DNA of 64,000 nucleotides from Gammaproteobacteria bacterium (GCA_965277625.1 OZ255827.1:1935123-1999122); one strand, 5' to 3'; positions 1 through 64,000 are shown, counted from the first letter of the stretch. A program made the numbers and translations. Notes: generated by a model from the letters alone, not told the origin.

Positions 1-358
1 TAAATATATAAAAACAAACTACCCGGAGATATGGAAAGAAATAGAACCAACACAGTTTTGTATTACTATTTTGTATCTGCCTTATTTTAACAGTCCGATA
101 GAATTTCTTTCAAAATGGATACCATTTTTAAGAGGACGCTATGATGATGGCAAAGATCCACATTTGGTCAACACCCGTAGAAATTACACCATTTTTTTTA
201 TTATTACTCATTGGAATTTCTTTTTATTTGGACTCTCATTATTCGCAATAGGACCATGAGAAATCTCAATTTTTGCACTATTTTTTTAATGATCTCATAA
301 ACGGCACTCTTAACGTTTGCTATTGTTCCAGGTGACTATCTAAATGTCCAAGCTAGGT

Positions 359-1813
359 TTACATGAATAATGGTGATGTGTGTGCTGAGAATAGAATCAA
401 CAAGCTGCCCATCGCAGCAATCAAAATTATATTAAAAAACATAAGTAATACACCGTAGCGCACGAGGCGGCTTTCTTCGCTCTTACTGATTTTTGCAAGA
501 CCTGCAATGAGCGCTAGAATTGAAAGTGCACCCATTGCACCATGACCAGCGCCGCTGTTTTGGATCGCAGAGAGCCAAAGTGTTGTACTGCTATCAAAAG
601 GTAAGTGTGCTAATGTTGGCATAAAAATGGCATTGCCACCGACATTGGAACCGGTAATGTAGCCACTTAAGCCTGCCAAAATCGCTGCAACTGGCGCAAG
701 GGTTGCCGTTGAAAGCAAGCCAAGGGCATTTTGGAAAGTATCGAGAAACCCTCCTTTAAGCATGGCTTGGGAAAGCAACAGAAAAAAGAAAATGGTCAGG
801 AGAGGTTTGGTGCAACGGGACAACCATGCTTGTAAGAAGCCTTGTGTTAACTTACTGTTATGACTTAAAAATATGACAAGAAGCACAACAATGGTCAGTG
901 CAAGCCCTGGAGAGGACAAAGGTTGCCATGACACATCAACGCCTGTTATCGTTATAGATTGCCCAGAAGGGAGCAAAGTCAATATCATTTTGATGAGGAT
1001 GATTATGCCAAGCAAAGCGATATATGGCCAAGCCAGTTTGGGCCATGCTGTAAAGTGTCCAGCAGTCAGTGAAACAAATAAACCTGGTACTAAAACGACC
1101 AAGGCTGCGCTTATTCCAGCAACTTCTGGACCCAGTAGCCTATTAGCACAATAAAGGGTGACAACAAAAATACTCCAATAGAAAAGAAGTTGTCCCCAAG
1201 CAGAGACCCTTCGCTCACCGATCATCCATAAAGCGAGCCCACTCGCTAACAGGAAAACTGGCGCACTAACAATAGACGATGCTTGACCCAGGACATTGGC
1301 AGGCAGGCCCGCCAGCGCTGCCCCAACAACTGTCGCAAGACCTAATGTTCCCCAAGGCATGATGACCATGCCTGACAAAGCCACACGTAATGCTGTTTCT
1401 CGTGCAAACAGAGCGAGTAATAGTGGGACCGTTGCTATTAAGGAAACGCCAAAACCCGTCATAGATTCCAATAACGGCGCCAAACCTAAGGTGATGAAAA
1501 TGACCTGCTGTGCCTGACTCCAACCAAGGCGTTTCACCCATTCGGCAACTGCTATGTTTACATCGTTTCTTTCTATGAGTATAACAAATGCGAGTCCAGG
1601 TGCAATAACAACCGCAGTGCTTGTAAAAAGTACACCTGTATCTTTTATGACATCCCATAGCGTATTGATTTCTAGCTCAACACCCAATTGGAGCATCCAC
1701 ATAAGAACGACTAATACAACAGCTACAAAAGCAGCTTCAAGAGGTGGGCGACGCAAAACCATCAACATGATAAAAATCAGTAAAATGGGTGAAATATGTA
1801 AAAGTGCAAGCAT
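359..1813 (-). CDS. Polytopic membrane permease, probably L-lactate permease (LctP) family
   Basis: 484-aa highly hydrophobic protein with many predicted TM helices and an E-x-x-x-GFG motif ('ESMTGFGVSL') resembling the LctP 'EGAAGFG' signature. It is shorter than typical LldP, so the assignment is tentative. Confidence 0.5.
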   Translation of the reverse strand: MLALLHISPILLIFIMLMVLRRPPLEAAFVAVVLVVLMWMLQLGVELEINTLWDVIKDTGVLFTSTAVVIAPGLAFVILIERNDVNIAVAEWVKRLGWSQAQQVIFITLGLAPLLESMTGFGVSLIATVPLLLALFARETALRVALSGMVIMPWGTLGLATVVGAALAGLPANVLGQASSIVSAPVFLLASGLALWMIGERRVSAWGQLLFYWSIFVVTLYCANRLLGPEVAGISAALVVLVPGLFVSLTAGHFTAWPKLAWPYIALLGIIILIKMILTLLPSGQSITITGVDVSWQPLSSPGLALTIVVLLVIFLSHNSKLTQGFLQAWLSRCTKPLLTIFFFLLLSQAMLKGGFLDTFQNALGLLSTATLAPVAAILAGLSGYITGSNVGGNAIFMPTLAHLPFDSSTTLWLSAIQNSGAGHGAMGALSILALIAGLAKISKSEESRLVRYGVLLMFFNIILIAAMGSLLILFSAHTSPLFM

Positions 1814-2234
1814 GAGAGATTGTTACCAAGCTATAAAAAATCGTCATTCATTACGGCGATCACGCCAAACTTTGGCTGCAGCTTCAACTGATGAGAACAA
1901 ACGGCCAGCTTGAGCAAAATAAGATCCGCTTTGATCTATTCTATGAACCAAGAAATATACGTATTAGCGTAGAAGTTCCCTATCAGGATTATGGCCTATG
2001 TAGCCATTACTTCCAAAGCCACAGGTGATTTTATCCGCACCCTTGGGCTATATTTACAGCTACCGTAGCAGGTCGCATCTCAAGTTTAAAAAGTGGTAAA
2101 ACATCTTTTTCAAAGTCAAGTTGCCCGTTGTTAGTTTGTTTGCGTAGTAAGTTAATTCGCGTTGAGTCAATGCGACAGACTTTTGCCTATGCCGTTCATT
2201 AGAAAGGAATGTGGATTTGAGCGGATATATTTGA

Positions 2235-2319
2235 TGGTGCCGACGGCCGGAGTCGAACCGGCACGGGTTTCCCCACTGCCCCCTCAAGACAGCGTGTCTA
2301 CCAATTCCACCACGTCGGC
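2235..2319 (-). tRNA. tRNA-Leu (anticodon GAG)
   Basis: The reverse complement reads GCCGACGTGGTGGAATTGGTAGACAC...CTTGAGG...GGTTCGACTCCGGCCGTCGGCACCA: a long-variable-arm class II tRNA. The anticodon loop is CTTGAGG, and a CCA end is encoded. It lies immediately downstream of secG, as in the E. coli secG-leuU arrangement. Confidence 0.9.
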
Positions 2320-2345
2320 AATCCGATTTAGAATAGCGTTTTGGA

Positions 2346-2657
2346 CTATTCTGGTTTTGGTATTTCTGTTTGGGGCGAGGTTTCTTCGGTCAAGGTATTG
2401 GTCAATACGCTGTCAATGGAGCGAGACTCCTTGCCCGTTATTGCCGTTAATGCCAAGGAATTGGCAATAAATAGCACTGCCAGAAAAGCAGTCACACGTG
2501 ACATGGCGTTAGCCCCACCACTGCTGCCAAAAAGGCTTTGAGAGCCCCCACTGAGTGCAGGACCTGCATCCGCGCCCTTACCATGTTGCAACATAACAAA
2601 CACTATGATGCCAAGTGCAACAACAATTTGAACAACCAGTAATATATTAAAAAGCAT
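2346..2657 (-). CDS. secG: Preprotein translocase subunit SecG
   Basis: 103 aa. The N-terminal TM segment followed by 'LQHGKGADAG...SLFGSSGGANAMSRVTAFLAVLF' matches the SecG signature (QxGKGxxxGxxFGxS). It is followed by tRNA-Leu. Confidence 0.85.
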   Translation of the reverse strand: MLFNILLVVQIVVALGIIVFVMLQHGKGADAGPALSGGSQSLFGSSGGANAMSRVTAFLAVLFIANSLALTAITGKESRSIDSVLTNTLTEETSPQTEIPKPE

Positions 2658-2892
2658 CGATTAATTCACTAAATATTCTATCTTTACGTAAATGGGCTGA
2701 AGTCTGAAACTATAACGTTTAGCAGTCATTCATGCCCGCAATTTTGCAGTCGGTATTATCACTGATATACACTGAAAATGCAGGCTCATTTTAACAGCCG
2801 ATTTTTTTATAGCAAATTTGGTTCGTTGCGTTTTATTGTACTTAGGTGCAATTGCTCAAAATTAGAACAAATTTGGGAAGTGTCAGTGCTTT

Positions 2893-3426
2893 TTACCGAG
2901 CACTTTTATCAAACTTGACTCTATCCCATTGAAAAGCAGGACCTGGGTCAGTTTTGCGCCCTGCTGCAATGTCGCTGTGACCCACAATGGTGGTCAATGG
3001 CAATTGTTGACTCAGTGCGTCGAGCAGTCTGTTCAAACTCAAATACTGCCAGTCTGTGTAGGACGTGGTATCTTCGCCTTCCAATTCTATGCCGATGGAA
3101 TAATTGTTACAATTTTCACGACCATTGTATTCAGATTCACCTGCATGCCATGCTCGACCAGATAGCGGCACAAATTGAATAAGTTCCCCGCCTCGGCGGA
3201 TTAAAAAGTGCGTAGAAACCATAATATTATCAAGGTTTTTAAGCAGTGGATCGTTTGAAGTTACTGCCTTGCCGCTCAGCAGATTAATAATGGCAGAACC
3301 ACCAAATTTGCCTTGAGGTAAGCTGATGCCATGAACGACGACCATGGTTATGGCTGTGGCAGCTGGTCGATTGTTAAAATGGCTTGAGACTTGTATGTCG
3401 GCCCAGTCTAACCATTGTTGTGCCAT
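2893..3426 (-). CDS. ampD: 1,6-anhydro-N-acetylmuramyl-L-alanine amidase AmpD (amidase_2 family)
   Basis: 177 aa. Contains 'VVHGISLP', 'AWHAGES.YNGRENCNNYSIGIELEG' and 'GHSDIAAGRKTDPGP', which are typical AmpD / PGRP zinc amidase motifs. Confidence 0.85.
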   Translation of the reverse strand: MAQQWLDWADIQVSSHFNNRPAATAITMVVVHGISLPQGKFGGSAIINLLSGKAVTSNDPLLKNLDNIMVSTHFLIRRGGELIQFVPLSGRAWHAGESEYNGRENCNNYSIGIELEGEDTTSYTDWQYLSLNRLLDALSQQLPLTTIVGHSDIAAGRKTDPGPAFQWDRVKFDKSAR

Positions 3427-4622
3427 TAAAGTGCGCCTTCAAACACAATCTTCCAACCGTCGGCTTGTTTGTGCCAATATTGTCTGAACAATTGCCTTCC
3501 TTGAATGGTTTGACGGTAGAAATTAATGACGGCAAGAAGCTCATCACTATAAGAAACAATGGCATTCAGATCAATGCCCTCTTTAAAATAGCCTGCTTCA
3601 ATGCGTTTTTTTTGCCATTGTAGCCATTGTTGATAATCCAATTTTTCATTAGAAAACTCTTGTGAATAATAAGCAAACATGGCATCTGAATCCCCAGTTG
3701 TTAAAGTCTGCTTCCAAGCATCCCATGCATGACTGATTTCGCCATTTGTGGTCACTTTAAATTGATGAGAATCTGTTTTATCAGGGGTCCATTGGACCTT
3801 GTGGCTAACGATGATGGGGACTCTGTTATCGGTCATCTGAATCAGCCGCCGAAGCTCATTTATTTGGCTGTTTGGTAAGACCAAGCAACCATCACTGTCC
3901 AACGGCGGTCGAGCAAAGACGCTCGAGTCGGTACCATGCAGCCAAATACCATGTCCCGTGCGATTCATTTTAGTGTCCCAAAAATTCGGATAGTTCAGTG
4001 GAAATGCGCCACTGCCGTAACGGTCTGGCAGTTCTTCCGATTCAATAAATCCTGACAAGAAATAGATCCCTTCAGGGGTTTTTTCATCGCCTTCCACTTG
4101 TTTTCCAAAGCCTTTTTTGCCAATAGAGAGGTAGTACTGCTTAACGATGTTTAAACCCTGAGGGGTGTTCTTGTAAAGAATCATTTTGTGCTTCAGGGTG
4201 TCAGCGACCAGCACATAGGGAATTTCTGGAGAGAGGTACAAAACTTCTTGCGGATACACCGCTTTAGTGTCATCCCAAAGCTTTTGACGCACAATCAATT
4301 CAGCAATGAGACCATCAAATCGACCGATGGGTGGCAGTTGTTCATTGGCGAGCTTTGCGTTGACATAGGCGTTTAGCCATTGAGCCAATTCAAAGTTAGA
4401 TTGTTGATGCAACACTGGCGCCAAATTTTCGCGTGCGCCAACCAAATCATTTGCTAATAGCGCATTGACAGAACGTTTTAAATTTTCTTCAACTTGTGCC
4501 TGAACACTGACGCTCATCAAGGAGATGATGAGTAGCAAACAAAGCGAATGGATGCGGCTTCGATAAGACCCCGATGACATCTTAAACATTAACCCAATAC
4601 TAATTCGCTGTAAATCAACCAT
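3426..4622 (-). CDS. Periplasmic L,D-transpeptidase family protein (YkuD catalytic domain)
   Basis: Signal-peptide-like N-terminus. The central 'GHGIWLHGT...DSDGCLVL' matches the YkuD H-G-[ST]...G-C catalytic signature. A C-terminal ~90-aa domain is paralogous to the C-terminus of the next ORF. Confidence 0.65.
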   Translation of the reverse strand: MVDLQRISIGLMFKMSSGSYRSRIHSLCLLLIISLMSVSVQAQVEENLKRSVNALLANDLVGARENLAPVLHQQSNFELAQWLNAYVNAKLANEQLPPIGRFDGLIAELIVRQKLWDDTKAVYPQEVLYLSPEIPYVLVADTLKHKMILYKNTPQGLNIVKQYYLSIGKKGFGKQVEGDEKTPEGIYFLSGFIESEELPDRYGSGAFPLNYPNFWDTKMNRTGHGIWLHGTDSSVFARPPLDSDGCLVLPNSQINELRRLIQMTDNRVPIIVSHKVQWTPDKTDSHQFKVTTNGEISHAWDAWKQTLTTGDSDAMFAYYSQEFSNEKLDYQQWLQWQKKRIEAGYFKEGIDLNAIVSYSDELLAVINFYRQTIQGRQLFRQYWHKQADGWKIVFEGAL

Positions 4623-5452
4623 TCACCAGACTGCCATTTGAACAGCAAGCGCTTTTTCACTGTATCATTGATTGTATGAGACTGATATTTTTGTTCAAAA
4701 TCCACAGTGGCATGTTCCAGATCATCCTCAATTTTTATGGCAATGTCAGCTAATTTCAAAGTTAAAACTCTGCCAGGAAATACTTTTTTCTTGCGGTCAT
4801 TTTGCCAGGTTTTAAAGTTGAGATGTTGTTTGGGTGATACACCTGTTAAATAACTGGAAAAGTAGTCTTCAATAACCCCTGCTTGCCAACGGTCTCGCCA
4901 AGCCAATAAAGCTTCGTAAACTTGAATATTTAATTGTTTTCTGATGGCATCGATGTTATCAGAACGAGGGGTTTTGGCGACTTGATTGGGCGTTGAAGGT
5001 GTTTGCGATGCCTTAGATGCGGCCATAACGCCGTTATCAGTGGTTTGAGTTGAAGGCGCAAGCGCAAAAGTTTGTCCATCGTCTTTGTTGGCTATGAAGT
5101 CAGGAGGGGTCGGGGCGACTAAGTTCATAATCGTGGCGAGAGATTTTGCCGATTCAAAACTGTAGGCCTTGGTTAAGTTTTCAAAAGGTATGGCACATTC
5201 AGTCTGACTATGCAGATATTGCCGCCACAAATTTATGCCTGATTGAGTCTCACCTGCAAGAAAAGTTGCCATGGCCAAATTATTTAAGGCCATGGTTTTT
5301 AGAGCGGTTGATTCTATGGTTAAAAACTTTTGCTTGGCTTGCTCAAAGGCTTTATTTTCTAAGGCTTCTAAGCCGAGTGCAAAATTTTCACGATCATCCG
5401 CCACCGCAGTGCCTGACAGCATGATGATCACCAAAATCAATTTCTTTAACAT
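4589..5452 (-). CDS. Periplasmic hypothetical protein; C-terminal domain paralogous to that of the adjacent L,D-transpeptidase
   Basis: 287 aa with an N-terminal signal peptide (MLKKLILVIIMLSGTAVA). The C-terminal ~90 aa ('...LLFKWQSGEWLIYSE') aligns with the transpeptidase C-terminus ('...YWHKQADGWKIVFE'). No other recognisable motif. Confidence 0.5.
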   Translation of the reverse strand: MLKKLILVIIMLSGTAVADDRENFALGLEALENKAFEQAKQKFLTIESTALKTMALNNLAMATFLAGETQSGINLWRQYLHSQTECAIPFENLTKAYSFESAKSLATIMNLVAPTPPDFIANKDDGQTFALAPSTQTTDNGVMAASKASQTPSTPNQVAKTPRSDNIDAIRKQLNIQVYEALLAWRDRWQAGVIEDYFSSYLTGVSPKQHLNFKTWQNDRKKKVFPGRVLTLKLADIAIKIEDDLEHATVDFEQKYQSHTINDTVKKRLLFKWQSGEWLIYSELVLG

Positions 5453-5454
5453 CT

Positions 5455-6285
5455 TTATTCCTTATGTCGTTGTTCTATAAGCCAATGCATTAAATCCGCC
5501 CATATTTGATCGTACTCCGCCTTGCTTGGCATTCTAGTCGCACTTGGTAACTCTAAAGTGATCACGGGCACTCGCAATTGCTTCCAACCATAATTGCCTA
5601 ATGAACCTGGATAGGTCCCCAATAATTTTAAATGCAGTCCACCAAATTTTTTAGGCACTTCTAAGGCACCACCGTCAAAATCTAAAATGCCAAACGGCGC
5701 GTGCAGGCTGATAATAATATCGGGTTCAAACGCTTCTATAATTTTAACTATAGTCTTTGTCTCTGGCTCACTGACTTGAAAAGGCCCCGGATAACGCCGT
5801 GGGTCTTCATCTGTTTTTTTGCGCCAATAAGCGAGGGCAACATCCGCACTGGTGGTCGGAAAATTGCGATTCAAATCAACCCCATTGGCATTATATCGGG
5901 TCGGTTTTTTCTTGAGTAATCCATCGAGGTTTAATGCGGGTAAAAAGAGCCAATGAAATCTATACGATTGAGCCTCATTGAGTTTGGTCATCCATTTAAT
6001 AGACACAGAAAAAGCGCTCAGTTCATCACCATGGATGCCACCAAGATACAATATTTTGGGCTTCCTTGAATTGTCGCCCTCGTCCATAAAAGTTTTTCTC
6101 AACAAAGGCAACCCCTTAACAGTTTTACCAGCTGGGGCGTCAAATTTTAAATCCATACATTCCGTATAAGAAATGCTGAATAAGCGTTGCGCTAATTTTT
6201 GACAGGCAATGGCATTGTCATCTGACCAAGCGGACCAAGATATGATCAAGGAAGCCACGAATATAAATGCTCTAATGACAGCCAT
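5455..6285 (-). CDS. Secreted M14-family zinc carboxypeptidase (MpaA-like murein peptide amidase/carboxypeptidase)
   Basis: 276 aa. Signal peptide; 'LGGIHGDELS' (HxxE zinc ligands); 'DLNRNFP' M14 signature; 'SLHAPFG' second His ligand region. Confidence 0.7.
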   Translation of the reverse strand: MAVIRAFIFVASLIISWSAWSDDNAIACQKLAQRLFSISYTECMDLKFDAPAGKTVKGLPLLRKTFMDEGDNSRKPKILYLGGIHGDELSAFSVSIKWMTKLNEAQSYRFHWLFLPALNLDGLLKKKPTRYNANGVDLNRNFPTTSADVALAYWRKKTDEDPRRYPGPFQVSEPETKTIVKIIEAFEPDIIISLHAPFGILDFDGGALEVPKKFGGLHLKLLGTYPGSLGNYGWKQLRVPVITLELPSATRMPSKAEYDQIWADLMHWLIEQRHKE

Positions 6286-6360
6286 GTGTGTGAATGGATT
6301 AGATTAAATAAAGTGCAACACGGTTGCTTGTGGAAATGTCATGAATGGATAGAGAGTATT

Positions 6361-7407
6361 TTAAATCTCACCCTGCGCATAGCGATCCGCCATTTGCGCC
6401 AACGAAAATGCTTTGATTTTATCCGCATAACCGGCTGAACCAAATGCTTCAAACCTTTGCTCACAAATCGATTGCATGCCCTTGGTCGCTTCTGCAAGAT
6501 ATTTTCTTGGGTCAAAGTTTGATGGGTTTTCACTCAGATGTTTGCGAATGGCGCCTGTTGATGCCATTCGTAAATCGGTGTCTATGTTGACTTTACGCAC
6601 GCCGTGTTTGATGCCTTCAACAATTTCAGCGACTGGTGCGCCAAAGGTTTGTCCCATATCACCGCCATAATTGTTTATGATTTTCAACCATTCTTGCGGG
6701 ACAGAAGACGAACCATGCATGACTAAATGGGTATTTGGAATGCGCGCATGGATCTCTTTGATCCGATCAATGCGAAGAATGGCGCCATCGGGTTCGCGCG
6801 AAAATTTGTAGGCACCATGCGACGTGCCAATGGCTATGGCCAAACAATCAACATTGGTTTGTTTGACAAATTCGGCTGCTTCATCGGGGTCTGTGAGTAG
6901 ATCTTTTTTATCTAATTTCCCTTCGGCACCATGCCCATCTTCTTCACCCATTTCTAAGGTTTCTAATGAGCCAAGACAGCCTAATTCCCCTTCAACTGTC
7001 ACGCCAACTGCGTGCGCCAACCGAACGACTTCAGCGGTCACTGAAGCATTGTATTCAAAATCCATGGGCGTTTTTTGATTGGCACACAGTGAGCCATCCA
7101 TCATGACTGAAGAAAAGCCCGATTGGATGGCTTGAAAACAAGAAGCTGGGGTATTACCATGATCCAAATGCATGACAACGGGGATGTGTGGATAGGATTC
7201 ACAAGCGGCTTCAACCAAGTGTCGTAAAAAGATCGGACCGGCGTATTTTCGCGCGCCAGCTGACCCTTGCAAAATAACGGGGGATTTGACCTTGTCAGCC
7301 GCTCGCATGATGGCTTGAACCTGCTCTAAATTGTTCACATTAAAGGCGGGCATGCCAAAATCATGGCTGGCTGCCTCATCCATCAATTGTCTCATCGAAA
7401 TTAACAT
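6361..7407 (-). CDS. fba: Fructose-bisphosphate aldolase, class II
   Basis: 348 aa. 'VMHLDHG', 'SVMMDGS' and 'VEGELG' are class II FBA metal-binding motifs. It forms an operon with pyk and pgk. Confidence 0.9.
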
Positions 7408-7460
7408 TATTTACTCCTTAACACTGTATGATATTGTTCTATATGATACTGTTCTATGAT

Positions 7461-8912
7461 TTAAGCGACCAAAATCTCTAAAGCATTGGTTGAGCCTTTA
7501 ACGCCTGGCTCTCTGCCGTTTGTCACAATGAGACGGTCACCAGCTTGGATAATGCCCTTGTCAACTAGGGCCTGGATCACGACTTGTCGATCTTCTCGGT
7601 CTTTCTTCATCGACCGATCAAACAAGATGGGATAAACCCCTCGGTATAAGCTCATTTTCCAATAGGTGTGTTCATTGGGCGATGAGGCAAATATAGGCTT
7701 GCCTGAGCTCATCCTTGACATATAAATCGGCGTTTCTCCCGATTCTGTCAAAGCCAAAATGCCCTCAATGTCCACCATGTGATTGACCAAATACATGCTC
7801 GCCATGGCAATGCTTTCATTAACGGCCAGGAATGAATCGGTCAGTCGATGTGCTGATACCATGGTTTTCCTTTGCTCTTCTGCTTGAATGCACGTGCGGT
7901 GCATGGCAGCAATGACCTCTAAGGGATAAGCACCAACCGCTGTTTCGGCAGACAACATCACCGCATCGGTGCCATCGAGTACGGCATTCGCCACATCAAA
8001 AATTTCCGCACGAGTGGGTAAAGGTTGATGAATCATAGACTCCATCATTTGTGTGGCTGTGATCACCCCTTTGTTTAACTGACGTGTTCGACTGATAATG
8101 CGTTTTTGAATAGCCGGCAATTGCGCATCGCCTATCTCAACACCCAAATCACCGCGCGCAACCATGATCATATCTGAAGCCTTTATGATGTTATCTAAAA
8201 CATCAGGAATAATGGCTTCTGCCCGTTCAATTTTTGCAATGATGGCAATGGCTTTACCACCTTCTGCCCGTATGATAGACCGCGTGTCATCTAAATCAGC
8301 CTGACATCTAACAAATGAGACGGCAATAAAATCGATGTCCAACTCAACGGCCTGTTTAATGTCTTGTTTATCTTTGTCCGTTAGAGCATTTGCAGACAGC
8401 CCTCCGCCTTTTAAATTGATGCCCTTATTATTGGATAAAATGCCACCCACATGCACTCGACATTCAATGCGCGTTTTGGTTATCTTTAAGACTTTGAGTT
8501 CAATACGACCGTCGTCCAATAGCAATATATTGTCAGGTTTAACATCGTCAATGAGCGATTGGTAATCAATGCCGACGGCCTGTTCATCGCCTTGATCAAG
8601 CCCTAAGGCGGTATCCAAGCTAAACAACGCATCTTTTGCCAGAACAACCGAGTCATTTTTGAATCGGCCTATACGAATTTTCGGGCCTTGCAAATCAAAA
8701 ACAATAGCGACTGGTATGCCGGTTTTTACTGAACTGGCGCGGATATGCTTAACGCGTTTGGTGCGTTCAGCTGCTGTACCGTGCGAACAATTTATACGAA
8801 AACCATTGACCCCAGCTTGGATCAATTTCGCAACCATGCCTTTGGCATCGGTTGCAGGGCCGGTCGTCGCTAAGACTTTAGTCCTTCTGAATGGTTTATT
8901 ACCCATTAACAT
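7461..8912 (-). CDS. pyk: Pyruvate kinase
   Basis: 483 aa. 'TKVLATTGPAT', 'NCSHG' and 'MVARGDLGVEI' are pyruvate kinase signatures. Confidence 0.9.
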   Translation of the reverse strand: MLMGNKPFRRTKVLATTGPATDAKGMVAKLIQAGVNGFRINCSHGTAAERTKRVKHIRASSVKTGIPVAIVFDLQGPKIRIGRFKNDSVVLAKDALFSLDTALGLDQGDEQAVGIDYQSLIDDVKPDNILLLDDGRIELKVLKITKTRIECRVHVGGILSNNKGINLKGGGLSANALTDKDKQDIKQAVELDIDFIAVSFVRCQADLDDTRSIIRAEGGKAIAIIAKIERAEAIIPDVLDNIIKASDMIMVARGDLGVEIGDAQLPAIQKRIISRTRQLNKGVITATQMMESMIHQPLPTRAEIFDVANAVLDGTDAVMLSAETAVGAYPLEVIAAMHRTCIQAEEQRKTMVSAHRLTDSFLAVNESIAMASMYLVNHMVDIEGILALTESGETPIYMSRMSSGKPIFASSPNEHTYWKMSLYRGVYPILFDRSMKKDREDRQVVIQALVDKGIIQAGDRLIVTNGREPGVKGSTNALEILVA

Positions 8913-8926
8913 AAAATAACATGCCC

Positions 8927-10114
8927 TTATTGGATTGACCGTTTCTGTAATATTTCTACAGCTGGCAATACTTTATTTTCTAAGAATTCAAGAAATGCGC
9001 CACCACCGGTCGAAATGTATGAAATATCTGAGCCGACCTTAAACTGTTCGATGGCCGCCAACGTGTCACCGCCACCAGCAATTGAAAATGCCGAGGATTC
9101 TGCTATGGCTTCGGCAATGATTTTTGTTCCCTGAGAAAAGGCTGGGATTTCAAAAACCCCCATGGGTCCATTCCAAATAATGGTGCCAGCTTGTTTGATG
9201 TATTGAGCAATCACAGCCGCAGATTTTGGCCCTATATCAAGGATTAAATCATCTGCTTCAATCTCTGAAACGTGTTTGACCACCCCAACTTCTGATACGT
9301 CCATAGACTTACCAACAACCACATCAACAGGCACTGGAATTGAAGCATTTCTTTGATTCATTGACGCCATCAACTTTTTTGCCGTGGTCGCCAAATCTGT
9401 TTCACACAACGACTGACCGACTTCAAAGCCGTTGGCTTTGATAAATGTATTGGCAATGCCACCACCGGCAACCAATTGGTCCACTCTTTGAGACAAGGAG
9501 TCTAACAAAGTCAATTTGGTTGAAACTTTGGCCCCACCCACTATGGCGACAATTGGGCTTTTGGGGTTTAGGAAGGCTCGCCCCAAAGCGGTTAATTCTG
9601 CTTGAAGCAATAATCCTGCACAGGCAATGGGGGCGTACTCTGCAACACCGTATGTGGAAGCTTCTTTGCGATGCGCTGTACCAAAGGCGTCCATGATAAA
9701 AACATCACACAAGGCGGCCATCTTTTGGGAAAGCGTGGCATCGCATTGTTTTTCACCCACACAAAAGCGACTGTTTTCTAATAAATAAATGGTCTCTGCG
9801 CTTGCACTGCAACCCTGATCTAACCAGTCTTTGACCAATTCGACCCGTCGGCCCAGATGTTCTTGTAAACAAGCCGCAACTGGCGCCAAACTGAGATTTT
9901 CATCGTACGTGCCTTCTTTGGGTCGTCCCAGATGAGACATTAAAATCACTTTACCGCCTTTTTCTAAGGCCAACTTAATGGTCGGTAAACTGGCTATAAT
10001 CCGCGTTTGAGAAACGATTTTGCCGTCCTTAATCGGCACATTCAAATCTTGTCGAATGAGAACGCGCTGAGCTGATAGCTCAATGTCTTGCATATTGTTT
10101 ATTTTTATGGACAT
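8927..10114 (-). CDS. pgk: Phosphoglycerate kinase
   Basis: 395 aa. '[11 protein letters not shown]', '[10 protein letters not shown]' and 'GGGA' are typical of Pgk. Confidence 0.92.
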
Positions 10115-10448
10115 TTACACTTTCCTTCGACTTTGATCATTTATTGTTTTGTTACTTTTTTATGGTCTGGTCACATTTTTAACTTTGCAGAGTCGCCCTT
10201 CAACAAATAAAATCATTGATCGCTCATAAAGGTGACCTTGAGTTCAATGGACTTGCCTAATCGCAGGTCATCATTTGCTGGATGCGCATTCTTTCATTTT
10301 GGTGTATTTTACTCTAAATTGAACGCCAATAATTTGAGATGCTGTGACATTTTTCTGAACAAATCGTCGCTTCAAATTTCAGTGATGCAATTTATAATGC
10401 TTTCATAGCGCATGACTTAAATTCTCGCTAATCAACAATGCAAAATGT

Positions 10449-11096
10449 ATGAATCCGAACAAACGCCATAGACGGCCACCACAAAAAAATCCCGAAAAAT
10501 ACGTCTATGTGATTACAGATGAAGCCCTAACCGATTTCAATCGACTACAGACAACGCTACTACCTTCACTCAAAAAAGGCGTCCCCATGGTTCAATATAG
10601 AGATAAAAGCCAGGATCTTTTAAAACGCCGATACCAAGCTCGAACCCTTAAAAAATTATGCCGACGCACAAATACCTTGTTGATCATCAACGACGATTGG
10701 TCGCTCTGTCGTTGGGTCAAGGCGGATGGTGTGCACATTGGACAAAACGACGCCTCAATGAACCTTGTTCGACGTCATTTGGGACCAAATGCCATCATTG
10801 GTCAGTCTTGTTATAACAGCACCCAATTGGCGGCAAAAGCCATAAAAAACCGCAGTGACTATATTGCTTTTGGCAGCATTTATGCCTCTCCCACCAAACC
10901 GAATGCAATCCGTGCGCCGCTAAAGTGTTTACGCTTTCCTAATAAATTGAAACAGCGGAAAATACCTTGTGTTGCCATTGGCGGGATTAGCCGTTCAACT
11001 ATGACAGAAGTCATCAACAGTGGCGCAGATTATGCGGCTTTCAATTCAGGATTTTGGCAATCCGACGCCTTTCAGTCTGGATCATGCGAAAAATAA
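10449..11096 (+). CDS. thiE: Thiamine-phosphate synthase
   Basis: 215 aa. 'YVITDE...VQYRDK...GADGVHIGQND...IGQSCY...AIGGI' matches the ThiE fold. The true start is uncertain. Confidence 0.75.
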   Translation: MNPNKRHRRPPQKNPEKYVYVITDEALTDFNRLQTTLLPSLKKGVPMVQYRDKSQDLLKRRYQARTLKKLCRRTNTLLIINDDWSLCRWVKADGVHIGQNDASMNLVRRHLGPNAIIGQSCYNSTQLAAKAIKNRSDYIAFGSIYASPTKPNAIRAPLKCLRFPNKLKQRKIPCVAIGGISRSTMTEVINSGADYAAFNSGFWQSDAFQSGSCEK

Positions 11097-12130
11097 TCCA
11101 CATCGACATGGATGCATTTTTTGCCTCCATTGAGCAGCGCGATTTTCCAGAATACCGAAATAAACCTTTGGTGGTTGGTGGACAACCAAACAGCCGAGGG
11201 GTCGTCGCGACTTGCAGTTATGAAGCACGACAATTTGGCATTCATTCAGCAATGCCCAGTGCCCACGCCTATCGTTTATGCCCTTCCGCCATCTTTGTAC
11301 CGCCTCGTTTTGAAGCCTATCGCCAAGCCTCAGACCACATTCGAGCCATCTTCAAACGCTACACCTCGGTGATTGAACCTTTGTCTTTGGATGAAGCATT
11401 TTTAGACGTGACCAATGCCCGCTTGCATCACGGCTCTGCTACCCTCATCGCAGCGGCCATTCGAGCAGCCATCAAGCAGGAATTGAAGGTCACAGCTTCA
11501 GCGGGTATTTCTTACAATAAGTTTTTGGCGAAATTGGCCAGCGATGAAAACAAACCCGATGGTCAATTCACCATTTTGGCCGATCAAGCAAGCGATTGGT
11601 TGCGCGCGCTACCGATCCGAAAATTTTTTGGTATTGGTAAAGCCACAGAAGCGAAAATGCATCGCTTGGGCATTTATACGGGCAAAGACTTGGAAACGCA
11701 TTCAAAAATAAAATTAATACAAGCCTTTGGTCATGCAGGCGCTTATTATTATGACATTGTGAGAGGCATAGACGATCGACCCGTCAGCCCAAGCCGTAAA
11801 CGCCAATCCATCGGATGTGAAAACACTTATGCTCAAGACATATCATCCACAGAAGAAATGTTAGAAGCCTTGACCAAGATGACCGAAAAAATTGCCACAA
11901 GCTTAGTCGAAAAATCTTTGTATGCTCAAACGCTCACTTTAAAAGCCACCTACCCAAGCTTTCAAACGGTGACCCGATCGCATACTTTTCCTGTCCCATT
12001 CAATGACAGCGCAACCATGGTGGAATGGCTGCCGACCCTGCTCAAAAAAACCGATGCTGAAAAAAATCACGTGCGTTTGCTCGGTATTTCAGTGTCCAAA
12101 CTCAGCCAAATGACTAAAGTGTTATTGTGA
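11084..12130 (+). CDS. dinB: DNA polymerase IV (Y-family translesion polymerase)
   Basis: Start moved to 'MRKIIHIDMDAFFASIEQRD', the canonical DinB N-terminus. 'SLDEAFLDVT' and 'GIGKATEAKMHRLGIYTGKDL' are also present. Overlaps the thiE end by about 13 nt. Confidence 0.9.
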   Translation: MRKIIHIDMDAFFASIEQRDFPEYRNKPLVVGGQPNSRGVVATCSYEARQFGIHSAMPSAHAYRLCPSAIFVPPRFEAYRQASDHIRAIFKRYTSVIEPLSLDEAFLDVTNARLHHGSATLIAAAIRAAIKQELKVTASAGISYNKFLAKLASDENKPDGQFTILADQASDWLRALPIRKFFGIGKATEAKMHRLGIYTGKDLETHSKIKLIQAFGHAGAYYYDIVRGIDDRPVSPSRKRQSIGCENTYAQDISSTEEMLEALTKMTEKIATSLVEKSLYAQTLTLKATYPSFQTVTRSHTFPVPFNDSATMVEWLPTLLKKTDAEKNHVRLLGISVSKLSQMTKVLL

Positions 12131-12177
12131 CGTTCTGGCAGTAATTCACACAGTAAAAGTCCGTTATAATACGGGCA

Positions 12178-13056
12178 ATGAACGCATCAAAAACCCGCAA
12201 AGCGCCTTGGATTAAACCCCTTTATTTCATCGCTTCAAAATTGAGTTTAAAACAAGCACATTGGGCGGGTTCGCTTGTTGGACGATTGCTGTATTTCATT
12301 AAAAATATCGATTACCGCGTGGCAGTAAAAAACATCAGCGCCTGCTTCCCAGATTTATCCCCTGCCAAGCAACAAAAATTGGTTAAGGAAACGCTTATCA
12401 ATGTGGGTAAAACTGCTTTTGAAATTCCTTTGGTTTGGGAGAATAAGCGTCAGTGGCAGGAAAAGGTCTTGGTCAATATTTCTGGTGAAGAACAATTTTT
12501 CTTGGCTCAGCAAAGCGACAAAGGCACCATATTCATTACCCCGCATTTGGGTTGTTGGGAGATCGTCGGTAATTATATTGGTTGGTATTTTAAAGGGGTC
12601 ATCTTCCTGTATAAACCCGCGCTATATGAAACCTTAAATCAGCTGATTTTAGCTAAGCGCACAAACTTTGGCCAACGATTGGTGACGACTGATAATAAGG
12701 GGGTCAGGCAGATGCTCACCACCCTAAAGCAAGGCGGTAGCTTAGGCATTCTGCCAGACCAAGATCCAGGTGATAAAGGGGGCAGACTATCGCGCTTTTT
12801 CAATGTGCCCACCTACACAATGACCCTGGTCGCCAGATTGGTTAAAAGCACCCAATGCAATCTCATTCTCACGGCAGCTATTCGATTGCCTGAAAGCAAA
12901 GGATTTGATCTGATCATTCAGAAAATAGAATGTGAAGGTTTAGATGAACAGGGCGTCGTTGATTTGATCAATCAGAAAATTGAACAATTAGTGCGTGAAC
13001 ACCCAAGCCAATACCAGTGGACCTATAAACGCTTTAAGAACACCATGAAATATTGA
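12178..13056 (+). CDS. lpxL: Lipid A biosynthesis lauroyl/myristoyl acyltransferase (LpxL/HtrB family)
   Basis: 292 aa. 'ITPHLGCWE' (HX4E acyltransferase motif) and 'ILPDQDPG' are LpxL/LpxM family signatures. Confidence 0.75.
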   Translation: MNASKTRKAPWIKPLYFIASKLSLKQAHWAGSLVGRLLYFIKNIDYRVAVKNISACFPDLSPAKQQKLVKETLINVGKTAFEIPLVWENKRQWQEKVLVNISGEEQFFLAQQSDKGTIFITPHLGCWEIVGNYIGWYFKGVIFLYKPALYETLNQLILAKRTNFGQRLVTTDNKGVRQMLTTLKQGGSLGILPDQDPGDKGGRLSRFFNVPTYTMTLVARLVKSTQCNLILTAAIRLPESKGFDLIIQKIECEGLDEQGVVDLINQKIEQLVREHPSQYQWTYKRFKNTMKY

Positions 13057-13128
13057 TTTTGTCAGTACTTCATGAGTAATTGCACGCCAATTTGTAAAGT
13101 GGATAAGGGCGAGAACACCCTGTCAAAA

Positions 13129-13929
13129 TCAGACGTTTTCTAATACATCCTGCATGTTGAAACAGCCATATTCTTTATTGGCCAACCAAACGGCCGCTTG
13201 CGTCGCGCCTTTGGCATAAGTCATGCGTGAAGTGGACTTGTGGGTGATTTCTATGCGTTCTCCCTGTGTGATAAACATGGCTGTATGTTCGCCCACCACA
13301 TCACCACCGCGCAGCGTTTGATAACCAATTTCACCCTTGGTGCGCGCTCCGCATTGCCCTTGACGACAAAACACCTTTGATTTTTGTGGATCAAGCCCGC
13401 TGTTTTTAGCAATGATTTCACCCATCTTTAATGCCGTACCAGAAGGCGCATCAACTTTATAGCGATGGTGCATTTCTAATATTTCTACATCGTAGTCTTT
13501 ACCCGCTAAAGTTTTAGCCGCTTGCGCTAATAAGGCGAAAGTCGTATTAACACCTATGCTCATATTGGGCGAAAAAACCAAAGCCGTTGAATCACCCGCT
13601 TGGGTGATAGTCTCAATCTGCTTGGCTGAAAAACCGGTGGTGCCAATCACCATTTTTTTGTGATGTGCCGCACAAAAATCCAAGTTGGTCAAGGTATTCT
13701 CGACTGTAGAAAAATCAATCAACACATCAAAATCTGCATCAGCCAGACGGTCGGTAATAACGACCTCTGAAGGCCAGCCCGTGACGCTGGATAGGGTTTT
13801 GCCCACCATCTCATTTGATGCACGTTCCGTACCAGCGCTTAATTGACAATCTTGACGAGCAAGCGTCGCCTCAACTAAGGTTCTACCCATGCGTCCTAAA
13901 ACGCCGCTAATTGCTATTTTTGTAGTCAT
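13129..13929 (-). CDS. dapB: 4-hydroxy-tetrahydrodipicolinate reductase
   Basis: 266 aa. 'KIAISGVLGRMGR' NAD(P)-binding N-terminus, 'EMHHRYKVDAPSGTA'. Confidence 0.9.
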   Translation of the reverse strand: MTTKIAISGVLGRMGRTLVEATLARQDCQLSAGTERASNEMVGKTLSSVTGWPSEVVITDRLADADFDVLIDFSTVENTLTNLDFCAAHHKKMVIGTTGFSAKQIETITQAGDSTALVFSPNMSIGVNTTFALLAQAAKTLAGKDYDVEILEMHHRYKVDAPSGTALKMGEIIAKNSGLDPQKSKVFCRQGQCGARTKGEIGYQTLRGGDVVGEHTAMFITQGERIEITHKSTSRMTYAKGATQAAVWLANKEYGCFNMQDVLENV

Positions 13930-13935
13930 ACTCTG

Positions 13936-15051
13936 TTATGTGTTTAGCCCAAAGAAATCTTTCAACGAATTGACCCAAGACGTTTGTTTTGGACTATGAT
14001 TGGATTTGTCTGAGCCCATTGACTGTCCCAATTGTTCTATAAAAGATTTTTGCTCTGCATTTAAATTTACTGGGGTTTCAACAAAAATTCGGCAATAAAG
14101 ATCACCCTTCAAGCCTCTTTGAATCGAAGTAATACCCTTGCCTTTCAACCGAAATGTTTTGCCCGTTTGCGTGCCCGCTGGAATTTTCAATTTTAGACGC
14201 CCTTCTAATGTGGGCACCTCCAATTCACCACCGAGTGTGGCCGAAACAATGTCAATAGGGGCTTCACAATACAGATCTGAACCATTGCGTTTAAAAACCG
14301 AATGTTCCTCAATATTGACTCGCACGTATAAATCGCCTGCAGGGTTGCCAACACCGCCCGACTCACCCTTGCCTTCTAAGCGAATGCGTCCGCCATCATC
14401 GATGCCTGAAGGGATGTGCACCGCCAAGGTTTTATGTTTGGTCTCTTGCCCAGTTCCACCGCATTTATGACATGGATCGCTGATGATCTTGCCCTGACCC
14501 CGACAATGTGGGCACGTTTGTTGAATGTTAATAAATCCTTGCTGAATTCTGACCTGACCATTACCGTGACAGGTTGAACATTCTTTTGGGCTGCTGCCTT
14601 TTTTCGCGCCGCTGCCTTTACAAGTTGTGCACGTTTCTGCAACGGGAATTCTGATCTTAACTTCTTTGCCGTGGAAAACCTCTTCTAAGGTCAGGTTCAG
14701 GTTGTACTGTAAATCAGAGCCACGTCTGGATTGCCGATCTCCACCGCCACCTTGACCAAAAAAGTCAGAAAAAATGTCAGAGAATGCGTCTCCAAAATCT
14801 CCCGATCCTTGGTATCCGCCGCCCATAGAAGGATCAATGCCTGCATGACCAAATCGATCGTAGGCAGATTTCTTACTGGGGTCCGAAAGAACATCATAGG
14901 CCTTCTGAACTTCTTTGAACTGTGCTTCAGTATCTTTTTCAGGATTCCGATCTGGATGTAACTTCATTGCCAGACGTCTATAGGCTTTTTTTATTTCAGC
15001 CTCGGTTGCGTCTTTTTTAACGCCCAGTGCTCCGTATAAATCTTTTTCCAT
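13936..15051 (-). CDS. dnaJ: Chaperone DnaJ
   Basis: 371 aa. J-domain with HPD ('KLHPDRNP'), a G/F-rich linker, and four CxxCxGxG zinc-finger repeats. Confidence 0.95.
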   Translation of the reverse strand: MEKDLYGALGVKKDATEAEIKKAYRRLAMKLHPDRNPEKDTEAQFKEVQKAYDVLSDPSKKSAYDRFGHAGIDPSMGGGYQGSGDFGDAFSDIFSDFFGQGGGGDRQSRRGSDLQYNLNLTLEEVFHGKEVKIRIPVAETCTTCKGSGAKKGSSPKECSTCHGNGQVRIQQGFINIQQTCPHCRGQGKIISDPCHKCGGTGQETKHKTLAVHIPSGIDDGGRIRLEGKGESGGVGNPAGDLYVRVNIEEHSVFKRNGSDLYCEAPIDIVSATLGGELEVPTLEGRLKLKIPAGTQTGKTFRLKGKGITSIQRGLKGDLYCRIFVETPVNLNAEQKSFIEQLGQSMGSDKSNHSPKQTSWVNSLKDFFGLNT

Positions 15052-15135
15052 AATCCTTCAATTATAATAACGGGCGAAGACCTAAAAAAGCCTTCACCCG
15101 CAGACCAATAAAACTGCCTATATTGTTAGACAGGT

Positions 15136-17058
15136 TTACTCCTTTTTATCCTTCTTATCAGCTGTTTCATCGACTTCTTCATACTCCGCTTCGACCACAT
15201 CGTCTGCGACTTTTTCATCAGATGTAGGCGCTGCTGAATCTTCACCAGCTGGTTGTGCTTTTTGAGCTACTTCAGCGGTTTTGGTAAATAATGATTGAGT
15301 CGCTTCTTCGATTGCAGACTTGTCTTCCCCATTTAGGGTTTCTTGTAGTGCGCTGATCGCATCTTCAAGCAATTTCTTATCCGCATCATCTAACTGCTCG
15401 CCCATTTCAGACAAGGTTTGATTCGCGGTATAGATTGCCGACTCTGCTGCGTTTTTAACACTGACCATTTCTTGAAACGCCTTGTCTTCATCCGCATGAA
15501 GCTGCGCATCTTTTATCATTTTTTCAATCTCAGCATCGTCTAGACCAGAAGACGCTTTGATCGTAATAGATTGCTCTTTGCCCGTGTCTTTGTCTTTTGC
15601 TGAAACATGCAAAATACCATCCGCATCAATGTCAAACGAGACTTCAATTTGAGGCGTCCCTCTTGAGGCAGGACGAATGCCTTCCAAATTAAATTGACCC
15701 AATGATTTGTTGGCAGAAGCCATCTCACGCTCGCCTTGCAAAACTTGAACCGTAACGGCTGTTTGATTGTCAGCCGCCGTTGAGAACACTTGCTTGGCAT
15801 TTGTTGGAATCGTGGTGTTTTTTTCAATGAGTTTTGTCATAACGCCACCCATGGTTTCTATACCAAGAGACAAAGGCGTTACATCCAACAATAAAACATC
15901 ATTGACATCACCACCCAATACGGCGCCTTGAATGGCAGCGCCCACTGCAACCGCTTCGTCTGGATTGACATCTCTTCTCGGTGCTTTACCAAAGAATTTT
16001 TCCACCGCTTGTTGAACCATTGGCGTTCGGGTAGAACCACCGATTAAAATCACTTCATCGATTTCATTGGAACGCAAGCCCGCATCTTTCAATGCTTGTT
16101 TACAAGGGGCTAATGAACGTTTGACCAAATCACCAACCAAGGCTTCATAATTGGCACGAGACAACTTGAGAGACAAATGCTTAGGACCGTCCGCATCTGC
16201 GCTGATGTAAGGCAAACTGATTTCGGTCTGCTCCCGAGTCGAAAGCTCAATTTTTGCCGTTTCAGCCGCTTCTTTTAAACGTTGCATGGCCACACGGTCT
16301 TTGGTTAAGTCAACCCCTTGTTGCTTCTTAAACTCTGTCGCAAGGTGCTTGATGATGCACGAGTCAAAATCTTCGCCACCTAAGAAGGTATCACCGTTTG
16401 TCGCCAATACTTCAAACTGTTTTTCACCGTCAATTTCAGCCACTTCAATGATTGAAATATCAAAGGTCCCGCCGCCTAAATCATAAACGGCAATTTTCGC
16501 ATCGCCTTGGAATTTTTCCATACCGTAAGCAAGTGCTGCTGCGGTTGGTTCATTAATAATCCGCTTGACTTCTAATCCAGCAATCCGTCCAGCGTCTTTT
16601 GTCGCTTGGCGTTGAGAATCATTAAAGTATGCAGGAACGGTAATGACGGCTTCTGTCACTTTTGTGCCCAAATAATCTTCAGCGGTTTGTTTCATTTTTT
16701 GCAAAATTTTGGCTGAAATTTCAGGTGGTGCCATTTTTTTGTCATCCACTTTGATCCAAGCATCGCCGTTGTCTGCTTTGACTATTTCATAAGGCACCAT
16801 TTCAATGTCTTTTTGAACGGTGTCATCCTCAAAACGACGACCAATCAATCGTTTGATTGCGTATAACGTATTTTTTGGATTGGTCACAGCTTGACGCTTG
16901 GCTGAATCTCCAACAACAATTTCGTCGTCTTTATAAGCGACGATGGAAGGCGTTGTTCTATTGCCTTCTGCGTTTTCTATGACTTTTGTTGTGTCGCCTT
17001 CTCTAATCGCCACACAAGAATTGGTTGTCCCCAAATCAATCCCGATTACTTTTCCCAT
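15136..17058 (-). CDS. dnaK: Chaperone DnaK (Hsp70)
   Basis: 640 aa. '[12 protein letters not shown]', 'DLGGGTFD', '[11 protein letters not shown]' and a C-terminal EEVD-like acidic tail. Confidence 0.97.
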
Positions 17059-17085
17059 TAATAATTACTCCTTAATTTCAAATTT

Positions 17086-17106
17086 GTAGAAATTTATTAT
17101 TTCTAC
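17086..17106 (-). terminator. Perfect 8-bp stem-loop between grpE and dnaK (possible grpE terminator/attenuator)
   Basis: gtagaaat-ttatt-atttctac in the 89-nt grpE-dnaK spacer. No strong T-tract follows. Confidence 0.3.
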
Positions 17107-17147
17107 TTCAAACTTATAACTGCTATATGTGTCTTAAATGAATAAAA

Positions 17148-17774
17148 TCAAGCCCCTGAACTGACAACAACTAATGCTGGTCTGATTAGACGACCATTTA
17201 AAACAAAACCTTTTTGATAAACTTCAACAATCTTGTTGGCCGCCATCTCAGTGTTGGCAACCGTGGTCATCGCTTGATGCAAGTTGGCATCAAAATCTGA
17301 TGCCACTTCGGGTACGACCAGTTCAACACCTGCTTCAGTCATGACCTTAAGAAATTGTTTTTCAATCAAATTAAAACCATCAATAATTGCCGTATCATCA
17401 GTGTTATTGGGTTGAATGCTTTTGCGACCATTTTCTAAACCATCTAAAAGTGGAATCAACGATCGTAGCAATTGTTCATTACCATATTTATGCGCATTAG
17501 CAATATCGCGCTCAGAGCGTTTGCGCAAATTATCCATTTCTGCATGCAGCCTTATGGCTTTTTCATTGGCAAGATTTAACTGCTCTTGCAAGGCCTCAAG
17601 TTGCGTTTCAAAATCCTCTGCAGCATCATTGTCTGAATCTGTATCAGCGACTTCTGATGCTATTGTCTCAGCTGAATCAGTGGTCGCATCCTCACTCAGA
17701 GAATCTGACTCATTGGTTGCCACTGCTTCAGAATTTGAGGCTTGTTGATCCTCGTTTTGGTGTTTTTTCGTCAT
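17148..17774 (-). CDS. grpE: Nucleotide exchange factor GrpE
   Basis: 208 aa. Acidic N-terminus, a coiled-coil, and a C-terminal 'KGFVLNGRLIRPALVVV' GrpE signature. It lies upstream of dnaK. Confidence 0.9.
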   Translation of the reverse strand: MTKKHQNEDQQASNSEAVATNESDSLSEDATTDSAETIASEVADTDSDNDAAEDFETQLEALQEQLNLANEKAIRLHAEMDNLRKRSERDIANAHKYGNEQLLRSLIPLLDGLENGRKSIQPNNTDDTAIIDGFNLIEKQFLKVMTEAGVELVVPEVASDFDANLHQAMTTVANTEMAANKIVEVYQKGFVLNGRLIRPALVVVSSGA

Positions 17775-17817
17775 GTGCTCGTTTAGGTTTGGTTTAATTT
17801 GTGACTATAAAAACTCT

Positions 17818-17845
17818 CTATGGGGATGATGAGAAAATTATCAAG
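17818..17845 (-). promoter_or_regulatory. Sigma-32 (RpoH) heat-shock promoter for grpE-dnaK-dnaJ
   Basis: The minus strand reads gCTTGATAattttctcatcatCCCCATAGag. CTTGAT(A) is separated by 14 nt from CCCCATAG, against the consensus CTTGAAA-N13-15-CCCCATNT. It sits about 45 nt upstream of the grpE ATG. Confidence 0.5.
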
Positions 17846-18015
17846 CATGACACCTAAGATTTCATTCTATGACGGCTTAGGGCATTGACCTCAAAGGGCA
17901 TTTTTTAGCCGCTCAGGGTACAATGTCTGCTAACTATCATTCGATCATGATACGCTGGCTTTCAAACCTATTTTAATGAATCCTTAATCAACTCTATACC
18001 CCCAATCGACTCTCT

Positions 18016-19125
18016 ATGTCTTTAAGCGTCATCATTCCAACTTACAAAGAAGTTGCAAATATTAAAAAATGTACGCAGAGTATTGCTGAAGCTTTAGCGC
18101 CTTTGGCCATAGACTATGAAATCGTGTACATGGATGACAATTCTAATGACGGCAGCTTGGAGTTGGTTGAATCGCTGCAAAATACCTATCCCGTAAAAAT
18201 GATCGTTCGTCAATCGGATCGTGGTTTATCTAAGGCGGTGATTGAAGGCTTTAGGCACGCTCAATTTGAATATGTTATTGTGATGGATGCGGATTTATCC
18301 CACCCTGCCAGTGCGCTCCCTGCTTTATTGGAAAAATTACAACAACAACCGAAAACATTTGTCATTGGTTCGCGCTACGTCAAAGGCGGGCAATTGGATG
18401 AAAGTTGGGGTTTACTCAGACGCATTATTTCCAAAGTTGCCACTTACTTAGCGCGTCCTTTGGTTAAAGTTTCCGATCCCATGTCCGGGTTTTTTGGCAT
18501 TCGTAAAACAGACATACCAGCAGAACACCTGCTCTCGCCAGTTGGTTACAAGATAGGCTTAGAAGTTTTGGTCAAAGGGGCGTTTACCGACATCTACGAA
18601 CATCCAATTCGATTCATTGATCGGCAGGAAGGTCAAAGCAAAATGAGTCTATTAGAGCAGATACGATACCTTCGTCATTTGCGCCGACTATATCAATACA
18701 AATATACCATTTGGTCAGAAGTGGTGCAATTTGCCAGCGTCGGGTCTTCTGGATTCATCGTTGATCTCAGCTTTTATTTGTTCTTGCAAGCGGTCTTTGG
18801 ATTGCCGCATCAACTTGCTCGGGGCTTGTCCTTTTGGCCTGCCGTCAGTTGGAATTGGCTGCTTAATCGCGCGCTTACTTTTAGCCATAGAGATAAACGA
18901 CCCAAGTTACGCCAATGGATGGAATTTGTTTTATCCAGTCTGTTTGGCTTTGTCATTAATGTTGGCAGTTATTTTCTGCTTACAACCTACGTTCCCTTAT
19001 TCCAAGACTTACCCATTTTTGCCCTTGTGATTGGCATTTTATTGGGCATGGGCTTTAACTTTATTTTTTCCAGTTTTTTCGTATTCAGACTACTCAGAGA
19101 TGACGAAGCAAACGATCACCCATAG
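18016..19125 (+). CDS. GT2-family polyprenyl-phosphate glycosyltransferase fused to a C-terminal GtrA-like membrane domain
   Basis: 369 aa. 'VIIPTYKE', 'DDNSNDGS' and 'DADLSH' (DXD) are the Dpm1/ArnC-like catalytic domain. The C-terminal ~120 aa has 4 TM helices of the GtrA type. Confidence 0.7.
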   Translation: MSLSVIIPTYKEVANIKKCTQSIAEALAPLAIDYEIVYMDDNSNDGSLELVESLQNTYPVKMIVRQSDRGLSKAVIEGFRHAQFEYVIVMDADLSHPASALPALLEKLQQQPKTFVIGSRYVKGGQLDESWGLLRRIISKVATYLARPLVKVSDPMSGFFGIRKTDIPAEHLLSPVGYKIGLEVLVKGAFTDIYEHPIRFIDRQEGQSKMSLLEQIRYLRHLRRLYQYKYTIWSEVVQFASVGSSGFIVDLSFYLFLQAVFGLPHQLARGLSFWPAVSWNWLLNRALTFSHRDKRPKLRQWMEFVLSSLFGFVINVGSYFLLTTYVPLFQDLPIFALVIGILLGMGFNFIFSSFFVFRLLRDDEANDHP

Positions 19126-19522
19126 TGTTTCAGTTTGGCGACGTTTGGGGGCGATTTTTTACGACGCTCTACTGGTCATAGCACTGCTTATGATAGCCAA
19201 CTTGCCCCCTACGATGATTTGGGGCAACGAGATTAATGCCAACTTGGTCTCATCCACCCTCCATCGCTTATATCTCCTAACCATTTGGGCAAGTTACTTT
19301 ATTGCTTTTTGGTCTATCAGCGGACAAACACCCGCCATGAGGGTTTGGAAAATCAAATTGACACAAGAGCCGAACAAACCTCCCACGCGCCTCTCTTGCC
19401 TCAGAAGATGGCTCATGGCGTGGAGTCTGTTTCTGGTCTTTCCGCTGTTCTCAGCGCTCTTAAAAAAACCGACTTGGTATGATCGTTATAGCAACAGTTA
19501 TTTGATCAAGATCAATGGCTGA
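19100..19522 (+). CDS. RDD-family membrane protein
   Basis: Start taken at 'MTKQTITHSVSVWRRLGAIFYDALLV'. It has the R...D...D pattern and 3 TM segments. Its N-terminus overlaps the end of the glycosyltransferase gene. Confidence 0.5.
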   Translation: MTKQTITHSVSVWRRLGAIFYDALLVIALLMIANLPPTMIWGNEINANLVSSTLHRLYLLTIWASYFIAFWSISGQTPAMRVWKIKLTQEPNKPPTRLSCLRRWLMAWSLFLVFPLFSALLKKPTWYDRYSNSYLIKING

Positions 19523-19554
19523 GGTATTCGTTTCGCTCAAGGTTCTGTGTCACT

Positions 19555-20388
19555 ATGGCAATGGCTAAACTTATCATTCACAGCCCCAAATTATCTGAGA
19601 CACAACTGGCTCAGCTATCAGACTATGGCCATGACATTGAACACCGAGGCACTTTTTATTGCTGTCATGAGGCACGCGAAGCGCCCATAGAACACTGGCG
19701 ACAACAGTGGCAAATGGACATAAATCGTTTGCACTCACAATGGCAAGCCAATCAAACCAAACTCGTCATCAGTGACATGGATTCAACCTTGATTAACATT
19801 GAATGTATAGATGAATTGGCCGATTCTGTGGGACTGAAAGAATCCGTCGCTGCCATCACAGCACGAGCAATGTCCGATGAAGCATTTGACTTTAGCCAGT
19901 CATTAAAACAAAGAGTATCACTGCTGAAGGGATTACCTGAGTCAGCCTTAGAAACCGTCTATCAAAACAAGCTGCGTTTAAACCCAGGGGCGATTGAACT
20001 GCTCAATTTTTTAGCAAAGAACAAGGTACATTTTGCTTTGGTCTCTGGTGGTTTTACTTACTTCACTGAAAAATTAAAATCTCGGTTTCAATTCCAATTT
20101 GCCCACGCCAATCAGTTAGAAATCGCGGATGGACATTTAACGGGTCAGGTTGTAGGTCCGATTGTTGATGGACTTGCCAAACAACAGTATCTTATTAAAT
20201 TGTGTTCAAAGTTGGGCATAGAACCGCACCAAGTTATTGCGCTTGGCGATGGTTCTAACGACTTACCCATGATGCAGGCTGCGGGCTTGAGCGTAGCCTA
20301 TCAAGCCAAAAAAACCGTGCGCGAACAGGCTCAATGGCAAATCAATCATACTGGATTAGATTCAGTCATCGCGGCCTTGACGGTTTAG
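19555..20388 (+). CDS. serB: Phosphoserine phosphatase
   Basis: 277 aa. HAD motifs 'ISDMDSTLI', 'VSGGF' and 'GDGSNDLPM'. Confidence 0.85.
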   Translation: MAMAKLIIHSPKLSETQLAQLSDYGHDIEHRGTFYCCHEAREAPIEHWRQQWQMDINRLHSQWQANQTKLVISDMDSTLINIECIDELADSVGLKESVAAITARAMSDEAFDFSQSLKQRVSLLKGLPESALETVYQNKLRLNPGAIELLNFLAKNKVHFALVSGGFTYFTEKLKSRFQFQFAHANQLEIADGHLTGQVVGPIVDGLAKQQYLIKLCSKLGIEPHQVIALGDGSNDLPMMQAAGLSVAYQAKKTVREQAQWQINHTGLDSVIAALTV

Positions 20389-20450
20389 TTGTGTTGGCTA
20401 TGCGATTTTAATGAAGGCAGAAACGCCCTCATTCAAATGGATGAGTGCTT

Positions 20451-21422
20451 CTAATGAATTTCTGCGCTTTTCGATTTTATCAGCAGTAGGGCTTTGAACC
20501 GCTCTGGCGGGAGTTGCTTCACCCAGTAGGCAAAAAACCCCATAAAAATCAATGTCAGAATCAAACGTCCAAATAAAATGGCGCTTAAATCTGCCCCAAT
20601 AAAAAGCATTAACAAGGTATCTTCGATAATAGAGTGGGTCAAACCCAGAAATGTCAGAGCACAAACCAAATCTCTTGGCGGAATGACATTGTTTTTACTC
20701 TGTTCTATGATCAAACCGCCGCCATAAGCAATCCCCAATGTCATGCCGATGATTGTTGTTATGGTGGCCTCTTCCCCTATACCTATACGGCTTAATAGGG
20801 GTTTCAACAAGCGGATCATATACTTCTCTAAATGGGTGGCCTTGAGGATTTCCATGAAGTAAACCAAAACCATAATAATGAGAAAAATCGCCAACCAAAT
20901 CTCAATTTGATAGACAAACCAAGGCATCCATGCGACTGGTGGGTGTACCAATGAAATGGTAAATTGCGCCGGCTCTTGCAGCCACCCACCTAATTCATAG
21001 GTTTGTGCGCAGATAAAGGCAAACAAAAATCCACAAATAAGCCGTATTGAAACAGCAAAAATACTGTTCATACCTGCTCGTTGCGCAATCCTCACTTCAA
21101 TGACCAAATTATGGGCCACCAGCATTAACAAAGCCAAGACACTGACTTGAGCCACACTGAGTGATAAGGTGTCCCACAAACCAATCAGCACAATAATGGC
21201 GCCGTATAATTGTAGGAAAATGGCTGCGGCCCAAACAATTCCTGTTTCACCAGGCAAGTTGAGGAGGTTCATCACAGGGGATAAATAATGACCAACAATA
21301 CCGATGAATTGGTAATTATCTTCTAAATATTTGATGATGATTAAAAGAGGGAAGGCCAGTTTAAAAACATGCCAAAACACCTTTAGGCTCAATATGAAAC
21401 CTTCAATGAAAAATTGTTTCAT
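20451..21422 (-). CDS. Integral membrane protein, nucleoside-recognition (Gate) domain-like
   Basis: 323 aa with 8 or more TM segments. Its general resemblance to the YjiH/SpmA-type Gate domain is a weak call. Confidence 0.4.
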   Translation of the reverse strand: MKQFFIEGFILSLKVFWHVFKLAFPLLIIIKYLEDNYQFIGIVGHYLSPVMNLLNLPGETGIVWAAAIFLQLYGAIIVLIGLWDTLSLSVAQVSVLALLMLVAHNLVIEVRIAQRAGMNSIFAVSIRLICGFLFAFICAQTYELGGWLQEPAQFTISLVHPPVAWMPWFVYQIEIWLAIFLIIMVLVYFMEILKATHLEKYMIRLLKPLLSRIGIGEEATITTIIGMTLGIAYGGGLIIEQSKNNVIPPRDLVCALTFLGLTHSIIEDTLLMLFIGADLSAILFGRLILTLIFMGFFAYWVKQLPPERFKALLLIKSKSAEIH

Positions 21423-21443
21423 GACTGTTTTATCTTGCCGTCA

Positions 21444-22406
21444 TTATTTTAGTCTTTTAGTCGCATTGATTGCCACATCTAATAATGCTTGCTTTTCTGC
21501 ACTCGGTTCAAGAAAACTGATGGATTGTTGCGCTTTTAAAGCATATTGCTCTGCCTCTTCTCTGGCATATTTGATTGAATCGGTTGCGTTGAGTATCGCT
21601 ATGAGATTGGGTAAATTTTCAATGGACGGTGCTTCAAGGATTTTAAGAATGGATTGTTTTTGTTCTTCACTGCCTTGTCTTAATGAATGAATGACTGGCA
21701 AAGTGATTAAGCCTTCGACAAAATCGTCACCCGCCGATTTGCCCATTATCTGATCTTCGCCAACGTAGTCCAATACATCATCCATGATTTGAAAAGCAAT
21801 GCCCAAGTATTTGCCATAATTTTTGAGTCCAACCATGGTCTTCTCGTCTGCATTTGTGAGGTAACCACCCATTGCCGTAGCGGTTTCAAACAAACAGGCT
21901 GTTTTACGATAAATCATCAGATGATATTGCGCTTCGCTCAAAGCCGTATCGCCCGTATTAATCAGTTGCATGACCTCCCCTTCGGAAATACGATTTGTGG
22001 TATCAGCAATCACGTCTAAAATATCTAAATTTTGAGGCTGTATCATAAGCTGAAAAGCGCGGGAATAGAGAAAATCACCAATCAAAACGCTGGGCGCATT
22101 ACCCCAGAGGCTATTGACCGTTTGGTTGCCACGACGTTGGTTCGATTCGTCCACCACGTCATCATGTAATAAGGTAGCCGTATGAATGAACTCAATAACG
22201 GTCGCCATGACAATATGATGTGACCCTTTATAGCCTAAAATGCGGGCGACCAGCAAGCATAATTGCGGGCGCAAACGTTTCCCACCACTATCAATAATAT
22301 ATCTGCAAACTTGGTTTATCAGATCAATGTCTGAATTTAAGTTTTCCTGAATAAGCTGATCAACCTTTTGAAAATCATCGGTCAGGGTCGGGCTAATTAG
22401 ATGCAT
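21444..22406 (-). CDS. ispB: Octaprenyl-diphosphate synthase (trans-polyprenyl synthase)
   Basis: Start moved to 'MHLISPTL'. 'LLHDDVVDES' (first DDxxD) and 'FQIMDDVLD' (second DDxxD) are present. Confidence 0.85.
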   Translation of the reverse strand: MHLISPTLTDDFQKVDQLIQENLNSDIDLINQVCRYIIDSGGKRLRPQLCLLVARILGYKGSHHIVMATVIEFIHTATLLHDDVVDESNQRRGNQTVNSLWGNAPSVLIGDFLYSRAFQLMIQPQNLDILDVIADTTNRISEGEVMQLINTGDTALSEAQYHLMIYRKTACLFETATAMGGYLTNADEKTMVGLKNYGKYLGIAFQIMDDVLDYVGEDQIMGKSAGDDFVEGLITLPVIHSLRQGSEEQKQSILKILEAPSIENLPNLIAILNATDSIKYAREEAEQYALKAQQSISFLEPSAEKQALLDVAINATKRLK

Positions 22407-22422
22407 GTTTATCAGTATTCCA

Positions 22423-23349
22423 TCAATTTTTCGCTTGGGTTTTAAGCCAAAGCAAAGCATTTTCTTTATCTTTTGCAATTTGATTCTTTAGAGCATTTAA
22501 GGACTCAAACGTTTTTTCCTCTCTCAAGAACCGAACGAATTTAACCGTCATTTTCTGTCCATAAATATCCTGGTTAAAATCCAGAATATAAACTTCTAAA
22601 CGGTATTTTTTACCTGCCAAGGTGGGTCTGATCCCAACATTGGCTAAACCCCAATGAAGGTTTGAATTCAACGTCACACGAACCAAGAATACACCGCGCA
22701 GAGGTGTTGGGTATTGTAATCGCAAATTTGCCGTTGGGAAACCCAATTGACGACCCATCTGATCGCCTTTTTCAATGCGGGCGGTCACTTTATAGGGGAA
22801 CCCCAAAAGACTTTCTGCACCTTGCAAATCCCCTTTTGCCAATTGATGACGAATTTGGGTGCTTGACACTCTTAAGCCAGAGGATTTCAGTGTCCCAAGT
22901 TGGTGCGCCTTAAAACCCAAGGTGTCTCCCATTTGACGGATTAAATCAAAATCGCCTTGGCGTTTATTGCCAAATCTAAAATCATGTCCAATTAAAATGT
23001 CTGTCGGCATGAGTTGAGCGTTTAAGTGCTCGATAAAAGCATTGGCTTCGGTTTGTGCCAATGCTTGGTTAAATGTCAGTATGAGCACATAATCAATGGG
23101 CGTTTGTTGTAGGATTCTGAGTTTGTCTTGTAATTGGGTAATCCTTTTAATGCCGTCGTTTGGCTTAAAAAACTCAATGGGCTGGGGCTCAAAGATGATT
23201 AGGACGCTGGGTTTATCAGCACTACGCATTTTCTTTAAGGCATCAATCAGAAATTGGTGGCCTCTGTGCACCCCATCAAAGTTACCAATTGTCACGACGC
23301 TTGTATTCAAGCTTTTGGGCACATTGTGCCATCCTCTGATGATTTTCAT
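22423..23349 (-). CDS. ribF: Bifunctional riboflavin kinase / FAD synthetase
   Basis: 308 aa. 'IGNFDGVHRGHQ' nucleotidyltransferase motif, and a C-terminal 'GFPTANL...PLRGVF' riboflavin kinase domain. Confidence 0.9.
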   Translation of the reverse strand: MKIIRGWHNVPKSLNTSVVTIGNFDGVHRGHQFLIDALKKMRSADKPSVLIIFEPQPIEFFKPNDGIKRITQLQDKLRILQQTPIDYVLILTFNQALAQTEANAFIEHLNAQLMPTDILIGHDFRFGNKRQGDFDLIRQMGDTLGFKAHQLGTLKSSGLRVSSTQIRHQLAKGDLQGAESLLGFPYKVTARIEKGDQMGRQLGFPTANLRLQYPTPLRGVFLVRVTLNSNLHWGLANVGIRPTLAGKKYRLEVYILDFNQDIYGQKMTVKFVRFLREEKTFESLNALKNQIAKDKENALLWLKTQAKN

Positions 23350-24866
23350 GCTTTCATTAAAGTCATAATGCTGATGCCCATTAAAGCCGTTGATGCCAAA
23401 TAACTCAGAGCACCTGCAAAAATAATGCCCAATAATTGCGCGATTTTATACCAAAACGATAAGGATTCCCAACTTTGTACCAATGACAATAATCCCAAAA
23501 CAACCACGACCATGATGAACACCGACAACAGCTGCTTTAAAACAACGGTTATTAAGGGTTTATTGATTTGCCATAGCCCTGCCTTATGTAGAAACCACAT
23601 TAATAATAGCGCATTCAACCAGCCAGATAAAGCAGTCGCAAGGGCTAATCCAGCATGCTTTAAAGGGCCCATTAAAATGAGGTTTAAAATGACATTCGCA
23701 ATTAAAGCAATGATGGCAATTTTGGCTGGCGTTTTTGTATCTTGCTGGGCGAAAAATGCCGGCGCCATAATTTTGATCAACACAAAAGCAGGCAAACCAA
23801 CCACATAACCCATTAAGCTCAAGGATGCCATATGCGCATCGTGGACACTGAACGCGCCATAGGCAAACAAAGTTAAGAGCAATGGATAACTTAATAACAA
23901 CAGTCCCGCTGTTGCGGGCAATGAGACGAATGCCCCCAATTTTAATGCCCAATTTACATTGTTTTGAAAGGCCTGATGATTGCCTTGCACAATGTGTTTT
24001 GAAAAAGCAGGTAATATCACGGTTCCAATCGCCACCCCAACAATGCCTAATGGAAATTCCAGTAAACGATCAGAATAATATAACCACGAAACACTGCCAC
24101 TGACCAATAATGAAGCCAAGATTGTATCAACCAATAGATTTATTTGAGCGACTGAGACCCCCAACAACGCAGGTATCATGAGCCGAACAGTTTTCTTAAC
24201 TTCTTTGGTACGCCAGTAAGTCAACCGAATTCTATAGCCCGCACGACGAACAAAATGCCATAACCATAACAATTGTATGATGCCTGCAGCAAACACCCCC
24301 CAGCCCAATGCAATGATCGGCTGGTCAAAGTAAGTGGTGCCGAACAGTGCTGCAATAATCAGGCTAATATTCAAAAACACCGGCGCAAAAGCGGCAGCGC
24401 TAAATTGACCCAATGTGTTCAATATTCCAGCAAACAAAGCGCTCAGAGAAATGAAGAATAAATAGGGGAAAGTTAGTATCAGCAGATCAACCGCTAATTC
24501 AGTCTTGCCGACGTTTTGAGCAAAACCTGGTGAAAATAAAGTAATCACCCATGGCGCAGCCAACATGCCCAAACTGCAAAACACAAATAAAGTGAATGCC
24601 AAAGCACTGAACACGGCATTGATGTATGGTTGCTCAGATGCTTCTTTATTGCGCTCCTCACTTAAAATGGGAATAAACGCTTGAGAAAAAGCCCCCTCTG
24701 CAAACATTCTGCGAAATAGGTTGGGAATCCTAAATGCCACAAAAAAAGCATCCGCTGCTTCGCTACTACCAAACGCTCTGGCAATAAAAACATCGCGCGC
24801 AAAACCAAAGACTCTTGAAACAAAGGTTATGCCCGCAAAACGACTGAATGCTTTAAATAAGACCAT
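23346..24866 (-). CDS. murJ: Lipid II flippase MurJ (MviN)
   Basis: 506 aa. 'FGFARDVFIARAFG...ADAFFVAFRIPNLFRRMFAEGAFSQAFIP' is the canonical MurJ N-terminus. About 14 TM segments. Confidence 0.9.
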   Translation of the reverse strand: MVLFKAFSRFAGITFVSRVFGFARDVFIARAFGSSEAADAFFVAFRIPNLFRRMFAEGAFSQAFIPILSEERNKEASEQPYINAVFSALAFTLFVFCSLGMLAAPWVITLFSPGFAQNVGKTELAVDLLILTFPYLFFISLSALFAGILNTLGQFSAAAFAPVFLNISLIIAALFGTTYFDQPIIALGWGVFAAGIIQLLWLWHFVRRAGYRIRLTYWRTKEVKKTVRLMIPALLGVSVAQINLLVDTILASLLVSGSVSWLYYSDRLLEFPLGIVGVAIGTVILPAFSKHIVQGNHQAFQNNVNWALKLGAFVSLPATAGLLLLSYPLLLTLFAYGAFSVHDAHMASLSLMGYVVGLPAFVLIKIMAPAFFAQQDTKTPAKIAIIALIANVILNLILMGPLKHAGLALATALSGWLNALLLMWFLHKAGLWQINKPLITVVLKQLLSVFIMVVVVLGLLSLVQSWESLSFWYKIAQLLGIIFAGALSYLASTALMGISIMTLMKA

Positions 24867-25244
24867 ATGAATGCAATGGTTGTGCCAATTCCTCGGCTAA
24901 TAAGGCCACGATTGATGTTTTTACAATGTTCATGGGGTTATGACGTGAGATGCACCTTATTGATTTCTTTGACCGCACAATAAGCTACTACCATGGCGGA
25001 GACGGGTCGTGGAGACATTGCAAAAAGGTTCATAAGCATTAAATTTAATAGGCGCTAAAGGGCTGGCAACAAAAGTTATTCGCAATTATTTTAACGATTC
25101 AATGCCAATTGTGAAATTATAACCAGCCACTAAATGAATATCAGCATGAATTGCCTTAGTTCATTTGCAAGTTTTAATAAGAATGTATGGAAGTCTGGGT
25201 GGAAATCAGAATCGCCATCCCTTTAGAATGAGAATTAGGACATT

Positions 25245-26171
25245 CTAATTAGGGTTATTCGCATTTTTCAACATGCCAATCCCTTTATGATTTTCTACTA
25301 TTTTGTATGCAGGTGTATTCATAAACATATGCATGTTGCAATGATGTACAGTAAGAATGAGGTCTTGTAATTCATGATCTTTTTCAAGTAATTCAATCTT
25401 TAGCCCCATACTTTTACACTCATCAAGATGATAGTGTCGATCGTGTCCATCTTTATATTGTGTTAGATTATCCACAACTTTTTTTGCTTTAAAATTAGCA
25501 TTCTCCATACCTTTAAACATCACCTTTGTCAGCTGGTCTTCAACAAATTGGTTAGATTGCTCAATTGCATGTTCACACTGTGTTAAAAAAGTTGGTTTAT
25601 ATTGTTTTATGATTAGTTCCCAAATTGCTAATTTTGCTTTATTAACTTCTCCATTTGGCAATCTAATTTCTTCATAAGCCCGCTTAAATTCTTCAATGAC
25701 ACCATAAGCAGGAACGCCTGCTAATTGTGGGTCTATAGGACCAAGATTTAATTCTTTGCCCATTAAGATAGACTTGCATGAACAAGCAATCATCGTTCCA
25801 GCAGACATGGCAATTTGTGGAATTACAGCTCTAATATTTGTGCCAAACATCCCTCTCAAATAATGAACAAGTGATTGTGTAGCAGAAATACTCCCGCCAG
25901 GTGTATGAAGAAATAAATCTAACCCCTTGGAACGATCTAAACCGTGTACAGCAGTCATGAATCCATTTATATCTTCATCAACTAGCGAATTAAAATGGAT
26001 ATTTGGTTTTGATAGCCAGCCCGAATAATATACAATAATGTTTCTACCCGTCTTTTTATGCAATTTAGCTAGGTATTGATGTCTAACGGATGTATGAGCG
26101 TTTAGGGAAATTTGATTATGAGTCGTAGCTATGAAGGCTATTTCTTCGAGCACTTTATTCCAACTTGGCAT
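25245..26171 (-). CDS. SDH/S49-type ClpP-fold serine protease family protein (accessory gene in an AT-rich insertion)
   Basis: 308 aa. 'LHTPGGSISATQ...IAMSAGTMIA' has the ClpP/crotonase-fold GG-S nucleophile-elbow arrangement seen in S49/SDH (PF01972-like) proteases. It has its own RBS (agggacaaataATG). The local base composition is distinctly more AT-rich than the flanking core genes. Confidence 0.55.
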   Translation of the reverse strand: MPSWNKVLEEIAFIATTHNQISLNAHTSVRHQYLAKLHKKTGRNIIVYYSGWLSKPNIHFNSLVDEDINGFMTAVHGLDRSKGLDLFLHTPGGSISATQSLVHYLRGMFGTNIRAVIPQIAMSAGTMIACSCKSILMGKELNLGPIDPQLAGVPAYGVIEEFKRAYEEIRLPNGEVNKAKLAIWELIIKQYKPTFLTQCEHAIEQSNQFVEDQLTKVMFKGMENANFKAKKVVDNLTQYKDGHDRHYHLDECKSMGLKIELLEKDHELQDLILTVHHCNMHMFMNTPAYKIVENHKGIGMLKNANNPN

Positions 26172-26201
26172 TATTTGTCCCTATAAAGCGCTCGTTATTA
26201 T

Positions 26202-26402
26202 TTATTTCGGTTTTATTTGGCTTATTCCTGAAGAGGAGCTTGTAGTGGAGTCAACCACTTTTTGAAAAAGAGGTTGCTCTAACCAATATTCATCATCTTG
26301 TTTGAACGTTCTGTCTTCGGTTTCTGGGAATAAACTAACATGTTTTTCTTGCAAAGAAATAAGCGTATTTTCATCATGATTACTTTTCATCTGACACTCC
26401 AA
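26202..26402 (-). CDS. Small acidic hypothetical protein (66 aa), operonic with the downstream protease gene
   Basis: Good SD (ttttGGAGtgtcagATG). A 30-nt spacer separates it from the protease start. Acidic, Ser-rich C-terminus, no TM. No homology recognised. Confidence 0.4.
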   Translation of the reverse strand: MECQMKSNHDENTLISLQEKHVSLFPETEDRTFKQDDEYWLEQPLFQKVVDSTTSSSSGISQIKPK

Positions 26403-26607
26403 AATTAGATTCTAGTACTTAGGATCCAATTTTATCATAATTGCTTTTTTGTGCTATATCATTAACTATACCAACAGTGTTTTCATTTATCACATGGTGA
26501 TTTTGACATTTTATATTTGGTCTATGCATTAAGATTTTAGTTGAATGTACAACAAAAAATCCTTTGCCTCAGTACGTTCAGCCGCTCCCATTTTATGGGC
26601 AGATTGA

Positions 26608-27516
26608 TTATGTGACTGTTTGTAGCAATGACCGCATAGTTGTTAAGGCTTTGCTCGCATAAGCGCCGCCGAATAAATTGAAATGATTCAGAATATGATA
26701 TAAATTATAGAGTTGTTTGCGTGTTTGATATTCTGGGGATGGCGCGCGGTGGTGCCAATATGCATCGTAAAAGGCTTGGCTGAACCCGCCAAATAATTCT
26801 GTCATGGCCATGTCGGATTCTGAATCTCCGACATAGCAGGCTGGGTCATAAACCACAGCCACATTTTGTTCAATTTGCCCCACATTGCCCGCCCAAAGAT
26901 CACCGTGTAGTAAACTACTTTTGGGTGATTGCGGCAGCAATTCGGTCAAGTAGGGGTGCAGTTTTTGTGCAGTTTCAATCACCACTTGGGCAATCTGATT
27001 GTCCTGTGCTTTTTGTAGTTGCGGCGTAAATCTTTGAGTTTTCCAGAATTCCAACCACGATTGGCTTTGTTGGTTCAATTGCAGACTTTGCCCCAACCAG
27101 TTATCCGCATGCCAGCCATACCAATCATAGTCGTGCTGATAATGCAAGGCTGCCAATTGTTCGCCAAGCCTTTTCTGCCCGATCTCTGAAGTAGGTTGTA
27201 GTGTTAAAAATTCCGTCACCAACCACGCGTGATGAGCGTTTGATTCGCAGACGATGACTTTTGGGCAGCGAATGGTTTGAGTGGCTTCGATCGCTTGAAG
27301 CGACATCATTTCCGCCTCAAAACGGGGTATATTGCAAGCCGGTCCAACTTTGATGAAATGCGTCCTTGTTTTGGCCACAAGTTTGCCGTATGATTGGTCG
27401 CCTTGGGTTTGTAATGAATGCCACTGCAAGCCATCCACAGGCTGACCCGCGTGTGCTAAGCTGGTTTTAACCGTAGAGAACCAATCTGGCTCAATGAATG
27501 CTTTTTGCGGGCTCAT
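26608..27516 (-). CDS. Fructosamine/ketosamine-3-kinase family protein
   Basis: 302 aa. 'LLHGDLWAGN' (kinase catalytic loop of the fructosamine kinase / APH fold), 'VYDPACYVGDSESDMAM'. Confidence 0.75.
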   Translation of the reverse strand: MSPQKAFIEPDWFSTVKTSLAHAGQPVDGLQWHSLQTQGDQSYGKLVAKTRTHFIKVGPACNIPRFEAEMMSLQAIEATQTIRCPKVIVCESNAHHAWLVTEFLTLQPTSEIGQKRLGEQLAALHYQHDYDWYGWHADNWLGQSLQLNQQSQSWLEFWKTQRFTPQLQKAQDNQIAQVVIETAQKLHPYLTELLPQSPKSSLLHGDLWAGNVGQIEQNVAVVYDPACYVGDSESDMAMTELFGGFSQAFYDAYWHHRAPSPEYQTRKQLYNLYHILNHFNLFGGAYASKALTTMRSLLQTVT

Positions 27517-27547
27517 GTTACAAGCTATTGTGCTATTGCCCTAGCCT

Positions 27548-30166
27548 CTAAAACAGTTTTTCCCGCAACGCACTTTCGCTATTTCCTTCTGAGTTGTCTT
27601 GGGTTGTGCTTTCTCCTGATGGCTGCGTCCCAGTCTGCTCAGATTCGGGCACATATTGACGTCTAAATATTTCAAACATAACATTGTTGTCATTTGCCAA
27701 TAGGTCCGATACCCGTCCAGTTTTTTTATTAATTTTAACGGTCACAATGTTTTCTGGAGGCTCTACAGGTTTTGGAATTTCATCCGCAATGGCGATTTTC
27801 ATATAATCAATCCAAATGGGTAAAGCCAACCGTGATCCTGTTTCTCTTTTGCCCAAAGTAGCGGGGCTGTCTTTGCCGACCCAAACAGTGGTGAGCGTGC
27901 CTTGACTAAATCCAGAAAACCAAGCATCAAACTGATTGTTTGTGGTCCCAGTCTTCCCACCAAGGTCTTTACGGTTCAGTGTTCTTGCTCTGCGTCCAGT
28001 ACCAGATTGAACCACATCTTTTAATATATTAGACATGATGTAATTGACGTCTGAATCAAGCGTTTTTTGTGCCACCCCTTGGGTATTTTCTGCACAAAAA
28101 TCACAGACAACAGGCAGTTTATTTTGATAAACGACTTTGCCATCGCTGTCTAATATTTTGCTGATCACATGGGGCGTGATTAGGTAGCCCCCGTTGGCAA
28201 AAACGGCATAACCGCGAGCAATATTCAATGCCGAAGTTGGTACACTGCCCAAAGCGACGGATAAATTTTTATTCAGTTTGTATTTTCGTGCTGAAAAACC
28301 GAAGCGGGTTAAATAATTCAGGGAATAGTTAATTCCGACCTGATGCATCAATCGTACCGATACAAGATTCCTTGATTTCACTAAGCCCTCACGCAATCGA
28401 GTCGGGCCGAAGTAGCGCCCAGAATAATTGGACGGTTGCCAAAGGTTTCCCGTCGCATAATCTTCAAATGATAAGGGGGCATCATTAATGATACTCGCTG
28501 CTGTGTAGCCTTTGCTCAAAGCGGCTGCGTAAATAAATGGCTTGAAATTCGACCCTGGTTGGCGTGTGGCTTGGATTGCACGATTGAATTTATAGTTTTG
28601 ATAACTGTATCCCCCAACCAAAGCCTGTATGGAACCATCAAAGGGGTTTAGACTGATTAGAGCGCCCTGCGCAATGGGTGCGGTATTGAGCAACCATTTT
28701 TTATCATACTGTAAATAGGCAACCGCGCCCACGGGTAATATGGTTGGCAGCTCAACCTTAATGGCTTCAAAGTCAACGGGTCTTTGGATGTCTTCATAAA
28801 CATTGACCAAAGTAGAAATAACTTCTACGGCACCTTCATCATTGATTGTGACGATCTGTGTTGATTCTTGACCGATGAAAATAGAAACTGTGGTGAATTC
28901 AACCATTACTTCAACACTTGTGGTCGATTCATCTGGATAGAGCGGCGTTTCAATAATGGGTCTTTGTGGATCATATGTTTTAAACAATTTCAGTTGTTGT
29001 TGGTCGAGTTCGATATGCCTTTGCTGTTGCTGATCACTTGCTTCCAGCATAAATTTAACGGCAGAATTGCCCGACTCAACGACCACAGCTCTATGCAATC
29101 CTTCAATGGCCTCCACCGCTTCAATGGCATCTTCAAAAGAAGCCTCACCCCATTCTTGACCCTCGGGTAAATTGAAATATTTGGCAGCACCTGGATAAGG
29201 TTGACGTAAGTTATACGCCAATAATCCATTCTGAACCGCTTCATTGGCAGCCTGTTGTTTTTTAGAATCTATGGTCGTTATGACTTTATAGCCACCAGTA
29301 AAAGCATCCTCACCTAAGATTTCTCTGGCTTCGACTCTGGCCATTTCGGAAACATAACCAGCCTCTAATTCAATGTCAGCCCCATGTCGTTTTGCATGCA
29401 CAGGCGTCGCCAATGCTTCTTGATAAACGGCTTGTGAAATTTTCCCTTCTGAGAGCATTCGTTGAAGAATGTAATCTCGGCGAACCTTTGCTCTACTTGG
29501 GTTGATGATTGGATTAAAGGTAGAAGGCGCTTTTGGCAACCCTGCGAGCATAGCCGATTCTGCAACCGTGAGTTCTGCCATCTTTTTGCCGTAATAGGTT
29601 TGAGCGGCTGTTTCAAATCCATACGATCTATAACCTAAGAACACCTTGTTCATGTACAACAATAAAATATCATCCTTAGATAACATTTGTTCTAACTTCA
29701 ATGCAATCATGATTTCGACCAGTTTTCGAGTCACTGTTTTTTTACGACTGAGATAATAATTGCGTGCCAATTGCATGGTCAAGGTACTGGCGCCTTGCTT
29801 TTTCTCTCCTGTTCTTATCCATTCAATCGCTGCTCGAACAAGCCCTAAAAAATCAACGCCTGAATGCTCATAGAAGCGACTGTCCTCAGTGACCACCAAT
29901 GCATCTCTTAGCGATTGGGGAATTTGATCATAAGTCAATAAATAGCGCCGTGTCGTCCCAACTTCATTGATTAACTTTCCATCTTGAGTGTAAATTTTCA
30001 TCGGCAACTTAAGACCAATGGTCTTAACAGTACTCACATCGGGTACCAAAGGCTCTATCTCACTGTCATAGAATAAATAAGCCGCGACGCCACCCCCTAT
30101 TGCCACAAGGGTACCGAAGATCAACAAGGCGTAGAATAATTTTTTTAAATATTTTAGAAAAGACAT
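27548..30166 (-). CDS. mrcA: Penicillin-binding protein 1A (bifunctional transglycosylase/transpeptidase)
   Basis: 872 aa. N-terminal TM; 'EDSRFYEHSGVD' (GT51 motif); 'RQPGSNFKP' (SxxK) and 'KTGTT' transpeptidase motifs. Confidence 0.92.
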   Translation of the reverse strand: MSFLKYLKKLFYALLIFGTLVAIGGGVAAYLFYDSEIEPLVPDVSTVKTIGLKLPMKIYTQDGKLINEVGTTRRYLLTYDQIPQSLRDALVVTEDSRFYEHSGVDFLGLVRAAIEWIRTGEKKQGASTLTMQLARNYYLSRKKTVTRKLVEIMIALKLEQMLSKDDILLLYMNKVFLGYRSYGFETAAQTYYGKKMAELTVAESAMLAGLPKAPSTFNPIINPSRAKVRRDYILQRMLSEGKISQAVYQEALATPVHAKRHGADIELEAGYVSEMARVEAREILGEDAFTGGYKVITTIDSKKQQAANEAVQNGLLAYNLRQPYPGAAKYFNLPEGQEWGEASFEDAIEAVEAIEGLHRAVVVESGNSAVKFMLEASDQQQQRHIELDQQQLKLFKTYDPQRPIIETPLYPDESTTSVEVMVEFTTVSIFIGQESTQIVTINDEGAVEVISTLVNVYEDIQRPVDFEAIKVELPTILPVGAVAYLQYDKKWLLNTAPIAQGALISLNPFDGSIQALVGGYSYQNYKFNRAIQATRQPGSNFKPFIYAAALSKGYTAASIINDAPLSFEDYATGNLWQPSNYSGRYFGPTRLREGLVKSRNLVSVRLMHQVGINYSLNYLTRFGFSARKYKLNKNLSVALGSVPTSALNIARGYAVFANGGYLITPHVISKILDSDGKVVYQNKLPVVCDFCAENTQGVAQKTLDSDVNYIMSNILKDVVQSGTGRRARTLNRKDLGGKTGTTNNQFDAWFSGFSQGTLTTVWVGKDSPATLGKRETGSRLALPIWIDYMKIAIADEIPKPVEPPENIVTVKINKKTGRVSDLLANDNNVMFEIFRRQYVPESEQTGTQPSGESTTQDNSEGNSESALREKLF

Positions 30167-30202
30167 GAAATATTTGCGTTCATTGGGCGTATTGCAACAA
30201 TA

Positions 30203-30466
30203 CTATTGTACGTAATCCTCATTATTCGGCATCTGAATATAGTATTTTTTTTCTTGCATTGTTTTTAAGGCGTCCTTGGCACTGCCTTGTTGCAATCTTG
30301 TTTTATCGGTTAATTGAAAATCATAAAAGGGCTCAAGCGGATGAAAGTACGTCATCAGTGATTCGGGTAATACCGTGAGTAAATCGACTTCCTTTTGGCA
30401 AAAAATATAATAGCCCTCGCGCTTTTTCGACCGCCAAACCACACATTGTATGCTCATTAGACGCAC
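30203..30466 (-). CDS. ycgL: YcgL-domain protein
   Basis: 87 aa. 'CVVWRSKKREGYYIFCQKE...VLPESLMTYF...KKYYIQMP' aligns with E. coli YcgL ('[30 protein letters not shown]...QGYYLQLP'). Confidence 0.7.
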   Translation of the reverse strand: MRLMSIQCVVWRSKKREGYYIFCQKEVDLLTVLPESLMTYFHPLEPFYDFQLTDKTRLQQGSAKDALKTMQEKKYYIQMPNNEDYVQ

Positions 30467-31692
30467 TCTTTGCGCAAACGATTAATTTCTTTGAGGCGAT
30501 GATTTTTGATATGCTCTGCAATCATCATAGGCTCAACGTTTTCTGCTGTATTTTTTTGAATCATGTCGGATAGGTTTAAGCGCTGTAATCCTGCTAATAT
30601 ATGGTGCCAATATTTTCTTTGTGGATAATGTTTTTTAAGGGCTGGACGGCCCCATGAATCTGCCTGACTACAAAGGGTTAGGCAATCAAACTGTGCTGGT
30701 CTGCGAAAGGCATCTGCCGCTTCCAAAACGCGTAAACACGTTTCGTCTTTCAATACCTTTAGTTTATGAATATGCCCATGATACTCTGTCACAATTTTTG
30801 CATGAGCAAGATAAGCCTTTGGGATTTTCAAGCGTTTTGCCAACTGTTCAACCAAAGGAACACCCCTTAATTCATGACCGCGGTGCGCCGGCAGATAGTT
30901 AGGATTTGAAGTGCCCTTCCCTACGTCATGAACCAATGCACAGAATCGAACGATGGGGTCTTGGCTCAACTGACAAGCTGATTCTAATACCATCAACGAG
31001 TGCACACCACAATCTATCTCAGGATGCCATTTGCATGGTTGCGGAATGCCAAACAGTTGGTGGACTTCTGAAAACCAATACTTTAATGCTCCGACTTGGT
31101 AAAGCGTTCGAAAATAAGCGGTCGGTGTCTGCTCGGTCAATGCGTTTTGAGTTTCTTGCCAAACACGTTCAGCAGGCAGACTTTGCAAAGCCCCTTCTGC
31201 GGTCATTTTGGTCATTAAAATCAAAGTTTGAGGCGCTATGGTAAAGCCCAGATGTGCAAAACGCGCTTGAAAACGTGCCACCCTAAACACGCGCAGTGGA
31301 TCTTCAATGAATGCTTTTGACACATGCCGAAGCCTTTTAGTCTGAATGTCGTGTGTGCCGTTGTACGGGTCAATGATTGTGCCATCTGGCTGGCGTGCCA
31401 TGGCGTTTATTGTCAAATCTCTGCGAAGTAAATCTTGTTCCAAAGTTACATCTGGAGAAAATTGTGTTACAAAGCCTTTATGACCTTCTGCAACCTTGCG
31501 TTCTAATCGTGCAAGTGCATATTCCTGCTTGGTTTGGGGGTGCTGAAAAACGGGAAATTCTTTGCCAATGCTTCGAAACCCTTTGTCTAAAAGTTGTTCA
31601 GGAGAACCCCCGACGACAACCCAATCTTGATCTTTGGGATGAAGACCTAATAATTGGTCTCGTATGGATCCACCCACTTCGTAGTATTGCAT
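30457..31692 (-). CDS. cca: Multifunctional CCA tRNA nucleotidyltransferase (with HD phosphohydrolase domain)
   Basis: 411 aa. 'GGSIRDQLLG...DQDWVVVG' polymerase-beta head; 'HSLMV...LVHDVGK' HD domain. Confidence 0.9.
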   Translation of the reverse strand: MQYYEVGGSIRDQLLGLHPKDQDWVVVGGSPEQLLDKGFRSIGKEFPVFQHPQTKQEYALARLERKVAEGHKGFVTQFSPDVTLEQDLLRRDLTINAMARQPDGTIIDPYNGTHDIQTKRLRHVSKAFIEDPLRVFRVARFQARFAHLGFTIAPQTLILMTKMTAEGALQSLPAERVWQETQNALTEQTPTAYFRTLYQVGALKYWFSEVHQLFGIPQPCKWHPEIDCGVHSLMVLESACQLSQDPIVRFCALVHDVGKGTSNPNYLPAHRGHELRGVPLVEQLAKRLKIPKAYLAHAKIVTEYHGHIHKLKVLKDETCLRVLEAADAFRRPAQFDCLTLCSQADSWGRPALKKHYPQRKYWHHILAGLQRLNLSDMIQKNTAENVEPMMIAEHIKNHRLKEINRLRKECV

Positions 31693-31927
31693 ATTATGGC
31701 GCAGTTAATTTTAAGTCTAAAGATAAATCGGATGGTTGGGGCATTTGAGCGTATAAGCATAGACTCTGAGCCAAAGCATGTGTTTGAAATTTTTGCGTCC
31801 CAACGCTATGACAATAATGTGTCAATCTGACCATTTAAATATGTCAATCTCACAGATGTTTATGAACAATATACAGCAATTAATTCGAATCTTTGGGCAG
31901 AATCAGGCACGGTTTTATTCCAGAGAA

Positions 31928-31954
31928 TTTTCAAAATCCGATGGATTTTGAAAA
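31928..31954 (-). terminator. Perfect 12-bp hairpin overlapping the sirB2 stop codon (probable intrinsic terminator)
   Basis: ttttcaaaatcc-gat-ggattttgaaaa. On the minus strand it is followed by ttctctgg. Confidence 0.4.
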
Positions 31955-32302
31955 TGCCACCTTAAATATATACGCCAATACTAACCAACCAGCAAGGCCT
32001 CCTACTAATATTGATGCACGGCTTGTTGCCTTTTTAAAAGTATAAAATCCAATGCCAATATAGCAAAAGATGGCTGTTAATTTGGCTATTATCCAGACAT
32101 TCTCAGACACACTCAAGTTGTAAGAAAAAACCAATGTGACGCCAAAAATTAAAAGCATGGTATCGACAACGTGGGGGGCGATTTTCACCCACTTTTTTTG
32201 CATCATTTCTGAATCGACATAACGCCAATAGACGCGCAAACTGAACCCTAAAACCGTTAATACGGCCAATAACATGTGAGTGTGTTTGAAAATACTGATC
32301 AT
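31931..32302 (-). CDS. SirB2/YchQ-family inner-membrane protein
   Basis: 123 aa with 4 TM segments. 'KHTHMLLAVLTV...RVYWRY...QKKWVKIAPHVVDTMLLIFG' resembles E. coli YchQ ('KHLHV...RRWVRIAPHVIDTLLL'). Confidence 0.6.
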   Translation of the reverse strand: MISIFKHTHMLLAVLTVLGFSLRVYWRYVDSEMMQKKWVKIAPHVVDTMLLIFGVTLVFSYNLSVSENVWIIAKLTAIFCYIGIGFYTFKKATSRASILVGGLAGWLVLAYIFKVAFSKSIGF

Positions 32303-32425
32303 TGTTTATCCTGTTTTATCGTAGTCCATCATCATTTTAACGTTCATTTTTACCAATCTTATACCATGCACATGGAACAACAAAGGCGAGTCCAACTCGC
32401 CCTTAGCTCACGAGCCAGTCATTTG

Positions 32426-32767
32426 TTATTGTTCCCAAGTGGGCACCGCTTCGCTTTGGGTATGCATTTGTTCTAACGAAACATTGGCAATGTCTAAAGC
32501 CTTATTGATCAATTTGAGCGCCTCTACATACAAGCCTTTTTCTGCGGCACTATCAGCTTGCGTTAATTCATTTTGAATATAGTTGCCTTTTTTGTCAGAA
32601 GCGTGCTTCCAAATAAAATTGGACTTGGTTAAAACTTTGACCTTTTGCTCTAATTCAGCTTTGAGCTGACCATATTGATCGGCCGGAGATAATGAATTTG
32701 TGGTCGAACAACCTTGGAGTAATAAACTCATCATAAATACGACGAATGTGAATCTGATCATGATCAT
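32426..32767 (-). CDS. Small lipoprotein (hypothetical)
   Basis: 113 aa. Signal peptide plus lipobox 'LLQGCS'; predicted helical. No confident family assignment. Confidence 0.5.
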   Translation of the reverse strand: MIMIRFTFVVFMMSLLLQGCSTTNSLSPADQYGQLKAELEQKVKVLTKSNFIWKHASDKKGNYIQNELTQADSAAEKGLYVEALKLINKALDIANVSLEQMHTQSEAVPTWEQ

Positions 32768-33157
32768 CCTTACCTCAGCTGTGAATGTCTTGCCATTATG
32801 TTGGTCCTTGTTTTTGCTGTAATACTTCAGTGATATTATATATTTGCTATAAGCTCCTTGTCTGCCTCTTTTTCACTTTCAACCTTTGGAATGCTTTGGC
32901 AAATGAATCACCTTACTGTAAAAGGGGTGAATATGCGAGATAACAAAGCTCGCCAACCTCAGAATTATTCCATTGAAAACCCACCATCGTCCAAATTGAA
33001 GTGCGGTGTTTGAGTATTTATTTCAGCACAAGGGGCATGCTCTTATACAGCTTTAAATATTTCTTGTTACAATGACAAGCTATTCCATATTGGGCGTATG
33101 TTCGCTGCAAAATGTACGCTATTTATTTTAATTCTGGCAACCATAAACCTTACCATT

Positions 33158-34411
33158 ATGTTTAATAAATCTTTATCCCTTCAAGCAACCGATCCTGAAG
33201 TCGCTCAAATCATCACTCAAGAAGAAATGCGTCAAGAAACGCACATTGAGCTGATTGCCTCAGAAAATTACACCAGCCCCCAGGTCATGCTGGCGCAAGG
33301 TTCTTATTTCACCAATAAGTACGCTGAAGGTTACCCCAGAAAACGCTACTACGGTGGCTGCCAGTTCGCCGACGACGTTGAAGATCTTGCCATTGCAAGA
33401 GCCAAAGAATTGTTCAACGCCGATTTTGCGAATGTACAAGCACACTCAGGGTCTTCTGCCAATATGGCCGTCTATCATGCCGTCCTCAAACCGCACGATA
33501 CCGTTCTCGGCATGAGCTTAGCACACGGTGGTCATTTAACCCATGGGGCGACGGTTAATTTTTCTGGTCAACTTTATAATTCAGTTCAGTATGGCATCGA
33601 TGAGCAAGGCTTATTGAATTATGACGAAATTGCGCAACTGGCCCAACAACACCGTCCAAAAATGATTGTGGCTGGTTTTTCTTCGTATTCCCGTGTCATT
33701 GATTGGCAAATATTCCGCGATATAGCAGACTCTGTGGGTGCCGTTTTATTGGTTGATATGGCTCATGTGGCTGGATTGGTAGCCGCTGGACTTTATCCCT
33801 CACCCGTCCAAATTGCCGATGTGACCACAACGACCACGCATAAAACTTTACGCGGTCCACGAGGCGGGCTGATACTGGCAAAATCTAATCCTGAATTAGA
33901 AAAGAAAATAAATTCACGAATATTCCCAGGCATTCAAGGGGGACCTTTGATGCATGTTATTGCCGCCAAAGCCGTTTGTTTTGCTGAAGCCATGCGTCCT
34001 GAATTTACCGATTATCAAAAACAAGTCGTTGTAAACGCTCAAGCCATGGCCGAAGTCTTAATAGAAAGAGGTTTTGAGATTATTTCTAATGGGACTGACA
34101 ATCACCTTCTGCTCGTCAGTTTCATTAAACAAGGATTGACAGGTAAAGATGTGGATCGTTGGTTAGGAGAGGCGCACATCACCGTCAATAAAAACGCCGT
34201 ACCCAATGACCCTCAATCGCCTTTTGTGACCAGTGGCATTCGCATAGGCACACCGGCTGTAACCACACGAGGATTTTTAAAAGACGACTGCATACAGTTG
34301 GCTCATTGGATGAGCGATGTGATCGATGCCCAAGGCGAAGAATCCGTTAAAAAAGCGATTCAGGAAAAAGTTGGCAAAATTTGTCAACGTCTGCCTGTGT
34401 ATAAAGATTGA
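33158..34411 (+). CDS. glyA: Serine hydroxymethyltransferase
   Basis: Start moved to '[15 protein letters not shown]'. 'ELIASENY' and the PLP-lysine motif '[14 protein letters not shown]' are present. Confidence 0.95.
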
Positions 34412-34595
34412 TCGCGCAATTCTGGTTTGTTTTTCGGCATGGCTTTGAAATGAGTTGCGCATTGTGAATATTGATAAAGCACAGATTCAATGGCACATTT
34501 AAAAATAAATGGCTTGACTCGACTGCAGCACAGACCATTAAAATGACTGAATGATTTTAGAAGCGCTGTGAGAACTGGGTAAATAAGACTGTAAC

Positions 34596-35714
34596 ATGGC
34601 ATCCGAACATCAATCTTGGCTTAATCGAGCCATCAAATTAGCAAAAAAAGGGCAATACACCACCAAACCAAATCCACAGGTCGGCTGTGTTATTGTTCGA
34701 AATAATCACGTCCTGGGTGAAGGTTGGCACGCTTTGGCGGGTCAAGCACACGCTGAATTCAACGCCTTAAATCAAGTTAAAACAAACCAAGTTGATGCCA
34801 AAGGCGCAACCGCCTACGTTAGTTTGGAACCTTGTGCGCATCACGGTCAGACCCCCCCTTGTGTGCAAGCACTGATTGAAGCCAGCATTTCTCGGGTTGT
34901 GATTGGATCAGTGGATCCAAATCCATTGGTTAAAGGCAAGGGCATTCAACAGCTCCGTCAAGCAGGCATTGAAGTCGTTTGCGAGGAACAAAAGCTCGCC
35001 TACGAACTGAATAGGGGTTATTTTAAATATCATCAACAGGGCAAACCTTGGGTCATTTTAAAACAAGCGGCCACATTGGATGGCAGAACCGCGTGTGCAA
35101 ATGGCGAAAGTCAGTGGATTACTGGCAGTCAAGCCCGTGCAGACGTTCATAAATTGAGACTTAAAAGCGATGCGGTTATCACTGGCATCAACACTATTTT
35201 GGTTGATGATCCACTGCTGACGGCCAGACCTCGATTGAATCACGCCTACGGATTAACGGACGAAACGCGCAAACGTTTACAACCATTGAGGGTTGTATTG
35301 GATAGAGCATTGAGAATACCAGTGAATGCCAAATTATTTGGGGCAGCTTCAGCCATTGCCATTGCCACAGAAAATGAAGACGTACAAAAGCAACAAGCTT
35401 ATGAACATGAGCAAACCAATTTCTTTAATCCGTTCTCCTCACATTCTAATTTAAGTGGAGTTCTACACTTTTTGGCCGAACAGCAATGCCAACAGGTCAT
35501 GATTGAAGCAGGCGCTAAACTATCAGGCGCATTTATTCAACAAGGATTGGTGGACGAAATCATTCTCTACTTAGCGCCTTCTTTTCTTGGGCATCAAGGT
35601 AAGCCCTTACTGCAATTGCCAAATATTGAGCAACTGAGTGATCGTTATGATTTTCATATTCATGCCACAGAGCGTATTGGAAAAGACCTTAAACTGTCGC
35701 TTCGACGTCTATAA
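34596..35714 (+). CDS. ribD: Bifunctional riboflavin biosynthesis protein RibD (deaminase/reductase)
   Basis: 372 aa. 'HAEFNAL...EPCAHHGQTPPC' CDA zinc motif; C-terminal RibG reductase domain. Confidence 0.9.
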   Translation: MASEHQSWLNRAIKLAKKGQYTTKPNPQVGCVIVRNNHVLGEGWHALAGQAHAEFNALNQVKTNQVDAKGATAYVSLEPCAHHGQTPPCVQALIEASISRVVIGSVDPNPLVKGKGIQQLRQAGIEVVCEEQKLAYELNRGYFKYHQQGKPWVILKQAATLDGRTACANGESQWITGSQARADVHKLRLKSDAVITGINTILVDDPLLTARPRLNHAYGLTDETRKRLQPLRVVLDRALRIPVNAKLFGAASAIAIATENEDVQKQQAYEHEQTNFFNPFSSHSNLSGVLHFLAEQQCQQVMIEAGAKLSGAFIQQGLVDEIILYLAPSFLGHQGKPLLQLPNIEQLSDRYDFHIHATERIGKDLKLSLRRL

Positions 35715-35880
35715 TCCCTCCCTCACCCATCATAAAGACTTGCGTTTAAGAAATCGAAGCGCATTCATTGAACGAGATGTCTTGCTAATTAGTGCAAAAA
35801 CGGCTGGTTAAAGCGCATATCTTGTGAATGTTTTTTGATGCCTGACTTAATATAAATAAACGGCACCTGTCCGTGAATTT

Positions 35881-36370
35881 CTACCAGGCGAACCTACCGC
35901 TTGACCCATCCTCGTCTAAGCTCACATCATTCCCAAACCAACTATTTGCTGAGTTATCGCCCGCTTTGATATAGGCTCGCTGTGACCAAGTGTTATTGTT
36001 GAATTCAAAGATATAAGCTGCACCTGAATTACTAACACTATTACTATCCACACCATTGATTCCAGTGGCTGAACCATCCTCATCAGCTGCGCCCACCGCA
36101 AGCGTATTACCATCACCACTTAAACTCAATTTCCAGCAAAGCAGATCGCCTTCACTTACATGGGACGCCTTGATAAATGCTTGTTTTGTCCAAGCATTTG
36201 AAGTCAATCGGAAAATATAAATAGCAGCAGAACTTTCAGTAATAGTTAAAGTGATTCGTCAATTAGCATTTACGATTCTCGATACAAAATCGAATATTGA
36301 TCTTCTACCCATTGCGGTTAGTACATTAACAACATTAGTACTGGAAGACTGAATCGTTCTGTGAGTCGCA
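35881..36370 (-). pseudogene. Decayed remnant of an FG-GAP/VCBS-repeat surface-protein gene
   Basis: The 108-aa ORF 35881..36207 contains FG-GAP-like repeats ('SAYIFEF..W.QRAYIKAG...FGNDVSLDEDGS', 'WTKQAFIKAS...GD..LAVGAADEDGS'). The repeat continues upstream in another frame ('...RSIFDFVSRIV' then a stop), indicating a frameshift. No start or signal peptide, and no full-length gene. Confidence 0.45.
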
Positions 36371-36444
36371 TTGGCTAGTGGTGAAGTACCGATTTAAAAA
36401 TCACTCGTTCTAATTTTTTGGATGAGTAGAGGTTATTTTTGAAG

Positions 36445-36478
36445 GAAAAAAAAATGGGTGCCGAAGCACCCATTTTTT
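36445..36478. terminator. Bidirectional rho-independent terminator (A-run / 11-bp GC-containing stem / T-run)
   Basis: aaaaaaaaatgggtgc-cgaa-gcacccatttttt. It lies immediately downstream of the minus-strand porin-like gene. Confidence 0.75.
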
Positions 36479-36498
36479 AAGTGTATGGAACGCTTAAA

Positions 36499-37632
36499 TT
36501 ACATTACGGATAATGTACCTTCTGCGAATTCAACACCGAATTGAACGCGAACACCTAGTCCAACAGTTGTTACTGAATCAGGTGCTGTTTGGCCTGAAGG
36601 AACAGTTACTGAATCGCTACGGAAATACGCATATGTTTGAGCATTTGCCGATGAGATGTCATAACGGACTTGAGCGCCAACTGCAGTATTGCCTTGGTCT
36701 TTTGCACCACCTCTATTAGTTAGAGCTGAATAATAGATACCATAAGCTGTTCTGGACGTCTGAAACTCAATCCGTGTATATAGATTGGTTTGTGACTCAG
36801 CAGCTGAACCACTTACAAGCTTACCATAAGCTACTGTCGAATAAGCAAGATCTAATAGAACTGGACCAAAGTCGTAAGCACCATTCAATAGAAGGATGTT
36901 CTCGGCTCTAACAGGAACTGCAGCGACTGCAGCGACTGCCCCACCAATAACACCTGTGTTGGTATCAGCTGTTGCTGCTACGGCAGCCGTTCCAGCTGTT
37001 TGTTGTGGCGCTGTTCCAGCTGTTTCATAAGCAAGGTTGGCCGTCCATGAACCACCACTTGCGCGGACTGAAAAACCAATTTCATGTTGACGAGGATCAC
37101 CAGCTGTTTCTGCAATATTTCCTTGCTGAGGTGCTATAGATAGATGGAAACTAACCACATCAGCTAATTTGTTAGAGTCGTAACGAATAACATCAGCTCT
37201 GTATGCGCCAAAGAAGAAGCCGCCTTGAGAAGCCGAAGCACCCCGTCCAGGACCATCAGCTAACCAGGTTCTGGCCCAGTAAGATTCTTCCAATCCAGAT
37301 AAGGCTGATTCTGATTGACCCACTGTAACATTACCCCAGTGACCACCAATTTTTGCTTCCATATGGCGCAAGTTAGGAGGATTCCCGTTAACGTTGGTAC
37401 CAAGAGAAATGTGTGCACCAAAAGTTGTGCCATCGTCTGACACACTACTGGCTCTGAAACCAAAACGAGAAGGAGAAGAACCACCATCACCAAGCACAAG
37501 GCTTGTAGGTGTGCTTACACTGGTTAAATTAACATGGGCGTGCCCATAAAAGCCTGATGCTGCAAGTGCAGATCCAGCTACCATTGTTCCTGCGGTTATC
37601 GCAGCGATTGCTAAAGTTTTAGCTAATTTCAT
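36499..37632 (-). CDS. Outer-membrane beta-barrel protein, porin-like
   Basis: 377 aa. Signal peptide 'MKLAKTLAIAAITAGTMVAGSALAA'. Gly/Ala/Thr/Ser-rich with alternating hydrophobic residues typical of a beta-barrel. It follows a strong terminator and has a long AT-rich upstream region, as for an abundant OMP. The C-terminus does not end in Phe, so the family is uncertain. Confidence 0.5.
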   Translation of the reverse strand: MKLAKTLAIAAITAGTMVAGSALAASGFYGHAHVNLTSVSTPTSLVLGDGGSSPSRFGFRASSVSDDGTTFGAHISLGTNVNGNPPNLRHMEAKIGGHWGNVTVGQSESALSGLEESYWARTWLADGPGRGASASQGGFFFGAYRADVIRYDSNKLADVVSFHLSIAPQQGNIAETAGDPRQHEIGFSVRASGGSWTANLAYETAGTAPQQTAGTAAVAATADTNTGVIGGAVAAVAAVPVRAENILLLNGAYDFGPVLLDLAYSTVAYGKLVSGSAAESQTNLYTRIEFQTSRTAYGIYYSALTNRGGAKDQGNTAVGAQVRYDISSANAQTYAYFRSDSVTVPSGQTAPDSVTTVGLGVRVQFGVEFAEGTLSVM

Positions 37633-38012
37633 AATATAGTACCTCTAATAGACTAATTTTTGAATATTTAAAACTCACCGCCAATCGTTTGATATCTGGC
37701 GACAACTTTTCGAATGCGCGAATTTAATCGCATTTCCTCAGGATTGTCAAGCATTCACAATAAAAAAAGTACTTTTTCCTGCTATTTCGCCAAAAAATCC
37801 AGTAAAAATGAACTTTTTTGTACTGAGAAGCCTTTAATAACTTGCACTGTCGCGTATAACAAAATATGCATATTTTTTTGAATTATGAGGTCTTAAAGTA
37901 TTGTTTATCGTAAATATTCATGTGCTATAAATGCACATTTAAAAAACTTAACTTGCTTTAATCCCTATTCAATTGATTTTGCCAAGCTGCAGAACCAACC
38001 AAACTTTCAATC

Positions 38013-38600
38013 CTAATGCTTCAATTGATCATTCAATTGATATAAGGTGTATTGTACATTACCCATTTTATTTTGTTTATATATTATCCAATTTGATGGT
38101 ATTTTTAGAACGGGGGCATTTAAAACGGGGGTTTCAACATAGACCAACCCCATTTGTGTAATCAATCTGTTGTTTTTGATTAGATCAATACTGGCTTGCC
38201 ACAATTGCTTTTCAAATGGCGGGTCGATAAATATGAGGTGATATTGCTTGTTTGTCATCCGCAGCCATTTGATGGCATCCTGCTTATGAATCTCAGCGAC
38301 GGCATTAAGTAAGTCTATCGATGATTGAATCTTCTGGCACTGTTTTGCGTGGGTTTCAATAAAATCAACGTGCGCCGCCCCCCGAGAGAGGGCTTCAAAG
38401 CCCAATACGCCAGAACCCGCGTACAAATCTAAGCAGTGCCACTGTGACAACAAGGGCTGTAGCCAATTAAAAACCGTTTCCCTAACTCTATCAGGTGAAG
38501 GTCTCAGTCCATCAATCGGATGAAAAGCGATGCGACGTGAACGCCACATTCCGCCGATGATGCGACAAGACCCACGGTTTTTATGATGGTCAGAGCGCAC
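38013..38600 (-). CDS. rsmD: 16S rRNA (guanine966-N2)-methyltransferase
   Basis: 195 aa. 'RIIGG...R...P...RPSPDRVRETVFNWL', 'LDLYAGSGVLGFEALSRGA', 'FIDPPF'. Confidence 0.85.
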   Translation of the reverse strand: MRSDHHKNRGSCRIIGGMWRSRRIAFHPIDGLRPSPDRVRETVFNWLQPLLSQWHCLDLYAGSGVLGFEALSRGAAHVDFIETHAKQCQKIQSSIDLLNAVAEIHKQDAIKWLRMTNKQYHLIFIDPPFEKQLWQASIDLIKNNRLITQMGLVYVETPVLNAPVLKIPSNWIIYKQNKMGNVQYTLYQLNDQLKH

Positions 38601-38660
38601 AATTCAAATGGGTTGTGAATGTTTAGATGCCTAACCAAATGAGCAATGGTGGGAATGGCA

Positions 38661-40034
38661 TTATTGCGATTTTTTGGCTGCAGGCTTTGAAGCTGAGACT
38701 TGCCCCAGGCGCAATATCATAAAAGGATTGCTTTGTAAGAATTTTGTAAACGCCGTTTTTACTTCTGCGGCTTTGATTTGAGCCAAGTGCTTATTAAAGT
38801 CGTTTAAATAGCTGTTCGATAAGCCATAAAATGCCATCATACCCACGTAGCCAACCATTTCTTGATTACTGTCTAAGCCCAAGACAAATCGACCGGCAAT
38901 GCTTTCTTTGGCTTGGTTGACTCGTTCATCGTCTAATGTGCCAATCAATTGCTCTACCACCTTAAATACCAGTTCCGTCGCTGTTGAGGCTTGAGAATTT
39001 TTGGTTTGCAGACTGATGCGGAACGGTCCATTTTGTTGCATGGGGGTGAAATGGCTGTAAACGCTGTAGGCCAAACCATTTTTCTCTCGGATTTCAATGG
39101 CTAAATCAGATACAAGCCCATCTCCGCCAAGCAAGAAATTGGCAATGTAAAGCGCTATGTAATGACGCTGTTCCTCATGACGAGACACCCCCAGGGTGCC
39201 GATGTGGATGTGTGCTTGTTGTGAGTTAAAGGGCACATCAAAGATTTTTGAGTTGTCAAGACGCTTGGGTGATGCAATCGGTTCAGGGGGCTTGCCAGCG
39301 GGCAACTGGTTAGACAGCTGCTCTGCTATTTTTTTGGCCTGTTCCATAGATAGGTTGCCAACGATGGCAATGTCTAAATTACTTGCAACATAATAGGTGC
39401 GATGAAATTTTTGAATGTCCGCTCGCTTTAATTTCGCCAATGTGACCAACGTCCCTAAGGGGTCATGCGCGTAGGGGTGATCTTGATACAGTGCTTGCCA
39501 AAAAAGACGGTTGGCGGTTTCACCTGCTCGAGATTGGCTGGCTTTTAATGTGACATTGCGATTTTTAATTGTTCGCTCTATGATCGGTTTTGAAAAAGCG
39601 GGCTTGCTAATAACGTCCCCTAATATTTTCAAAGCGGGCTGCATGAGTTCTGACCTGGTTAAACTTCTGAAGTTAATAATGGCCATATCGCGTAAGCTAG
39701 AGCTCCCCCAACGCACACCCAATGCATCCATCTTTTCGTGCAATGCTTCTTCATTTAAACTTTCAGTCCCCTTTGACAACAATTCACTGGTTAAGGAAGC
39801 CAAGCCAAATTGGTCACCATCTCTGGCAGAGCCCGCATCAAAAATCAGACGAATATCAACAATGTCAATTTCTGGGGCGTGGACAAACCGAACATTGGCG
39901 CCATTGGCGGTTTTCCAAGCATTCGGTTCTGGAAATTTAGCCCAAACGCTTGGATGGAATGTACTGGCAAAAAATAGTGCTATCCATATGATCGGTGATA
40001 TTTTAAAAGGTGGTGACATAGCTATAGATCTCAT
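38661..40034 (-). CDS. M16-family peptidase, non-catalytic (beta-like) partner subunit
   Basis: 457 aa with a signal peptide. M16 fold but lacks the HxxEH motif ('GLASLTSELLSKGT'). Paired with the adjacent catalytic M16 gene. Confidence 0.7.
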   Translation of the reverse strand: MRSIAMSPPFKISPIIWIALFFASTFHPSVWAKFPEPNAWKTANGANVRFVHAPEIDIVDIRLIFDAGSARDGDQFGLASLTSELLSKGTESLNEEALHEKMDALGVRWGSSSLRDMAIINFRSLTRSELMQPALKILGDVISKPAFSKPIIERTIKNRNVTLKASQSRAGETANRLFWQALYQDHPYAHDPLGTLVTLAKLKRADIQKFHRTYYVASNLDIAIVGNLSMEQAKKIAEQLSNQLPAGKPPEPIASPKRLDNSKIFDVPFNSQQAHIHIGTLGVSRHEEQRHYIALYIANFLLGGDGLVSDLAIEIREKNGLAYSVYSHFTPMQQNGPFRISLQTKNSQASTATELVFKVVEQLIGTLDDERVNQAKESIAGRFVLGLDSNQEMVGYVGMMAFYGLSNSYLNDFNKHLAQIKAAEVKTAFTKFLQSNPFMILRLGQVSASKPAAKKSQ

Positions 40035-40071
40035 TTGAAAAGGTTATATTCGTAACAACGCTGGATTGTCT

Positions 40072-41466
40072 TTACAGTTTGGGGTCATGTGCCAATGTGG
40101 CAACGGTCAGATTATGGGGTTTAAAATATTTTTTGGCCACGCGCATCAAATCCGCTTGGCTGACCTTGCTAAGATTGGTCAGATAATTTTCTGAAGTCTC
40201 CCAGCCCAACCCACTTGATTCCAAAAGACCTATTTCATAAGCCTGTGAGAATAAAGAATCTGCTTTGTAAACGTGGTTGGCCACCACTCGAATTTTGACG
40301 CGTTCTAACTCTTCTTTTGTTACCGCCTCGGTTTTCAAAAGCGCCAACTGAGCAAGAAGTGCGCTTTCCAGTTTTTCCAAGGTTTGATTTTGCGCCAATA
40401 TCCCATCAATGACGAACAGTGTGTCATTGCGCGCCAGTAGGTTGTAATAGCTGCCTGAATTGGTCGCTAATTTCTGGGCGCGTATGATGTTCTTGGACAG
40501 CCTTGAACTGTCATCGCCTGACAAGATTTCAGCCAATATATCTAATGCATAAGCATCGGTTTTGTCCTGCCCAATGCTTTTCAAACTGGGGACTTTAAAA
40601 CCCATAATCAGATAATTGACTTGCGCAGTGGTTTTTTCTGTGAGCCTTTTTAGCTTTTTTTGCGGCAAAGATTTCGCAATCTTCGGTCTGGTCTTGTTGT
40701 TTGGTTTTATTGAGCCGAAGTATTTCTTGGCCAAAGCCAGTACACCATTAGGACTGACATCTCCAACCACCACCAAAACCGCATTATTTGGTGCATAATA
40801 TCGATCGTACCAATCTCTTAAGTCTGCAATTTGAGTATTTTCTATGTCAGACATCGAACCAATAATTGGATTTCTATAAGGATTCTGTGGAAATGCTGTT
40901 GTATAAAACTGCTCGTGCAATAGGTTGAGCGGTTTATCGTCAACACGTAAGCGACGCTCTTCGGCAACCACATCGCGTTCTTTCTCTAACGCCGATTGAT
41001 TGAAGATCACATGACGCATGCGGTCTGCTTCTAGCGCCAAACTGGTTTCTAAGTGTTCGCTGCCGACGGATTGATAGTAGGCCGTATAGTCTCTTGAAGT
41101 AAATGCGTTCTGTTGTCCACCTAATTTTGATATGATTTTTGAAAAGCTATCATCTGGATGTTTTTTGGTGCCTTTAAACATCATATGTTCAAGGATGTGA
41201 GACAGACCCGTTGATCCGCTATGTTCATCAACTGAGCCCACTTTGTACCAAATCTGTGACATGATAATGGGCGCGCGTTTGTCAACCTTGACTAAAACCT
41301 TCATGCCGTTATCTAACTGCATTTCAGATACTTTTACTGCAGATACGTTAACTGAAAGACCCAATAATGGCATGGAAATCGCAACCCAGCGCAAAAAGCG
41401 CGGTGTTTTCTGTCCCAAATTAAGCCATAAACTGCTATACTTTGTCATAATTCTGTGTTGCCTCAT
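40072..41466 (-). CDS. M16-family zinc peptidase (pitrilysin/PqqL-like), catalytic subunit
   Basis: 464 aa. 'GLSHILEHMMFKGT' inverted zincin HxxEH motif and a downstream Glu. Confidence 0.8.
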   Translation of the reverse strand: MRQHRIMTKYSSLWLNLGQKTPRFLRWVAISMPLLGLSVNVSAVKVSEMQLDNGMKVLVKVDKRAPIIMSQIWYKVGSVDEHSGSTGLSHILEHMMFKGTKKHPDDSFSKIISKLGGQQNAFTSRDYTAYYQSVGSEHLETSLALEADRMRHVIFNQSALEKERDVVAEERRLRVDDKPLNLLHEQFYTTAFPQNPYRNPIIGSMSDIENTQIADLRDWYDRYYAPNNAVLVVVGDVSPNGVLALAKKYFGSIKPNNKTRPKIAKSLPQKKLKRLTEKTTAQVNYLIMGFKVPSLKSIGQDKTDAYALDILAEILSGDDSSRLSKNIIRAQKLATNSGSYYNLLARNDTLFVIDGILAQNQTLEKLESALLAQLALLKTEAVTKEELERVKIRVVANHVYKADSLFSQAYEIGLLESSGLGWETSENYLTNLSKVSQADLMRVAKKYFKPHNLTVATLAHDPKL

Positions 41467-41593
41467 TTTTGAACCAAATTCTGAATAAATGCACTAAGCT
41501 GTGGCCTGAAACGCAACCTTTACACACAATCCATATTCGCTTATTTTGCCTGCCAAATTTATTGTACAAGCCAACTGTTAATTATAGACTGAT

Positions 41594-42484
41594 TTGACCA
41601 TGTCTGCCCCATTGCTAAAACGATTTAAAAATTCGCTCTTAAAAACACGCGATCGGCTGAATTTACACATCATCAGCCAACATACCGCCATCGATCAAGC
41701 CACTTTGGAGGCGCTTGAGTATCAGTTATTGAGCGCAGATGTTGGATTGGAGACTGTTGATTACCTACTTGAAAGACTCAAAAAAAATAACAATCAAACC
41801 CCCAAAGATGCCATCCGATCAGCTTTATTAAATCTTTTTGACCTCCCACATAAGGACGAAGCTAATCTTGATATCCCGCAGACCATTCTCATGCTGGGGG
41901 TTAATGGGGCAGGCAAAACAACCACCATTGGCAAGCTCGCTTACCTGTTTAATCAAGCACAAAAGAAAACTTTGATCGCCAGTGGGGATACTTTTAGAGC
42001 GGCAGCGCATGAGCAGCTACAAGTTTGGGGGACACGCACGAACGCAGACGTGTTTATTGATAAAAACACGACTGACCCAGCCGCAGTCGCTTACACCGCC
42101 CTTCAAATGGCCCGCGCCCGCGCCTATGACTATTTGTTGGTTGATACTGCAGGTCGTCAATTCAACCACGATAATCTCATGCAAGAGCTGGCAAAAATCT
42201 ATAGAAGCTTAAACAAGCAAGGCGAGCAATGGCCACAACACATTTGGCTGGTCATCGATGCAGGCAGTGGTCAAAATGGTTTAAAACAAGCCCAAGGATT
42301 TGCATCAATCATGCCCATCAATGGCTTAATCATTACAAAATTAGAAGGCACAGCCAAAGGTGGCGCCCTATTGAGCATCGCGCATCAAATGAAAATACCC
42401 ATTCGTTATGTTGGCTTAGGCGAACAACCGCAAGACCTCAACGAGTTTGATGCTGAAGCATTTATTGATTCACTGCTGATCTAA
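41594..42484 (+). CDS. ftsY: Signal recognition particle receptor FtsY (short form, NG domain)
   Basis: 296 aa. 'LMLGVNGAGKTTTIGKLA' P-loop, 'DTAGR', 'ITKLEGTAKGG'. Confidence 0.9.
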   Translation: MTMSAPLLKRFKNSLLKTRDRLNLHIISQHTAIDQATLEALEYQLLSADVGLETVDYLLERLKKNNNQTPKDAIRSALLNLFDLPHKDEANLDIPQTILMLGVNGAGKTTTIGKLAYLFNQAQKKTLIASGDTFRAAAHEQLQVWGTRTNADVFIDKNTTDPAAVAYTALQMARARAYDYLLVDTAGRQFNHDNLMQELAKIYRSLNKQGEQWPQHIWLVIDAGSGQNGLKQAQGFASIMPINGLIITKLEGTAKGGALLSIAHQMKIPIRYVGLGEQPQDLNEFDAEAFIDSLLI

Positions 42485-42533
42485 ACCAATCATTGCTCAA
42501 TGTCCACTTTAACAACACACACTAATCAAGATC

Positions 42534-43241
42534 ATGTCTGAAGCCATAGCAGAAACCGATGCGCTCATCACTTTTAAAAATGTGAGTAAGCGGTACCCTG
42601 CGTACCCCGATCCCCATCAAGCGCTTAAACAGATCAATCTTTCTATCCCTATGGGCAGCGTCACTTTTTTAACGGGTCATTCTGGCGCTGGCAAAAGTAC
42701 TTTTTTCCGACTGCTGTCCTTGCTTGAGAAGCCCACTGAAGGCGAAATATTTATAGGCAATACGAGTATTACTCGATTGGCTCTGCGTTATCTGCCCTCG
42801 TACCGTCAACAAATTGGGGTGGTCTTTCAGGATCCAATGCTCCTCAACGATCGCAATGTGGCCAATAATATTGCTTTGGGCCTCCAGCTCACCACTTCAA
42901 ATAAACAAAACATCATTTCACGAACTGAGAGCGCTTTATCCTTGGTAAAAATGTCTGAATACGCCCACTATAAGCCCATGTCTCTGTCCACCGGACAAAG
43001 GCAAAGAATTGGTCTGGCAAGAGCCATCGCACATTCACCTGAAATCATTTTAGCAGACGAACCCACGGGCAATTTAGACCCTGAGTTGTCAAACGAAATC
43101 ATCGAACTGCTGATGGGCATCAACACCCATCGCGGCACAACCATTCTGATTGCCACGCATGAAACCCAATTGGTCAATAAATTTAGTCAATCTAAAAACA
43201 TCCGTGAAATTAAATTGCAACAAGGGCGATTGATCTCATGA
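42534..43241 (+). CDS. ftsE: Cell division ATP-binding protein FtsE
   Basis: 235 aa. 'GHSGAGKST' Walker A, 'LSTGQRQRIGLARA' ABC signature, 'ILADEPTGNLD' Walker B. Confidence 0.92.
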   Translation: MSEAIAETDALITFKNVSKRYPAYPDPHQALKQINLSIPMGSVTFLTGHSGAGKSTFFRLLSLLEKPTEGEIFIGNTSITRLALRYLPSYRQQIGVVFQDPMLLNDRNVANNIALGLQLTTSNKQNIISRTESALSLVKMSEYAHYKPMSLSTGQRQRIGLARAIAHSPEIILADEPTGNLDPELSNEIIELLMGINTHRGTTILIATHETQLVNKFSQSKNIREIKLQQGRLIS

Positions 43242-44176
43242 ATCAGTTCAAGAAACCCTTTGAAATACGGTCAACGTCTCTGTTATCCGATTTGTTCTGG
43301 ACCATCAGAGACCATGTTTGGACGACCCTTGCCGTATTGTTGGTTATTACTGCCACCTTCACTGTGCCCGCGCTGTCCATAACCACATTGATCAATGCGC
43401 ACGATTGGTTAGGTGTTCAATCAGCACACAAGCAAATGACGATTTTTTTAAATACCGATAATAAAGAGGAAATAAGCCAAGTACAGCGTCGTATCGAAAA
43501 AATGTTAACCCACTACAAGAGCATCATTGATCAACCCATTCAAGTGGTCAATCGTGACCAAGCGGTTGAGGAGTTAAAAAATCATTATGGCGATAAAAAC
43601 ATTCAAGATACGCTTGACCTTATTGCACACAATCCCTTACATGATATGATCGTTTTAACCCCAAAAATCGATGCGCAATTGCCCCAATTACTCAGTTTTA
43701 AGGAACTATTGCTTGAAGACACCATGGTTTATGAAGTCGATGTTAATAAAGCGTGGATCTCTCACGTCAATCAGCTCATCAACATAGGCAACACCATTGT
43801 CTGGTCGGTCAGTATTTTATTTTTAATCACGATCTGGATATCACTCAATTATGCCATCACACAACAGCTACACCATAGAAAACAAGAGCTTGAATTAAAA
43901 AAAATGCTCGGTGCAACCTTGACCCAACGTTACCAGCCCTTGGTTATTTGGTGTGTGTTTTTAGGATTAACTGGATCACTCATGGCTGTGGGCGTCAGCT
44001 ATGGCCTCGTTCATGCCATCAATGCGATTTTGGTCGAAAACCAACTCAGTGTCCAATTTAAGCAACTTTTAAATGTTTACATGATGTGTATTTCATGCGG
44101 GTTTGGTATGAGTTTGGTGAGCAGCCTATCTTCTCTTTGGCTCTTTCATCGATCGAACGGTCATTTAACTGGATAG
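43238..44176 (+). CDS. ftsX: Cell division protein FtsX
   Basis: 312 aa. Start overlaps the ftsE stop. One N-terminal TM, a periplasmic domain, and three C-terminal TMs. Confidence 0.85.
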   Translation: MNQFKKPFEIRSTSLLSDLFWTIRDHVWTTLAVLLVITATFTVPALSITTLINAHDWLGVQSAHKQMTIFLNTDNKEEISQVQRRIEKMLTHYKSIIDQPIQVVNRDQAVEELKNHYGDKNIQDTLDLIAHNPLHDMIVLTPKIDAQLPQLLSFKELLLEDTMVYEVDVNKAWISHVNQLINIGNTIVWSVSILFLITIWISLNYAITQQLHHRKQELELKKMLGATLTQRYQPLVIWCVFLGLTGSLMAVGVSYGLVHAINAILVENQLSVQFKQLLNVYMMCISCGFGMSLVSSLSSLWLFHRSNGHLTG

Positions 44177-44315
44177 TTTTAGACGCAATCCTTACCAATA
44201 AACCTATGAAATTGCTATATAATCAAACCACCTTTCGTTGTATTTACTTAAATTATGACCCTAAGCCTTAAAATAATTCAACCATGGCTTATGCCTTTAA
44301 CGCCCCTTTGAATTC

Positions 44316-45317
44316 ATGAATCAATGGTCTGACGCCACTCAAGCAGAACTTCTTGACCCAACCGAGAAAGAGTTGGACGTTGCTTTTCAGGACGGTTTCC
44401 AGAAAGGCAGTGCTGGCATGAATTTATCCTACTGCCCCCAGGCTTTTTATCTACAACCTTTATTGAAAAAACGTTGGACAGAAGGTTGGAAAACTGGGCA
44501 ACAGGCAGCGGGTATTGAGAAGAAGAAACCCTTTGTACCCTTATTGGGTGCTGTCATCCTAATTGCCATTGTGGTACTGAGTTTTTATTTTTATCCCACA
44601 ATGGAAACTCATCCCATTTTTAACAGCTGGAATCAACAAGCCTCAACTGATACTGAAACAGCCACCGAAGCACCCTCAAACTATACTGAATCAGACTCCA
44701 ACGAAACACCAATGATCGCTGGGGATAGCATAAACGACATTGACAAGGTTGATGCGACAGATTCGCTTGAAGCATCGATTGAACCAACGAGCACAGAGCC
44801 GGAAGTGGCGGATTCTGGCAATGAAGCCACACAAGTTGCCCAGACACCTGAAAAATCAAATGATCCGACTTCGCTGATAGAACCCATACCTAATAATGAC
44901 ACAAAACGGGCGAATGAAGTCAGTCATGCCAATAACCAGACTGATGACACAGTCCGCCCGCAAACGAATAAACCTCGTTTGACACAAGTCAGATTTACCC
45001 GTTCGGTCATAGACCGAGTCCCTGATGAACCCTTAAGTCGCGTAGATGCACCAGGCCCTATCTATTACTTCACAAACGTACGCTTTTACAAAGACCACAC
45101 CATCACCCATTTCTGGTATTTAAATAACCAACTGCTTACAAAAAAATCTTTTGATATTAAGGGGAATCGCTGGCGGGTTTTTTCCTTGCACACCATACCA
45201 AAAAATATCACAGGAACCATAAGAGTTGTGGTCTATGCCTCGAATTCGAAACAATTCATTTCAGAACAATTCATTGAAGTTGACACAACTCAGTCGCAGG
45301 ACACCGCTCTTAATTGA
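44316..45317 (+). CDS. Membrane protein with N-terminal Rmf/CrpP-like domain, acidic linker and C-terminal DUF2914-like domain
   Basis: 333 aa. The N-terminal 'FQDGFQKGSAGMNLSYCPQ...RWTEGWKTG' resembles ribosome modulation factor ('RGYQAGIAGRSKEMCPYQ...WLGGWREA'). A single TM follows ('LLGAVILIAIVVLSFYFY'), then a Thr/Glu/Asp/Ser-rich low-complexity region, then a conserved ~100-aa C-terminal domain. Confidence 0.5.
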   Translation: MNQWSDATQAELLDPTEKELDVAFQDGFQKGSAGMNLSYCPQAFYLQPLLKKRWTEGWKTGQQAAGIEKKKPFVPLLGAVILIAIVVLSFYFYPTMETHPIFNSWNQQASTDTETATEAPSNYTESDSNETPMIAGDSINDIDKVDATDSLEASIEPTSTEPEVADSGNEATQVAQTPEKSNDPTSLIEPIPNNDTKRANEVSHANNQTDDTVRPQTNKPRLTQVRFTRSVIDRVPDEPLSRVDAPGPIYYFTNVRFYKDHTITHFWYLNNQLLTKKSFDIKGNRWRVFSLHTIPKNITGTIRVVVYASNSKQFISEQFIEVDTTQSQDTALN

Positions 45318-45404
45318 GACAAAGGTTTCATCGTTTTCGATGAACATCATCGCCATTACAATCTAAATATTTTGCCCTCTTGAACGAGTAAGATTAGGGG
45401 CATC

Positions 45405-46658
45405 TCATTCTTCATTGCCAGTCCTTGGCATTCTGAGTGGGTAGGCGCAATGAAATTTAATCTGTTGCGCCTCTTTTGCTACGCAATAATCTCCGATCAT
45501 AATCAACTGATCTGCTTTATAAAGCATGGGGATGTCCTTGCGCCACCATGGCAGCACATCCAAAGATTGCAATACGCGCTTTAATTTTTGGTTGCGCCCG
45601 CGAAAAACAACCCGCTGGCCTTTTATTCGGTAACGGACAGTGCAATCCTTTGTTTGCTCATAGGTGATTGGCGGTTGATTCAAAGCTTGTTGTGGATAAA
45701 AATAAGCATAATTTCGCCAAATCAAACACACAACCTTCTCATCATTTGACCACCAAACAAACTGCCCTTTGGGGTGTTCTCTTTCAAATTGTTCTTTTAG
45801 CGCTTCTAATTGGTGATGCGGGGGGAGTTGCCAAGGCTTTAAGCTCAAGCGCAATACAGGAATCTTCAAACTGTTGGGCAAATGGCGCCAAGCATTGAGG
45901 TCTAAAATATGCGCTTGACCGTGAGTGACAAACCAATCATTGGCCATTGTCATGACAAAGGCTTCTTTTTCAGCGCAATACTGCGCACTGCGATTAAGCA
46001 TTTTCACCGCATTGGCATTCACATTTAACAGTGCAGGCATCACATTATGGCGCACATTATTTCTACTGAGCGCGGTATCTTGATTGCTGACATCCTCAAT
46101 CCATTCAAGTTGGTTTTCATCTGCATATTGCGCAATTTCAATTGGTGAGATTGGCAACATTGGTCGCCCAATCCAGCAATGTTGGTGGGCGCGCAACAAC
46201 TTCATTCCACTCAAGCCATTGAGGTCTAAGCCGCGTAAAGCATTGAGCAAAAACGTTTCGGCTTGATCATCAGCATGGTGGGCCATCAATAACACATGTG
46301 GGTCATGGCAAGTATTCAGTATGGCCTCATAGCGTGCTTTACGCGCCAGATCTTCCAAACTTTGCCTTGGTTTACGATTGATTGTTGGTGTCCTTACTTC
46401 AAATGCAATGTCTAAGTCACGACACAATTTTTGTGATATTTGGACAAATTCGTCTGAATTTTTTTGGAGTTGGTGATTGATGTGGATGACCGAATAATGC
46501 ACCCGCAATTTTTTGAGTGTGATCCAATGATGCAAGGCATGCGTCAAGACCATAGAGTCTATGCCGCCACTCAAGCAAACTTTAATGGGTAATTGATCTA
46601 ATTGTTGGTGTTGAAGTGTCTCAAAAAAATGCTCAAATGCCGGCGCAATCTTAAGCAT
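45405..46658 (-). CDS. tilS: tRNA(Ile)-lysidine synthetase
   Basis: 417 aa. 'VCLSGGIDSMVL' PP-loop (SGGxDS). It lies downstream of accA, as in many proteobacteria. Confidence 0.85.
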   Translation of the reverse strand: MLKIAPAFEHFFETLQHQQLDQLPIKVCLSGGIDSMVLTHALHHWITLKKLRVHYSVIHINHQLQKNSDEFVQISQKLCRDLDIAFEVRTPTINRKPRQSLEDLARKARYEAILNTCHDPHVLLMAHHADDQAETFLLNALRGLDLNGLSGMKLLRAHQHCWIGRPMLPISPIEIAQYADENQLEWIEDVSNQDTALSRNNVRHNVMPALLNVNANAVKMLNRSAQYCAEKEAFVMTMANDWFVTHGQAHILDLNAWRHLPNSLKIPVLRLSLKPWQLPPHHQLEALKEQFEREHPKGQFVWWSNDEKVVCLIWRNYAYFYPQQALNQPPITYEQTKDCTVRYRIKGQRVVFRGRNQKLKRVLQSLDVLPWWRKDIPMLYKADQLIMIGDYCVAKEAQQIKFHCAYPLRMPRTGNEE

Positions 46659-46675
46659 TGCAACAAATGACTGAT

Positions 46676-47641
46676 TTATTCGGAGAATCGACCATACGCC
46701 ATCAATTTTTGATAACGTTTTTCTAACATTGTGTCAGTACTCAATGCACTGATTTCATCTAAGGAACGAATCAAAGACGATTGTAAATTCAACACTGTGG
46801 TTTCCAATGAGCGATGTGCCCCACCCAAAGGTTCAGGGACGATTTCATCTATGATGCCTTGATCTAACAGTTTTTTGGCGGTCAGAGCCAGTGCTTCTGC
46901 AGCCAATGAGGCTTTGGCTGCATCTTTCCACAATATAGAAGCGCAGCCTTCAGGAGAAATCACAGAATAAATCGAGTATTCCAACATCATAATATGATCG
47001 CCAACCCCAATCCCTAAAGCCCCCCCAGAGCCACCTTCGCCAATAACAACGCAAACGATGGGCACTCGTATCTCTGACATTTCACGCAAATTAACCGCAA
47101 TGGCTTCACTCTGCCCTCTTTCTTCTGCACCAACGCCAGGATAGGCCCCTGGCGTGTCGATCAAAGAAATGATCGGAATGCCAAATTGTTCTGATAATTT
47201 CATCAATCGAAGTGCCTTGCGATAACCTTCGGGTTTTGGCATGCCAAAATTATGATGAATTTTTTCAAAAGTTTTTCGACCTTTTTCATGACCAATAATC
47301 ATAACGGTTCGCCCTTGGATTTTGGCAAGACCGCCAATGATGGCCCGATCGTCATGGTAGTGACGGTCGCCATGTAATTCGATGAAATCGGTGAACATGC
47401 TTTCGAGATAATCAACCGTGTGTGGGCGGAGTGGATGACGGGCCAACATGGCAACCTGCCAATCACTCAAGCCTTTGAAAATCGATTGAGTCTGACGTTT
47501 ATTTTGTGCTTGCAGTTTCTGAATTTGTTCGCTAACTTCTATACCAGATTCATCCCCTAATCGGTTCAACTCTCTGATTTTGTCGTCTAATTCAGCAATG
47601 GATTGCTCAAAGTCTAAATATTCTAAATTATTGTCGTTCAC
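46676..47641 (-). CDS. accA: Acetyl-CoA carboxylase carboxyltransferase subunit alpha
   Basis: 321 aa. 'LARHPLRP...DDRAIIGG', '[22 protein letters not shown]'. Confidence 0.95.
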
Positions 47642-47828
47642 TGCTTATTTTTATTCCGTTCAATTGGGTTTGTGTTGGTGATATTTTAATCCATTCTGAA
47701 GTTTTTTTTTAACCTTAGTCAGAAAATGATGTTCAGTCTCAACCATATATCAACTAAAACTATTACAATGGGTCTTATACACTCTGCATTCTGATGCAAT
47801 AACGATTAACCCTATAACAATCCATTTT

Positions 47829-49364
47829 ATGACAAACCTGATTGACCATCAAATACAACCAAAAATCATCAACGCACAAGCGATCAACCAAGACCCTGCG
47901 ACCATTGAAGCCAGCTGTATCACCATCGGTGTTCACAGCAACCATCAATTATGCACGGGTCATCAATCCTTTGAACAACAGCACGGTGATGCACTGATTG
48001 AATTTATCAAATCCAAGCCCGAATTTGATGCAACCATTGGCACCACTTTGCTTTGGCACAATGATGCTTTGCTGTCAGCCAAACGTATTCTTTTCGTTGG
48101 ATTGGGTCAACCAACTGAGTTGTCGGTTGCAAGTTTTTATAAAATTCAAAATGCCGTTGCTAAGCAGGCGGTCGATCAAAAATGGCAATCTGTGGTCTTT
48201 ACCCACGTTCACGCCTGTGTTGCGGACAACAATAAGGCTAAAGATTTAAATTGGAGGGTACGCCAAAGTCTCAAGGTTCAAACCAGCCACTTGTACCAAT
48301 TTGCCCTGCCACACAAAGCCATTCAAAATCCACCTGCCATGTCCGTTATTTACCCAGTCAGCGAATCAGATTTAGGCGGCGTGGAACAAGCAACAACCGT
48401 TGGTAAATCTATAGGCATGGGCATTAACATTGCCAAACAGTTGGGTAACCTTCCAGCCAATTTGTGTACCCCAAAAGATTTGACCGAAGTTGCCCAATTG
48501 CTTGCACAACAATTTGAACAATTATCGACCCACATATTAGACGAAAAAGCCCTACAAAAATTAGGAATGAACGCGCACCTTAGTGTGTCACGAGGCAGTA
48601 TTGAGCCTGCTTTTTTGATTGAACTGCATTATCAACCTCGTGCAAAGTCTCAACAAGAGCCAACCGTTCTCATCGGCAAAGGCGTCACTTTTGATACAGG
48701 CGGCATATCGCTGAAGCCCTCTGCAAGTATGGATGAAATGAAGTTTGATATGTCTGGGGCGGCCAGTGTCATTGGCACCATGGCGGCGCTCGCCATGATG
48801 GACCATCAACACCCCGTCATTGCCCTCATACCCGCCACTGAAAATATGCCCGCCCACCACGCGACCAAACCTGGAGACGTCGTCCAAAGTGCTTCTGGGC
48901 AAACCATTGAAATTTTAAATACCGATGCCGAAGGTCGATTGATTCTTTGTGATGCCTTAAATTATGCGCAAAAGTTCAATCCCGCTTGCATCATCGATGT
49001 GGCAACTTTAACGGGCGCTTGCGTTGTGGCACTGGGTGCTCACTTTAGTGGCTTGATGAGTAACAATGAATCATTGGCTCAGGATTTGGCGACGGCAGGC
49101 TATGGCAGCCACGACCGTTGCTGGCAGTTGCCTTTAGATGAAGATTATAATGAGCAACTGCACAGCAATTTTGCTGACATGGCCAACATCAGTGATGGGC
49201 GAGGTGCTGGTACCATAACAGCCGCTTGCTTTTTGCAGCGTTTTGTCTCAAAACAAACGCCGTGGGCGCATCTAGACATTGCTGGTACGGCTTGGAAAAC
49301 GGGACGCGAAAAAGGTTCAACGGGCCGCCCCGTCGGGCTATTATGTGAATATTTAATCCGATGA
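47829..49364 (+). CDS. pepA: Leucyl (cytosol) aminopeptidase, M17
   Basis: 511 aa. 'LIGKGVTFDTGGISLKP' and 'NTDAEGRLILCDAL' are M17 signatures. Confidence 0.9.
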   Translation: MTNLIDHQIQPKIINAQAINQDPATIEASCITIGVHSNHQLCTGHQSFEQQHGDALIEFIKSKPEFDATIGTTLLWHNDALLSAKRILFVGLGQPTELSVASFYKIQNAVAKQAVDQKWQSVVFTHVHACVADNNKAKDLNWRVRQSLKVQTSHLYQFALPHKAIQNPPAMSVIYPVSESDLGGVEQATTVGKSIGMGINIAKQLGNLPANLCTPKDLTEVAQLLAQQFEQLSTHILDEKALQKLGMNAHLSVSRGSIEPAFLIELHYQPRAKSQQEPTVLIGKGVTFDTGGISLKPSASMDEMKFDMSGAASVIGTMAALAMMDHQHPVIALIPATENMPAHHATKPGDVVQSASGQTIEILNTDAEGRLILCDALNYAQKFNPACIIDVATLTGACVVALGAHFSGLMSNNESLAQDLATAGYGSHDRCWQLPLDEDYNEQLHSNFADMANISDGRGAGTITAACFLQRFVSKQTPWAHLDIAGTAWKTGREKGSTGRPVGLLCEYLIR

Positions 49365-50398
49365 GTTTTCTGTCTATGCAAAAGTCTTTGCTACTGCCAT
49401 TCAATCGAGGTCATATCCGCATTCGGTCACGCGTATTATTTTGGATGATGTTGGGACTCACCGCCACATCAGCCTTGGCAGAGGATGTAAGTACCATTGC
49501 CTTAAAAGACATACAATCTTTCCCGAACCATGCCATCATTGCCAAAGTCATTCCCCTTAATGATGTGACGATTCGCTCTGAAATCAGTGCCAAAATCCTT
49601 GACATCAATACTGAAGTTGGCGATGAAGCGCGCAAAGGACAAACATTGATTCAACTTGACTGCCAAGCATTTAAGCTCGCAGCTCAATTGCAAAATGAAC
49701 AGTATGCACGCTTGAACAATGAACTGAAATGGACGACCATCGAGTTTAATCGATCAAATGCTTTGTATCAGCAAAATAATTTCCCCAAAGCCAATTTAGA
49801 TAGAATCCAGCAGGGTATTGAACAACTGAACATTCAGCTAAAGATTCAACGCATCAGCATCCAATCGGCCAAGCTGAATGTTGACAAATGCACCATAACT
49901 TCACCATTTACTGGCGTCATCACCCAAAGGCTGGTCGATGAAGAAGAGTTCGTTAATCCTGGTAGCCCAGTTCTTCAATTATTAGAAGCCAGCAACAGCG
50001 TGATTGAAGCGAACATCCCCGTTGATTCTGTGGCTGATTTTGTCAGCGCCAGTGCTTTCTGGACGAGGGATCTTGATAACAACAAAGTTGAGCTCAACCT
50101 CATTAAAATCATTCCTCAAGTAAACGCCAGTAATCGAACCCAAACAATGCGCTTAACCAGTAACAAACCATTGCTGATTGGAGACGCGCCACATTTGCAA
50201 TGGCGTTCAACCACAGCAAGATTGCCCGCTAAGTATTTGCAAAGAAGGGGTGACAAACTTGGGATATGGATCGTAAAAGACAAGGGTTACAAGTTCATCA
50301 CATTGCCCAATGCCCAAGAAGGCCGACCATTTGATATTCCAGCATTGGCAGGTGAAACGCAAATCGTTGCCGAAAATGCGCACTTGATAGAGCAATAG
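49361..50398 (+). CDS. Periplasmic adaptor (membrane-fusion protein, HlyD/RND-adaptor family), orphan
   Basis: 345 aa. A signal/anchor segment ('VLFWMMLGLTATSALA'), biotinyl-lipoyl-like hairpin segments, and a coiled-coil ('QLQNEQYARLNNELKW...'). No adjacent pump or OMF gene. Confidence 0.55.
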   Translation: MSFLSMQKSLLLPFNRGHIRIRSRVLFWMMLGLTATSALAEDVSTIALKDIQSFPNHAIIAKVIPLNDVTIRSEISAKILDINTEVGDEARKGQTLIQLDCQAFKLAAQLQNEQYARLNNELKWTTIEFNRSNALYQQNNFPKANLDRIQQGIEQLNIQLKIQRISIQSAKLNVDKCTITSPFTGVITQRLVDEEEFVNPGSPVLQLLEASNSVIEANIPVDSVADFVSASAFWTRDLDNNKVELNLIKIIPQVNASNRTQTMRLTSNKPLLIGDAPHLQWRSTTARLPAKYLQRRGDKLGIWIVKDKGYKFITLPNAQEGRPFDIPALAGETQIVAENAHLIEQ

Positions 50399-50504
50399 AC
50401 GCTCCATCTGATCATTTAGTAAATTGAATTGGCTGTCGCCGTGTACTTCCCCCCTTTTAATCGGGGAGAAGCATTTAAGAATATATCAACAAAAGACTTT
50501 GAAC

Positions 50505-53500
50505 TTACTCAGCCATCGGTGAATCGATGGATTCACTGTTCTCATTAGGATTAATGGGCAAAGCTTCTTCAAACTCTTGCTGACCTAAGAGCATTTCTAT
50601 ATCATCATCTGATTCAAATTCAGGTTCAGCTTGATGATACCTCAAGCCGGTGCCCGAAGGAATAAGACGACCAACAATGACGTTTTCTTTCAGTCCTAAC
50701 AATTTATCTTTTTTACCATAAACCGCAGCGTCTGTTAACACCTTAGTGGTTTCTTGGAATGAGGCCGCAGAAATGAACGACTCCGTCGCCAAAGAGGCTT
50801 TGGTAATGCCTAATAAGATCCGTTCGTAAGTCACAGGACTCTTACCTTCGCTGTTAAGCGCATCATTGATTTCTAACAATCGGTTATATTCAACCTGTTC
50901 CCCTTGAACCAAGAAAGAATCACCTGCATCGGTCACTTCAACTTTGCGTAACATTTGTCTAATAATCACCTCAATGTGTAGATCATTAATTTTTACACCT
51001 TGAAGTCGATAAACGCTTTGGACCTCATTGATGAAATAGTTGGCCAATGACTCAACCCCACGCACTCTTAGAATATCGTGCGGATTGGGTGCACCATCCA
51101 CCAAAACATCGCCTTTGGTGACGCTCTCGCCATCAAACACATTGATTTGACGCCATTTCGGTATCAATATTTCGTGCGAGCTGTCTAAGTCTGTAATGAT
51201 TAAGCGGTATTTCCCTTTGGTTTCCTTGCCGAATGAAATTAACCCACTTTGCTCTGCCAAAACCGCAGGCTCTTTGGGAATACGCGCTTCAAATAAGTCA
51301 GCTACGCGAGGCAAACCACCTGTAATGTCCCTTGTTTTTAGGCTTTCTTGCGGTATCTTAGCAAGAATAGAACCCACACCAATTGTTTGACCATCTAAGA
51401 CATTGACCATGGCACCGCCTGGTAAAAAGTAATTAGCCGGTGTTTTTGTTCCAGTGAAGCAGACATCTTTGCCATTCTTATCGACCACTTTAATCATCGG
51501 CCGATTATCTTTTGCACCCGCATCAACCGCTTTATTGACAATAATCGTTGACAGCCCAGTGAGTTCATCAGTGGTTGTATCAACCGTTTGACCTTGAATA
51601 AAGTTAAAGAATTTAATGGTGCCCGAAACTTCGGTAATCATTGGATGGGTGTGTGGTTCCCACGTGGCAACAATATCGCCCGCTTTTACTTTGGCATTAT
51701 TTTTAACGGTGATTTGAGAACCATAGACTAATTTATAACGTTCCTTCTCCAATCCAGATTCATCTTTAATGGACATTTCACCTGAACGAGAAACAACCAA
51801 CTGCTTGCCTTCAGGGTTCTTAAGGAGTTTGACATTATGCAAAACCGCATGCCCTGTATTGTTGACGGCAATTTGGGTTTCGGCAGCAGCCCTTGAGGCC
51901 GCCCCACCAATGTGGAATGTCCTCATGGTTAACTGAGTGCCAGGCTCACCAATCGATTGGGCAGCAATGATGCCGACCGCTTCACCTATATTGACCAATT
52001 TACCTCGTGCGAGGTCGCGACCATAACTATGGCGCGATAATCCAAAGCGCGTGGTATCGGTTAAGGGAGAACGAACCTGAACAGAATCGATGCTGTTGGC
52101 TTCCAAAATATCGGTTTGTTTTTCATCCAACAAAGTGTTTTTATGAATTAACACTTCATTCTTTTTACCAGGCTTCATAATATCACGAGCCAAGACACGC
52201 CCTAATACGCGTTCTCTGATTTTTTCGACCACATCACCGCCTTCAACCAAAGCAGATTTGGCAATACCTGGATCCTCAGAATATTCTTCGCTCGACACCA
52301 CCACATCTTGAGCGACATCGACAAGACGACGAGTTAAGTAACCAGAGTTCGCTGTTTTAAGCGCTGTATCCGCCAGTCCTTTTCTCGCGCCATGCGTTGA
52401 TGTGAAGTACTGTAGTACGGTCAAACCTTCACGGAAGTTCGCTGTAATGGGGGTTTCAATGATAGAACCATTCGGTTTAGCCATCAACCCACGCATGCCC
52501 GCCAACTGACGCAACTGAGCCATAGACCCCCGCGCACCAGAATCAGCCATCATGTAAATAGAGTTAAACGAAGGCATTTGAACCGTCTTACCATTGCCAT
52601 CAACAACCGATTCATACTCAATGGTATCAATCATCGCTTTGGTTACTTTCTCATTGGTATGCGTCCAAACGTCAATCACTTTGTTATAGCGTTCACCTTC
52701 TGTGAGCAAACCGCCGTGGAATTGTTTTTCAATTTCTTTCACTTGACCGATGGCTTCATCAATGGCAGTTTTTTTCATGGTCGGTACAATCATGTCATCC
52801 ACACCAAACGAAATGCCCGAACGCGTTGAATACCTAAAGCCCATATACATAAGCTGGTCGGCAAGTATCACCGACTCCTTAGCGCCCAAAGAACGGAAAC
52901 TGGCATTCAATACGCCTGAAATATTCTTTTTAGTCATCGGTTTATCTAATAAATTAAAGGGCAGCCCTTTGGGAATGATTTCCCAAAGAAGCGCACGCCC
53001 AACCGTTGTTTTACGACGTTGAGTCGTTTCAATTTCTACGCCCTCTTCGTCTTTCAAACTTTCGGTTATTCTCACTTCTACTTTTGCGTGTAATTCCACA
53101 ATGCCTAATGAGTAAGCGCGTTCCACATCGGCGACTGAACTGAATGTCATTCCTTCGCCTTTGACCCCAATTTTTTCACGGGTCAGATAATACAGCCCCA
53201 ATACAACATCTTGCGAGGGCACAATAATCGGATCACCATTTGCGGGTGAAAGCAGGTTATTGGTTGACATCATCAACACCCGTGCTTCGGTTTGTGCTTC
53301 TATTGATAAGGGCACGTGAACCGCCATCTGATCGCCATCAAAATCGGCATTGTACGCCGCGCACACCAAGGGATGCAGTTGGATGGCTTTGCCTTCAATC
53401 AAAACGGGCTCAAATGCTTGAATGCCGAGTCTATGGAGTGTTGGCGCTCTGTTGAGCAGTACTGGGTGCTCACGAATGATTTCATCTAATGCATCCCAAA

Positions 53501-54734
53501 CACAGTCTTCGCGCGTTTCAACCATCTTCTTAGCCACTCGAATGGTCGCCGCTTGTTCTTTTCGGATCAATACGCTGAAAACAAAAGGTTTAAATAATTC
53601 CAAAGCCATGAGTTTGGGTAAGCCACATTCATGTAGCTTCAATTTGGGTCCGACCACAATCACCGAACGACCTGAATAGTCAACGCGTTTACCAAGCAAA
53701 TTCTGACGGAAACGTCCTTGCTTGCCTTTGATCATATCGGCCAGTGATTTTAAAGGACGTTTGTTACCGAGCACAGGGCGGCCTCTGCGGCCGTTGTCTA
53801 ATAAGGAATCCACAGACTCTTGTAGCATTCTTTTTTCATTGCGTACAATGATTTCAGGCGCACCCAAATCCAACAGTCGGCGCAATCGATTATTACGATT
53901 GATCACACGACGGTACAAATCATTTAAATCTGAAGTGGCAAAACGGCCACCTTCCAAAGAGACCAATGGTCTCAATTCTGGTGGTAGCACAGGTAAAACT
54001 TTCAAGATCATCCATTCAGGGCGATTGCCTGATTCAAGGAGTGCTTGCACCAAACGCAATCTTTTAGACAGTTTTTTCGAACGCGCTTCACTGCGACAGT
54101 TGACCAACTGTTCTTGTAGATCAACAATTTGTTCTTTTAAATCCATTTTCGACAACAACTCGTGAATGGCTTCGGCACCCATCAGTGCTCTGAATTCTTG
54201 GCCATATTTTTCACGGGCTTCAATCAGTTCTTCATCACGTAGAATCTGCATCATTTCAAAATCAGTTGAGCCTGGATCCGTCACCACGGACGCTTCGTAA
54301 TAGAGAATAATTTCAATTTCACGCAGTGTTTTATCTAATAACAATCCGATGCGCGATGGCAATGATTTTAAAAACCAAATATGGGCGACGGGTGCAGCCA
54401 GTTCAATGTGACCCATGCGGTCACGTCTGACCTTCATCTGAGTGATTTCAACGCCGCACTTCTCACAAAATACCCCGCGATTTTTAATGCCCTTGTATTT
54501 GCCACAAAGACATTCAAAATCTTTCATGGGGCCAAATATTTTGGCGCAGAAAAGACCATCCCGTTCAGGTTTAAAAGTCCGGTAATTGATGGTTTCAGGT
54601 TTTTTAACCTCACCATAAGACCAACCACGAGGCGGAGGCAATTTGATTTTATCGGGATCTGCCAATCCTATTCGAACCGTATCAAAATTTGAAAGCGTAT
54701 TTTGTTTTTTTATCAAATTCAACATTTCTTTCAT
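50505..54734 (-). CDS. rpoC: DNA-directed RNA polymerase subunit beta'
   Basis: 1409 aa. Zn-finger '[20 protein letters not shown]'; '[12 protein letters not shown]' catalytic Mg site. Confidence 0.98.
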
Positions 54735-54750
54735 TCTAATTCTCCTAAAA

Positions 54751-57700
54751 TTATTCCGATTCCATCTGAATGTCTATACCGAGTGCTTTGATCTCTTTTA
54801 GGAGAACACCAAGCGATTCAGGTATGCCAGAATGCATATTGTGATTGCCGTCAACAATATTCTTATAAATGTGGGTACGCCCTTGTAAATCGTCAGACTT
54901 GACCGTCAACATTTCTTGTAAAGTGTAAGCAGCGCCATACGCCTCTAATGCCCAAACTTCCATTTCACCAAATCTTTGGCCACCCGATTGCGCTTTACCG
55001 CCAAGAGGTTGTTGGGTGACTAAGCTGTACGGCCCTGTTGAGCGCGCGTGCATCTTGTCGTCAACCAAGTGATTGAGTTTGAGTACATACATATAGCCTA
55101 CGGTCACTTTACGATCAAAGGCTAAGCCGGTTTGACCATCATACAAAACCACTTGACCACTGGTGGGCACATTGGCTTTGGTCAGCAAGGCTTTTATTTC
55201 TGATTCCGCCGCACCATCAAAAACCGGTGTCGCAACGGGTAAGCCTTCTCGCAAATTCTGCGCCAATTCCATGACTTCGTCATCCGACATGGCGGCGACT
55301 TCTGCTGACTCAGCATCCTCTGAATAAATGTCTTTCAGATAGGTGCGCAATGTCTGAGCATTTTTATTGTCGCGTAGCATGTCATTGATTTGATTGCCAA
55401 TACCAGAAGCGGCCATTCCCAAATGGGTTTCTAAAATCTGACCCACGTTCATCCGCGAAGGAACACCTAAGGGATTCAGGACGATGTCCACGGGGGTGCC
55501 GTCAGAATCGTAAGGCATATCTTCAATGGGGCAAATGCGTGACACCACCCCTTTGTTGCCGTGACGACCAGCCATCTTGTCACCAGGTTGAATTTGACGC
55601 TTAACCGCAACCAAAACCTTGACTATTTTCAACGTTCCAGGTGAAAGTTCATCGCCTCGGGTGATTTTGGCGCGTTTAATCTTGTAACGTTCTTCCAACT
55701 CCATTTTTAAAGCGACCAATTGGCGTTGTGAACCCTCTAAGGAACGATTGATCTTATCCTCTTTGGTCTTCACTTTTAACAAGGCTTCATCAGACAAATC
55801 TGCTAAAACACTGGCCGTTAATTTTTTGCCTTTTTTATCGACCTTATTTAATAGCATTTCGCGTGAACGTACAATAATGTTACGTTGAACGATGGCAAAT
55901 TGATCGTCTAAATCTTTTTGGACTTTGGCCAATTCATTGCTTTCTATTTCCAAAGCACGTTGGTCTTTTTCAACCCCGTCGCGGGTAAAGATTTGTACAT
56001 CGATGACCGTGCCTTCCATACCCGATGGTACGCGTAAAGAGGTGTCTTTGAAATCAGAAGCTTTTTCACCAAAGATGGCGCGTAGCAGTTTCTCCTCAGG
56101 CGATAACTGAACTTCACCTTTTGGTGTAACACGCCCAACCAAAATATCACCGGCCTTTACTTCAGAACCAATCGTAACAATGCCAGACTCATCTAAGTTG
56201 GCAAATTGTGCATCGCCCACATTGGGAATATCCGCTGAAATTTCTTCATTACCTTGTTTGGTGCTTCGCGCTTGACAAGTTAATTCTTCAATATGTATGG
56301 AGGTGTAAGTGTCTTCTCGAACCACTTTTTCCGAAACCAAAATCGAGTCTTCAAAGTTATAGCCATTCCATGGCATAAAAGCGACGCGCATATTTTGACC
56401 CAAAGCCAGTTCGCCCAAATCGGTTGAAGAGCCATCCGCGATGACATCTTTTGCATTCAGCCTGTCTCCAGGTCGCACAATGGGGCGCTGGTTGACGCAG
56501 GTGTTTTGGTTAGAGCGTAAATATTTTTGTAAGTTATAAATATCTACCCCAACATCACCTTCGGTCAATTTTTCGACATCAGCTCGAACCACTACTCTGG
56601 AAGCGTCAACGCTTTCTACAATACCGCCTCTGCTTGCAACCACCACATTGCCCGAGTCAACGGCGACGCAACGTTCCATGCCTGTGCCAACCAAAGGCTT
56701 TCTGGCTCTAATGGTTGGGACGGCTTGACGTTGCATGTTTGAGCCCATTAAGGCACGGTTCGCATCGTCGTTTTCTAAGAAGGGGATGAGTGATGCAGCC
56801 ACTGAAACCAATTGCTTAGGCGAAACTTCAGCCAAGTCAAAACGGTCAGGGATACAAACCGTCGTCTCATTTTGATGACGACAGGGCAGTAAATCACCCA
56901 ATATTTTTCCAGATTTGTTGATTTCCACATTGGCTTGAGCAATATAATACTGCGCCTCGTCAATGGCAGAAACAAAGATAATATCTTCAGTGATGATGCC
57001 TTTTTTAACTTTAAAGAAAGGCGTTTCTAAAAATCCATAGTCATTGACTCGAGCATAGATTGCCAATGAATTCATAAGCCCAATGTTTGGACCCTCTGGC
57101 GTTTCAACGGGGCAAATACGACCATAGTGGGTAGGGTGTACATCGCGCACTTCAAAACCAGCACGATCACGGGTTAAGCCACCAGGGCCTAAAGCCGAAA
57201 TGCGTCGTTTATGGGTGATTTCTGCCAAGGGATTGACTTGATCCATAAATTGAGACAATTGCGATGAACCAAAAAATTCTTTTAAGGCGCCTGTAATGGG
57301 TTTTGGATTGACCAAGTCTTGTGGGTGCCAATCTTCAGATTCAGCCAAGCTCAATCTTTCTCTGACCACTCTATCAATGCGAGCCAAACCAGTTCTACAA
57401 GCATTTTCAGCCAATTCCCCGACGGCTTTAATGCGTCGGTTGGCTAAGGTGTCAATGTCATCAACTTGACTGCGGCCATTTTTGATATTGATCAATTCAC
57501 GAATCACATCCAAGATGTCTTCTTTCTCAAGCACGCCAGAGCCTTCGTCGGAACTTCTGTGTAATCTTCTATTGAGCTTCATTCGCCCAACGACGGTCAG
57601 ATCATAACGTTGTTCATCAAAAAACAAACTGTCGAACAAACGGTTTGAAGCATCTTCAGTGGGGGGTTCGCCAGGGCGAATCATGCGATAGATCTCTATT

Positions 57701-58815
57701 CGAGCTTCCAATGGCGTCAGCGTTGAATCAATTCTTAAAGTTTCGGACAAATAAGACCCATGCTCTAATTCATCCATGTAGAGGATGTCTAATTTACCAC
57801 TGCCTTTGTCTTTGAGCATGTCAACAATATCTTCGGTAATGACATCGTTGGCCTTAATCAAAACATTATTGTTGCTTTTTTCGACTACGTCATGCGCCAC
57901 CACTTTGCCAACGGCATATTGATAAGGGACATTCAAGCGTTTGACATTCGCTTCGGTCAATTTTTTGACGTGTCTTTTGTTGACGACTTGATCCGCTTCA
58001 ACGATGACTTTGTTGTCAATCTTAATGTCAAATACGGGTTTTAAACCCAACCACTCATTAGGTTCAAAAACAATTTGTAGGCTTCTTTTGGTAAAACGCA
58101 ATGTGTTTATTTTGAAAAAAGCTCTCAGAATGTCTTCATTGTCCATACCCATTGCTCTGAGCAGTACGGTCAGAGGGAATTTTCTATGGCGGTCAATGCG
58201 CGCATACAAAAAATCATTATGATCAAACTCAAAGTCTAACCAAGAACCTCTGTAGGGTATCACACGGGTTTGAAATAGAATTTTTTGTGAAGAGTGACTC
58301 TTGCCCTTATCGTGGGTGAATATGACACCGGGTGAGCGATGCAACTGAGAGACAACAACACGCTCTGTGCCGTTGACCACGAATGTACCATTGATAGTCA
58401 TCAATGGCACTTCACCCATGAACACTTCTTGTTCACGAATGTCTTTAACGATTTTGTTTTTTTCGGATGAGCGTTCTTTGTCGTAGAGCTTCAGTCTCAA
58501 GGTCACATAAATGGCCGATGCAAATGTCATACCACGTTGGCGACATTCATCTTCTGTATATTCAGGATCCTCTAAGCGATAGCTCAAGAACTCTAAATCT
58601 GCCGTACCCGCAACACCTTTAATAGGAAATATGGATTGGAAAGCGGCTTCTAAACCGTTCAATAAACGATCAGCAGGTAATACTTCGTTCTGTAAGAATT
58701 TTTCAAACGACATTTTCTGAAGCTGCAACAAATAGGGAATTTCCATATTTGTTGGAAGTTTGCCGTATGTTTTTCTTATGCGTTTTTTTTCAGTAAAAGA
58801 AAAAGACATTACCAC
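54751..58815 (-). CDS. rpoB: DNA-directed RNA polymerase subunit beta
   Basis: 1354 aa. Canonical RpoB throughout, including the rifampicin-cluster region '[34 protein letters not shown]'. Confidence 0.98.
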
Positions 58816-58931
58816 TGACCCCTCTAACTATATATAATTTACTCAGTACAAAATTTATGTACTTTAACCAGCCAACTGATCCTGAACCTTCCTGCTCAAA
58901 TAAATCAGAGAGCCAACCATTAAAATGCCAA

Positions 58932-58967
58932 AAATGGCCGATCATCCAAAAGCGTGATCGGCCATTT
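58932..58967 (-). terminator. rplL-rpoB intergenic attenuator hairpin
   Basis: Perfect 13-bp stem aaatggccgatca / tgatcggccattt with a 10-nt loop. A T-rich tract follows on the minus strand (ttttggcatttt). Its position matches the known partial terminator between rplL and rpoB. Confidence 0.6.
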
Positions 58968-58981
58968 GATAGGCAACTGAA

Positions 58982-59365
58982 TTATTTCAATTCAGCTTTT
59001 GCGCCAGCTTCAGTAAGCTGTTTAACAATGTCTTCGGCCGCTTCTTTTGAAACCGCTTCTTTGATGGTTGAAGGCGCGCCATCAACTTTGTCTTTGGCTT
59101 CTTTAAGGCCCAGACCTGTGACAGAACGAACCACTTTAATCACGCCAACTTTGGAAGCGCCGATTTCGCTCAACACTACGTCAAACTCAGTTTGTTCTTC
59201 AGCAGCTGCAGCTTCACCGCCACCGCCACCAGCAGCAGGTGCCACAGCAACCGCAGCGGCTGCGCTCACACCAAACTTTTCTTCCATCGCTGAAATTAAT
59301 TCAACCACTTCCATTACACTCATCTGTGCAATTGCTTCTAATAACTCGTCTTTTGTAATAGCCAT
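58982..59365 (-). CDS. rplL: 50S ribosomal protein L7/L12
   Basis: 127 aa. '[23 protein letters not shown]...' and a C-terminal '[11 protein letters not shown]...[11 protein letters not shown]'. Confidence 0.95.
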
Positions 59366-59401
59366 TTTTAACTCCTAATAAGCTTATTGTTGCTGCTTAA
59401 A

Positions 59402-59929
59402 CTAAGCAGCGTCTTTTAATTGTCTAACTGCTTCAACTGTACGAACCAATTTGCTCGGAACCGCATTGAGGGTCTGAGCAAACTTCGTGACCGGTGCTTG
59501 CATCACTGCCATCAAAGTTGCTAATGCTTCTTCATACGTTGGTAGTGAAGCAACCGCACTCAATTGACTTGCTGGTAGCAAATCTCCACCAAGAGATATG
59601 CCAACCACCTTCAGTTGTTTATGCTCTTTGGCAAATTCCTTAAACACCTTTGCCGCATCTCCAGGTCCAGACTTGGAAAATCCAAGCAAAACCTGACCAG
59701 TTAGAGCCTCTGCAACAAGAGAAAATTGTGTGTCGGCAACGGCTTGACGAGCCAATGTGTTTTTAACCACACGTACTTCAACATCCGTTGTCCTTGCAAC
59801 ATTGCGCAATTGTGACAATTCACTCACTGTTAGACCTTGGTACTCAGCAATAACCATCGAAATGGATTCAGACACTTGTTCTGAAACCTGTTCAATAACC
59901 TGTTGCTTTTCTTTACGATTAAGTGCCAT
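59402..59929 (-). CDS. rplJ: 50S ribosomal protein L10
   Basis: 175 aa. 'MALNRKEKQQVIEQVSE...' typical L10. Confidence 0.9.
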   Translation of the reverse strand: MALNRKEKQQVIEQVSEQVSESISMVIAEYQGLTVSELSQLRNVARTTDVEVRVVKNTLARQAVADTQFSLVAEALTGQVLLGFSKSGPGDAAKVFKEFAKEHKQLKVVGISLGGDLLPASQLSAVASLPTYEEALATLMAVMQAPVTKFAQTLNAVPSKLVRTVEAVRQLKDAA

Positions 59930-60197
59930 GTTTTACTCCATAGCGGTTACTAAAGTCATGATTTAAGTTTTATCAATCATACCCAAATCATGCCATTTAC
60001 TTTATGCTCATCATTTTAAATACATAAAATGATAAACATCCCATCTGCGTAGGATCATTAAGTTGATCATTTAACTTTCATTAAACGAAAAAACACCTAC
60101 GGTCTTTGACGACTTAAGAAAAGCTCAAAGCTACCTTAGTCATCCATAAGCATCAAACAATGCTTATGATTTAGTCAAAATGACAAAAATTCTGTTG
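59930..60197 (-). promoter_or_regulatory. rplJ leader region (expected L10(L12)4 autoregulatory leader and rplJL promoter), including a 9-bp perfect hairpin at 60145..60168
   Basis: 268-nt untranslated spacer between rplA and rplJ, as in other bacteria where the L10 leader is here. Hairpin: cataagcat-caaaca-atgcttatg. Assigned by position only; the structure was not modelled. Confidence 0.4.
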
Positions 60198-60893
60198 TTA
60201 CGTTAGTTTTAAAGTAGTGTGGTCCACTCTTAACCCAGGACCCATGGTAGAAGATAGGGTAACCTTCTTCATATAAATACCTTTTGCTGCACTCGGTTTG
60301 ATTTTGTTCAGTGTCGTCAAAAGCGTTGCCAGATTTTCTGTTAAGGCCTCTGAGCTGAATGATAATTTTCCAATGGAAGAATGTATGATTCCCCCTTTAT
60401 CCACTCTAAAGCGTACTTGCCCAGCTTTGGCATTCTTAACAGCCGCGGCGATATCTGCAGTGACCGTTCCGACTTTGGGGTTGGGCATTAGGCCTTTAGG
60501 ACCCAAAACCTTACCCAATTTACCAACGGTTGCCATGGCATCTGGTGCAGCAATAAGCAAATCAAAATCTAATTGACCCGCCTTTATATCTTCGGCTAAG
60601 TCGTCAAAACCAACCACATCTGCCCCAGCACTCTTTGCATCTTCAGCAAGATCACCTTGGGCGAAAACGGCCACTCTGACGGTTTTTCCTGTGCCATTAG
60701 GCAAAACAGCTGCACCACGAATGACTTGATCTGATTTACGAGGATCAACGCCAAGATTGACTGCGACATCAACCGATTCATCGAATTTTTTGGCTGATAA
60801 TTCTTTTAACAAGGAAACCGCTTCTTCTAAAGCATAGGTTTTTTCAGCTTCAATCTTCTCGAGTACTAATTTTTTATGTTTTGAATGTGCCAT
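60198..60893 (-). CDS. rplA: 50S ribosomal protein L1
   Basis: 231 aa. Canonical L1. Confidence 0.95.
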
Positions 60894-60896
60894 CTT

Positions 60897-61325
60897 TTAA
60901 CCCTCAACCACTAAGCCCATGCTGACAGCTGTGCCGGCAATAATTTTTACCGCTGCTGCCATATCATTGGCATTTAAATCAGCCATTTTCATGGTTGCTA
61001 TTTCTTCTAACTGCGCTTGAGTCACAGTACCCACTTTATTTCTATTGGGCTCGCCTGAACCTTTGGCCACATTGGCAACTTTTTTAAGTAAAACCGCTGC
61101 TGGTGGCGTTTTGGTTACAAATTCAAAACTGCGATCTGTAAATGCGGTGATAACGACAGGAATAGGTAAATTCTTTTCCATGTCTTGGGTTTTTGCATTA
61201 AACGCTTTGCAAAAATCCATTATATTGAGCCCGTGCTGACCTAAAGCCGGACCAACAGGCGGACTTGGATTAGCACTCCCAGCGGGGACTTGCAGTTTAA
61301 TGTATGCTTTGACTTTCTTTGCCAT
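60897..61325 (-). CDS. rplK: 50S ribosomal protein L11
   Basis: 142 aa. '[36 protein letters not shown]'. Confidence 0.95.
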
Positions 61326-61382
61326 AAATTTTCTCCTTATGAGTGCAAACGCGCATTTAAGCTCCTCATTAACTAATAATAT

Positions 61383-61916
61383 CTAACTTTTTTGTATCTG
61401 GTTAAATGCCAATTCAACGGATGTAGAACGTCCAAAAATCAATACGGAAACACTGACTCTGTTCTTGTTATAGTCAATGCTTTCAACCACAGCTTCAAAA
61501 TCGGTAAATGGTCCATCTGCGACTCGAACGACTTCGCCAGCTTCAAACATGACTTTGGGTTTGGGACTGTCAATTCCGGCTTTAACACGATCCATAATTG
61601 CATCCACTTCCGACTGCTTGATCGGCGTTGGACGATTAGAAGTGCCACCAATGAAACCAAGCACCTTAGGCACATTTTTAATCAAATGCCAAGTGTTGTC
61701 ATTCAATTCCATTTCTACCAAAATATAACCTGGGAAAAATTTACGTGTGGTTGTCCGACGTTGTTCGCCTCTGATTTCTATCACTTCTTCTGTTGGCACT
61801 AAGATCTCACCGAATTCTTGTCCCAAGCCTTTGGTCTCAATGTGTTCTTCCATTGAGCGAACCACTTGCTTCTCATAGCCAGAATAAGCATGAACCACAA
61901 ACCATTGTTTTGCCAT
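61383..61916 (-). CDS. nusG: Transcription termination/antitermination factor NusG
   Basis: 177 aa. 'WFVVHAYSGYEKQV' NGN domain; C-terminal KOW 'FEAGEVVRVADGPFTDFEAVV'. Confidence 0.95.
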   Translation of the reverse strand: MAKQWFVVHAYSGYEKQVVRSMEEHIETKGLGQEFGEILVPTEEVIEIRGEQRRTTTRKFFPGYILVEMELNDNTWHLIKNVPKVLGFIGGTSNRPTPIKQSEVDAIMDRVKAGIDSPKPKVMFEAGEVVRVADGPFTDFEAVVESIDYNKNRVSVSVLIFGRSTSVELAFNQIQKS

Positions 61917-61917
61917 A

Positions 61918-62289
61918 TTAACGCCTTGTAATAATTTCAGTTAGCCACAAAAACAAGGTGTCCAGTAACCATAAAAAGATGCCAATGAGAATGACCGCAA
62001 TGATCACAGTAATTGTTAATTGAATGACCTCAGGACGCGTTGGCCAAATCACTTTTCTAACTTCAGCCCGAGACTCTCCAACCATCATCAAAGAACGTTT
62101 ACCCAATGAAGTTTGATAGACAATGGCAATGCAGACGCCTGCCACTACAATAAGTGCCAAGGCGCGCCACAATGTGGCCACTTGAGATTCATAAGCGTAG
62201 AACCCGAAAACACCCGCACCTAAGATTGCTAATGCAATGAGTAGCAGGGCTTTATCGGTAAAACTTGATTGATTTGCTTGTTTATCCAT
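61918..62289 (-). CDS. secE: Protein translocase subunit SecE
   Basis: Start moved to 'MDKQANQ' so it no longer overlaps tRNA-Trp. Conserved 'EVRKVIWPTRPEV' SecE motif followed by the C-terminal TM. Confidence 0.85.
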   Translation of the reverse strand: MDKQANQSSFTDKALLLIALAILGAGVFGFYAYESQVATLWRALALIVVAGVCIAIVYQTSLGKRSLMMVGESRAEVRKVIWPTRPEVIQLTITVIIAVILIGIFLWLLDTLFLWLTEIITRR

Positions 62290-62307
62290 ATTTAATTTTA
62301 TAATTTT

Positions 62308-62384
62308 TGGCAGGGGTAGAGGGACTCGAACCCCCAACCTTCGGATTTGGAATCCGTCGCTCTACCAATTGGAGCTACACCCCT
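62308..62384 (-). tRNA. tRNA-Trp (anticodon CCA)
   Basis: Reverse complement: AGGGGTGTAGCTCCAATTGGTAGAGCGACGGATTCCAAATCCGAAGGTTGGGGGTTCGAGTCCCTCTACCCCTGCCA (77 nt). The anticodon loop is TTCCAAA. It sits upstream of secE-nusG, as is typical. Confidence 0.9.
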
Positions 62385-62536
62385 ATCACATAAGCTGAAT
62401 GACATAATCTGAATCAAGGCACAATACTTAAGCAGGCGCGGGATTATACCAGATTTTATTTTTTTTGCTTGTGTATTTTGGCTTAGGCGCGACACAATAG
62501 TCATGTGATGGTGACTGCTGCTCTACTCAAAACAAT

Positions 62537-63196
62537 TTATTTTTTATCTTTGTGCTCGTCAGTCTCATTTGTTTGAGCTGGATCTTCAGCAGATTCGGCT
62601 GTTTGTTCAGGCTCAACATCTTCTGCAGATTCGGTGACTGCTTCGGCCACAGTGTCCTCAACTGGCTCACTGGCTTGCTCAGTTTCAGCTTGCTCCGCAG
62701 AATCACTGACTTCCTCAACCACAGCGTCTTCGACCACGCTTTCTTCAACGGCTGTTGCAGCGACTGCTGCCTCTTTTTTCTCTAAACCTTTGGTTGAAGT
62801 CTCCGTTGAATCGTCCGCTGCTTGTTCCAGTTCAGATTCGTCTCTGTCAACCAGAGACACCCAAGCCATGAGCGCTGCATCTGAGCGTCTAAACCCAGCT
62901 TTCAATATTCTTAAATACCCACCCGAACGGTCTTTGGAACGAACACCGATTTCTTCAAACAGTTTTTTAACGGCTTCTTTGGAACGCAAGCGATCAAAAG
63001 CCAAACGTCTATTGGCCACAGTATCAACCTTAGCCAGAGTGACCATTGGCTCAAAAAACCGTCTGAGTTCTTTTGCTTTTGGTAATGTTGTTTGGATTTG
63101 CTCATGTTCAATCATAGAGCACATCATGTTACGAAACATAGCTTTACGGCTTGAAGCGTCTCGATTTAATTGACGTCCTGTATAACGATGGCGCAT
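62537..63196 (-). CDS. rplQ: 50S ribosomal protein L17 with ~95-aa acidic C-terminal extension
   Basis: The N-terminal ~125 aa are canonical L17 ('[24 protein letters not shown]...[20 protein letters not shown]'). They are followed by an E/A/V/S/D/T-rich low-complexity tail ending in KDKK. Confidence 0.85.
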
Positions 63197-63227
63197 AATT
63201 TATCCTCTAAATGTAAGATTTATTTTG

Positions 63228-64000
63228 TTAAATTTGCTCTACAGCACGAATTTTGCTGGGCGGCCAATTGTCTATCTTAGTGCCCAACTCTAATCCTTGT
63301 TCCTGAAGCAATTTTTCAATTTCAGTTAATGATTTTTTCCCAAAGTTAGAAATTCTCAACAAATCCGCACGGGTTTTTTGAACCAAATCGCCGATGTAAG
63401 AAATTTTAGCATTTTTCAAACAGTTGGCAGAACGAACTGTCAACTCTAAGTCATCAACGGGACGCAGATAAACGGGATCGACTTCTTCCTCAATCAATTC
63501 TTTCTGCGGCTTCTCGAATGCTTTGACATCCACAAATGCCGACAATTGACGGTGCAATATGTCTGCTGCTGTGCAAATGGCAACTTTGGGGGTAATGGAG
63601 CCATTTGTTTCAATATAGATAATCAATTTATCCAAATCCGTTTTTTGATCAACACGGACATTTTCGACGCTATAGTTTATCCGTTTGATTGGGCTGTAAA
63701 TGGCATCAATTTGTAAAAAGCCCACTTCAACCGTCTCACCCAAACTTTGTTTGCGTACAGCAACGGTTTCATAGCCAATGCCTTTGGTCACTTTCAATGT
63801 CGCTTTGAATGTCACTTTTTTGTTGACATGTGCAATGACTAAATCAGGATTCGCTATGTCTGCATTATGTGGTAACTGTATATCAGCTGCTGTAATGGTG
63901 CAGGGACCCTTTTTTTCAATCTCAAGCGTTGTTTCTTGCGTGTCTTCGCCATGCAGTATCACCGCGATGTTTTTAAGATTAAGTAAAATATCGATGACAT
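63228..64000 (-). CDS. rpoA: DNA-directed RNA polymerase subunit alpha (C-terminal ~245 aa; N-terminus beyond window edge)
   Basis: '...[35 protein letters not shown]...[24 protein letters not shown]...[12 protein letters not shown]' matches the RpoA NTD end and the alpha-CTD. Confidence 0.9.

Follow-up and report, generated by a model that had tools for sequence, protein, structure and literature searches.

The main finding of this study is that four genes on the minus strand of the 64,000-nucleotide stretch of DNA analysed here (the window) appear to encode a periplasmic pathway that trims peptidoglycan stem peptides, from tetra- to tri- to dipeptides, guided by a partner protein that is itself non-catalytic; we place moderate confidence in this reading. 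In order of transcription, the four open reading frames encode an M14 carboxypeptidase, a middle protein (mid), a YkuD enzyme and AmpD, and they are separated by a 2-nt gap or joined by 1-nt overlaps, in agreement with an earlier note on this DNA that described four co-oriented, tightly spaced genes. The M14 stop codon lies 2 nt before the mid start, and base 3426 is shared by the YkuD and AmpD genes in a TAATG stop/start overlap, the 1-nt overlap that had already been noticed. A second TAATG, at 4589, joins the mid stop to a candidate YkuD start by another 1-nt overlap; the longest YkuD open reading frame spans 3426-4622 and extends 5' past this ATG. The overlap suggests that the gene probably begins at 4589 and encodes 387 aa, in which case its N-terminus is a signal peptide. 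The features of the locus are as follows.

6315..6327, minus strand: weak hairpin resembling a terminator, in the fba-M14 interval, from a consensus scan only (5-bp stem, then a T-rich tail)
5455..6285, minus strand: secreted MpaA-like M14 zinc carboxypeptidase (predicted), 276 aa (Pfam Peptidase_M14, 1e-17)
6223..6285, minus strand: M14 signal peptide, residues 1-21, ending ...SAWS before DD (hydrophobic core, small residues at -3/-1)
5545..6033, minus strand: M14 active-site motifs, whole span (residue-level alignment to MpaA and family conservation)
6022-6033, minus strand: M14 HGDE, Zn ligands H85 and E88
5860-5871, minus strand: M14 NRNF (N139-R140)
5695-5709, minus strand: M14 SLHAP, Zn ligand H195
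5545-5559, minus strand: M14 TLELP, catalytic E245
4589..5452, minus strand: mid, secreted non-catalytic TPR and NTF2-like protein, 287 aa (PF24125, 1.2e-11)
5399..5452, minus strand: mid signal peptide, MLKKLILVIIMLSGTAVA before DD (by eye; also in the orthologue at the related locus L082)
5129..5395, minus strand: mid TPR-like helical domain, residues ~20-108 (family profile and AlphaFold2)
4964..5128, minus strand: mid linker, residues ~109-163 (pLDDT < 50 at 135-162)
4592..4963, minus strand: mid NTF2-like domain, residues ~164-287, with W185, W189, Y197, Y201, R220, Y256, K267 and E283 (domain profile, pocket columns)
3426..4589, minus strand: Csd6/Pgp2/Bd1075-type YkuD enzyme, 387 aa when read from ATG 4589
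4497..4589, minus strand: enzyme signal peptide, ...LLLIISLMSVSVQA before QVEE, assuming the start at 4589 (by eye; the L082 orthologue has one too)
3804..4220, minus strand: YkuD catalytic domain (Pfam YkuD, 1.3e-13)
4086-4097, minus strand: enzyme E166, in VEGD
4014-4022, minus strand: enzyme Y191
3933-3956, minus strand: enzyme H213, W216, H218 and G219, in GHGIWLHG
3885-3896, minus strand: enzyme C235, in SDGC
3429..3764, minus strand: NTF2-like domain of the enzyme, pocket degenerate (PF24125, 28.0 bits; hhalign register)
2893..3426, minus strand: AmpD, cytoplasmic 1,6-anhydro-N-acetylmuramyl-L-alanine amidase, 177 aa (NF008758, Amidase_2)

Signal peptides, called by eye and by conservation in homologues, are found on three of the proteins: M14, mid and the YkuD enzyme. 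Purifying selection acts on all four genes, with dN/dS of 0.10-0.27 against the sister genome (0.27 for mid), and the base composition of the cluster matches that of its flanks, so it is not an island. The hairpin at 6315..6327 may bound the transcription unit on its upstream side; shuffled sequence yields such terminator-like sites at least as often.

The YkuD protein looks like an L,D-carboxypeptidase, judging from its sequence relationships, and would trim stem peptides rather than cross-link them. Its closest relatives by both sequence and fold are three characterised L,D-carboxypeptidases, Bd1075 (sequence match 1.8e-28), Csd6 and Pgp2, all of which trim tetrapeptides to tripeptides; identity to them is 20-26%, and the two-domain model of the enzyme superposes on all three structures over ~253 residues. 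Residues E166, Y191, H213, W216, H218, G219 and C235 align to Csd6 E110, Y133, H155, W158, H160, G161 and C176. Mutation of E110, Y133, H155, W158, H160 or C176 abolishes the carboxypeptidase activity of Csd6 (G161 was not mutated), and all six of these residues are conserved in the window enzyme. In a 25-sequence family alignment E166, Y191, H213 and W216 are invariant or nearly so, and the spacing H218-G219-x15-C235 falls within the family pattern H-(S/G/D)-x14-19-C. The earlier note had instead taken this protein for an L,D-transpeptidase that re-crosslinks the wall, forming 3-3 cross-links or attaching proteins to mDAP. On such a reading, which could extend to 1-3 cross-links, M14 and AmpD would tune its substrates. 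We consider this improbable. The Pfam YkuD domain with its intact His/Cys pair and the name 'L,D-transpeptidase family protein' that sources give to family members would fit such an activity, and some YkuD enzymes do combine activities, as A. baumannii LdtJ, which both cross-links and trims, makes clear. However, the nearest relatives with solved structures are all carboxypeptidases, and the residues by which Csd6 binds mDAP and D-Ala are all kept in the window enzyme. Canonical L,D-transpeptidases that cross-link, such as LdtMt2, YcbB and YkuD/LdtBs, are absent from the sequence matches with E<=1, where the only other YkuD-type matches are the hydrolase DpaA (8ikr, E 0.043) and 9tyw (E 0.37). 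The top 50 Foldseek matches do not include a canonical transpeptidase, and the LD-1,3-transpeptidase LDT_Go (8QZG), in whose paper an NTF2 domain is not mentioned, is unmatched. The cross-linking enzymes LdtMt2, YcbB, Ldtfm and LDT_Go, with their peptidoglycan-binding or capping-loop accessory domains, are not the nearest relatives of this protein. The Csd6/Pgp2/Bd1075 enzymes are described as having a deep active-site pocket with a single entry, whereas transpeptidases have a two-entry groove.

The match to DpaA raises another reading, in which the YkuD protein would be a DpaA/YafK-like amidase that frees mDAP-bound proteins, such as Lpp-type lipoproteins or outer-membrane proteins, and its partner would bridge the wall and the outer membrane. 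After the three carboxypeptidases, the best structural match is to DpaA (8ikr; Foldseek 3.6e-9), family members carry the JGI label 'YafK', there is a weak match to NCBIfam LdtF_DpaA_YafK, and the NTF2 domain is elsewhere fused to BamE and TolC-like outer-membrane proteins. Nevertheless, we judge this reading unlikely, because the sequence match is marginal (E 0.043 against 1.8e-28 to Bd1075), the score of 19.7 bits against the equivalog NF040599 falls far below its cut-off of 365, the matched regions of DpaA contain no NTF2 domain, and the linkage to the M14 gene fits a stem-trimming pathway better.

The enzyme and mid have a C-terminal domain in common. PF24125 ('Cds6_C', NTF2-like) is detected in both, at 45.3 bits in mid and 28.0 bits in the enzyme against a Pfam cut-off of 27, as the earlier guess of an NTF2-like fold for the duplicated module had anticipated. 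The same note called the two domains clearly alignable, which overstates the pairwise signal: BLASTP of the full-length proteins returns only fragments at E 0.03-0.05, literally beyond the E of 0.01 above which the similarity was to be dismissed. A Smith-Waterman alignment of the domains only, in the register quoted there, scores 51, compared with 30.1 +/- 5.4 for shuffled sequences, of which 22 in 5000 do as well (p ~0.004). The profile comparison is decisive, since hhalign of the two family profiles gives a probability of 99.7% and E 1.1e-25 over 109 columns. The common domain is therefore real. In Pgp2 and Bd1075 this domain has been shown to bind peptidoglycan or target the enzyme, which supports the proposal that it is a targeting or peptidoglycan-binding module; the pocket residues tested are Y233, F242, K257, K307 and E324 in Pgp2 and Y274 in Bd1075.

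The state of this pocket differs between the two proteins of the window. In the partner family the positions of Pgp2 Y233, K307 and E324 and of Bd1075 Y274 are invariant or nearly so, K257 is replaced by an invariant Arg, and the F242 position mostly holds an aromatic residue, with Val in mid, which keeps an intact pocket (W W Y Y. R Y K E). The enzyme reads W L M Y F Q - F E where its family has W W Y Y F K Y K E, so that five of the nine pocket positions are lost: Pgp2 W225, Y233, K257, K307 and E324 correspond to L, M, Q, F and E, and there is a gap at Bd1075 Y274. The enzyme pocket is degenerate in 5 loci from several lineages, and no decay of the partner pocket was found in any locus where that pocket is readable in full. 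Pocket decay is complementary: in this clade the enzyme pocket is degenerate and the partner pocket intact.

Our analysis of mid suggests a modular protein. The TPR-like N-terminus that had been suspected agrees with the family profile, which matches consensus TPR proteins, and with the AlphaFold2 model, in which helices at residues 20-108 have pLDDT of ~87-94. The linker, predicted to be disordered at 135-162 and rich in Thr, Ser, Pro and Gln, varies in length and composition across the family. The top Foldseek match of the model is Bd1075, and the NTF2 profile of mid retrieves only Bd1075, Csd6 and Pgp2 from the PDB at E<=0.01. An exhaustive search finds 1880 representative relatives at E<=1e-3, including full-length ones of ~280-350 aa. 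Mid is a previously undescribed protein, and we propose that it is a peptidoglycan-binding partner of the carboxypeptidase. The contact between partner and enzyme is something we infer, and it could be argued that mid is functionally unrelated to the enzyme, with adjacency and the shared domain as historical accidents in housekeeping surroundings (cysS, for example, lies by the pair in 52 loci). We find this very unlikely. In a sample of 80 related loci from other species of Beta- and Gammaproteobacteria, mid and the enzyme are adjacent in 77, and in many of these the stop codon of one gene overlaps the start codon of the other; their adjacency has survived rearrangement in Oceanospirillaceae. 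Moreover, the domain that they share belongs to a specific NTF2 subfamily, and its pockets decay in a complementary way. The earlier note asked whether the four-gene synteny is conserved. What is conserved is the mid-enzyme pair and not the set of four; M14 is a facultative third member that lies beside the pair in 13 of the 80 loci, downstream and convergent, while in the window and in L082 it is upstream and co-directional.

We predict that the M14 protein acts as a gamma-D-Glu-mDAP (D,L-) carboxypeptidase. Among solved structures it is closest to MpaA (5hxd/4axv, 4e-13), although it reaches only 76.9 bits against the NCBIfam MpaA equivalog NF007897, whose cut-off is 157. The HxxE...H zinc ligands (H85/E88, H195), the N-R motif for the substrate carboxylate and the catalytic Glu are all present and are invariant in 15 homologues, and the motifs are common to homologues from 13 gammaproteobacterial loci and L082. 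Its N-terminus, MAVIRAFIFVASLIISWSAWS before DD, resembles a signal peptide and is followed by an extension of ~35 residues with a conserved Cys28...Cys43 pair; signal peptide and C...C motif are kept in most homologues. These findings support the description of this protein as a secreted relative of MpaA. In the sister genome the M14 gene is a pseudogene with two in-frame stop codons, indicating that a second trimming step is dispensable there.

AmpD is a true member of its equivalog family (217 bits where NF008758 requires 143, in an alignment that begins at residue 2; Pfam Amidase_2, 1.4e-28), and no signal peptide was seen at its N-terminus by eye, so it is a cytoplasmic recycling amidase and not the periplasmic enzyme that the note had listed. 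Its presence bears on the purpose of the pathway. The same chemistry could serve wall turnover and recycling rather than morphogenesis or local wall editing, as a periplasmic stand-in for cytoplasmic LdcA and MpaA in a small genome of 2.1 Mb, feeding AmpD. We regard this as possible, but do not favour it. In its favour, the AmpD gene is translationally coupled to the enzyme gene by the 1-nt overlap, a relative with an enzyme of only 38% identity retains the order fba-M14-mid-enzyme-AmpD-secG, and M14 is closest to the recycling enzyme MpaA. On the other hand, AmpD adjoins the pair in none of the 80 loci from other lineages, its adjacency being confined to this clade, the NTF2 wall-binding partner and the sacculus-binding domain suggest an intact wall rather than soluble fragments as substrate, and the sister-genome M14 is inactivated.

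The view of the locus as a peptidoglycan-editing cluster is supported by these results, and we favour stem-peptide trimming as its action. Cys235 and His218 of the YkuD and NTF2 enzyme would remove the terminal D-Ala from tetrapeptide stems to leave tripeptides, and the secreted M14 protein would then cut the gamma-D-Glu-mDAP bond to convert tripeptide to dipeptide, in the same order as Pgp2 and then Pgp1, or Csd6 and then Csd4. Mid would bind peptidoglycan through its NTF2 pocket, while its TPR domain, attached by a flexible linker, would hold or position the enzyme; because the enzyme pocket has decayed in this lineage, wall recognition would rest on the partner. AmpD would act in cytoplasmic recycling, co-transcribed with the trimming genes in this clade only. 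A possible outcome is fewer cross-link donors, and hence an effect on wall maturation or cell shape, or else processing for recycling. Several observations count against this explanation: the low identity (20-26%) of the enzyme to the characterised carboxypeptidases, the capacity of YkuD enzymes such as LdtJ for more than one function, the stops in the sister M14 gene, the absence of M14 from 67 of the 80 loci, its likeness to MpaA rather than to Csd4 or Pgp1, and the adjacency of AmpD, which suggests a recycling rather than a shape role.

One of the closest known systems is Bd1075 (PDB 7O21), the L,D-carboxypeptidase behind cell curvature in Bdellovibrio bacteriovorus, which is only 26% identical to the window enzyme. 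The window enzyme differs from it by an extra N-terminal helical domain of ~80 residues, by deletion of the Tyr274 equivalent and loss of other pocket residues, and by a separate TPR-NTF2 partner gene, which has not been reported for Bd1075. Csd6 of Helicobacter pylori (4XZZ) and Pgp2 of Campylobacter jejuni (6XJ6), L,D-carboxypeptidases of helical cell shape, have the same two-domain core; Csd6 dimerises via its own N-terminal domain, and no TPR-NTF2 partner for either is described in the literature that we found. Csd6, Pgp2 and most members of the enzyme family share W W Y Y F K Y K E as their pocket signature; in the window it is the partner that retains the pocket, with Arg at the position of Pgp2 K257. 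AmpD of peptidoglycan recycling has nothing unusual in its window counterpart, and only the operon position beside trimming genes is lineage-specific. MpaA (E. coli 5HXD, Vibrio 4AXV), a cytoplasmic murein tripeptide amidase acting on free tripeptide, resembles the window M14 in zinc-binding and catalytic motifs and in domain size but lacks both its signal peptide and its Cys...Cys extension. These two features, together with the MpaA score below cut-off, make a periplasmic location probable for the window M14, which may act on stems still bound to the wall. Csd4 and Pgp1 are secreted M14 zinc D,L-carboxypeptidases that convert muramyl tripeptide, the product of Csd6 and Pgp2, to dipeptide. 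They are much larger (a 439-aa crystallised chain and 464 aa), with the M14 domain as the N-terminal part only, than the single-domain window protein of 276 aa, and with a match to Csd4 (4wcm) of only E 0.62 we reject orthology. Like them, however, the window M14 appears to be a secreted zinc enzyme: it carries a signal peptide and keeps the zinc and catalytic residues. Its gene is linked to that of a predicted L,D-carboxypeptidase.

The four genes of the cluster lie on the minus strand, with pgk, pyk and fba upstream on the same strand and secG and a tRNA-Leu gene downstream, and both their open reading frames and their spacing are as the earlier note had described them:

5455-6285, minus strand, M14 peptidase, 276 aa
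4589-5452, minus strand, middle protein with TPR and NTF2-like domains (the partner), 287 aa
3426-4622, minus strand, open reading frame of the YkuD-domain protein (the enzyme), 387 aa from its probable start at 4589
2893-3426, minus strand, AmpD, 177 aa

The M14 and partner genes are separated by 2 nt, and a TAATG stop/start overlap leaves one base common to the enzyme gene and ampD. A second, identical TAATG occurs at 4589, so the enzyme gene most likely starts there, which gives a 1-nt overlap with the partner gene and a 387-aa product with an N-terminal signal peptide. In relatives, gene callers have chosen the longest open reading frame, which gives an enzyme of 398-400 aa and a 34-nt overlap with the partner gene; the ATG at 4589 provides both the TAATG overlap and a normal signal peptide, so the annotated start probably lies 11 codons too far upstream. 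A horizontal island is ruled out by a GC content and base composition that resemble those of the flanks, and a role in anti-phage defence was rejected, as none of the three exported proteins gave a PADLOC match. Downstream of fba there is a weak hairpin; beyond it, promoter and terminator scans were uninformative. The region downstream of secG and tRNA-Leu varies between close relatives, since the window carries at 359-1813 (minus strand) a gene for a 484-aa membrane protein that matches the C-terminal part only of the L-lactate permease family (55.6 bits), whereas the sister genome L001 has type I restriction-modification genes at this position. RpoB of the host (54751-58815) is about 63-64% identical to that of the nearest named Gammaproteobacteria (Thiomicrospira, Thiomicrorhabdus and Sedimenticola) and 75-78% identical to that of metagenomic relatives. 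Together with the contigs of about 2.1 Mb on which the proteins sit, these identities point to a host that branches deeply within the Gammaproteobacteria, is uncultured and has a small genome.

Our domain comparisons show that the partner and the enzyme share a truly homologous C-terminal domain, as the earlier note had proposed, although full-length BLASTP between the two proteins returns only fragments at E 0.03-0.05, which literally lies past the E-value of 0.01 that the note had set as its limit. When the domains alone are aligned by Smith-Waterman, the score is 51 against 30.1 +/- 5.4 for 5000 shuffles, 22 of which reach 51 (p about 0.004), in the same register that the note had quoted. 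Both proteins also score over the cut-off of 27 bits for PF24125, the Pfam 'Cds6 C-terminal NTF2-like domain' (45.3 bits for the partner and 28.0 for the enzyme), and family profiles built from 27 partner relatives and 25 enzyme relatives match each other with 99.7% probability over 109 columns (E 1.1e-25). In the AlphaFold2 model of the partner (mean pLDDT 81), residues 20-108 form TPR-like helices and residues 164-285 the NTF2 domain, with residues 135-162 between them disordered. Foldseek with this model ranks Bd1075 of Bdellovibrio bacteriovorus best, with Pgp2 of Campylobacter jejuni and Csd6 of Helicobacter pylori also present amid generic NTF2 folds, and a search of the whole PDB with the partner NTF2 profile returns no proteins but these three at E<=0.01. 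The NTF2/SnoaL-like fold guessed from the sequence was thus right. Homology between the N-terminal domains is not claimed, the match there being weak and generic (hhalign 84% over 38 columns, covering one TPR-like hairpin). Elsewhere the same NTF2 subfamily is found fused to BamE (proteins P0124, P0127 and P0142) and to TolC-like outer-membrane proteins (P0134), and in 3-5 tandem copies behind TPRs (4-5 copies in P0126, P0128 and P0135). These outer-membrane fusions and tandem arrays suggest that it is a general cell-envelope or wall-binding module beyond the carboxypeptidases. The Pfam name 'Cds6' is probably a transposition of Csd6; our literature search found 'Cds6' in unrelated uses only, such as the Chlamydia plasmid CDS6, with no cell-wall match, and found 'PF24125' in no paper.

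The identity of the enzyme itself differs from that first proposed. Its best solved relatives are Bd1075 (7O21, 1.8e-28), Csd6 (4XZZ, 5e-17) and Pgp2 (6XJ6, 5e-13), all YkuD and NTF2 enzymes with experimentally demonstrated L,D-carboxypeptidase activity that convert tetrapeptide to tripeptide stems and determine the curved or helical cell shape of Bdellovibrio, Helicobacter and Campylobacter. Mutagenesis of Csd6 has shown that E110, Y133, H155, W158, H160 and C176 are required for activity, and these residues align to E166, Y191, H213, W216, H218 and C235 of the enzyme, positions that are invariant or nearly so in its family. Judged from these relatives and conserved residues, the protein that had been called an L,D-transpeptidase is most likely an L,D-carboxypeptidase, even though mixed activities occur in some YkuD enzymes. 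A canonical 3-3 L,D-transpeptidase is rejected on sequence and fold ranking. Neither does the enzyme match the LD-1,3-transpeptidase family (LDT_Go, 8QZG), and the paper on LDT_Go mentions no NTF2 domain. Membership of the DpaA/YafK equivalog is rejected, the enzyme scoring far under the cut-off, and a DpaA/YafK-like identity is kept only as a rival of low probability. Public records name the family 'L,D-transpeptidase (Cds6) family protein' or 'YafK', and proteins carrying the labels 'L,D-transpeptidase' or 'YafK' should probably be read as carboxypeptidases.

Another finding from this analysis concerns which of the four genes belong together. A word-index search with the partner retrieves two near-identical proteins only, and an exhaustive HMMER search retrieves 1880 cluster representatives at E<=1e-3; full-length relatives are about 280-350 aa long and consist of a signal peptide, a TPR domain, a variable linker and the NTF2 domain. 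We searched one genome per species with an alignment of the enzyme, which gave at least 584 matching stretches, and examined gene arrangements by local profile searches in the best 80 loci, where the enzymes are 30-38% identical to that of the window; the system is spread over Beta- and Gammaproteobacteria, and the hosts include Methylotenera, Gallionella, Sideroxydans, Rhodocyclaceae, Thiotrichaceae, Oceanospirillaceae and others.

Arrangements around the enzyme gene in the best 80 loci
Partner-type gene directly upstream, same strand, often overlapping: 73 of 80
Partner-type gene directly downstream, opposite strand: 4 of 80
M14 homologue directly downstream, convergent: 13 of 80
AmpD gene adjacent: 0 of 80

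In three of these loci a partner gene was not detected, and two of the three are truncated contigs. These counts show that what is conserved is the pair of partner and enzyme, to which M14 is an optional addition found in two different gene orders. The linkage to AmpD is specific to the window clade. The full order fba-M14-partner-enzyme-AmpD-secG is retained in two clade relatives, L001 (dS about 0.17) and the much more distant L082, where fba is 79%, the enzyme 38% and the partner 28.5% identical. In 52 of the 80 loci the pair adjoins a divergent cysS (cysteinyl-tRNA synthetase), as in L017:4268-6169, a housekeeping context without other wall genes; clustering of neighbouring ORFs was swamped by spurious ORFs of high-GC genomes, and cysS alone was clearly recurrent. 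In Oceanospirillaceae the partner is longer (ORFs of about 470-510 aa), downstream and on the opposite strand, and in Neptuniibacter caesariensis an extra ORF of about 498 aa (L071:8201-9694), with a PF24125-type NTF2 domain and the pocket W W Y Y T R F K E, separates the enzyme gene from the inverted partner gene. Our literature search found no paper describing the TPR-NTF2 partner.

What the partner may contribute is suggested by its NTF2 pocket. In Pgp2, cells are straight when Y233, K257 or K307 is changed and intermediate in shape when F242 or E324 is changed; tripeptide was lower in those K257, K307 and E324 variants that were examined, and binding to sacculi was only weak with the K307 variant. 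Bd1075 requires Y274 to reach the convex side, and the authors of that work noted that no mechanism was known for directing a protein to one side-wall. Because the partner NTF2 profile aligns to Bd1075, Csd6 and Pgp2, pocket positions can be mapped between the families, and we compared nine columns (Pgp2 W221, W225, Y233, Y237, F242 and K257, Bd1075 Y274, and Pgp2 K307 and E324).

Pocket signatures in the nine columns
Bd1075, Csd6 and Pgp2: W W Y Y F K Y K E
Enzyme family, 81 loci: exactly W W Y Y F K Y K E in 47, mostly conservative variants otherwise
Partner family: W W Y Y F R Y K E in 69 of 79, with Arg in the K257 column in all
Window enzyme: W L M Y F Q - F E

The pocket of the enzyme's NTF2 domain (3429-3764) is degenerate in the window clade, the window enzyme having lost five of the nine positions, among them the equivalents of Y233, K257, Y274 and K307, while the window partner retains W185, W189, Y197, Y201, R220, Y256, K267 and E283. 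The enzyme pocket is also degenerate in four other loci (L026, L059, L060 and L064), in each of which the partner pocket is intact, and it is itself intact in the three loci without a detected partner gene and in the three characterised enzymes. This pattern of small numbers, read from alignments, fits a partner that supplies wall recognition. The system includes a second, non-catalytic protein with the same wall-binding pocket, and in some lineages this protein has the sole intact copy of it.

The two remaining genes bear on the pathway in different ways. The M14 peptidase has its zinc ligands (H85, E88 and H195), the N-R motif and the catalytic E245, and its signal peptide and the following Cys...Cys extension are conserved in the homologues from 13 other loci and L082. 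MpaA is its closest solved relative (4e-13), but orthology is rejected by 76.9 bits against the NCBIfam MpaA equivalog, well below the cut-off of 157. Csd4 and Pgp1, secreted M14 enzymes that cleave the gamma-D-Glu-mDAP bond of tripeptide supplied by Csd6 or Pgp2, are not its orthologues either (E 0.62, and the window protein has one domain), yet it would fill the same step. In L001 its orthologue (L001:7168-7998, for window 5455-6285) is otherwise 94% identical and has two in-frame stops, GAA to TAA at 'GGAL*VP' and TTA to TGA within the catalytic 'TLE*P' motif. This gene has probably become a pseudogene recently, so the tri-to-dipeptide step seems dispensable in L001. AmpD passes its equivalog model (217 bits, cut-off 143) and has no export signal, which identifies it as an ordinary cytoplasmic recycling amidase and not the periplasmic enzyme once supposed.

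From the domain identities, key residues, export signals and synteny shown above we infer the activities, the contact between partner and enzyme, and the physiological role. We propose that the enzyme, through Cys235 and His218, would remove D-Ala4 from tetrapeptide stems, and that the secreted M14 peptidase, where present, would remove mDAP from the resulting tripeptides. The partner would bind the wall through its NTF2 pocket and would use the flexibly tethered TPR domain to position the enzyme or activate it, and AmpD would handle imported anhydro-muropeptides in the cytoplasm. Against such a trimming mechanism count the two stops in the M14 gene of the sister genome, the lack of M14 at most loci and its resemblance to an enzyme acting on free peptide; the coupling to AmpD in the window clade likewise points towards recycling. 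Physiologically, the activity could leave fewer cross-link donors and so affect shape or wall maturation, or it could serve processing for recycling. We further speculate, as a possible but rather doubtful extension, that a two-protein wall-editing system, wide in Beta- and Gammaproteobacteria, has the TPR-NTF2 protein as its dedicated 'reader'. The NTF2 pocket would recognise a particular wall feature, the TPR domain would recruit or activate the L,D-carboxypeptidase, and recognition would have passed wholly to the partner where the enzyme pocket has decayed, as in the window lineage. If this speculation is true, the system could be behind curvature or local maturation of the wall in genera such as Gallionella, Propionivibrio, Hylemonella and Methylotenera. 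The second, non-catalytic carrier of the pocket gives a natural separation of 'reading' from 'cutting' that is testable in culturable hosts such as Methylotenera mobilis, Aromatoleum, Azoarcus and Neptuniibacter.

In summary, the cluster first noticed in the window is real, and its interpretation was right in part, with a probable carboxypeptidase in place of the transpeptidase and a cytoplasmic AmpD. The system is a variant of the Csd6, Pgp2 and Bd1075 trimming systems. Unlike those enzymes, in which targeting and catalysis are fused in one protein, the two functions may here be split between two, and what sets the system apart is the conserved non-catalytic TPR-NTF2 partner together with the lineage-specific decay of the enzyme pocket.
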